Shown here piece by piece: positions 1 through 33,852 of a stretch of DNA of 33,852 nucleotides. The notes beneath the pieces are model-generated. The model was not told the origin of the DNA and did not search any database. It saw only the letters and a list, made by a program, of their open reading frames with translations. How positions within the stretch are numbered: the stretch's first letter is position 1; each line of letters starts with the position of its first letter. Origin of the DNA: Sedimentisphaeraceae bacterium JB056 (GTDB lineage Bacteria > Planctomycetota > Phycisphaerae > Sedimentisphaerales > Sedimentisphaeraceae); assembly GCA_044440125.1 (NCBI GenBank), contig JBITAJ010000020.1, positions 1-33,852 on the forward strand, given 5' to 3'. The translations under genes were made by a program, and so were the position numbers.

Positions 1-185
1 TCAAAATTAGTCAAAATGCTTCCTGTAATGGAAAAAACAAGTTTTTTAACCAGACGATCAATGAATACCATGCGAAATATCAATGCCTGTCAAAACAAAG
101 GCAAACTAAGACTCGAAAACCTTGCAAACGGAATAACTCAATAAGTAAAAAAACATTATGTAATTGTGTAAAGTTTATAATTTTA

Positions 186-214
186 GTGGAAAAAGAGGCG
201 TTTTTTTGTATAAT
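186..214 (+). promoter_or_regulatory. putative sigma70 promoter of carB-carA
   Basis: Perfect TATAAT at 209-214, with a weak -35-like GTGGAA at 186-191 and a 17-bp spacer. Confidence 0.5.
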
Positions 215-347
215 CCGCATAATTTACCATATGGTGCGCACCGACTGCGCGCCGTGATTGAAAGTGTGAAGAAAACAACTGAAAATCGCTGATTTTGGTA
301 CGTAGAGACCGAATCGGCTTTTCGGGCAAATTATAAGGAAATTGTAA

Positions 348-3300
348 GTGCCTAAGAGACAAGATATAAAGAAAATATTGATCATTGGTTCTGGTCCAAT
401 CGTTATTGGACAGGGCTGCGAATTTGATTACTCCGGAGCGCAGGCCTGTAAGGCTTTGAGACAGGAAGGGTATGAAGTCGTACTGGTAAACAGTAACCCG
501 GCTACAATCATGACCGACCCTGAGATGGCTGACAAGACCTACATTGAGCCTATCAAGGCTGAGGTTGTTGCCAAGATCATTGAAAAGGAACGCCCTGACA
601 GCGTACTGCCTACCCTTGGCGGTCAGACCGGTCTCAATACAGCCGTAGAGCTTGCCGAGAGCGGCGTGCTTGATAAGTACAACGTCAAGATGATCGGTGC
701 CAACCTCGAAACCATCAAAAAGGCAGAGGAACGCGATCTTTTCAAGGAAACTATCCAGCAGATCGGCCTTGAGGTTCCTGCCAGCGGGTATGCCCATTCA
801 TGGAAAGAGGCTCAGGAAGTCATTGAGTTTGTGAAGTTTCCTGCGATAATCAGGGCTTCGTTTACCCTCGGCGGTATGGGCGGCAACATCGCCTATAACA
901 TGGCGGAATATGAGAAGTATGTCAACTGGGGGCTTGATCTTAGCCCGATCAATCAGGTTCTTGTAGAGGAATCGGTAATCGGTTGGAAGGAATACGAGCT
1001 TGAGGTGATGAGGGACAACAAAGATAACGTTGTTATCGTTTGTCCTATCGAAAACCTCGATCCGATGGGTATTCATACCGGCGACAGTGTTACTGTTGCT
1101 CCAGCCCAGACGCTTACTGATAAAGAGTATCAGATAATGCGTGATGCGGCTATAAAGATTATCAGGGCAATCGGTGTTGAAACCGGCGGTTGCAATATCC
1201 AGTTCTCGGTAAATCCTGAAAATGGTAAGCTTTATGTTATCGAGATGAATCCGAGGGTTTCGAGGAGTTCGGCTCTTGCCTCAAAGGCTACGGGATTCCC
1301 GATTGCCAAGATGGCGGCTCTTCTGGCTGTGGGCTATACGCTTGATGAGATACCTAACGATATCACAAAGAAGACACCGGCATGTTTTGAGCCGACAATT
1401 GATTACTGCGTGGTTAAATATCCGCGTTTCACATTCGAGAAATTCCCTCAGACCAACTCAGAGCTTACTGTTCAGATGAAGTCGGTTGGCGAGGCGATGG
1501 CTATAGGTCGTACCTTCAAGGAAGCGTTCCAGAAATCACTGCGGTCGCTTGAGATCGACCGCTACAGCCTTGACAATAAGTATCTGCCTGAGGATCTTAC
1601 CGAAGAGATGCTTTATGAGCAGCTTCGCAAGTACAGATGGGATAAGCTGTGGTATGTGGCTGAGGCAATCAGACGCGGCATGGATATTGATCAGCTTTAC
1701 GATCTGACAAAGATCGACAGGTGGTATCTCCATAACTTCCGCGAAATAATCGAAATGGAGACAAAGCTCAAGAGCATGAAGCTTGCCGATATCGATGCGG
1801 AGCTAATGCTTGATGTCAAGAAGATGGGCTTTGCGGATAAGTATCTTGCTTCCATTTTTGGTGTAAGCGAGCTTGAGTTCCGTAATTTACGCAAAGAGCT
1901 TGGGGCCAAGAGTGTCTACAAGATGGTTGATACATGCGGTGCTGAGTTTGAGGCTCATACTCCATACCTTTATGGTACGTATGAGGATGAGTGTGAAGCG
2001 GCTCCGACTGACCGCAAGAAGGTTATCATCCTTGGCGGCGGGCCTAACAGAATCGGTCAGGGTATTGAGTTTGACTATTGCTGCGTTCATGCGGCGTTTG
2101 CTCTCAAGGAAATTGATGTTGAGGCAATCATGGTCAACTGTAACCCTGAGACAGTGAGTACAGACTATGACACATCTGATAAGCTGTTCTTTGAGCCGCT
2201 TACATTTGAAGATGTGATGAATATTATCGATGTTGAAAAGCCTTACGGTGTCATCGTGCAGTTTGGTGGTCAGACGCCGCTTAAGCTTGCTGATTCGCTG
2301 AAGAATGCCGGTGTTAATATAATCGGAACATCTCCAGACAGCATTGCACTGGCAGAAGACAGGAAGCTCTTCAATCAGGTTGTCGAGAAGCTTAATCTTA
2401 CTCAGCCTTTCAGCGGTACTGCCAAGAGCTACGAAGAGACTCTTGAGATTGCCAATAAGCTTGGCTATCCGCTGCTTATCAGGCCGTCTTTTGTGCTTGG
2501 CGGACGTGCTATGGAAGTCGTTCATGATGAAACCGCACTGAAAGCTTGTGTTGCCAATGCTATCGAGGCATCAGGCGAGCATCCTATTCTTGTTGACAAG
2601 TTCCTTGATGATGCTACCGAGCTTGATGTTGATGCGATTTGCGATGGCGATATCGTCGTTATCGGCGGAATTATGGAACATATCGAAGAGGCAGGCGTAC
2701 ACTCTGGTGACAGTGCGTGCGTTTTACCGCCTGTTTCGCTTAAGCCGGAGATTCGCGAGAAGGTTATAGAGCAGACAAAAGCCCTTGCACTTGAATTAGG
2801 TGTATGCGGGCTTATGAATATACAGTATGCGATTAAAGATGATGTCGTATACATACTTGAGGTTAATCCGAGAGCTTCACGTACGGTGCCGTTCGTGAGC
2901 AAGAGTATCGGTGTGCCTCTGGCTAAGATGGCGGCGAAGGTAATGGCCGGTAAGACGCTTACCGAGCTTGGGTTTACAGAGCAGGTGATCAGGAAGCATT
3001 ATTCTGTTAAGGAAGCGGTCTTCCCATTCCTTAAGTTCCCGGGTATTGATACAATACTTGGCCCTGAGATGCTCAGTACAGGTGAGGTTATGGGTATATG
3101 TGCTGATTACGGCAGGGCGTTCGGCAAGGCTCAGATGGCTGCGGGTAACGTATTGCCGAAACAGGGTGCGGTGCTTTTCAGTGTGAAGGATTCTGACAAA
3201 GAGAAGGCCGTGAAGCTTGCCTCTGAATTTGAAAAGATGGGCTTCAAGATTGTCGCTACAAAGGGAACGCATAAGTGCTTTACCGATAATGGCGTTTCTT

Positions 3301-3560
3301 CTTCGCTTGGGCTTAAAGTGAATGAGGGAAGGCCGAATATTGTTGATTCGATAATCAATGGTGATATCAGCCTGATTATCAATACGACTGTGGGTAAGAA
3401 GAGTATTCAGGATTCGTTTACTATCAGGCGTGGCGCTCTTGATAAGGGCTTGCCGTATGTAACTACAATGCGTGGTGCGGCGGCTGTTACGCTGGCGATA
3501 AGCTCTATGAAGGAGCAGGAAGCGACAGTGCAGAGCATTCAGGAATATTATACAGAGTGA
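348..3560 (+). CDS. carB: carbamoyl-phosphate synthase large subunit
   Basis: 1070 aa, GTG start after [36 protein letters not shown]-terminus, duplicated ATP-grasp halves ([35 protein letters not shown]), C-terminal MGS-like domain. Confidence 0.99.
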
Positions 3561-3626
3561 GCAATTAGCGATTAGCAGTAAGCTATAAGCAGTAAAAAGG
3601 CTTACGCCGCTGCTAACTACTAACTA
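3560..3626. repeat. heptamer tandem repeat (AGCNNTW x5) with short inverted arm
   Basis: agcaatt-agcgatt-agcagta-agctata-agcagta followed by tgctaac-tactaac in the carB-carA spacer. Confidence 0.75.
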
Positions 3627-3649
3627 TATTATAAAAGGAAACAAGCATA

Positions 3650-4771
3650 GTGAAAGCTATTCTATTACTTGAAGATGGTACGGTATTTAAGGGCAAGGGC
3701 TTCGGTGCAGAGACAGAGAGCTGCGGCGAGGTCGTGTTCAACACCAGTATGACCGGTTATCAGGAAATACTGACTGACCCTTCATATAACGAACAGATTA
3801 TAACAATGACTTATCCGCTCATAGGCAACTATGGTTCCAATAGTGAGGACGTGGAGAGCCGTAAGTGTTTTGCAAGAGGCCTGATTGTTAAGGAATACTG
3901 TGAGTATCCGAGCAACTGGCGTGATGAGCATACGCTGAGCGATTTTCTCAAACGTGAGAATGTAGTGGGGCTTGCTGATATTGATACACGTAAGCTCGTT
4001 CGTACATTGCGTGATAAGGGTGCGATGCGTGGCATTATCTCTGCGGTTGATTTTGATATTGACAGCTTGAAGGCCAAGTTGGATAAATATCCGGGTCTTG
4101 TTGGACGTGATATCGTGAGCGAAGTGTCAACGAAGGAAACTTACAAGTGGGATCAGGGCGTTGTGGATGTGCTTGCGGGCATGGAAATAGCTCCTACGAA
4201 GAAGGACTTCAAGGTGGTTGCGTATGATTTCGGGATCAAGCAGAATATTCTAAGGCTGCTGCGTTCTAACGGATTTGAAGTGACGGTCGTTCCCGGTGAT
4301 ATGCCTGCGGAGGATGTGCTCAAGCTTAATCCTGACGGTGTATTCCTAAGTAACGGCCCTGGAGACCCGGCGGCTGTTGAATACGGCATTGAGAATACAA
4401 AGAAGCTTTTGGGCAAGGTGCCGATTTTCGGTATATGCTTGGGACATCAGATTCTTTCGCTTGCTATGGGTGCCAAGAGCTTCAAGCTCAAGTTCGGTCA
4501 TAGAGGTGCGAATCATCCGGTGAAGAATCTCGATAATGAGAAGATTGAAATAACAAGCCAGAATCATGGGTTCTGTATCGATATTTCATCTATTGATGAT
4601 CAGGTTGAGCCGACACATATCAATCTCAACGATAATACGCTTGCGGGAATCAGGTGTAAGAATGTGCCTGCGTTTGCCGTGCAGTATCACCCTGAGGCAT
4701 CGCCGGGGCCGCACGATTCAAGATACCTTTTTGAATATTTCAAAAAGCTGATGCAAGAGCATAAAAAGTAA
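3650..4771 (+). CDS. carA: carbamoyl-phosphate synthase small subunit (glutamine amidotransferase)
   Basis: GEVVFNTSMTGYQEILTDPSY, LSNGPGDP, catalytic GICLGHQ and QYHPEASPGPHD motifs. Confidence 0.99.
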   Translation: MKAILLLEDGTVFKGKGFGAETESCGEVVFNTSMTGYQEILTDPSYNEQIITMTYPLIGNYGSNSEDVESRKCFARGLIVKEYCEYPSNWRDEHTLSDFLKRENVVGLADIDTRKLVRTLRDKGAMRGIISAVDFDIDSLKAKLDKYPGLVGRDIVSEVSTKETYKWDQGVVDVLAGMEIAPTKKDFKVVAYDFGIKQNILRLLRSNGFEVTVVPGDMPAEDVLKLNPDGVFLSNGPGDPAAVEYGIENTKKLLGKVPIFGICLGHQILSLAMGAKSFKLKFGHRGANHPVKNLDNEKIEITSQNHGFCIDISSIDDQVEPTHINLNDNTLAGIRCKNVPAFAVQYHPEASPGPHDSRYLFEYFKKLMQEHKK

Positions 4772-4775
4772 AAAT

Positions 4776-4813
4776 AAAAAAAGCGGATACCGTCAAAAGT
4801 ATCCGCTTTTTTT
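4776..4813. terminator. bidirectional Rho-independent terminator between carA and argJ
   Basis: aaaaaaagcggatac-cgtcaaaa-gtatccgcttttttt: perfect stem with A7 and T7 tails between convergent genes. Confidence 0.92.
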
Positions 4814-4839
4814 CTACTCGCTATTAGCTTCCGATTTTC

Positions 4840-6042
4840 TTATGTATGATAGTCGGCGTTGATTGTTACGTAGTCTTTGCTGAGGTCGCAGCCGTAGCAG
4901 TAGTCTTCGTATTTGCCTGCTCCAAGCTCTACAGTTATCGTGTGCTCTGGAGATGATACGATTTTGCTTGCCTTCTCAACATCAAACTTTGCCGGCTGAC
5001 CGTTTCTGAATACTGTTAGCTTATCGAGTTTGCATGTGAGCTTCGAGTCGTTTATTTTAACGCCGCATGAGCCAACTGCGCAGATTATTCTACCCCAGTT
5101 CGGATCGCCGCCATGGATAGCACATTTGACAAGGTCGTAGTCTGCTACCGCTCTTGCCGCTTTAGCCGCATCTGCCGCTGTTGCCGCACCTTTGATGAGG
5201 ACCTTGAATATTCTTGTTGCACCTTCTGCATCTTTTGCCATTTCTTTGGCGAGTGATTCGCATACGCCGCACAATGCCTTGACGAATTTGTCAAAGTCGG
5301 CATCGGCTTTCTTTATTGCTTCGTTTCCGGCTTTGCAGGAAGAGAGCAGGATGGCAGTGTCGTTGGTGCTTTGGTGAGCGTCAACAGTGAGCTTGTTCAA
5401 TGAACATCCGATTCCGATGGCGATTGCCTTCTGCAGCATCGGTTTGGATATGTTTATGTCGGTTGTCAGAAAGCAGAGTGTTGTAGCCATATTAGGAGCG
5501 ATCATTCCCGCACCCTTGACTGTACCTGCTACGGTTATCGTAGACTTGCCTATCTTGAATTTCTTGACGGCGTTTTTCTCTACAGTATCGGTTGTCAGTA
5601 TTGCGTTGGCGAAATTGTGTCCACTTTTCTCATTGCTACTCTTTTCTGCGGCGGCGGCTTTAATGCCGCTTACCACCTTATCCATAGGAAGCTGATGGCC
5701 TATGATGCCGGTAGAAGCTAAGAGCACCTCTTCATCTTTACATCCAAGCTCAGCGGCAAGTGTCTGACACATTTTTTCGGCATTTTTGAGGCCGGTTTTG
5801 CCTGTGCATGTGTTGGCGTTGCCTGAGTTGACAACGATTGCCATTGTGTTTCTGCTTTTTAGATTCGTACGGCATACATCAACCGCTGCCGATACGACTT
5901 TATTGGTAGTGAATACCGCGGCGGCTTTGGCGCCTTCGGGGCAGTAAATTACGCCGATATCCTCTTTGCCGGATGCCTTGATTCCGCTTTTAACTCCTGC
6001 CGCTAAGAAGCCTGCAGGGGATGTTATCGTGTTGTTTGCCAT
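4840..6042 (-). CDS. argJ: bifunctional glutamate N-acetyltransferase / amino-acid acetyltransferase
   Basis: Start moved to MANNTITSPAGF (400 aa). NSGNANTCTG, STGIIG, KGAGMIAPNMATTL autoproteolysis site, STNDT, DPNWGRI, INADYHT end. Confidence 0.97.
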   Translation of the reverse strand: MANNTITSPAGFLAAGVKSGIKASGKEDIGVIYCPEGAKAAAVFTTNKVVSAAVDVCRTNLKSRNTMAIVVNSGNANTCTGKTGLKNAEKMCQTLAAELGCKDEEVLLASTGIIGHQLPMDKVVSGIKAAAAEKSSNEKSGHNFANAILTTDTVEKNAVKKFKIGKSTITVAGTVKGAGMIAPNMATTLCFLTTDINISKPMLQKAIAIGIGCSLNKLTVDAHQSTNDTAILLSSCKAGNEAIKKADADFDKFVKALCGVCESLAKEMAKDAEGATRIFKVLIKGAATAADAAKAARAVADYDLVKCAIHGGDPNWGRIICAVGSCGVKINDSKLTCKLDKLTVFRNGQPAKFDVEKASKIVSSPEHTITVELGAGKYEDYCYGCDLSKDYVTINADYHT

Positions 6043-6133
6043 GTCTAAAACTCGCTGAAATTTCAAATTATCAATTAACGAAAATTGAATTATAACAAGG
6101 CGAATATAAAAGTAAAAACAATATTTTGGCTTC

Positions 6134-6223
6134 GAATACTTCTTTTTAACGCAAGGATGCTGAGACGCAAGAATATTTGTTGTTTGATTTTGACGGAATA
6201 GCAGGATATATGCCCGTTCCCTT
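6134..6223 (+). repeat. left copy of imperfect direct repeat flanking the OLD nuclease gene
   Basis: gaatacttctttttaacgcaaggatgctgagacgcaagaatatttgttgtttgattttgacggaatagcaggatatatgcccgttccctt aligns with 8105-8205. Confidence 0.9.
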
Positions 6224-6329
6224 GTGTTAGTTCTAAATTTATTATGAAGGCAATTTGATATTGTATTTGCAGACAAAAGGTGTATTATTTATAAGTATTT
6301 AATAGGTCTATTATAAGGAATGTGCGAAT

Positions 6330-8060
6330 ATGTTTATTGATGGTGTAGGGATATCAGGTTATAGAAGTTTTGGTAAGAATATCCAAAGAATTGGTCCTTT
6401 CAAGAAAGTTAATTTTCTTATAGGCAAGAATAATTCAGGAAAATCCAATATTCTCAGTTTTATCAGAGAGCAATACCCCAAAATTGTTTCAGGTGAACCT
6501 TGCAGTTTATCGCAACTTGACAACCATATAGGTTTGGAAGCAGAGAGCGCCTATGAATTTGGCATCGAAATAGGAGGGAAAAATATAGAGAATCTACTGA
6601 AAGTTTTGGTTAAAGATGATTCTATGTTTGAAATTATTGAACGTTTAATAAGAAAGATTTTGACATCAGATTTTTTTAGAAATAAAACAGAATTGGCTTG
6701 GTTTCCATATATTCCTCTTAGAGACGATGGTAGCCTTATAAAAAAAGTATCATTGAAGGTTGAGGAGGCTGAAGTATTGTCTCCAGATGAGTGGCAAACT
6801 TTGTGGAGTTTGTTCACTAATCAGACTGAAGGTAATATCGGTCTGCATTGGATACCAGAAACATTAGGTTTTTTATGTCGAAGACTAAGACATAACATAA
6901 AAGTTTCATTTATGCCTGTTATACGGCAAGTGGATAGTGGTTCTGAGAGTTCTGATAAACTTATTGTTAATGGACACGGACTTGTTAAAGAATTGGCAAA
7001 ACTTGAAAAGCCCAGATATGACCAACAGCACCTTAAAGAAAAATTTGAAGAAATAAACAATTTTCTTCAAACAGTAACAGGTAATAATACTGCCAGAATT
7101 GAAATTCCGAGTGAACAAAATATGATTCAGGTAGATATGGATGGGAAAACTTTGCCGTTGAGTTCTTTGGGGACAGGATTACATCAGGTAATAATAATCG
7201 CATCTGCTGCGACTGTTTTAGAGAATCAGGTTATTTGCATTGAAGAGCCAGAAATTCATTTGCATCCACTTTTACAGAGACAATTACTCCGTTATTTGTC
7301 AGAGAATACAAATAATCAGTATTTTATTGCCTCTCATTCTACGCATATGTTAGAAACACCAGATGCTGCAATATTTCATATTCGTCTTGAAGATGGTTGC
7401 AGTGTAGTGAGTAATGTAGCTAATGATTTGCAAAAATCACAAATTTGTGATGAGTTAGGCTATAAGGCATCAGATATACTTCAGGCTAATTGCATTATAT
7501 GGGTTGAAGGACCATCAGATAGAATATATATAAATAATTGGATTCATTCTAAAGACGCAACCCTGATTGAAGGTTTACATTATTCAATAATGTTTTATGG
7601 TGGAAGATTGTTGAGCCATTTAACAGCAGAAGATTCAGATGTTGATGACTTTATCTCTCTAAGGCGTCTTAACAGGCATATGGCTATAGTTATTGATAGT
7701 GATAAGAAAAAGAAGGCTGATGAAATTAATGATACAAAAAAGAGAGTTAAGTCCGAGTTTGAGGAGTATGACGATTTTGTCTGGATAACTGAAGGTAAAG
7801 AGATTGAGAATTATTTGAGTTCAGATTCAATTAGTCAAGCATTAAGAGAATTATATACCGATGATGTAGATATTATTAAATATTCCGAATTTAACAATTG
7901 CATTCAAGTTAAAAAGAAAGATGGTAAGTATAAAACTGCTGATAAAGTTAAATTGGCTAAAATTATCAAAAAACAGAAGATAAATTTCGGGGTCATGGAT
8001 TTAGAAGAAAAGATAGATTCATTAGTTGAGTATATACGTAAAGCCAATTGTGAAAGTTAG
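6330..8060 (+). CDS. OLD-family ATP-dependent nuclease (ABC ATPase + TOPRIM), putative anti-phage effector
   Basis: Walker A GKNNSGKS, signature-like SLGTG, Walker B ICIEEPEIHLHP, H-loop ASHS, TOPRIM WVEGPSD, DxD (IDSD) and KEIENYL. Visibly more AT-rich than its neighbours. Confidence 0.88.
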   Translation: MFIDGVGISGYRSFGKNIQRIGPFKKVNFLIGKNNSGKSNILSFIREQYPKIVSGEPCSLSQLDNHIGLEAESAYEFGIEIGGKNIENLLKVLVKDDSMFEIIERLIRKILTSDFFRNKTELAWFPYIPLRDDGSLIKKVSLKVEEAEVLSPDEWQTLWSLFTNQTEGNIGLHWIPETLGFLCRRLRHNIKVSFMPVIRQVDSGSESSDKLIVNGHGLVKELAKLEKPRYDQQHLKEKFEEINNFLQTVTGNNTARIEIPSEQNMIQVDMDGKTLPLSSLGTGLHQVIIIASAATVLENQVICIEEPEIHLHPLLQRQLLRYLSENTNNQYFIASHSTHMLETPDAAIFHIRLEDGCSVVSNVANDLQKSQICDELGYKASDILQANCIIWVEGPSDRIYINNWIHSKDATLIEGLHYSIMFYGGRLLSHLTAEDSDVDDFISLRRLNRHMAIVIDSDKKKKADEINDTKKRVKSEFEEYDDFVWITEGKEIENYLSSDSISQALRELYTDDVDIIKYSEFNNCIQVKKKDGKYKTADKVKLAKIIKKQKINFGVMDLEEKIDSLVEYIRKANCES

Positions 8061-8104
8061 CCCTTGAACTTTCAGTTGAATAATTAAGGATATGGAAAAT
8101 CCCT

Positions 8105-8205
8105 GAATACTCTTCTTTTTAACGCAAGGACGCTGAGACTCAAGAATCTTTGTTGTTTGATATTGACAGGATAACAGGATTTGCAGGATAATTGCCCGCT
8201 CCCTT
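8105..8205 (+). repeat. right copy of imperfect direct repeat flanking the OLD nuclease gene
   Basis: gaatactcttctttttaacgcaaggacgctgagactcaagaatctttgttgtttgatattgacaggataacaggatttgcaggataattgcccgctccctt aligns with 6134-6223. Confidence 0.9.
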
Positions 8206-8220
8206 CCGGTCGCGGTACTG

Positions 8221-8236
8221 ATAGTCAATTGACTAT
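8221..8236. other. perfect 16-bp palindrome abutting the mfd stop codon
   Basis: atagtcaattgactat is its own reverse complement; function unknown. Confidence 0.7.
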
Positions 8237-11200
8237 TATTTGAGTATTGCCCGTAATTTTGCCAGCAGGGTGGTTGGCTCAAAATGTGCGGCTGATAGTT
8301 TCAGGTGCAGCGTGTTAGGGTCTGGTATTGTTATCTTTGAAGATACCTTAGCAAATATATCTGCGGCCTTGCTGACATTGCTTCTGCCTTTTGATTTTTG
8401 CGGCGGGAATGAGAATACAAGGTCGTTGCCTACGGCGTTTATCGCACGTATCGAATATTTTGCCGCACGCACACGGATATCGGCTGTATCAAGCAGCAGA
8501 ATCACTTCCTGCGGTACCTTGCCGAAAAGGTCTTTGAGTTCGGCTTCCAGATTCTTTAGGTCCTTTGTTGTTGAAGCTGCGGAGATTTTGCGATATACCG
8601 CCATTCTCTGCCTGTCACTGCTTATATAGCTCTTGGGGATATGGCTTGTAAAGCCGAGGTTTAGCACTGTCTGAGGTTTCATGTCTATCGGCTCATTCTT
8701 AAGCCTCTTGACCGCATCAGATAGCAGTTTGCAATACAGCTCGTATCCCACCAAATCTATATGCCCCGACTGCTCGGCTCCAAGTATGTTTCCTGCTCCG
8801 CGTATCTCAAGGTCGCGAAGTGCTATCTTGAAACCGGCGCCAAGCTGTGAGAATTCCTCTATTGCTTTGAGCCTTCTTGCCGCTATCGGTTTTATAGGTC
8901 TATCCGGCGGCAGGAGAAGTTGGGCATACGCTCGGTACTTATACCTGCCTACGCGTCCTCTAAGCTGGTGCAGTTGGGCAAGACCAAACTTATCGGCATG
9001 ATCTATTACGATAGTGTTTGCTGAAGGAATATCAAGTCCTGATTCTATTATTGTAGTGCATACAAGAATGTCCGTTTTTCTGGTGACGAAATCTATCATG
9101 GCCTTTTCAAGCTGATGTTTGGCCATTTGACCGTGGGCGACCTTTATCCCCGCATCAGGGAACATTGCACGCAAGTCGTTTGCCGTTCTTTCTATTGATT
9201 TAACCCTATTGTGCAGGAAGAACACCTGACCTTCGCGTCTAAGCTCACGATTAATCACCGATCGAATTAAGTCATCGCTATGACGATTGACGCTTGTTGC
9301 AACACTCCGCCTGTCAAGCGGGGGAGTGCTTAGCGTTGTTATGTCACGCAGTCCGAGCAACGAAAGGTGCAGTGTACGTGGTATCGGGGTTGCGGTTAGC
9401 GTGAGCACATCCACATTTACACGCATCATTTTGAGTTTCTCTTTATGGGCCACGCCAAAGCGTTGTTCCTCATCAATAATCAATAACCCAAGGTCTTTGA
9501 AGCCTACATCTTTGCTCAAAAGCCGGTGGGTACCTATGAGTATGTCAACTCTTCCGTTCTTTGCTCCTTCGAGTATTTTGGCGGCCTGCGAGCTGCTTTT
9601 GAAGCGGTTCAGCGTTTCTATATTAACCGGGAAATCGGCGAGTCTCTCGGCAAAGGTTCTGCCGTGTTGAACGCAGAGAACTGTTGTTGGTACGAGCATC
9701 GCTACCTGTTTACCTGATTGTACGGCCTTGAAAGCCGCACGCATTGCTATTTCTGTCTTGCCGTAACCGACATCGCCGCAAAGCAGCATATCCATCGGCC
9801 TTGAAGACTGCATGTCTTTTTTGATTCTCTCGACTGCTGTCAGTTGGTCTGGTGTTTCCTGATATGGAAATGAACTTTCAAAATCAATCTGCCATTGGCT
9901 GTCCGGATCGAACTGTATGCCCTTTGTCTGCTGTCTTTTGGCCTGAAGCTCAAGAAGCTCCACAGCCATATCTTCAACGGAGTCTTCAACTTTCTGCTTT
10001 TGGTTTTGCCATTTTTTACCGCCAAGCTTATTGAGCTTGGGTTTTAGCGGAGTAGTGCCGACATATTTATGTACAAGGTCAATCGAACTTACCGGCACGT
10101 GTATTCTTGCGTTATCGGCAAACTCTATTGTCAGATATTCGCTTATCTGCTCATCTTTCTCAATTGTTGTTATGCCTTCAAAACGTCCAATACCATGAGC
10201 TATATGAACTACGTAATCTCCCTTGGCAAGGTCTAGGAAATTATCAATTGGAGCGGCCGGTTTGAGAGAACGAGTTCGTCGGATGAGGCTGTCCTGACCG
10301 AATATCTCATGGTGGCTTATGACGATGGTTTTGAGCGTGGTTATCTCGAAACCGCCGCTTATCATCGAATTTATAAGCTTGATGTTTCTTGGAAATTTAC
10401 CCGTTTCCTTTGTGACGATCTCTCTTACACGATTCTTGTTTCCCTCGTTTTCGCAGAAGAGCAACACTTTCTTGCCGTTCTTGGCTTCTTTGGCAAGGTC
10501 CATAAGTGCCTGCTTGTGTCCGCTCCACAGACTGCCGCTTTTGCAGGTGTAAGCTTCAACGGATGTCACTGGAACCTGATAGTTATTCTGGTTTGACGCA
10601 GAGTTGAACCTGCTTATCTCGATAAGGCCGAATTTGTTGGCGTTTCTGTAAAGCTGGGGCCAGTCAAAAAGCTGAGTATCCTCGCTTACTCTCGAACAGA
10701 ATATCTCGGCTGTCTCCTGTATTATAACAGGCTCGTTGAGCATCACTATTGTATCGGGAGATATTATATCAAAAAGTGAACTTTTGCTTTGGCTGCTTGA
10801 TGAGCCTGAGAAAATTTCGACAACATTGATCTCGTTGAGAGAGTGTTGATTGTCGAGATTTATTAACCTCATGCTCTCTATTGTATCACCGAAGAAGTCT
10901 AATCTGACGGCGACTGCACCTGTTTCGTTTTTACCGTTATTGTGATGAAAGTTGGCTATTGGCGAGAAGATGTCTATGATGCCGCCTCGGCGGGCGAATT
11001 GCCCGGGCATATCAACACATTCCACACGTTCAAAACCTTCTTCAAACAGCCAGCTTTCTACAAGTTCCGGTTCAATGGTCTGGTCTTGAAAGATTTTCAG
11101 TGAGCCTTCATTGCCTTTTTTGAGGTCTATCACGGGTTGAAGAAGTGCTTGAATGGATGCGTTGATCACGAGTGGTTCTTTGCTTGTGGTAATATCGGCG

Positions 11201-11508
11201 AAGGCCTTATATCTCGCAGCGGCGACCTCGTCAAGACATCCACTCAAATCCTGACCGCCATCCCAAGCCGGTATATTTACCGTTTTTGATGCAGAGAAAG
11301 ATACCATGTCTTCATAAGCCCTGTCGGCATCTTCAATATGAGGACTTATAACGAGCAGGTCTCTGCTTGTGTGTTTTGACAAGCAGCAGGCAAGGCAGTT
11401 TGCAAAAGATGCCCAATTGCCGCCGATACTTATTCGGCTGCGAAAGGTCTTATCGGCGAATCGGCTGATTATATCCGATATTGTTTTGTCTTTCTGCAGT
11501 TCAAGCAT
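8236..11508 (-). CDS. mfd: transcription-repair coupling factor
   Basis: UvrB-like FARRGGIIDIF, CarD/RID GDYVVHIAHGIGRF, CGDVGYGKTE, IIDEEQRFGV, TATPIPRTL, QLRGRVGR, DLEIRGAGNILG, C-terminal TRCF domain. Confidence 0.99.
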   Translation of the reverse strand: MLELQKDKTISDIISRFADKTFRSRISIGGNWASFANCLACCLSKHTSRDLLVISPHIEDADRAYEDMVSFSASKTVNIPAWDGGQDLSGCLDEVAAARYKAFADITTSKEPLVINASIQALLQPVIDLKKGNEGSLKIFQDQTIEPELVESWLFEEGFERVECVDMPGQFARRGGIIDIFSPIANFHHNNGKNETGAVAVRLDFFGDTIESMRLINLDNQHSLNEINVVEIFSGSSSSQSKSSLFDIISPDTIVMLNEPVIIQETAEIFCSRVSEDTQLFDWPQLYRNANKFGLIEISRFNSASNQNNYQVPVTSVEAYTCKSGSLWSGHKQALMDLAKEAKNGKKVLLFCENEGNKNRVREIVTKETGKFPRNIKLINSMISGGFEITTLKTIVISHHEIFGQDSLIRRTRSLKPAAPIDNFLDLAKGDYVVHIAHGIGRFEGITTIEKDEQISEYLTIEFADNARIHVPVSSIDLVHKYVGTTPLKPKLNKLGGKKWQNQKQKVEDSVEDMAVELLELQAKRQQTKGIQFDPDSQWQIDFESSFPYQETPDQLTAVERIKKDMQSSRPMDMLLCGDVGYGKTEIAMRAAFKAVQSGKQVAMLVPTTVLCVQHGRTFAERLADFPVNIETLNRFKSSSQAAKILEGAKNGRVDILIGTHRLLSKDVGFKDLGLLIIDEEQRFGVAHKEKLKMMRVNVDVLTLTATPIPRTLHLSLLGLRDITTLSTPPLDRRSVATSVNRHSDDLIRSVINRELRREGQVFFLHNRVKSIERTANDLRAMFPDAGIKVAHGQMAKHQLEKAMIDFVTRKTDILVCTTIIESGLDIPSANTIVIDHADKFGLAQLHQLRGRVGRYKYRAYAQLLLPPDRPIKPIAARRLKAIEEFSQLGAGFKIALRDLEIRGAGNILGAEQSGHIDLVGYELYCKLLSDAVKRLKNEPIDMKPQTVLNLGFTSHIPKSYISSDRQRMAVYRKISAASTTKDLKNLEAELKDLFGKVPQEVILLLDTADIRVRAAKYSIRAINAVGNDLVFSFPPQKSKGRSNVSKAADIFAKVSSKITIPDPNTLHLKLSAAHFEPTTLLAKLRAILK

Positions 11509-11556
11509 ACAAATTCTCTACGATCTGGCAGAAGCAAATTTGGGCATCTGCTGTGA

Positions 11557-12831
11557 TCATTCATGGCGAAGAGATTCTATCGGATCCATATTTGCCGCCC
11601 GGTAGGCCGGGTAGATACCGAATGTCACGCCTATGATTGCTGATATTCCAAACGCCAGTATCAATGCGGCCGGCTTGATTATTGTCGGCATGTTGCCAAA
11701 GTGGGTAACAAAAAGAGGGATTATCAATCCGAGAATGATACCAAGAAGTCCGCCGGTCAATGTAAGCATTACTGTTTCCGATAGGAATTGCACAACGATG
11801 TCGTGTTTTTTGGCTCCCAAAGCACGCCTTATGCCAATTTCTCTTGTTCGCTCGCTTACAGTCGCCAGCATGATATTCATAATTCCAATACCGCCGACAA
11901 TCAACGAAATCGCGGCAATAGAACCGAGAACGATATTGAATATACGCTTGGTTTCTTCTGCTTCTCTGAGCAGCTCAAGAGGAACTATTATCTGGTAGTC
12001 TTCCTTCTTATGGAATCTTTTGAGCAAATCGGCTATTATATTTCGAACAGGCAAAACGTCCTGTATTGATTCTACCTTTACGGTTATGTCTTGAAGCTCT
12101 ACTTTTTCAGAATTTAGACCTGTGCCGCCTATCTGTACTTCTGTTTCTCCGAAACGGGCTTTCGATGTTGTTATAGGCACGTATATTGAACCGGCGAATC
12201 CGCCGCCATTTCCTGAGCCATTAGCGTCGGAAGCAGAATCAGCGGTAGTTGCTATTCCTATCACTTTGTAGTAACTTCCGTTTATCTTGATGTTCTGCTC
12301 AAGAGGGTCATCAAATCCGAATAGCTTCTCGACAACTCCGCTGTCTACGACACAGACAGGTTGAACGTATTCAACATCTATTGGAGCAAGGAATCTTCCT
12401 GCTATTATATTAACAGGGCTCATTTCGGGATACCAGCTTACTGTGCCCACTATCTCTACGGAAACTCTCTTATTTAAATATGAAGACTGTGCATTATTTC
12501 TTCTTACCGGTATTACTATGTCTACATCGGGAATCGTATTTCGGAATCTGTCGGCATCTTCATATCGCAGGCCGTATTCAAGCATTGTCTCCTGAGTGCC
12601 GTCATTTTTTTGGCTGTCAGGAGGTTTTACAGTTTTTATTATGATGTTGCGGCTTCCAAGGCGGGCAATTCTTTCCTGGGCATCTTTACTCGCGCCTTCA
12701 CCTATAGCGAGCATAGAAATAACGCTTGAGACACCGAATATTATACCAAGTGCCGTGAGTACGGACCTTAGTTTGTGCATCCAGAGACTCTTGGCCCCGA
12801 GACTGATGATTCTGGTTATCCTGTAAAACAT
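11557..12831 (-). CDS. MacB/FtsX-family ABC transporter permease
   Basis: Start moved to MFYRITRIISLG. KLRSVLTALGIIFGVSSVISM TM1, large periplasmic domain, GGIGIMNIMLATVSERTREIGIRRALGA, PAYRAANMDPIESLRHE. Confidence 0.93.
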   Translation of the reverse strand: MFYRITRIISLGAKSLWMHKLRSVLTALGIIFGVSSVISMLAIGEGASKDAQERIARLGSRNIIIKTVKPPDSQKNDGTQETMLEYGLRYEDADRFRNTIPDVDIVIPVRRNNAQSSYLNKRVSVEIVGTVSWYPEMSPVNIIAGRFLAPIDVEYVQPVCVVDSGVVEKLFGFDDPLEQNIKINGSYYKVIGIATTADSASDANGSGNGGGFAGSIYVPITTSKARFGETEVQIGGTGLNSEKVELQDITVKVESIQDVLPVRNIIADLLKRFHKKEDYQIIVPLELLREAEETKRIFNIVLGSIAAISLIVGGIGIMNIMLATVSERTREIGIRRALGAKKHDIVVQFLSETVMLTLTGGLLGIILGLIIPLFVTHFGNMPTIIKPAALILAFGISAIIGVTFGIYPAYRAANMDPIESLRHE

Positions 12832-12865
12832 CAATTCGCCTTTCAATTGCTGCCGTTGTTTAGTG

Positions 12866-14353
12866 TCAGTTAAGTTGACTTTCAAGCCGGCTTAACCATA
12901 GCCCGTAAGCTTGCTGGTAAGCTCCTTTTATAGATTCATTGGGTTCTATACTGTCTAATTTCTCAAAGCCCACGTAAGCTTCTTCCGGAGCCTTGTATAA
13001 TCCGCATGCAAGCCCTGCGCCGCGGGCAGCTCCTTGCGAACCGTCAGTGTCATATAATTCAACTTCGGCACCTGTAACCGTTGCGAACGCCTCGGCGAAT
13101 AATGGGCTTAGGAACATATTGGCTTTACCGGCTCTGATCTTGTTGCTTTTGATTCCCATTTCTCTCATTATATCAAGCCCGTAATTTAAGGCAAATACAA
13201 TTCCTTCCTGAGCAGCACGCAATATGTGGGATTTGTCGTGTACGTTGAAGTTTATTCCTATTAATGAAGCTCCAAGATTTTGGTTTGACAGAGTTCTTTC
13301 AGCTCCGTTGCCATAAGGCAGTATTGACAACTCAGCGCTTCCGACAGGGGCCGAGCGAGCTATCTCGTTCATTTCAGGATAGTCTATGCCTGAGGCAATG
13401 TTATGTTTGAGCCAGCTGTTTAGTATGCCGGTGCCGTTAAGACACAGAAGGCCGCCGTATCTTGGGTCTTCTGTGGTATAATTAACATGAGCAAAGGTGT
13501 TGACTCTTGATTGGTGATCATAGGCTGCTTTGTTTCCTATTCCATAGATCACTCCCGATGTTCCGGCTGTAGCTGCTACTTCACCGGGTTCGAGAACTTT
13601 CAGTGAAAAGGCATTGTTGGGTTGGTCACCTGCACGATATGCGACTTTTATACCCTCCTTGAGTCCCATTGCTTTTGCCGCCTGCTTTGTTACGCGGCCG
13701 TGAAGAGAAAACGTGTTTCTTGGTTCGCCAAGCAGTTCAGGACTGATTCCGTAGTAGTCAAGCAGTTCGGAAGCAACACGTTTTTCCTTGAAATTCCACA
13801 TTATACCTTCTGAAAGACCGGAAACGGTTGTTATTATATCGCCAGTCATTTTCATCGCAAGATAGTCGCCGGGAAGCATGACCTTGTATATTTTGTCGTA
13901 AATTTCAGGCTCGTTATCTTTTACCCATTTAAGTTTTGATGCAGTGAAATTGCCCGGGGAGTTCAGGTAATTTGCCAGACAGAAATCTTCTCCAAGTTCT
14001 TTATTAGCTGTATTGCCGATTTCTACTGCACGGCTGTCGCACCATATGATAGATGCTCTTAATGGCTGCAGCTTTTTATCCACTGCCACCAATCCATGCA
14101 TCTGATACGTTATTCCTATTGCTTCAATTTCTGAGGGGTCTAGGCCGCTTTTGCTTATCAGCTCTTTGCTTGCATTGCAAAGATTTTCCCACCACATTTC
14201 CGGGCTCTGCTCGGCCCAGCCCGATTGGACAGATATTATCTCCATTTCTTTAGATGGAGAGGTTGCGCTTACAACAACTTTGCCGCTTTGAGCATCTAAA
14301 AGAGTGGCCTTTATGGAAGATGTACCGGAATCAAATCCTAATAAGTATGACAT
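12866..14353 (-). CDS. xylB: xylulokinase (FGGY carbohydrate kinase)
   Basis: LGFDSGTSSIK, YQMHGLV, IIWCDSR, AGDQPNNA, AGTSG, PYGNGAER motifs. Substrate assigned from family resemblance. Confidence 0.85.
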   Translation of the reverse strand: MSYLLGFDSGTSSIKATLLDAQSGKVVVSATSPSKEMEIISVQSGWAEQSPEMWWENLCNASKELISKSGLDPSEIEAIGITYQMHGLVAVDKKLQPLRASIIWCDSRAVEIGNTANKELGEDFCLANYLNSPGNFTASKLKWVKDNEPEIYDKIYKVMLPGDYLAMKMTGDIITTVSGLSEGIMWNFKEKRVASELLDYYGISPELLGEPRNTFSLHGRVTKQAAKAMGLKEGIKVAYRAGDQPNNAFSLKVLEPGEVAATAGTSGVIYGIGNKAAYDHQSRVNTFAHVNYTTEDPRYGGLLCLNGTGILNSWLKHNIASGIDYPEMNEIARSAPVGSAELSILPYGNGAERTLSNQNLGASLIGINFNVHDKSHILRAAQEGIVFALNYGLDIMREMGIKSNKIRAGKANMFLSPLFAEAFATVTGAEVELYDTDGSQGAARGAGLACGLYKAPEEAYVGFEKLDSIEPNESIKGAYQQAYGLWLSRLESQLN

Positions 14354-14367
14354 AAATATCTCCTAAA

Positions 14368-14402
14368 AAGTTCTAAGTTTTAAGTAATAAGTTTTAAGTT
14401 GC
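14368..14402. repeat. heptamer tandem repeat (AAGTNNT x5)
   Basis: aagttct-aagtttt-aagtaat-aagtttt-aagttgc in the spacer upstream of xylB. Confidence 0.7.
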
Positions 14403-14425
14403 TAAACCGTATTTGACTTACCTAC

Positions 14426-16066
14426 TTAGAACTGATTTTTTAACTGTTCAGTTGCCATTTCACGCAGTTTGAATTTCTGTATCTTTCCACTTGCTGTAAG
14501 TGGAAATTCATTGACTATAAATATATGTTTCGGAGCCTTGTATCTTGCAATCTTTGTTGTTGAGTAGTCTCGGATATCTTCCGGTGTCAGATCACATCCT
14601 TCTTCAATTATAACAAAAGCACCTACTTCTTCGCCGTATTTTTCGTTTGGTACGCCTACTACCTGCACATCACGTATACCTTCCATGGTGTACAGGAATT
14701 CTTCTATCTCACGTGGATAAATATTCTCTCCGCCGCGGATTATCATATCTTTAATTCGGCCCGTTATACGGTAATATCCTTCACTGTCAACGGTGGCGAC
14801 ATCTCCGCTGTGAAGCCATCCGTCTTTGTCTATGGCCTGTTCTGTAGCTTCAGGCATATTGTAGTAGCCTTTCATTACATTGTAGCCGCGGCAACATATT
14901 TCGCCCGGTTCATCGATTCCAACTTCCTGGCCGGTATCGGCGTCTACAATCTTGACTTCGCAGTTCGGCATTTTGGTGCCAACAGTGCTTACACGTTTTT
15001 CTATGCTGTCAGTTACGCTTGTTTGCGTGAATACAGGAGAGGCTTCTGTTAATCCGTAAGCAATTGTTATATCCTTGCAGTTCATTTTGCTTATTACATC
15101 CTTCATTGTTTCAATAGGACATGGTGAGCCTGCCATTATACCGGTACGCAATGATGACATGTCGAACATGTCAAACATCGGATGGTTAAGCTCTGCTATA
15201 AACATTGTAGGAACGCCGTAAATAGCTGTGCATTTTTCTTTGTGTACAGCGGCAAGAGCCAGAAGGGGATCGAAGAGTTCAAGCATTACCAGTGTGCCGC
15301 GATGAGTCAGTGTTGCCAGTACCCCAAGGACGATTCCGAAGCAGTGGAATAATGGAACAGGCAGGCACAGTCTGTCTTCGTGCGTGAATTTTTGGCGATC
15401 ACCGATATAGAAGCCATTGTTCAGGATATTCGTATGGGTTAGCATCACACCTTTGGGAAAGCCTGTCGTTCCGGATGTGTATTGCATATTAACTACATCT
15501 TCACAGTTGAGTGTTGGTCTGATAGCGTCAAGCTCGGAGTTGTCGCTGTGTGACCCCAGAAGCATAAGTTCTGCAGTATTGAACATGCCGCGGTGTTTTT
15601 CCTGGCCTACATAAATCACGCTTTTGAGGTGAGGGAACTTTTCGCTGCACAGATGGCCTCGCTGACAGCTCTTGAGCTCCGGTACCAATTCATAAACAGT
15701 CTGGACGTAATCAACATCACGGAAGCTGTCTACGATTGCCAATGCTTTCATGTCAGACTGTTTGACGACATATTCAAGTTCAAATATCTTATATGCGGTG
15801 TTTACAGTAACCAGTATTGCACCGATTTTTGCTGTCGCATACATGAACGTAAGCCAGTCCGGGACGTTTCTTGCCCATATGCCTACATGGTCACCTTTGC
15901 CTATGCCTATCGCAAGAAGGCCTTTGGCTAAATCGTCAACTCTCTTGTTGAACTGGCCGTAAGTCCATCTTAGGTTGCGGTCTGGGTAAACAATGAATTC
16001 ATGATCGGGGTCTATTGCAACTTGTTTTTCAAAAAAGGAGCCTATAGTATCGTTCGTAAAAAGCAT
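14426..16066 (-). CDS. AMP-binding acyl-CoA synthetase (ACSF2-like)
   Basis: [57 protein letters not shown]. Start probably MLFTND. Confidence 0.93.
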
Positions 16067-16109
16067 TAGGAAATCCGTAAACAAAACCTGTGAGTGTTAT
16101 AATTTAAAG

Positions 16110-16141
16110 AAAGGTCGGCAATTATTCCATTGCCGACCTTT
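16110..16141 (-). terminator. stem-loop / putative terminator between regulator and acyl-CoA synthetase
   Basis: aaaggtcggcaat-tattcc-attgccgaccttt, 13-bp perfect stem, T-rich tail on the minus strand. Confidence 0.7.
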
Positions 16142-16149
16142 TAGAAATT

Positions 16150-16728
16150 CTAATAAGGGGCGTAAACTACTGCAAGTATCTTAGCTGTTTCGTCTGACGC
16201 AGAATGCAGATTGTGAGGGACGACAGAATCATAATAAATGCTGTCACCAGCCTCAAGCACATGAGCATCTTTGCCGTAGCTTAGTTCTATCTTGCCGCTC
16301 AGGACATATATGAATTCTTCCCCCTCATGTGAAGATAGATTGAACTTGTCACTTTTAGGCGGTTTGACATCAATAAGAAATGGCTCCATATGTCTGTCTT
16401 TTTTTTCTGCCGCCAGAGAGAGAAAATCAAGTTCGCTACCCTCGGAAGGCTTGTTGTCGCCGGCAAACCGTATCATTTTACCAGTAGAGTTTTTCTTCTT
16501 GATGATAGGGCCAGATTGCAGTTGGTCGTCAAGGAAGGTGCCAAGACGAACGCCAAGGCCTCTTGCTATTTTAAGCAGAGGTGTGAGCGAACATGCAAGT
16601 TCACCGGCTTCTAAAGAGTTTATTTGTTCTTCACATATGCCGCTTCTCTCGCTGAGCTGCTGCACGGTGAGTTCTTTTTGCTCACGAAGCTGCTTGAGCT
16701 TTTGAGAAAGTTTACCAGTATCAGTCAT
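16150..16728 (-). CDS. XRE-family HTH transcriptional regulator with C-terminal cupin domain
   Basis: KLKQLREQKELTVQQLSERSG HTH, cupin SSHEGEEFIYVLSG and GDSIYYDSVVPH. Start MTDTGK after GGAG. Confidence 0.92.
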   Translation of the reverse strand: MTDTGKLSQKLKQLREQKELTVQQLSERSGICEEQINSLEAGELACSLTPLLKIARGLGVRLGTFLDDQLQSGPIIKKKNSTGKMIRFAGDNKPSEGSELDFLSLAAEKKDRHMEPFLIDVKPPKSDKFNLSSHEGEEFIYVLSGKIELSYGKDAHVLEAGDSIYYDSVVPHNLHSASDETAKILAVVYAPY

Positions 16729-16738
16729 CGTATCTCCA

Positions 16739-17596
16739 TCAACTATTGGCGTATTCAAAGAATTTCTCTTTGAGTTCTTTACTTATTGGTCCAGGTGTGC
16801 CGTCTCCAATTTTGCGTCCATCAATCTCTACAACACCTATAACTTCTGCCGCTGTTCCTGTGAGGAAAAATTCCTGAGCAGTATAAAGATCGTAGCGTGT
16901 CAGATTCTTTTCGACGACAGTATAACCCTGCTTCTCTGCAAGTTCTATTACCAACTGGCGTGTTATACCTGTCAATGAGCCGCTTTGGACAGGAGGTGTA
17001 TATATCACTTTATCTTTTACGATAAATACGTTATCGCCTGTAGCCTCTGCTACATAACCTTGCTGATTATACATTATTGCTTCAAGTACACCATTGTCAA
17101 TGGCCTCTATCTTTGCAAGGATGTTGTTAAGGTAATTGAGACTCTTAACCTGTGGCGGTACTGACTGAGGAGCATTACGAACGAATGATGAGCTAACGAC
17201 TTTCATTCCTTTTTCGTAAAGTTCTTCAGGGTAGAGCTGGATACCTGCCGCTATTATTACTACCATTGCTTTCTTGCATAGGAACGGGTTAAGTCCCAGT
17301 GTTCCAGCACCACGAGAAACAACAAGCCTTATGTAGCCGTTTGTAAGGCCATTGGCTTCTATTGTTTTTTTCATTGCTTCGCTCATTTCTTCGAGCGTCA
17401 TAGGTATATCAAGCCTTATGAATTTTGCTGATTCATAAAGTCTTACAAGATGTTCTTTTTCCCGAAGTATCTTGCCGTTGTAAAAACGGATACCTTCGAA
17501 AACACCGTCGCCATATAGGAAGCCGTGATCAAAAACTGAAACTTTTGCGTCTTTTTCTTCTACAAGCTCTTCACCGAGCCATATTTTCATCGCCAT
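16739..17596 (-). CDS. ilvE: branched-chain amino acid aminotransferase (PLP class IV)
   Basis: DHGFLYGDGVFEGIR, YIRLVVSRG, VKSLNYLNNILAK (PLP lysine), EATGDNVF, GITR, FLTGTAAE. Confidence 0.95.
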   Translation of the reverse strand: MAMKIWLGEELVEEKDAKVSVFDHGFLYGDGVFEGIRFYNGKILREKEHLVRLYESAKFIRLDIPMTLEEMSEAMKKTIEANGLTNGYIRLVVSRGAGTLGLNPFLCKKAMVVIIAAGIQLYPEELYEKGMKVVSSSFVRNAPQSVPPQVKSLNYLNNILAKIEAIDNGVLEAIMYNQQGYVAEATGDNVFIVKDKVIYTPPVQSGSLTGITRQLVIELAEKQGYTVVEKNLTRYDLYTAQEFFLTGTAAEVIGVVEIDGRKIGDGTPGPISKELKEKFFEYANS

Positions 17597-17856
17597 ATTA
17601 TTAAACTCCGTATTTTATTATAATCAAGATATTAGGGATTCTTATTGTCCTCAATAATCTTTTCGCAAAATATCAATAATACTATGAATTTTACAGTCAA
17701 TTAAAGATATCAATATTGAGATTAAAGTCAAAGAATTTTCGACTCCGAACCCGTTTATATGTGCAAAATATGACGAATTGTTAAGAACTGAACATAGCTG
17801 AGTAGAATATAGAAAATTTGTGTGAAAAAAAATGAAGTCATAAAATTATTATTTTC

Positions 17857-17885
17857 TTGACGATCTGCCTACCTACTGGTAGAAT
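17857..17885 (+). promoter_or_regulatory. sigma70 promoter of tetR with overlapping operator-like palindrome
   Basis: TTGACG (17857-17862), 17 bp, TAGAAT (17880-17885) with extended TG. CTACC-tact-GGTAG at 17869-17882 overlaps the -10. Confidence 0.8.
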
Positions 17886-17895
17886 GAGTAGCTGT

Positions 17896-18465
17896 ATGGG
17901 AAAGATAGATACTAAGACAGCATTGCTTAATTGTGCACAGGATTTGGTTCAGAAAGTCGGCGTCAACGCCATGAGCTATAACGATCTTAGTGAAGCGGTA
18001 GGTATTCGCAAGGCGAGTATCCATTACCATTTTCCCAAGAAAGACGACTTAATTGAAGCTCTTCAGCAAAAATGTATGGTTGAATACTGTGAGCGTTATA
18101 TGATAGTAGTTGACAGTGATTTAAGTGCACCGGATAAGTTGCGAAAGTTGACAGACATATATATTAATACATTAAATGGTAGAAAATTATGTCTTGTAGC
18201 GATGCTTAGTGCTGAATATGAAACATTAAGCGACAGACTTCGTGAGTTGATGGAGCAATCGGTTATAACAACAACACGTATATACGAGAAGATATTTATA
18301 AAAGGAATTGCCGATGGTGAGCTTTTGTCTTGCGATGATACTTTTGATGCGGCGTATGCATTTTTTAGTTTTCTAATGGGAGGGCATATAATTGCACGCT
18401 GCAGTGGTGGAGAAAAGGCTTTGAGAAGGGCCTCGGAAATTTATATAAATAAACTTACAGCTTAA
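17896..18465 (+). CDS. TetR/AcrR-family (NemR-like) transcriptional regulator
   Basis: TKTALLNCAQDLVQKVGVNAMSYNDLSEAVGIRKASIHYHFPKKDDL HTH, several cysteines including GRKLCL. Start moved to MGKIDTK. Confidence 0.93.
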   Translation: MGKIDTKTALLNCAQDLVQKVGVNAMSYNDLSEAVGIRKASIHYHFPKKDDLIEALQQKCMVEYCERYMIVVDSDLSAPDKLRKLTDIYINTLNGRKLCLVAMLSAEYETLSDRLRELMEQSVITTTRIYEKIFIKGIADGELLSCDDTFDAAYAFFSFLMGGHIIARCSGGEKALRRASEIYINKLTA

Positions 18466-18510
18466 TAGGGTTTTAAGCTGTTTAATCAAATTGCAGTTTA
18501 AATAGAAATT

Positions 18511-18528
18511 CTACCTGTTAGCAGGTAG
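18511..18528. promoter_or_regulatory. putative TetR operator
   Basis: CTACCTG-ttag-CAGGTAG palindrome just upstream of the first flavoprotein gene; resembles 17869-17886. Confidence 0.7.
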
Positions 18529-18541
18529 GGAAGGGCGTGAA

Positions 18542-19114
18542 ATGAAAGTTTTAGCAATTAATGGAAGTCCGCGTAAGGGCGGCAACACAGAAACTATTAT
18601 TCGCAAAGTATTTGAACCTCTTGAAAAGGCAGGTATTGAGACTGAACTTGTTCAAATTGGCGGCAAGGCGGTAAGAGGGTGTATTGCTTGTCATAAATGC
18701 TTTGAGACTAAGGATAATACCTGTGTTTTCAAGAATGATCCCGTAAATGAGATAGTTGAGAAGATGATAGGGGCAGACGGTATAATTATCGGCAGCCCGA
18801 CATACTATACTGATGTTACATCTGAAATTAAGGGATTGATCGACAGGGCAGGGTTTGTTTCAATTGCTAACGGTGGTTTATTCAAGCATAAGGTTGGTGT
18901 GGCAGTAACTGCAGTTCGCCGTGGTGGTGCTGTTCATGCTTTTGATACTATTAATCACTTCTTTCAGATAAACGGCATGTTTATTGTCGGTTCGACATAT
19001 TGGAACATGGTTTACGGTCTTAAGCCGGGTGATGTTGAAGGTGATGATGAAGGTATGGCGAATATGACAGATCTTGGCGAATCAATGGCTTATCTGTTGA
19101 AAAAACTTAATTAG
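18542..19114 (+). CDS. iron-sulfur flavoprotein / NADPH-dependent FMN reductase family protein
   Basis: INGSPRKGGNT FMN loop, CIACHKC-x7-C, GSPTYY, AVRRGGA, GSTYW. Confidence 0.9.
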   Translation: MKVLAINGSPRKGGNTETIIRKVFEPLEKAGIETELVQIGGKAVRGCIACHKCFETKDNTCVFKNDPVNEIVEKMIGADGIIIGSPTYYTDVTSEIKGLIDRAGFVSIANGGLFKHKVGVAVTAVRRGGAVHAFDTINHFFQINGMFIVGSTYWNMVYGLKPGDVEGDDEGMANMTDLGESMAYLLKKLN

Positions 19115-19140
19115 TGTATTAATGAGAAAAGGAATTGGAA

Positions 19141-19755
19141 ATGAAGATTCTTGGTATTAATGGCAGTCCGCGAAAAAACAGCATAACAGGGCAGATGGTT
19201 TCCGAAATACTTGACGCTACCGGAGCAGAGACTGAACTTATAAATCTTGCAGGCAAGAGAATTTCTCCCTGTATTGCATGTCTTGGATGCGTTAATGATA
19301 ACATCTGCAAAGTCAAAGACGACATGTATGATATACGTGAGAAAATAGTAGCGGCTGATGCTTATGTAATCGGCGGTGCAAATTACTATGGTATGGTGAA
19401 TTCGCTTACTCACGCTTTTCTTGAGAGATTCTATCAGTTTTTTCATCTGGATTGCAGAGATATTGCGGGTAAAAAAGCAATTGTTGTAGGTGTTGCAGCG
19501 GGTGATGGACAACCTGCTATTGATAATATAAGACAGTTGCTTGAATATAATCGAGTAGAAGTTATTGGAAGTGTGTCGGCGTCTGGTCCGGCTCCATGTT
19601 TCACATGCGGTCATGGTGAAGAGTGTAAGGTCGGCGTAGTTCATCGCTTCTTCGGCGAAGGTACTAAGATAACACCTGAGATTATTCCAACAGTTGAAAA
19701 ACAGCAGGATGTAATAACGAAAGCACGCGAATTGGCACAGATGCTTGCTGTCTAA
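19141..19755 (+). CDS. second iron-sulfur flavoprotein-family protein
   Basis: MKILGINGSPRKNSIT, CIACLGC-x5-C, extra C-terminal CFTCGHGEEC. Confidence 0.87.
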   Translation: MKILGINGSPRKNSITGQMVSEILDATGAETELINLAGKRISPCIACLGCVNDNICKVKDDMYDIREKIVAADAYVIGGANYYGMVNSLTHAFLERFYQFFHLDCRDIAGKKAIVVGVAAGDGQPAIDNIRQLLEYNRVEVIGSVSASGPAPCFTCGHGEECKVGVVHRFFGEGTKITPEIIPTVEKQQDVITKARELAQMLAV

Positions 19756-19782
19756 TGTAATGGTCAGAAATTAGGATTAACG

Positions 19783-20652
19783 ATGGAAAATACAAACAAA
19801 AAAACTTCTGTAAGAAAAAAGATCGAAGATGTCATATTTGATTTATGCGGTAGCAAGCTCAATAGTATGCATATTGGTGATGAACCGGCCTGGGATAAGC
19901 CTTTGATCGGTTTTTCCAGAGGTGATGATTTGCTCTATAGTGAAATAAAGAAACAGATTGGTGATTTTTACTGGACTCCGTATGAGGCGTTCAAAATAGC
20001 AATGCCCGATATTGAGCCTGAAAATTTGACGGTTGTCAGTTGGGTGCTTCCTCAGACTAAAGCTACAAAGAAAGATAACCGTAAGGAAACCCATTTCCCT
20101 GCCAAAAGATGGGCGCATTCAAGAAAATATGGCGAGCAGTTCAATGATACCTTGCACGATCATCTTGTTGAAAAACTTAATGAAATGGGGATTTCAGCGG
20201 TTGCTCCGTCTCACTTGCCGCAGTGGTCGATGAAAATGTCCGAAAATTTTGGAATATCAAGCAACTGGTCACACAGGCACGCCGCTTATATCGCCGGACT
20301 TGGCACATTTGGATTGTGTGATGGGCTTATAACGGAATATGGTAAAGCTATGAGGTGCGGATCCATCGTTGTAGATATTCAGCTTGAACCTACAGAACGT
20401 CCTTACGATAATCCTCATGCTTACTGCCTGTATTATGCTAAGGGAGCCTGTCAGGCATGTATCAAGCGGTGTCCTGTGGGAGCTATCACTGAAGAAGGAC
20501 ATGATAAAGAAATATGTCGTCAATACGTATTTGAGACAACATCGAAGTTTGTTAAGGAAGAATTTGGTATTGAGGCATATGGCTGCGGCTTTTGCCAAAC
20601 TGCTGTGCCGTGCGAATCTTCAATACCACCGGCATGCAGACCGGTTAAATAA
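19783..20652 (+). CDS. QueG / reductive-dehalogenase-like 4Fe-4S protein (putative cobalamin-binding)
   Basis: WSHRHAAYIAGLGTFG, C-x7-CQACIKRCPVGAI, C...CGFCQTAVPC. Confidence 0.78.
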   Translation: MENTNKKTSVRKKIEDVIFDLCGSKLNSMHIGDEPAWDKPLIGFSRGDDLLYSEIKKQIGDFYWTPYEAFKIAMPDIEPENLTVVSWVLPQTKATKKDNRKETHFPAKRWAHSRKYGEQFNDTLHDHLVEKLNEMGISAVAPSHLPQWSMKMSENFGISSNWSHRHAAYIAGLGTFGLCDGLITEYGKAMRCGSIVVDIQLEPTERPYDNPHAYCLYYAKGACQACIKRCPVGAITEEGHDKEICRQYVFETTSKFVKEEFGIEAYGCGFCQTAVPCESSIPPACRPVK

Positions 20653-20681
20653 GATATAATTTTTTGATAAAGGATATGGAA

Positions 20682-21224
20682 ATGGATAACAATAAAGAAT
20701 TAAATGTTTTTGAGACAGAAAATCTTACGACCGAACAAGCACTCGCTGAAGTTGAAAAGGATTTTGGATTTGTGCCAAATCTGCTTGGTGAATTAGCTAA
20801 AAGCCCTGCCGCTCCTTTGGTTTATACAAAATCTGATCTCCTTATGCATAATGCTCATCTTACGCAACAGGAACAGCAGGTTGTACAGCTTGTTGTTTCA
20901 CTTTATAACGGCTGTCAGTATTGCTCAAGTATGCATAGTAAATTTTCCGAGGTAAACGGAGCGGAGCATGATGATATTCTTGCTATCAGAAAAGGGGAAT
21001 ACCCGAAAGATAAGCACCTTGGAAATCTTATGTGGATAACTGAAACTATCCTTGAAAAACGAGGACATCTCACAACTAAAGACCTTGAGATTATTGAGGA
21101 TATGGGAATAGATAGAGGAAGATTGTATGAGATTATTGTACACATCGGACGAAAGATGATTGCCAACTACGCAGTACATATTATCAACCCTGAACTTGAT
21201 GAAGTTTTTGTTTTTGAGGAATAA
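20682..21224 (+). CDS. carboxymuconolactone decarboxylase / AhpD-like protein
   Basis: FGFVPNL, LTQQEQQVVQLVVSLYNGCQYCSSMH (CxxC..H). Start could also be 20676. Confidence 0.85.
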   Translation: MDNNKELNVFETENLTTEQALAEVEKDFGFVPNLLGELAKSPAAPLVYTKSDLLMHNAHLTQQEQQVVQLVVSLYNGCQYCSSMHSKFSEVNGAEHDDILAIRKGEYPKDKHLGNLMWITETILEKRGHLTTKDLEIIEDMGIDRGRLYEIIVHIGRKMIANYAVHIINPELDEVFVFEE

Positions 21225-21288
21225 GAGCAATTGACTGTTTGAAATATAAAAATCAGAATTAACTTTTCGATTTATAAAGGAGAGAACA

Positions 21289-22293
21289 ATGAAGGCGTAT
21301 ATAACAAAAAGCTATGGAGCTGATGCTCGTTTTGAATTTGGTGAAATCGAAACTCCGAAGTTATCTTCGGGGCAGGTTATGATCGAAGTGAAGGCAACCA
21401 GTATTAATGCTATAGATAACAAGTTTTTGCGTCATGAGATTGGCCTAAATCCTGAACTGCCTGCAATCCTCCATGGTGATGTTGCGGGGGTTATCAGAGA
21501 AGTTTCAGGTGATGTAACAAATCTGAAGATTGGTGATGAAGTTTACGCATGTGCAGGCGGATTCCTGGGCAATCCGGGAGCTCTTGCTGAGTTTATGCCG
21601 GCAGATGCACGTTTTGTAGCCCATAAACCCAAATCAATTATTTTTGCAGAAGCGGCAGCGTTGCCTTTAGTAGCTATTACCGCATGGGAAGCTTTGGCAG
21701 ATAGTGCCAAAATAAAATCAGGCGATCATGTATTGATACATGCTGCCGTAGGCGGACTTGGACATGCTGCATTGCAAACTGCAAAAGCACTTGGAGCTAA
21801 AGTTGCAACCACTGTCTCATCAGAAAGAGCTGCAGATATAGCCCGTGAACTTGGTGCTGATGAAATAATTAATTATCGTGAAGAATCTGTTGAGGATTAT
21901 GTTCAGCGTCTCACAGACGGCAGCGGTTTTGATATGGTTTATGATACTGTAGGCGGCTCGAATTTTGAAAATTGTTTGCAGGCAATCCGTAACTATGGCA
22001 AGGTTGTTACTGTGTTCACTGGGACGACAGCTACAAAGTTAGAATTGATGACTTCATTTATTAAATCAGGGCATATTCATACTCAGAATATGTCGATCCC
22101 TCTTGTTTCCGGACAGGGACGTCAACACCATGGTGAAATACTTCGTAATGTAGCAAAATGGGTTGATGAAGGTAAGGTAAAGCCGTTGGTGGACCCTCAG
22201 ATATTCACGTTTGAAGAAGCAAATGAAGCCCATGCTTATTTTGAAGCAAAAAAACATACCGGTAAAGTTGTTTTGACTGCAAACTGGAATTGA
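21289..22293 (+). CDS. MDR-superfamily NAD(P)-dependent quinone oxidoreductase-like protein
   Basis: LPAILHGDVAG, AAALPLVAITAWEAL, VLIHAAVGGLGH, YDTVGG, GKVVL. Confidence 0.9.
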   Translation: MKAYITKSYGADARFEFGEIETPKLSSGQVMIEVKATSINAIDNKFLRHEIGLNPELPAILHGDVAGVIREVSGDVTNLKIGDEVYACAGGFLGNPGALAEFMPADARFVAHKPKSIIFAEAAALPLVAITAWEALADSAKIKSGDHVLIHAAVGGLGHAALQTAKALGAKVATTVSSERAADIARELGADEIINYREESVEDYVQRLTDGSGFDMVYDTVGGSNFENCLQAIRNYGKVVTVFTGTTATKLELMTSFIKSGHIHTQNMSIPLVSGQGRQHHGEILRNVAKWVDEGKVKPLVDPQIFTFEEANEAHAYFEAKKHTGKVVLTANWN

Positions 22294-22372
22294 TGATTTA
22301 TTAAATCTGGTACAACTTTTGATATAGCGTAAATTTATAGAAATATAACTTAATCAAACAAAGGATAATATA

Positions 22373-23110
22373 ATGGCTGGAATTAATGGAAAAGTAGTAG
22401 TTATAACTGGTGCATCAAGCGGGATCGGCGAGGAGACAGCACGTCTTCTTGCTAAAAAGGGAGCCAAAGTTGTTGCGGGAGCACGAAGGATTGAAAGGCT
22501 GCAAAAGCTTACCGAGCAGATAAAAGCAGACGGCGGCGAGGCTGTTTTTTATCCTACCGACGTTGTTAAACGCAGCGATGTCGAAGCTTTGGTCGCCAAG
22601 GCCGTTGAAGAGTTTGGGCAGGTGGATGTAATGATCAACAACGCAGGTATCATGCCTGTTGCACCAATGGAGATGGTTCGCGTTGATGATTGGGATAAAA
22701 TGATAGATGTCAACATAAAGGGCTTGCTTTACGGAATTGCGGCAACCCTGCCTTTGATGAAGAAACGCGGCGAGGGACAGGTCATCAATGTGGCATCAGT
22801 TGCCGGGCATAAGGTTATTCCCAATTTCACAGTATACTGCGCGACAAAGCATGCCGTAAGAGCTATCTCTGAAGGGCTGCGCGAGGAAAATCCCGATATT
22901 CGCGTCTGTACAATTTCACCAGGTTTGATTGCTACTGAATTAGAGGATTCAACCCCTGACTCTGAATTGCGAAAAGGCGTAAAAGAATTCTATTCGCAGC
23001 ATGCGATTTCGGCAGTAACGATTGCCGAGGCAATTGCTTATGCAATTGAACAGCCTGATTATGTTGATGTAAATGAGATGGTGATTCGACCTACTACGCA
23101 GGATGTATAA
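22373..23110 (+). CDS. SDR-family oxidoreductase
   Basis: TGASSGIG, NNAG, catalytic S (ASVAG) and YCATK, VNEMVIRPT. Confidence 0.95.
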   Translation: MAGINGKVVVITGASSGIGEETARLLAKKGAKVVAGARRIERLQKLTEQIKADGGEAVFYPTDVVKRSDVEALVAKAVEEFGQVDVMINNAGIMPVAPMEMVRVDDWDKMIDVNIKGLLYGIAATLPLMKKRGEGQVINVASVAGHKVIPNFTVYCATKHAVRAISEGLREENPDIRVCTISPGLIATELEDSTPDSELRKGVKEFYSQHAISAVTIAEAIAYAIEQPDYVDVNEMVIRPTTQDV

Positions 23111-23120
23111 GAGCTGACAA

Positions 23121-23729
23121 ATGAAAAAAACAGAGCCCAAAAAGATAAAACGCTGCCCGTGGGTAGGTGAAGATGAGTTGTATCTCAAATATCACGATCA
23201 AGAGTGGGGAGTGCCGGTTCATGATGATAAGACTCTTTTCGAGATGCTCATTCTCGAAGGTGCGCAAGCAGGGCTTAGCTGGATGACTATTCTTAAACGG
23301 CGGGAAAATTATCGCAAGGCGTTTGATAATTTCAATATCGGAAAGATAGCTAAATATACGGATAAAGACATTGAACGATTATTGGCTGATTCTGGTATTA
23401 TACGCAACCGTCTGAAAATTAAATCCGCTATTAACAATGCTGCAAGAACTTTAGAGATACAGAAAGAATACGGCTCTCTGGATAAATTCCTATGGCAGTT
23501 TGTAGATGGCAAGACCATACATAATTCCTGGAAAAGCTGGAAGAGTATTCCGGTTACAACAGATCAGTCGGACGCAATGAGCAAGGCTCTGAAAAAAGCA
23601 GGTTTTACATTTATCGGCTCAACAAGCTGTTACGCTTTTATGCAGTCGGCAGGTATGGTCAACGACCATGCTGTCGATTGTTTCAGATATAATGAGATAA
23701 AATTAAACAAATATCAGGCAATGGAGTAG
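23121..23729 (+). CDS. tag: DNA-3-methyladenine glycosylase I
   Basis: RCPW, YHDQEWG, LILEGAQAGLSW, IIRNRLKI, GMVNDH...C. Confidence 0.96.
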   Translation: MKKTEPKKIKRCPWVGEDELYLKYHDQEWGVPVHDDKTLFEMLILEGAQAGLSWMTILKRRENYRKAFDNFNIGKIAKYTDKDIERLLADSGIIRNRLKIKSAINNAARTLEIQKEYGSLDKFLWQFVDGKTIHNSWKSWKSIPVTTDQSDAMSKALKKAGFTFIGSTSCYAFMQSAGMVNDHAVDCFRYNEIKLNKYQAME

Positions 23730-23735
23730 TTGTAC

Positions 23736-24284
23736 ATGTTGAACTTAAATCGATTGACAGATAAAGCTAAAGAATTAGGAGCGAAAGCCGCCAGTCCTGT
23801 TGAAATATCAAAAATAAGGTTTTCCGAAGAATTCCGCCAGCTTTGCGAGCAAAATTCCTGTGGGAATTACGGGAAAAACTGGATGTGTCCTCCGGCTGTT
23901 GGAACTTATGAGGAAACTACAACCAAAGTTATGAAATATTCCGATGGCGTAGTGTTCCAGACGGTTTACAACTTAACCGACTCTTTTGACTTTGAAGGTA
24001 TGACAAAAGCTAAAGATGTTCATGATGAGATATTTATGAATATTCTGGATTATGTCCGTTCAAATACTGATGAGGATTTTCTGGCTTTGAATGTTGGAAA
24101 CTGCAAGGTATGCAAAGAATGTGCATATTCTGAAGGTAAAGAATGCCGGCATCCTGACAGATCTTTTTCATCAGTCGAAGCCCATTGTATAGATGTTAAG
24201 GACTTGCTGACTACTTATGGCATCCCCTACATTAACGGCGTTAATACCGTTTCATATGTAGGTTTGTTTCTATTCAAAGATTAG
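23736..24284 (+). CDS. DUF2284-like cysteine-rich metal-binding protein
   Basis: CEQNSCGNYGKNWMCPP, GNCKVCKEC, CRHP, SVEAHCIDV. ATG 9 nt after GGAG. Confidence 0.8.
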   Translation: MLNLNRLTDKAKELGAKAASPVEISKIRFSEEFRQLCEQNSCGNYGKNWMCPPAVGTYEETTTKVMKYSDGVVFQTVYNLTDSFDFEGMTKAKDVHDEIFMNILDYVRSNTDEDFLALNVGNCKVCKECAYSEGKECRHPDRSFSSVEAHCIDVKDLLTTYGIPYINGVNTVSYVGLFLFKD

Positions 24285-24321
24285 TTAAATAGTTAGCTGT
24301 TCACAAAGGCTAATAATTCAT

Positions 24322-24495
24322 GCCTCAAAGAGGCTGCAAATCATAGCCGGGGGGCATCGTCCTCGGGTGATTGGTGATTTACAAAGCTCCCTCCATCCCG
24401 ATTTCCAGCTGCAGGCTGGAAATCGGGGTGGAGGAGGGGTATTGCTATCTATTCCCACGGCGTTGCCGCGGGCTATTGTTTTAAGCCCTTCGGGC
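24322..24495. repeat. REP/REPIN-like composite inverted-repeat element
   Basis: Degenerate terminal inverted arms (24322-24367 vs 24454-24495) enclosing a 20-bp stem at 24390-24434. Confidence 0.78.
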
Positions 24496-24558
24496 AATTA
24501 ATATATAAGAACGTAGATTTTGTAACACATTGTAAACGGTTAGTTAAATGGTTGTTTT

Positions 24559-24918
24559 ATGGCAAAGAGTAGTTTTACCGTGGTAGTTATCGAAATTATC
24601 CGAGCTATCCCACAAGGAAAAGTATTCAGTTACGGCCGAGTTGCTAAGCTGGCAGGTAATTCACGAGGAGCCCGTCAAGTGGTACGTATTCTTCATACCT
24701 GCGGCGAAAAGGAGCAGTTACCGTGGCATAGGATTATCAGTAAGGATGGCAGTATTTCTCTGAAACCGCAGCATGGTTATGAAAAGCAACGGATGATGCT
24801 TGAGGAAGAAGGTATTGCTTTTGATACCGATGGCAGGGTTGACCTGACTCGCTTCTTGTGGCAACCGGAAGAAGAATGGTCTCCAGAACCGGAATTTGAT
24901 GAATTTGAAGAGTTTTGA
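24559..24918 (+). CDS. atl: alkyltransferase-like protein (ATL/YbaZ, MGMT DNA-binding family)
   Basis: IPQGKVFSYGRVAKLAG, ARQV, PWHR in place of the catalytic PCHR. Confidence 0.88.
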   Translation: MAKSSFTVVVIEIIRAIPQGKVFSYGRVAKLAGNSRGARQVVRILHTCGEKEQLPWHRIISKDGSISLKPQHGYEKQRMMLEEEGIAFDTDGRVDLTRFLWQPEEEWSPEPEFDEFEEF

Positions 24919-24962
24919 TTTTGATACCCCCAATTCAAATATCCATTAATTGTTCTTCTCAT

Positions 24963-24990
24963 TTGACAAAAACAGTAATTGTGGTATTTT
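24963..24990 (+). promoter_or_regulatory. putative sigma70 promoter of HAD hydrolase
   Basis: TTGACA (24963-24968), 16 bp, TATTTT (24985-24990) with extended TG. Confidence 0.55.
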
Positions 24991-24999
24991 ATGTTTATT

Positions 25000-25058
25000 A
25001 GCTGTCAGCGATAAGCGATTAGCAATCAGGCTATAAGTTAGCAGCGAGTAGCAAGTAG
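25000..25058. repeat. heptamer tandem repeat, same family as 3560-3626
   Basis: agctgtc-agcgata-agcgatt-agcaatc-aggctata...agcgagt-agcaagt. Confidence 0.72.
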
Positions 25059-25080
25059 ATATTAATTTTTGGATTTTAAC

Positions 25081-25929
25081 TTGGAAAAAATATACGTAAC
25101 AGATCTTGATGGAACGCTTTTGAATAGTGAAGGGCGTTTGTCTGATAATTCCTGCAATGAGCTTAAGAGTCTTATTTCTGATGGAGCGAGGATAACCGTT
25201 GCCAGTGCGAGAAATTTGGCATCAATAAGGCGGCTGCTTCGGGATGTTTCTTTGTCTCTTCCTGTTATCGAGATAAACGGGGCGTTTGTCTCTGATTATG
25301 TTACGGGCAGGCATCTTTGTGTCAATGATATACCTCAATCAATATCGGCAGAGATATGCAGTTTATGTGAGGATAATGGTTGTGTGCCGTTTCTTGCCGC
25401 ATTTGACGGTAAGGAGGATCATCTTTTCTATGAGGCGGTAACCAATGAAGGTATGGAGTGGTTTATTGCTGATAAGACTGAAGATCATGCCGAAAGACTG
25501 AAAAAGCGTAAAATTACTCCTGAGATATTGGCGATGAATATTGTCTGCTTTGTCATTATAGGGGATGTTGAAGTTGTTGGGCGTATAAATGATAATATAG
25601 TGGAAAGATTCGGTGATGAACTTGACAGTTACTTTTTTCCCAATCCCTACAATCCCCAATGGCAATGGCTGACAATACACGATAAGAATGCACGTAAATC
25701 TAACGGGATTTATGAGCTTCTGAGGATTCAGGGGATGAGCTATGAGCAGCTTGTTGTGTTTGGCGATCAGGAAAACGATCTTGCTATGATGGAAGTCAAT
25801 AAGAGTGGAGCAGTGTCAGTGGCAGTTGGTAATGCAATAGATTCAGTAAAGACTGCTGCTACAAAGATATGCAGAAGCAATGATGAGGATGGTGTTGTAC
25901 AGTATATAGCGGAAGATTTTTATTCTTAA
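25081..25929 (+). CDS. Cof-type HAD-IIB hydrolase
   Basis: [42 protein letters not shown] start uncertain (25069 or 25081). Confidence 0.92.
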
Positions 25930-27353
25930 TCTAACCATTTTTTCAATATTTCAGCCAGTGATTTAGGGGTTACCGGTTTGGAAATATAATCATTCATTCC
26001 GATGCTGAGGCATTCTTTCCTGTCACCATCCATTGCGTTTGCTGTCATTGCTATTATAGGTAAATTAGGATTTTTGATTTTGTCTTTAGATTTACGTATC
26101 TTCTCTGTTGCCTTAAGACCGTCAAGTACCGGCATCTGTACATCCATTAGTACCAGTTCGTAATCATTTTTTTCAAGAGCAGTTATCGCTTCCAGACCTG
26201 TCTGAGCAATGTCTGCATTAACACCCAGTTTTTCAAGAATACTGATTGCTACTTTCTGATTAATTATATTGTCTTCTGCAATTAATATTTTTCGCCCTCT
26301 CAGGGAGTTGGGATTGCTGTTTACGATTGCTGTATTTAATTGCGATGAAATTGTCGTTTTTTTCGAGGTTTGTTTGATAAATTTACCGGTGAACCAGAAA
26401 GAGGAACCTTCGTTTTCGATGCTTTGTACTCCTATTTCCCCTCCGGAAAGTTCGACCAATTTTTTGGATATTGCCAGCCCGAGTCCGGAGCCGCTGAAGT
26501 GCTTCATCTTGGAGTTGTCAAGTCTTTCAAAAGCGTTGAAAAGAAGTGGTAATTTTTCTTGTGCAATACCGATACCGGTATCTTTGACCTCAAACTTTAT
26601 TGTTACTATATCGTTTAATTCTCCTTCGCTGGTTATGTTGATCTCAACTTTACCTTTTTCGGTAAATTTGACAGCATTGCCAACAAGATTCAAAAGGATT
26701 TGCTTAAGTCTGCCAGGGTCTCCCTGAAGGTCAGTCAGCACATCAGAATCGATGTTTTTTGTGATTACGAGACCTTTTTCCTTAGCGTCAAATGATACTA
26801 TGTCAATTGTTTCATCGATTATAGTGTTCAGTTCAAAATCTGTTATGTCGAATTTAAGTTTGCCGGCTTCTATCCTTGAAAAATCAAGTATGTCATTAAT
26901 TAAGTTCAAGACTGAGCGGCTGCTTGAACTTAGTATTTTTGTGTAGCGGTATTGTTCTCTGGAAAGGCTTGTGTCCAAGAGAAGTTCGACCATCCCTATT
27001 ATACCATTCATTGGGGTTCTGATCTCATGACTCATATTGGCCAAAAATCTGCTTTTGGCGATAGTGGCAGACTGTGCTTCTTCTGCCATTTTTTGAGATT
27101 GTTTCATTGCTTCTTTGAGCTTTTTATTGGTATCTTCAAGCTTCTGCTTGGATTGGCGGAGCTCAATACTCTTTTCTATGGATTCAGCCTGATATTTGTC
27201 AGTGATCGAAAGTACTTTATAGAATTGCTCGGACAGCTTTATGTAAGCTTGAGCTACTTCAAAGTAATCATGAGCCATAGGTGACTGGTCAACTGCCAAT
27301 TCCGGAAGGCGGCTTATTAGTTTTTCCAGAAGGATATCTGAGTCATGATTCAT
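25926..27353 (-). CDS. cytoplasmic hybrid histidine kinase (SiaD-like helix / coiled coil - HisKA - HATPase - REC)
   Basis: [43 protein letters not shown] / LMDVQMP / MTANA / SKP. No TM, PAS or GAF visible. Start MNHDSD after CAGGAG. Confidence 0.93.
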
Positions 27354-27408
27354 TTTTTTCTGCTCCTGATTAATACATAGCAGTAATTTCAAGAATTACC
27401 GAATTGTT

Positions 27409-27774
27409 TTATATAGGCCTTATTTCAAAAGGCATCTCAACGTCTTCTTTGAATTCTTCAGCCAAATCCATTGCCCTGTCGTTCTCTCTATCGTATTTCC
27501 ATATTATCTGGATATTTTTCCCATTTTCATGAGCTTCTTCGAGCATGTCAAGTATATCAAGCATACATTTAGTAGTACTTGAGTTCATGTAGCCTATGTT
27601 GATATCGAAAATAAAAGTTTCATATTTAGGGAATTCTTTTCGGAACCAATTGAATAGGGGTTTGAAGAATTCGAAGGAATTTTCAGGGTAGCAATCACCC
27701 TCTATTCTCATAGTTGAACTGTCAGATTCGAACTTAATTAAGGGCGTAGATTTCGTTGGTTTGGTGTTTATCAT
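27409..27774 (-). CDS. siaC: SiaC-family phosphoprotein (DUF1987)
   Basis: STPLI, GDCYPENSFEF, YMNSSTTK, LDMLEEAH, WKYDREN, LAEEFKED match the SiaC pattern as recalled. Confidence 0.9.
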   Translation of the reverse strand: MINTKPTKSTPLIKFESDSSTMRIEGDCYPENSFEFFKPLFNWFRKEFPKYETFIFDINIGYMNSSTTKCMLDILDMLEEAHENGKNIQIIWKYDRENDRAMDLAEEFKEDVEMPFEIRPI

Positions 27775-27776
27775 TT

Positions 27777-28319
27777 TTAAATCCCTTTAACGGTTACAAA
27801 TAAACTGAAAAAATCATATTCACCGTCTTTTTCTTCGAACCTGTATCTAAGTTTCTCTGAAGCACGCTTCGCCATATCCATAAGTCCAAGACCTGCACCT
27901 GTAGAGTTCGGAGGGAGTTCTTTTCTTATTTGCTGCTTATACAGCTTTCTAAGTCCTTCTTTGTCGTTTGAGTTTATGAGGTCTATATGTTCCTTTAAAG
28001 CAGGAACATCTGCTTTCCTGATGGTGTTGCCTGAGCAAACCGTATAGTAGCCATTGTTGTTCATAATCACGACTATTGCGGAATTATCAATATTACTTTC
28101 AAAGTCTTTGCGAGAAAGGTAGTTTCTGCAGTTTTGGGTTTGCTCTACATATACTGCAAATACATCTGTTATTGTACCTTTTGTAAGCTTTTGACCTTCG
28201 AGATGATGCTTTATAGCATTGCCTATTTCTTCGATAATGCTGTGGGTGAACGGCCCGTTAAAGCTTATAAGTATACCCTTTTCTGAAAAGTCATCCTTCA
28301 GTTTTAATAAGTTAGGCAT
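27777..28319 (-). CDS. siaB: SiaB-family GHKL-type protein kinase (DUF6272)
   Basis: LISFNGPFTHSIIEEIGNA, DVFAVYVEQTQN, SGN, LRKLYKQQIR, GAGLGLMDMAKRAS. Confidence 0.9.
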   Translation of the reverse strand: MPNLLKLKDDFSEKGILISFNGPFTHSIIEEIGNAIKHHLEGQKLTKGTITDVFAVYVEQTQNCRNYLSRKDFESNIDNSAIVVIMNNNGYYTVCSGNTIRKADVPALKEHIDLINSNDKEGLRKLYKQQIRKELPPNSTGAGLGLMDMAKRASEKLRYRFEEKDGEYDFFSLFVTVKGI

Positions 28320-30352
28320 TATTTATCCTCCGGAACTTTAATTTCAAAGCCTATCATTGTAACGTCATCTCTTTGCAGATAGTTGCCTCTGTAATTATCT
28401 AATAATTCGATGAATCGTTCTTTTTGCTCATTCATCGGTACTTTTTGATTTTCTATTATCATGTTTTTGAGTTTTCTGCGGCCAAGCCCAAATCCTTTTT
28501 TTCCGCCAGGCAGGTCAAGAACCCCATCCGTCAACATATAGTAGCGTTTTTTGCCATTTAATTCAAGTGAATGATTGGTGAATTTATATTCTTTGCGTGA
28601 GTTTGAGAAACCAAGGTGCAGTTTGTCTCCCGATATTTCTTCTATATTGTTGCTTTCAATAGTTATGAGTCCCAGACCTGCACCTGAAAATTTGAGGTTC
28701 TTTTCCCTGAGGTTCACTTTACATAGTGCTATATCGAGTCCATTTTCAAGATGTGAAAAGTCGTTTTCACTTCTGAGAGTTTCCTGAACAAGATAGTGCA
28801 GCTTTTCAAGCATTGCAGAAGGTTCTGAATGCGGCATTGTTTCTATGACCCTGCTTAAAAGGGCGGCAGTCATCATAGTCATGAAAGCTCCCGGAACGCC
28901 GTGGCCTGTGCAGTCAACAACTGCAACAAAAAAACCTTCATCTGTTTTCTGGAAGAAATAAAAGTCTCCGCCTACGATATCAAGAGGTTGGAAAATAGTG
29001 AAGTAATCTTTGAGACTGTCATCAAGCTCTTTTTCCGGCGGCAGTATTGAACTTTGTATTAATTTTGCGTATTGTATAGAGTCTGTGATTCGTTTCTGAG
29101 ATTCAATAAGCTCTTTATTGGCTGAATTTAAAGCTTCTGTACGCTTTTCAACCATTTGTTCGAGGTTTCTTGTATAGTTCTTGATTTTAGCAGTCATTAT
29201 ATTGAATGAGTCACTTAATCTGCCGATTTCATTGCTTTTTGCCGGCGGCAGTGATGTCTCATATGCCCCTTCGGCAACAAGGCCTGCCGCATCAGTCAAT
29301 CTGCCAAGAGGTCTTAGTACAAGTTTGTTGAGTATTAGTAATACACAGAACATGACTGCAAGCAAGGATATCAGAAATATGATTCCGATTGGCATAAAAT
29401 CAGTGAGGCCCATGACAAGACTGCCGTCAACCAGTACAAGGTTGTACCAGCCAAGCTCCGGTATGCTGCTGATGGTCGCTATTATCTTTTTGCCGCCAAT
29501 ATTTAATTTGAATTGTTCCAGCTTGGCTGAATCCGATACCTTCAGTACTGCTTCCCTGATTGTGTCTTTATCTTGCTTGCTATCCAATAAATCGTATATT
29601 GTCTTTTTGTCGATGTCTTTGCGTACTCGTGCATTGTGTTCTATCAGACTGCGGTCTTTGTAAGCCTGCAGTTGGCCGGTGGAATTTATGATTATTGTCT
29701 CAACTCCAGGTTCATGGTCTTCTATGAGGTCTCTGAGGAAATTTCCAAGATCCATTCCTGAACCAGCCATTCCGATAGGGCTACCGTGATTGTCACGTAC
29801 TATCACGTTGAACCATACCCTTACTTCATCAAGTTGAAGGTTATAGTCAACATTGATATAATGAGACCTGTTGCCCTCTATTGCATCATAAAACCATTTG
29901 GAATATGGGTCATCAGGACTTAATGTGTTCTCAGAATCTTTGACACCATTAATATAGTATGAACCGGTTTTGAGTATGGCTATGAAATTTGTTCCTGATT
30001 TGAGGAATCTATTGTAACTTTGAAGTTCTTTTTCTATTGAATTCTGAAGCTGCTTATCGTCTTCGTTGAGCATCCACTCAATCAGTCCGGGGTCGTTGGC
30101 AAGTTTACGGCTGAGAGCAAGTTCACTTTGTACAAGTGAAAGTATGCGGTTTTTCTCGAGCATATTTTGTGATAAAGCAAAACGTTTGACGTATTGATCT
30201 CCTACTTTGCCAACGCTTATCTTAAAAACGAGTAAGGTAGCAATCGCTGTTATAAAATATATCAGGATTAAAACAGCCCCAAAGACCCTCTTGAGTGACC
30301 CTCGCTTTTTATGCAATGAGGGAGTGTTTGCTATATCTCTATTTATACTCAT
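28319..30352 (-). CDS. siaA: SiaA-family membrane sensor phosphatase (periplasmic Cache-like - HAMP - SpoIIE/PP2C)
   Basis: Two TM segments, HAMP (LRPLGRL...NEIGRLSDSFNIM), PP2C motifs VGGDFY, DCTGHGVPGAFMT, GLDI, TDG, QRDDVT. Stop overlaps siaB start. Confidence 0.9.
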   Translation of the reverse strand: MSINRDIANTPSLHKKRGSLKRVFGAVLILIYFITAIATLLVFKISVGKVGDQYVKRFALSQNMLEKNRILSLVQSELALSRKLANDPGLIEWMLNEDDKQLQNSIEKELQSYNRFLKSGTNFIAILKTGSYYINGVKDSENTLSPDDPYSKWFYDAIEGNRSHYINVDYNLQLDEVRVWFNVIVRDNHGSPIGMAGSGMDLGNFLRDLIEDHEPGVETIIINSTGQLQAYKDRSLIEHNARVRKDIDKKTIYDLLDSKQDKDTIREAVLKVSDSAKLEQFKLNIGGKKIIATISSIPELGWYNLVLVDGSLVMGLTDFMPIGIIFLISLLAVMFCVLLILNKLVLRPLGRLTDAAGLVAEGAYETSLPPAKSNEIGRLSDSFNIMTAKIKNYTRNLEQMVEKRTEALNSANKELIESQKRITDSIQYAKLIQSSILPPEKELDDSLKDYFTIFQPLDIVGGDFYFFQKTDEGFFVAVVDCTGHGVPGAFMTMMTAALLSRVIETMPHSEPSAMLEKLHYLVQETLRSENDFSHLENGLDIALCKVNLREKNLKFSGAGLGLITIESNNIEEISGDKLHLGFSNSRKEYKFTNHSLELNGKKRYYMLTDGVLDLPGGKKGFGLGRRKLKNMIIENQKVPMNEQKERFIELLDNYRGNYLQRDDVTMIGFEIKVPEDK

Positions 30353-30534
30353 AAATTTGCTCTGCTAAATTGCTCATTTTAAGCAACCCATTAACATTTC
30401 TTAGTAAAAATACTGCAATATTTTAAACTACCGGGTTCTTTGTGGCAAGTTTAATTTTATTTTACATTTCACAGAGATATCTCTATATATGGATGCCTAA
30501 TTAATCCTTAAGCAGTATTAAGTTTGACAATGGG

Positions 30535-30563
30535 TTGACAACTCTTGGTTTTGGTAGTACAAT
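30535..30563 (+). promoter_or_regulatory. sigma70 promoter of the methyltransferase-yitJ operon
   Basis: TTGACA (30535-30540), 17 bp, TACAAT (30558-30563). Confidence 0.8.
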
Positions 30564-30737
30564 CTTAGTTCATTTACATCCGAATGGGTGGCCGGACAGG
30601 GGTGTAAGGTCACTGGGATTAAACTGTTCGACAAGTTAGTGTAGGCTATATCTTGTTGAATTGTAATGATTTATGTTCATTTATGTTTAAGGGATAGTTC
30701 CGCAAACATAGTATTTAATACAGGAAAAGGGAAATCT

Positions 30738-31676
30738 TTGACAACAACGCATACGAAGACACTGATCAAAATCGGTGAGTCTTTGCATGCTTCAATTGCG
30801 CGCTGCGGTGAAGCTATGCAAAAAATTCATGACTCAAACGACCAGACATCTCTGGCCCTCATTCAGGAACTAATAACTACTCAAGCCGATTGCGGTGCTG
30901 ATTTTATCGAAGTTAATGTTGATAAGTTCGGTGAGCTTGGCTGGGATGTCGCTGCGGAGATGATGAAGAAATACGTAGCAATGGTAGCCGAGTTCGGCAA
31001 GGGGGTTCCTGCCTGCATTGACAGCAGTAATAATGAACTTCTTGAAGCCGGTCTTGAGAGCTGGTATGCTGCGGGCGCAGAGGCCAAGCCGCTTATTAAC
31101 TCGATTAAGCCAGATAATGCCGACAGACTTTTCTCATTGAAAGATAAATATCCGTTTGTTTTTATTGGGCTTCTAATGTCACATGCCAGCGAGAATCCGG
31201 TTCAGGATCTTGTTGATCAGGCGGAGCTTATTTTTGACAAAGCTGCTGCTGCCGGTTTTGCGGCAAATGATATATATTATGATACCGGAGCATTTCCACT
31301 CTCAATTGATATGCCGATGATGCCTGGAGAAAAAGGACGAACATTTACTGCTTTTGAGACAATAAAGGCGTTGAAAGATAATCCGAAATTTGCAGGTGTT
31401 CATTTTTCCCTTGGCATAAGCAATTGTGCGAAGGATTTGCCTGGACGCAGAATCGGTGTGATAAAAGCATATATCCAGAAGGCGATGGAATACGGCCTTG
31501 ATGCCGGCATCATTGACGTTCGCAGGGACTGGTTCCAGCCGGCTCCTGCTGAAGAGCTTGTCGAGCTTGTTACTGCATTTGCAGAGATAGACGGTTCTTC
31601 TGAGAAGCAGATGGATGCTATGAGCCGGATGTCGCAGTTTTGTCAGGACTGCAGAGATGCGAAGGGGGCGAAATGA
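30738..31676 (+). CDS. pterin-binding protein (AcsE / MetH folate-binding domain-like methyltransferase)
   Basis: IKIGESL, GADFIEVNV, CIDSS, LINSI, YYD, LGISN, GLDAGI. Probable TTG start after AGGAAAAGGG. Confidence 0.8.
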   Translation: MTTTHTKTLIKIGESLHASIARCGEAMQKIHDSNDQTSLALIQELITTQADCGADFIEVNVDKFGELGWDVAAEMMKKYVAMVAEFGKGVPACIDSSNNELLEAGLESWYAAGAEAKPLINSIKPDNADRLFSLKDKYPFVFIGLLMSHASENPVQDLVDQAELIFDKAAAAGFAANDIYYDTGAFPLSIDMPMMPGEKGRTFTAFETIKALKDNPKFAGVHFSLGISNCAKDLPGRRIGVIKAYIQKAMEYGLDAGIIDVRRDWFQPAPAEELVELVTAFAEIDGSSEKQMDAMSRMSQFCQDCRDAKGAK

Positions 31677-33529
31677 GCAAACTTAAAAACTTATTAGCAA
31701 ACGGCGTTGTAATAGGCGATGGTGCCATTGGTACATTGCTTTACCAACGAGGTGTATTTGTCAATCGCTGCTTTGAGGAATTGAATATTACCGGCCGGCA
31801 GCAGATTAAAGATCTTCATTGTGATTACGTTAATGCCGGCAGTGATTTTATTGAGACCAATACTTATGGAGCCAACAAAATAAAACTTGCTGCCTTCGGT
31901 CTTTCTGACAAAGTAAGAGAGCTTAATATCGCTGGTGTTGATATTGCAAGAGAGGCAGCCGGTGAAGATGTTTTGGTCGCGGGTTCTGTAGGGCCTGTTG
32001 TCTCAGGATTCAGAACTATTGATGCACAGCAGGCGGAGGAACTTGAGGACGTTTATAAGGAGCAGGTCTCTGCACTTGTAGAGGGCGGTGTTGATTTTAT
32101 TATTCTCGAGACATTCAGTAATAGTGATGATCTTCTGATTGCTGTTGAGGCGGCCGCAGAAGTTTGTGAACTTGAGATAGTGGCTTCTTTACGCCCCGAG
32201 CCAGATCAGACAGAGGCTGATACTGATAAGCTTTGCAGGGATTTTGCCCGAATTGCGGCAAATGACAATGTTGCAGTTATGGGGCTTAACTGTGGAGCAG
32301 GTCCGGCTATTATGCTTCGTTATCTTGAAGCTGTAAGGAATATCAGCGAAAAACCGCTGTGTATTCAAGCTAACGTTGGTATGCCGCAAATGGTTGACGG
32401 GCGTATGATTTATATGGCGACTCCTGAGTATGTCGCCGAATATGCTAAGAGATTTTATGAAAAGGGAGCTGATATCATAGGCGGTTGCTGTGGTACAGGC
32501 CCAGAGCATATCAAAGAGATATGCAAGGCGGTTAAATCAGTCAGCCGTGCTGATAGAGAGGCAGGGAGAGTTGCCTCAGAGCTGACAGTGGTTGACGCAG
32601 AACTTCCAGAACCGGCGACTGCTTTTGCAAACAGGAGCCGTTTTGCAGAGAAAATTGCTTCTGGAAAGAAAGTACGTTTGATTGAAGTTACCCCTCCAAG
32701 ATCGATAAGCCTCGAGTCCATTATTGAGAAGGTGCAGCTTTGCAGTGAGAAAGGTATAGATGCAATCAACATACCTGATGGGCCAAGGGCTTCGTGCAGG
32801 CAGTCGGCACTTTCGGCGGCAATTAATATATCAAGACAGGTTGATACCGAGGTGATTCTGCATGTCTGCTCAAGAGACCGGAATATCATTGCTCTCCAGT
32901 CGGATATGCTTGGAGCTCAGTCGCTTGGTGTCAATAATATGCTCTTTATTACCGGCGATCCTCCAAAGCTTGGCGATTATCCTGACGCTACAGGTGTTTT
33001 TGATGTTGACGCCGTAGGGCTTGTACGTATGGGCGATATGCTTAACCGCGGCTTTGATGTTAGCGGCAGAGCAATACCGCAGGCTACATCGCTTACTATA
33101 GGTGTCGGTGTTAATCCTGGTGCCAATGATATGAAACGCGAACTTGATCGTTTTGAAATGAAGGTGCGTGCCGGCGCTGAATATTGTATTACTCAGCCGG
33201 CTTTTGATACTGATGTATTCAAGCGGTTTGTTGATTCGATTGACGATTTCCGAATTCCTGTGATAGCGGGAATATGGCCTTTTGTCAGCTATAAGAACGC
33301 GGAATTTATGGCAAATGAGGTTCCGGGAGTTGTCGTGCCGCAAAACCTGCTTGAGAGAATGAGCAAGACGAACAATAAGGAAGATGCTATAAAAGTAGGT
33401 GTCGATATTGTTCGTGAGTCAATGGAGGCAACAGAAGATCTGGTAGCAGGCTTTGCCGTATGTGCGCCTTTTGGGAATGTTAAGATTGCTCTGGCGGCAT
33501 ATGGCCTGATAGATGCCGACGAAATATAA
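31673..33529 (+). CDS. yitJ: bifunctional homocysteine S-methyltransferase / methylenetetrahydrofolate reductase
   Basis: DGAIGT, ETNTYGAN, GLNC and GGCCGT zinc ligands, then MTHFR EVTPP, NIPDGPRA, HVCSRDRN, ITGDPP, ITQP. ATGA overlap with upstream stop. Confidence 0.93.
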   Translation: MSKLKNLLANGVVIGDGAIGTLLYQRGVFVNRCFEELNITGRQQIKDLHCDYVNAGSDFIETNTYGANKIKLAAFGLSDKVRELNIAGVDIAREAAGEDVLVAGSVGPVVSGFRTIDAQQAEELEDVYKEQVSALVEGGVDFIILETFSNSDDLLIAVEAAAEVCELEIVASLRPEPDQTEADTDKLCRDFARIAANDNVAVMGLNCGAGPAIMLRYLEAVRNISEKPLCIQANVGMPQMVDGRMIYMATPEYVAEYAKRFYEKGADIIGGCCGTGPEHIKEICKAVKSVSRADREAGRVASELTVVDAELPEPATAFANRSRFAEKIASGKKVRLIEVTPPRSISLESIIEKVQLCSEKGIDAINIPDGPRASCRQSALSAAINISRQVDTEVILHVCSRDRNIIALQSDMLGAQSLGVNNMLFITGDPPKLGDYPDATGVFDVDAVGLVRMGDMLNRGFDVSGRAIPQATSLTIGVGVNPGANDMKRELDRFEMKVRAGAEYCITQPAFDTDVFKRFVDSIDDFRIPVIAGIWPFVSYKNAEFMANEVPGVVVPQNLLERMSKTNNKEDAIKVGVDIVRESMEATEDLVAGFAVCAPFGNVKIALAAYGLIDADEI

Positions 33530-33541
33530 TACGGAAGCTTA

Positions 33542-33680
33542 TGGAGTGCGGCGGCAAGCGAAACGCGACACGGCTTTGGAATCTCCCATCTGTTTGTTTG
33601 GGGTGTGATTGCAGGGTTTAATGGTAACGTTGGGTTCTATTCCAAGGCGGCATTGCGCTATCGCTTCCTGCCGCACTCCA
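33542..33680. repeat. REP doublet (REPIN-like) inverted repeat downstream of yitJ
   Basis: tggagtgcggcggcaagcgaaacgcgacacggctttggaat (33542-33582) is an imperfect inverted copy of attccaaggcggcattgcgctatcgcttcctgccgcactcca (33639-33680). Confidence 0.85.
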
Positions 33681-33852
33681 AGGGCTATCGCCTTTTGGGA
33701 ATCTCCCTGTTGAGCCATTCCGTTTGTCTTGAAGTTCTTTACTTTAAATAAGTTATGGTGGTGGCTCAAAAACTTTACCCCAAAATATTGCTGTAAGTCT
33801 TTATTTTATGTTGAAATAAGGTGAAGTTTTATTGATTTTCTCCCAAAAAAAA

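Follow-up and report, generated by a model that had tools for sequence, protein, structure and literature searches.

Soluble histidine kinases without a sensor are common, and their control is usually unknown. Four genes in the analysed DNA of Sedimentisphaeraceae bacterium JB056 (a stretch of 33,852 nucleotides, the window) raise the question of whether such a kinase can be the output of a protein phosphorylation switch. In the ORF listing, siaA, siaB, siaC and the gene of a hybrid histidine kinase follow one another on the minus strand between 25926 and 30352. In Pseudomonas aeruginosa, SiaC activates SiaD, the biofilm c-di-GMP enzyme (PMC8457831). Here, we consider it probable that the position of the diguanylate cyclase SiaD in a SiaABC partner-switch operon is filled by a hybrid histidine kinase without a sensor, and that docking of SiaC controls a phosphorelay. 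The features are listed below.

30420..30448, minus strand: promoter-like site TTGCCA-17-TAAAAT upstream of siaA, consensus match only
28319..30352, minus strand: siaA, 677 residues; transmembrane segment, periplasmic dCache-like domain, transmembrane segment, HAMP, coiled coil, PP2C
27777..28319, minus strand: siaB, 180 residues, SiaB-family protein kinase
27409..27774, minus strand: siaC, 121 residues, predicted phospho-switch protein
27354..27408, minus strand: siaC-kinase spacer, 55 bp, with an AGGAG ribosome-binding site read from the sequence
25926..27353, minus strand: hybrid histidine kinase, 475 residues; SiaD-like N-terminal module, coiled coil, HisKA, HATPase_c, REC
27177..27239, minus strand: predicted SiaC-docking segment, kinase residues 39-59
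27189-27218, minus strand: core motif K46-V-L-S-I-T-D-K-Y-Q55, kinase residues 46-55

Gene layout and the predicted switch proteins

The operon-like arrangement given in the preliminary description agrees with the ORF listing: siaA and siaB overlap by 1 bp (base 28319 is common to both), 2 bases separate siaB from siaC, and the kinase follows after 55 bp. Within 25700-30800 no terminator-like site was found, with 3.9 expected from shuffles, and siaABC and the kinase are probably co-transcribed. The promoter-like site upstream of siaA sits in a 313-bp divergent intergenic region, in which promoter matches are no commoner than in shuffled sequence (17 found, 13.6 expected). Further promoter-like hexamers lie inside siaC, at 27551-27523 and 27530-27503, and given these an internal promoter for the kinase is conceivable. 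The 55-bp gap and the hexamers would suit a kinase that is a mere neighbour or has its own promoter, with the target of SiaC unlinked or non-existent and the docking motif a non-binding relic of a domain swap. We regard this explanation as very unlikely; the missing terminator-like site speaks against it, as do the motif, linkage and genome data below.

Judged by its sequence, SiaA would be a membrane sensor phosphatase of the SiaABCD type, with HAMP and PP2C domains. Pfam matches were obtained for SpoIIE (3e-19), HAMP (2e-9) and dCache_1 (3e-10), the last at 40.5 bits, under the Pfam cut-off of 45. Residues 392-670 align to the P. aeruginosa SiaA-PP2C structure 6k4e (E 4.6e-58), with the metal-site motifs GGDFY, VDCTGHG, TDG and RDD all conserved, and the NCBIfam SiaA equivalog model is collinear over residues 27-671, although its 548 bits fall short of the cut-off of 700. 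SiaB is a predicted kinase of the DUF6272 family (PF19788, 9e-40) that would phosphorylate SiaC. It matches the P. aeruginosa crystal chain 6kko_A (E 5e-34), and its E59 is the aligned and conserved counterpart of the reported catalytic Glu61. The score for the NCBIfam subfamily SiaB_fam_kinase (NF038262) is 190.6, above the cut-off of 85, and that for the equivalog NF038264 is 169, below the cut-off of 225.

SiaC belongs to PF09345 (E 3e-37) and matches the P. aeruginosa crystal chain 6kko_C (E 1.2e-28), with an NCBIfam equivalog score of 133.7 against a cut-off of 150. Ser65 (codon 27580-27582), within the conserved Y-x-N-S/T-S, occupies the alignment column of Thr68, the residue phosphorylated in P. 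aeruginosa SiaC, and is the predicted phospho-site, at the start of helix alpha2 like Thr68. Among the SiaD-contacting residues of SiaC named in PMC8457831, the counterparts Y29, Y62, N64, S65 (T68 in P. aeruginosa), S66, D76, R100, L104, E107 and D111 are conserved.

The kinase and its predicted SiaC-docking motif

The kinase is listed as an ORF of 488 residues from a TTG (25926-27392). Its start is most likely the ATG at 27353, giving 475 residues, since AGGAG precedes this codon and all five homologues align from that methionine. Pfam assigns HisKA (9e-23), HATPase_c (5e-27) and Response_reg (3e-26) and finds no GGDEF, sensor or fused Hpt domain in the protein, in line with the earlier view of a HisKA-HATPase-REC protein lacking GGDEF or a recognisable sensor. 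No Pfam family covers the first 98 residues, for which the model shows soluble helices; the kinase is predicted to be soluble and sensor-less. Residues H109, N222/N226, D258/G260/G262, G288/G290/G292, D361, D404 and K459 are invariant in six homologues, and the presence of the H-box histidine, the N, G1 and G2 boxes and the receiver Asp and Lys identifies a hybrid kinase of the HisKA family. The phospho-accepting His109 is encoded at 27027-27029 and the receiver Asp404 at 26142-26144. The closest NCBIfam models are of the TorS (388 bits), BarA (364 bits) and ArcB type, with every equivalog cut-off missed.

PMC8457831 places the SiaC-binding sites of SiaD on its stalk helix, with K77, V78, I81, S82, D83, R84, Y85 and Q86 of the stalk motif contacting SiaC. 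The preliminary description, which had SiaC binding the N-terminal helix of SiaD, was hence slightly off about the location. The motif, defined on the crystal structure of the P. aeruginosa SiaC-SiaD complex, reads I-S/T-D-x-Y-Q with flanking K and V. By sequence, the kinase carries a putative SiaC-binding stalk motif of this kind (I-S-D-x-Y/F-Q with an upstream K/R-V), in which K46, V47, I50, T51, D52, K53, Y54 and Q55 are the respective counterparts of the eight SiaD residues. It aligns to both motifs of 7e6g_A, one copy being present in the kinase and two in SiaD. The N-terminus of the kinase also aligns with that of SiaD-like GGDEF proteins whose genes follow siaC; in a tblastn search, residues 11-73 matched the start of one such GGDEF gene (locus L002) with E 5e-9. 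In the kinase motif a Thr stands where SiaD has the Ser that hydrogen-bonds Thr68, and this exchange, together with the single copy, would suit a relic of a domain swap.

The spacing between the motif and the catalytic histidine argues otherwise. In the AF2 model, comprising helices 3-21, 25-126 and 132-163, the motif and His109 share the single helix 25-126. The motif Asp and the His are 57, 57, 50, 50, 43, 43 and 43 residues apart in seven of seven kinases of the subfamily, which is 1 modulo 7 in every case; the differences are therefore whole heptads. Motif and heptad spacing are kept in kinases down to 37-41% identity, which is unexpected for a relic.

For the complex, two copies of kinase residues 1-180 and two of SiaC were modelled in three runs, with three controls. 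Each of the three runs scored 0.81, against 0.46 for the best of the three controls; resemblance to 7E6G, the solved complex of SiaC and SiaD, may explain this pass. Among solved complexes 116 of 157 attained the score mark, and among mismatched pairs 2 of 215 did. Partner pLDDT values lay at 89-90, and the contact agreement between runs was at least 80%. On the kinase side the modelled interface comprises residues 39, 42-57 and 59, and on the SiaC side residues 29, 31, 33, 62, 64-66, 68-69, 72-73, 76, 99-100, 103-104, 107 and 111, including the equivalents of ten 7E6G contacts. N64, S65 and S66 of SiaC, hence the predicted phospho-site, are placed on the kinase motif in this 2:2 model.

Candidate SiaC targets in the genome and outputs in other genomes

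The genome, a metagenome bin that is 99.8% complete, encodes one SiaC. A profile of the kinase N-terminal module searched against 20,717 six-frame ORFs recovered only the kinase (E 3.6e-26, next best 0.29); the siaC-kinase arrangement is hence not a chance one, and the module being on no other protein of the genome further weakens the case for an unlinked SiaC target. A true siaD elsewhere, considered in the preliminary description as a possible SiaC target, was not found, an absence that depends on the binning and on the 99.8% completeness of the bin. The sole GGDEF protein of the genome (contig C11) is without the docking module.

Metagenomes were scanned with the kinase N-terminus alone (alignment A3), the query containing no SiaC. 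The scan found nine loci, with siaC directly upstream in nine of nine, siaB in nine and siaA in seven, which is difficult to reconcile with the kinase as a mere neighbour. The motif-bearing protein was a HisKA kinase in one locus, a PAS-HATPase kinase in one and a GGDEF protein in seven (two of them identical). Kinases also follow siaC in loci L004 and L066. The cassette was not found in any of 40 relatives or of 400 other genomes sampled in the host phylum.

In other loci siaC occurs without a motif-bearing neighbour, beside DUF350 proteins (L030, L031) or beside a porin (L067). Such loci would fit a SiaC whose target is unlinked.

Tabulation of the output domains across genomes gave, among 145 representative docking-helix proteins, 95 GGDEF proteins, 24 histidine kinases, three class III cyclases and one HD-domain protein. 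Going by these sequences, the SiaC-docking helix is portable between output enzymes. We lean towards the broader reading that it is a universal plug, by which one SiaA/SiaB/SiaC switch is coupled to at least four enzyme classes (GGDEF, class III adenylate/guanylate cyclases, several subfamilies of histidine kinase, and HD-domain proteins), in the known dimers by way of an N-terminal stalk, with a His-Asp phosphorelay as the sole output in this genome and a kinase wiring that arose at least twice. If so, the only input of a two-component pathway would here be a protein whose known role is limited to regulating c-di-GMP.

Proposed signal path and comparison with known systems

Control of the kinase by SiaC, converting a Ser/Thr switch into a His-Asp phosphorelay as proposed initially, is supported in silico by several independent lines: the motif, the nine-of-nine linkage, the complex model and the absence of a competing target such as SiaD. 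We infer the following path. SiaB would phosphorylate SiaC on Ser65, and a stimulus at the periplasmic dCache-like domain or the membrane segment of SiaA would cause SiaA to remove this phosphate. Unphosphorylated SiaC would then dock, as a pair, on the K46-Q55 motif of the N-terminal stalk of the dimeric kinase. Because this stalk is predicted to run as an unbroken coiled-coil helix up to His109, docking may alter how the DHp bundle is registered or how stable it is, and hence autophosphorylation. The phosphoryl group would pass to Asp404 of the fused receiver and from there, probably, to an Hpt on another protein and on to a response regulator.

The effect of SiaC on the kinase is most likely activation, by analogy with SiaD. 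In the sole characterised precedent SiaC activates its partner, by a pentamer-to-dimer change of SiaD (PMC8457831). This change is without an obvious counterpart in an obligately dimeric kinase, and the sign of regulation is thus not fixed by the precedent. Docking of SiaC might instead inhibit the kinase or shift it toward phosphatase activity or reverse transfer, SiaA stimulation then turning the relay off. The docking evidence would be the same, the dimer-stabilising logic of SiaD need not mean activation for kinases that are already dimers, and a clamped coiled coil can settle in either signalling state. No sequence feature tells the sign, and with the only precedent pointing to activation we consider inhibition unlikely.

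Neither a response regulator nor a cognate Hpt is encoded near the operon. The genome has both stand-alone and fused Hpt domains; three Hpt matches were found, among them a stand-alone 138-residue Hpt on contig C19, with nothing tying it to the kinase. The kinase lacking an Hpt, and no response regulator being encoded nearby, might suggest that the kinase acts on the switch, as a SiaC sink or scaffold or with its receiver controlling SiaA or SiaB, while the true output lies elsewhere; two-component input into a partner switch is known from HptB-HsbR-HsbA (PMC6482189). This reading is the least probable of those considered. The kinase stands exactly where SiaD, the output enzyme, would stand and has exactly its docking module, its catalytic and receiver residues are intact, and output enzymes of the GGDEF, class III cyclase and HD-domain classes bear this module too. 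Moreover, a fused Hpt, which a forward relay would lead one to expect, is present in the homologues P0009, P0143 and P0151.

A literature search found no paper on kinase outputs of the SiaABC switch, in keeping with the preliminary description, which knew of no characterised example; that DUF1987 proteins modulate adjacent proteins had already been suggested in an eLife 2021 paper. The operon gives one sensor-less kinase a specific candidate input, SiaC acting on a ten-residue motif that is joined by one continuous helix to the catalytic His. If confirmed, this wiring would tie Ser/Thr phosphorylation directly to His-Asp signalling and extend the SiaC mechanism beyond c-di-GMP. The motif would also serve as a sequence signature for locating SiaC-controlled enzymes of several kinds in genomes, and the heptad-conserving linker offers a simple model for transmission from a coiled-coil clamp to the DHp bundle.

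The closest known system is SiaABCD of P. aeruginosa (PA0172-PA0169; 6K4E, 6K4F, 6KKO, 6KKP, 7E6G), with the same order of sensor-PP2C, SiaB kinase, SiaC and output enzyme. The phospho-site column (Thr68 there, Ser65 here) and the SiaC interface residues are conserved, and at the start of the output protein both the small N-terminal module and the docking motif of the stalk recur. The output here differs in being HisKA-HATPase-REC with no GGDEF domain, in having one docking motif instead of two and in its proposed product, which would be a His-Asp phosphorelay where SiaD makes c-di-GMP. SiaA, SiaB and SiaC all fall under the NCBIfam equivalog cut-offs. In the sampled Spirochaetota genomes, siaA-siaB-siaC are likewise followed by a docking-helix protein, which begins with the variant helix K[LI]MKIGDSTQ. 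That protein, unlike the kinase, is a GAF and class III adenylate/guanylate cyclase, and the SiaC proteins of these genomes share only 28-32% identity with the SiaC described here and fall in another clade. Switches of the STAS/RsbV-RsbW type (HsbA-HsbD, BgrV-BgrR) also use a small phosphorylatable protein whose unphosphorylated form binds an output enzyme and regulates it, as stated in PMC8457831. Their outputs are diguanylate cyclases or sigma factors, whereas here it is a histidine kinase, and SiaC (DUF1987/PF09345) is not a STAS protein at the sequence level. With hybrid kinases of the TorS/BarA/ArcB type the kinase has in common the HisKA H-box, the HATPase_c N, G1 and G2 boxes and the fused receiver (Asp404). 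Unlike them, it is predicted to lack any input of the transmembrane, periplasmic, HAMP or PAS kind, and it lacks a fused Hpt; where those kinases have their input, a 98-residue SiaD-like docking stalk stands instead.

The siaABC-kinase cassette

In the preliminary description this region was read as a SiaABC partner switch wired to a hybrid histidine kinase instead of the SiaD diguanylate cyclase. The underlying gene order, siaABC followed by a HisKA-HATPase-REC gene, is confirmed by the ORF coordinates, Pfam, matches to crystal chains and the NCBIfam models.

28319-30352, minus strand: protein 1 (SiaA), 677 aa; Pfam dCache_1 (below cut-off), HAMP, SpoIIE/PP2C
27777-28319, minus strand: protein 2 (SiaB), 180 aa; Pfam DUF6272
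27409-27774, minus strand: protein 3 (SiaC), 121 aa; Pfam SiaC (PF09345)
25926-27392 (ORF), minus strand: protein 4 (kinase), 488 aa from TTG; Pfam HisKA, HATPase_c, Response_reg

SiaB and SiaC match the corresponding P. aeruginosa crystal chains with E values of 5e-34 and 1e-28, respectively, and the PP2C half of SiaA matches P. aeruginosa SiaA-PP2C (E 5e-58) with the metal-site motifs retained. The NCBIfam SiaA model aligns end to end to protein 1, with a score of 548 that misses the equivalog cut-off of 700. SiaB passes the SiaB-family subfamily cut-off and misses the equivalog cut-off (169 vs 225), and SiaC likewise falls below its equivalog cut-off (133.7 vs 150). Judged by sequence, proteins 1-3 are members of the SiaA, SiaB and SiaC families, yet no close orthologues of the Pseudomonas proteins. 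Residues 1-98 of the kinase match no Pfam family.

siaA and siaB have one base in common, and siaB is separated from siaC by 2 bp. The most likely start of the kinase is the ATG at 27353, giving 475 aa, since it is preceded by AGGAG and all five homologues align from that methionine; this start would leave a 55-bp spacer between siaC and the kinase gene. No terminator-like sites were found between the four genes. The kinase gene shares 4 bp at its stop codon (25926-25929) with the stop of a HAD-hydrolase gene that converges on it, which leaves no space for a terminator between these two genes and therefore marks the end of the putative operon.

Elsewhere in the window, a 576-aa AAA_15/AAA_21 ATPase (6330-8060, plus strand) lies between argJ and mfd in a sharp low-GC island (0.33 vs ~0.45 in the flanks). 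It resembles the defence ATPases AriA (PADLOC E 1e-22) and GajA (6e-22), and a partner gene alongside is not evident.

A predicted SiaD-like docking segment on the kinase

According to the available text of PMC8457831 (eLife 2021), the stalk helices of dimeric SiaD carry two conserved motifs that accommodate four SiaC molecules, the SiaD contacts being R74, K77, V78, R80, I81, S82, D83, R84, Y85, Q86, M88, R90 and D91. SiaC Thr68 is described there as lying between the SiaD stalks with bonds to S82 and Q86, and binding as being blocked by Thr68 phosphorylation or by the N67A/T68A/S69A triple mutation (PMC8457831).

The proteins encoded directly 3' of siaC in loci with relatives of SiaC were aligned with the N-terminus of the kinase. 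The alignment shows a common motif, a 12-residue segment in the kinase that corresponds to ISDxYQ in GGDEF proteins, where it often occurs in two copies per protein. By aligning a SiaD-like protein, the two motifs of SiaD itself (chain 7e6g_A) were located as RIARISDGFQS and KVARISDRYQQ. Kinase residues K46, V47, I50, T51, D52, K53, Y54 and Q55 thus correspond to SiaD K77, V78, I81, S82, D83, R84, Y85 and Q86. On the other partner, Y29, Y62, N64, S65 and S66 of the window SiaC are equivalent to Y31, Y65, N67, T68 and S69 of P. aeruginosa SiaC, and D76, R100, L104, E107 and D111 to D79, R103, L107, E110 and D114. In tblastn, the start of a GGDEF gene at locus L002 matches kinase residues 11-73 (E 5e-9). 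Because this homology reaches beyond the motif, the kinase carries the entire small N-terminal domain of SiaD together with its first motif. The kinship is seen only when the SiaD-like proteins of the loci are brought into an alignment: a phmmer search of the PDB with kinase residues 1-117 returned no SiaD up to E 10, only H-box matches to other kinases. A genome-wide regular expression for the motif gave four matches, with the right context only in the kinase.

The complex, whose prediction the preliminary description had proposed, was modelled from kinase residues 1-180 (alignment A1) and SiaC (alignment A4), each in duplicate, in three runs and with three controls. All three runs placed SiaC on the kinase motif with a score of 0.81, compared with 0.46 for the best control; 116 of 157 solved complexes attain this mark, as do 2 of 215 mismatched pairs. 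Partner pLDDT was 89-90, and at least 80% of the contacts agree between runs. The confident interface comprises kinase residues 39, 42-57 and 59 and SiaC residues 29, 31, 33, 62, 64-66, 68-69, 72-73, 76, 99-100, 103-104, 107 and 111, taking in all ten SiaC equivalents of the contacts in 7E6G, the solved P. aeruginosa SiaC-SiaD complex. As so similar a complex has already been solved, the pass may merely reflect 7E6G, and the model speaks for a likeness to that complex rather than for binding.

In an AlphaFold2 monomer model of the kinase (mean pLDDT 77.5), helices span residues 3-21, 25-126 and 132-163. The second, unbroken and running into DHp helix 1, would place the docking motif and His109 on one helix. 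Within one kinase subfamily (n=7: the window kinase, its homologues P0005-P0009 and the kinase of metagenome locus L018), the motif Asp and the His lie 57, 57, 50, 50, 43, 43 and 43 residues apart, in every case 1 modulo 7. Such whole-heptad length changes are what a continuous coiled coil keeping its register would show. The kinase of L066, a Thermodesulfobacteriota locus, was excluded from this count as its HisKA is of another subtype; its spacing of 52 residues (hand count) falls outside the series.

Linkage to siaC and output classes

A metagenome scan with kinase N-termini only (A3, 72 residues, containing neither SiaC nor the kinase core) yielded nine loci, each with siaC immediately upstream and each with siaB; siaA is present in the seven whose contigs reach far enough. 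The motif proteins comprise one HisKA kinase (L018, truncated where the contig stops), one PAS-HATPase kinase (L021) and seven GGDEF proteins, two of whose loci are identical. For the window-type kinase subfamily, the linkage to siaC rests on the window and L018. A contig scan with a single SiaC sequence as query, which reaches less far than an alignment would, gave eight loci.

A true siaD elsewhere in the genome would be a rival target of SiaC. The JB056 genome, a metagenome bin of 99.8% completeness, encodes one SiaC and one GGDEF protein. Against its 20,717 six-frame ORFs, the module profile finds the kinase alone (E 3.6e-26; next best 0.29), and the module is absent from the GGDEF protein. 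Within the limits of a metagenome bin, the rival reading is therefore not borne out, and the kinase is retained as the candidate target.

Searches of 40 relatives and of a further 400 genomes sampled from the host phylum turned up no SiaC, and the cassette is therefore sporadic in the lineage. Its GC content (0.387; whole genome 0.416, remainder of the contig 0.431) is too weak as proof of horizontal transfer, for which the absence from these genomes is the stronger hint. No empty insertion site could be demonstrated: same-family relatives retain the pterin-binding/metH-like pair, with no HAD gene within 1.5 kb. This pair (30666-33529, plus strand), whose adjacency is kept in those relatives, is a split and rearranged methionine-synthase-like arrangement of a 336-aa pterin-binding protein and a 629-aa homocysteine S-methyltransferase/MTHFR fusion, overlapping by 37 bp.

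The survey of genes following siaC that the preliminary description had called for tallied GGDEF proteins, histidine kinases, class III cyclases and DUF350 proteins. In Spirochaetota, 42 of 301 sampled genomes had a SiaC match. At 24 of the 30 loci inspected (L032-L056, e.g. L033:7-1467), siaC is followed by a ~487-aa protein whose helix is a variant, K[LI]MKIGDSTQ, and all eight of these 24 proteins run against Pfam combine GAF with a class III adenylate/guanylate cyclase. The other loci hold three shorter cyclases, two DUF350 membrane proteins lacking the motif and one protein of unclear type. The combination of siaA-siaB-siaC with a cyclase suggests SiaC-controlled cAMP or cGMP synthesis. 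In Thermodesulfobacteriota (SiaC match in 13 of 301 sampled genomes), genes 3' of siaC include GGDEF, one PAS-GGDEF and one GAF protein, the last incomplete at the end of its contig. L066 is a further siaABC locus with a HisKA-HATPase-REC hybrid kinase, its helix reading RLIRLGDIMQ.

A 24-sequence docking-module alignment, seeded solely from window and locus DNA, was searched exhaustively as a profile against 1.84 billion representative proteins, and 826 matched at E <= 0.001. A Pfam census of 145 of the best 150 (five fragments below 100 aa were dropped) gave 95 GGDEF, 24 histidine-kinase-type and 3 class III cyclase proteins, shares that are indicative only because the seed alignment itself held kinases and cyclases. 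The remainder are one HD/HD_5 protein, one with PAS only, one gene call that contains SiaC and 20 without a family assignment; among the kinases are ten hybrids, and HisKA_2, HisKA_3 and fused Hpt are also represented. A word-indexed search with the module alignment (7,997 candidates) had 44 GGDEF proteins among the 46 matches listed and missed the kinase homologues P0005-P0009; its tally therefore understates kinases, and the exhaustive search is the better census. In a 35-row SiaC tree, the window SiaC falls in a well-supported clade (97/92) of eight rows, four GGDEF-linked, two PAS-kinase-linked and two HisKA-kinase-linked, and L066 SiaC lies outside it. The supported branches of this tree force at least two origins of the HisKA wiring.

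Several other arrangements were seen. Of P0150 and P0182, one joins the docking module to HD/HD_5, and the other is a gene call in which a SiaC domain precedes a docking helix, through either fusion or, perhaps, read-through in the call. In many SiaD-like GGDEF proteins the first docking motif is succeeded by a Cys-rich insert, e.g. IPICAxCKK...HGLCPxC (L005:7207-8547, L007:1240-2391, L023-L026, L074:1860-3041, L019:3292-4371), followed in several, e.g. L005, L007 and L074, by a second motif; the insert resembles a zinc ribbon, and P. aeruginosa SiaD lacks it. L060 has the order siaB-siaC-siaA and a PP2C protein with a Tll0287-like sensor, in L030 and L031 the gene after siaB-siaC encodes a DUF350 membrane protein that lacks the motif, and at L067 an orphan siaC adjoins a porin. 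G437, a Bacteroidetes metagenome genome, has 14 SiaC-family paralogues; its copy at L009 lies 3' of an ECF sigma factor gene and 5' of a gene for a 600-aa protein with neither a Pfam match nor the docking motif.

Proposed signalling and relation to SiaABCD

In the proposed mechanism, SiaB would hold SiaC in the Ser65-phosphorylated state until a stimulus, perceived by SiaA via its periplasmic dCache-like domain or membrane segment, leads to dephosphorylation. Free SiaC would then clamp the stalk of the dimeric kinase at residues 42-59, and the coiled coil would transmit the resulting change to the DHp bundle and His109, from which the phosphoryl group would pass first to Asp404 and then to a separate Hpt. 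We infer SiaC binding to the kinase and every later step. The genome does encode a stand-alone Hpt of 138 aa, and Hpt is fused in several kinase homologues. That SiaC activates the kinase is an assumption drawn from its effect on SiaD, with inhibition as a real alternative.

The full-text literature searched yielded no paper with a kinase or class III cyclase as SiaC target, and the available portions of PMC7647112, PMC12834913, PMC7278518 and PMC9239204 make no mention of one. On this point, the available text of PMC8457831 (eLife 2021) goes no further than to regard DUF1987 proteins as probable modulators of adjacent proteins. Compared with SiaABCD, the window system would work alike, but the output protein carries HisKA, HATPase and receiver domains in place of GGDEF. 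Because it departs from SiaD in this respect, the system is a variant of SiaABCD with an exchanged output rather than a member.
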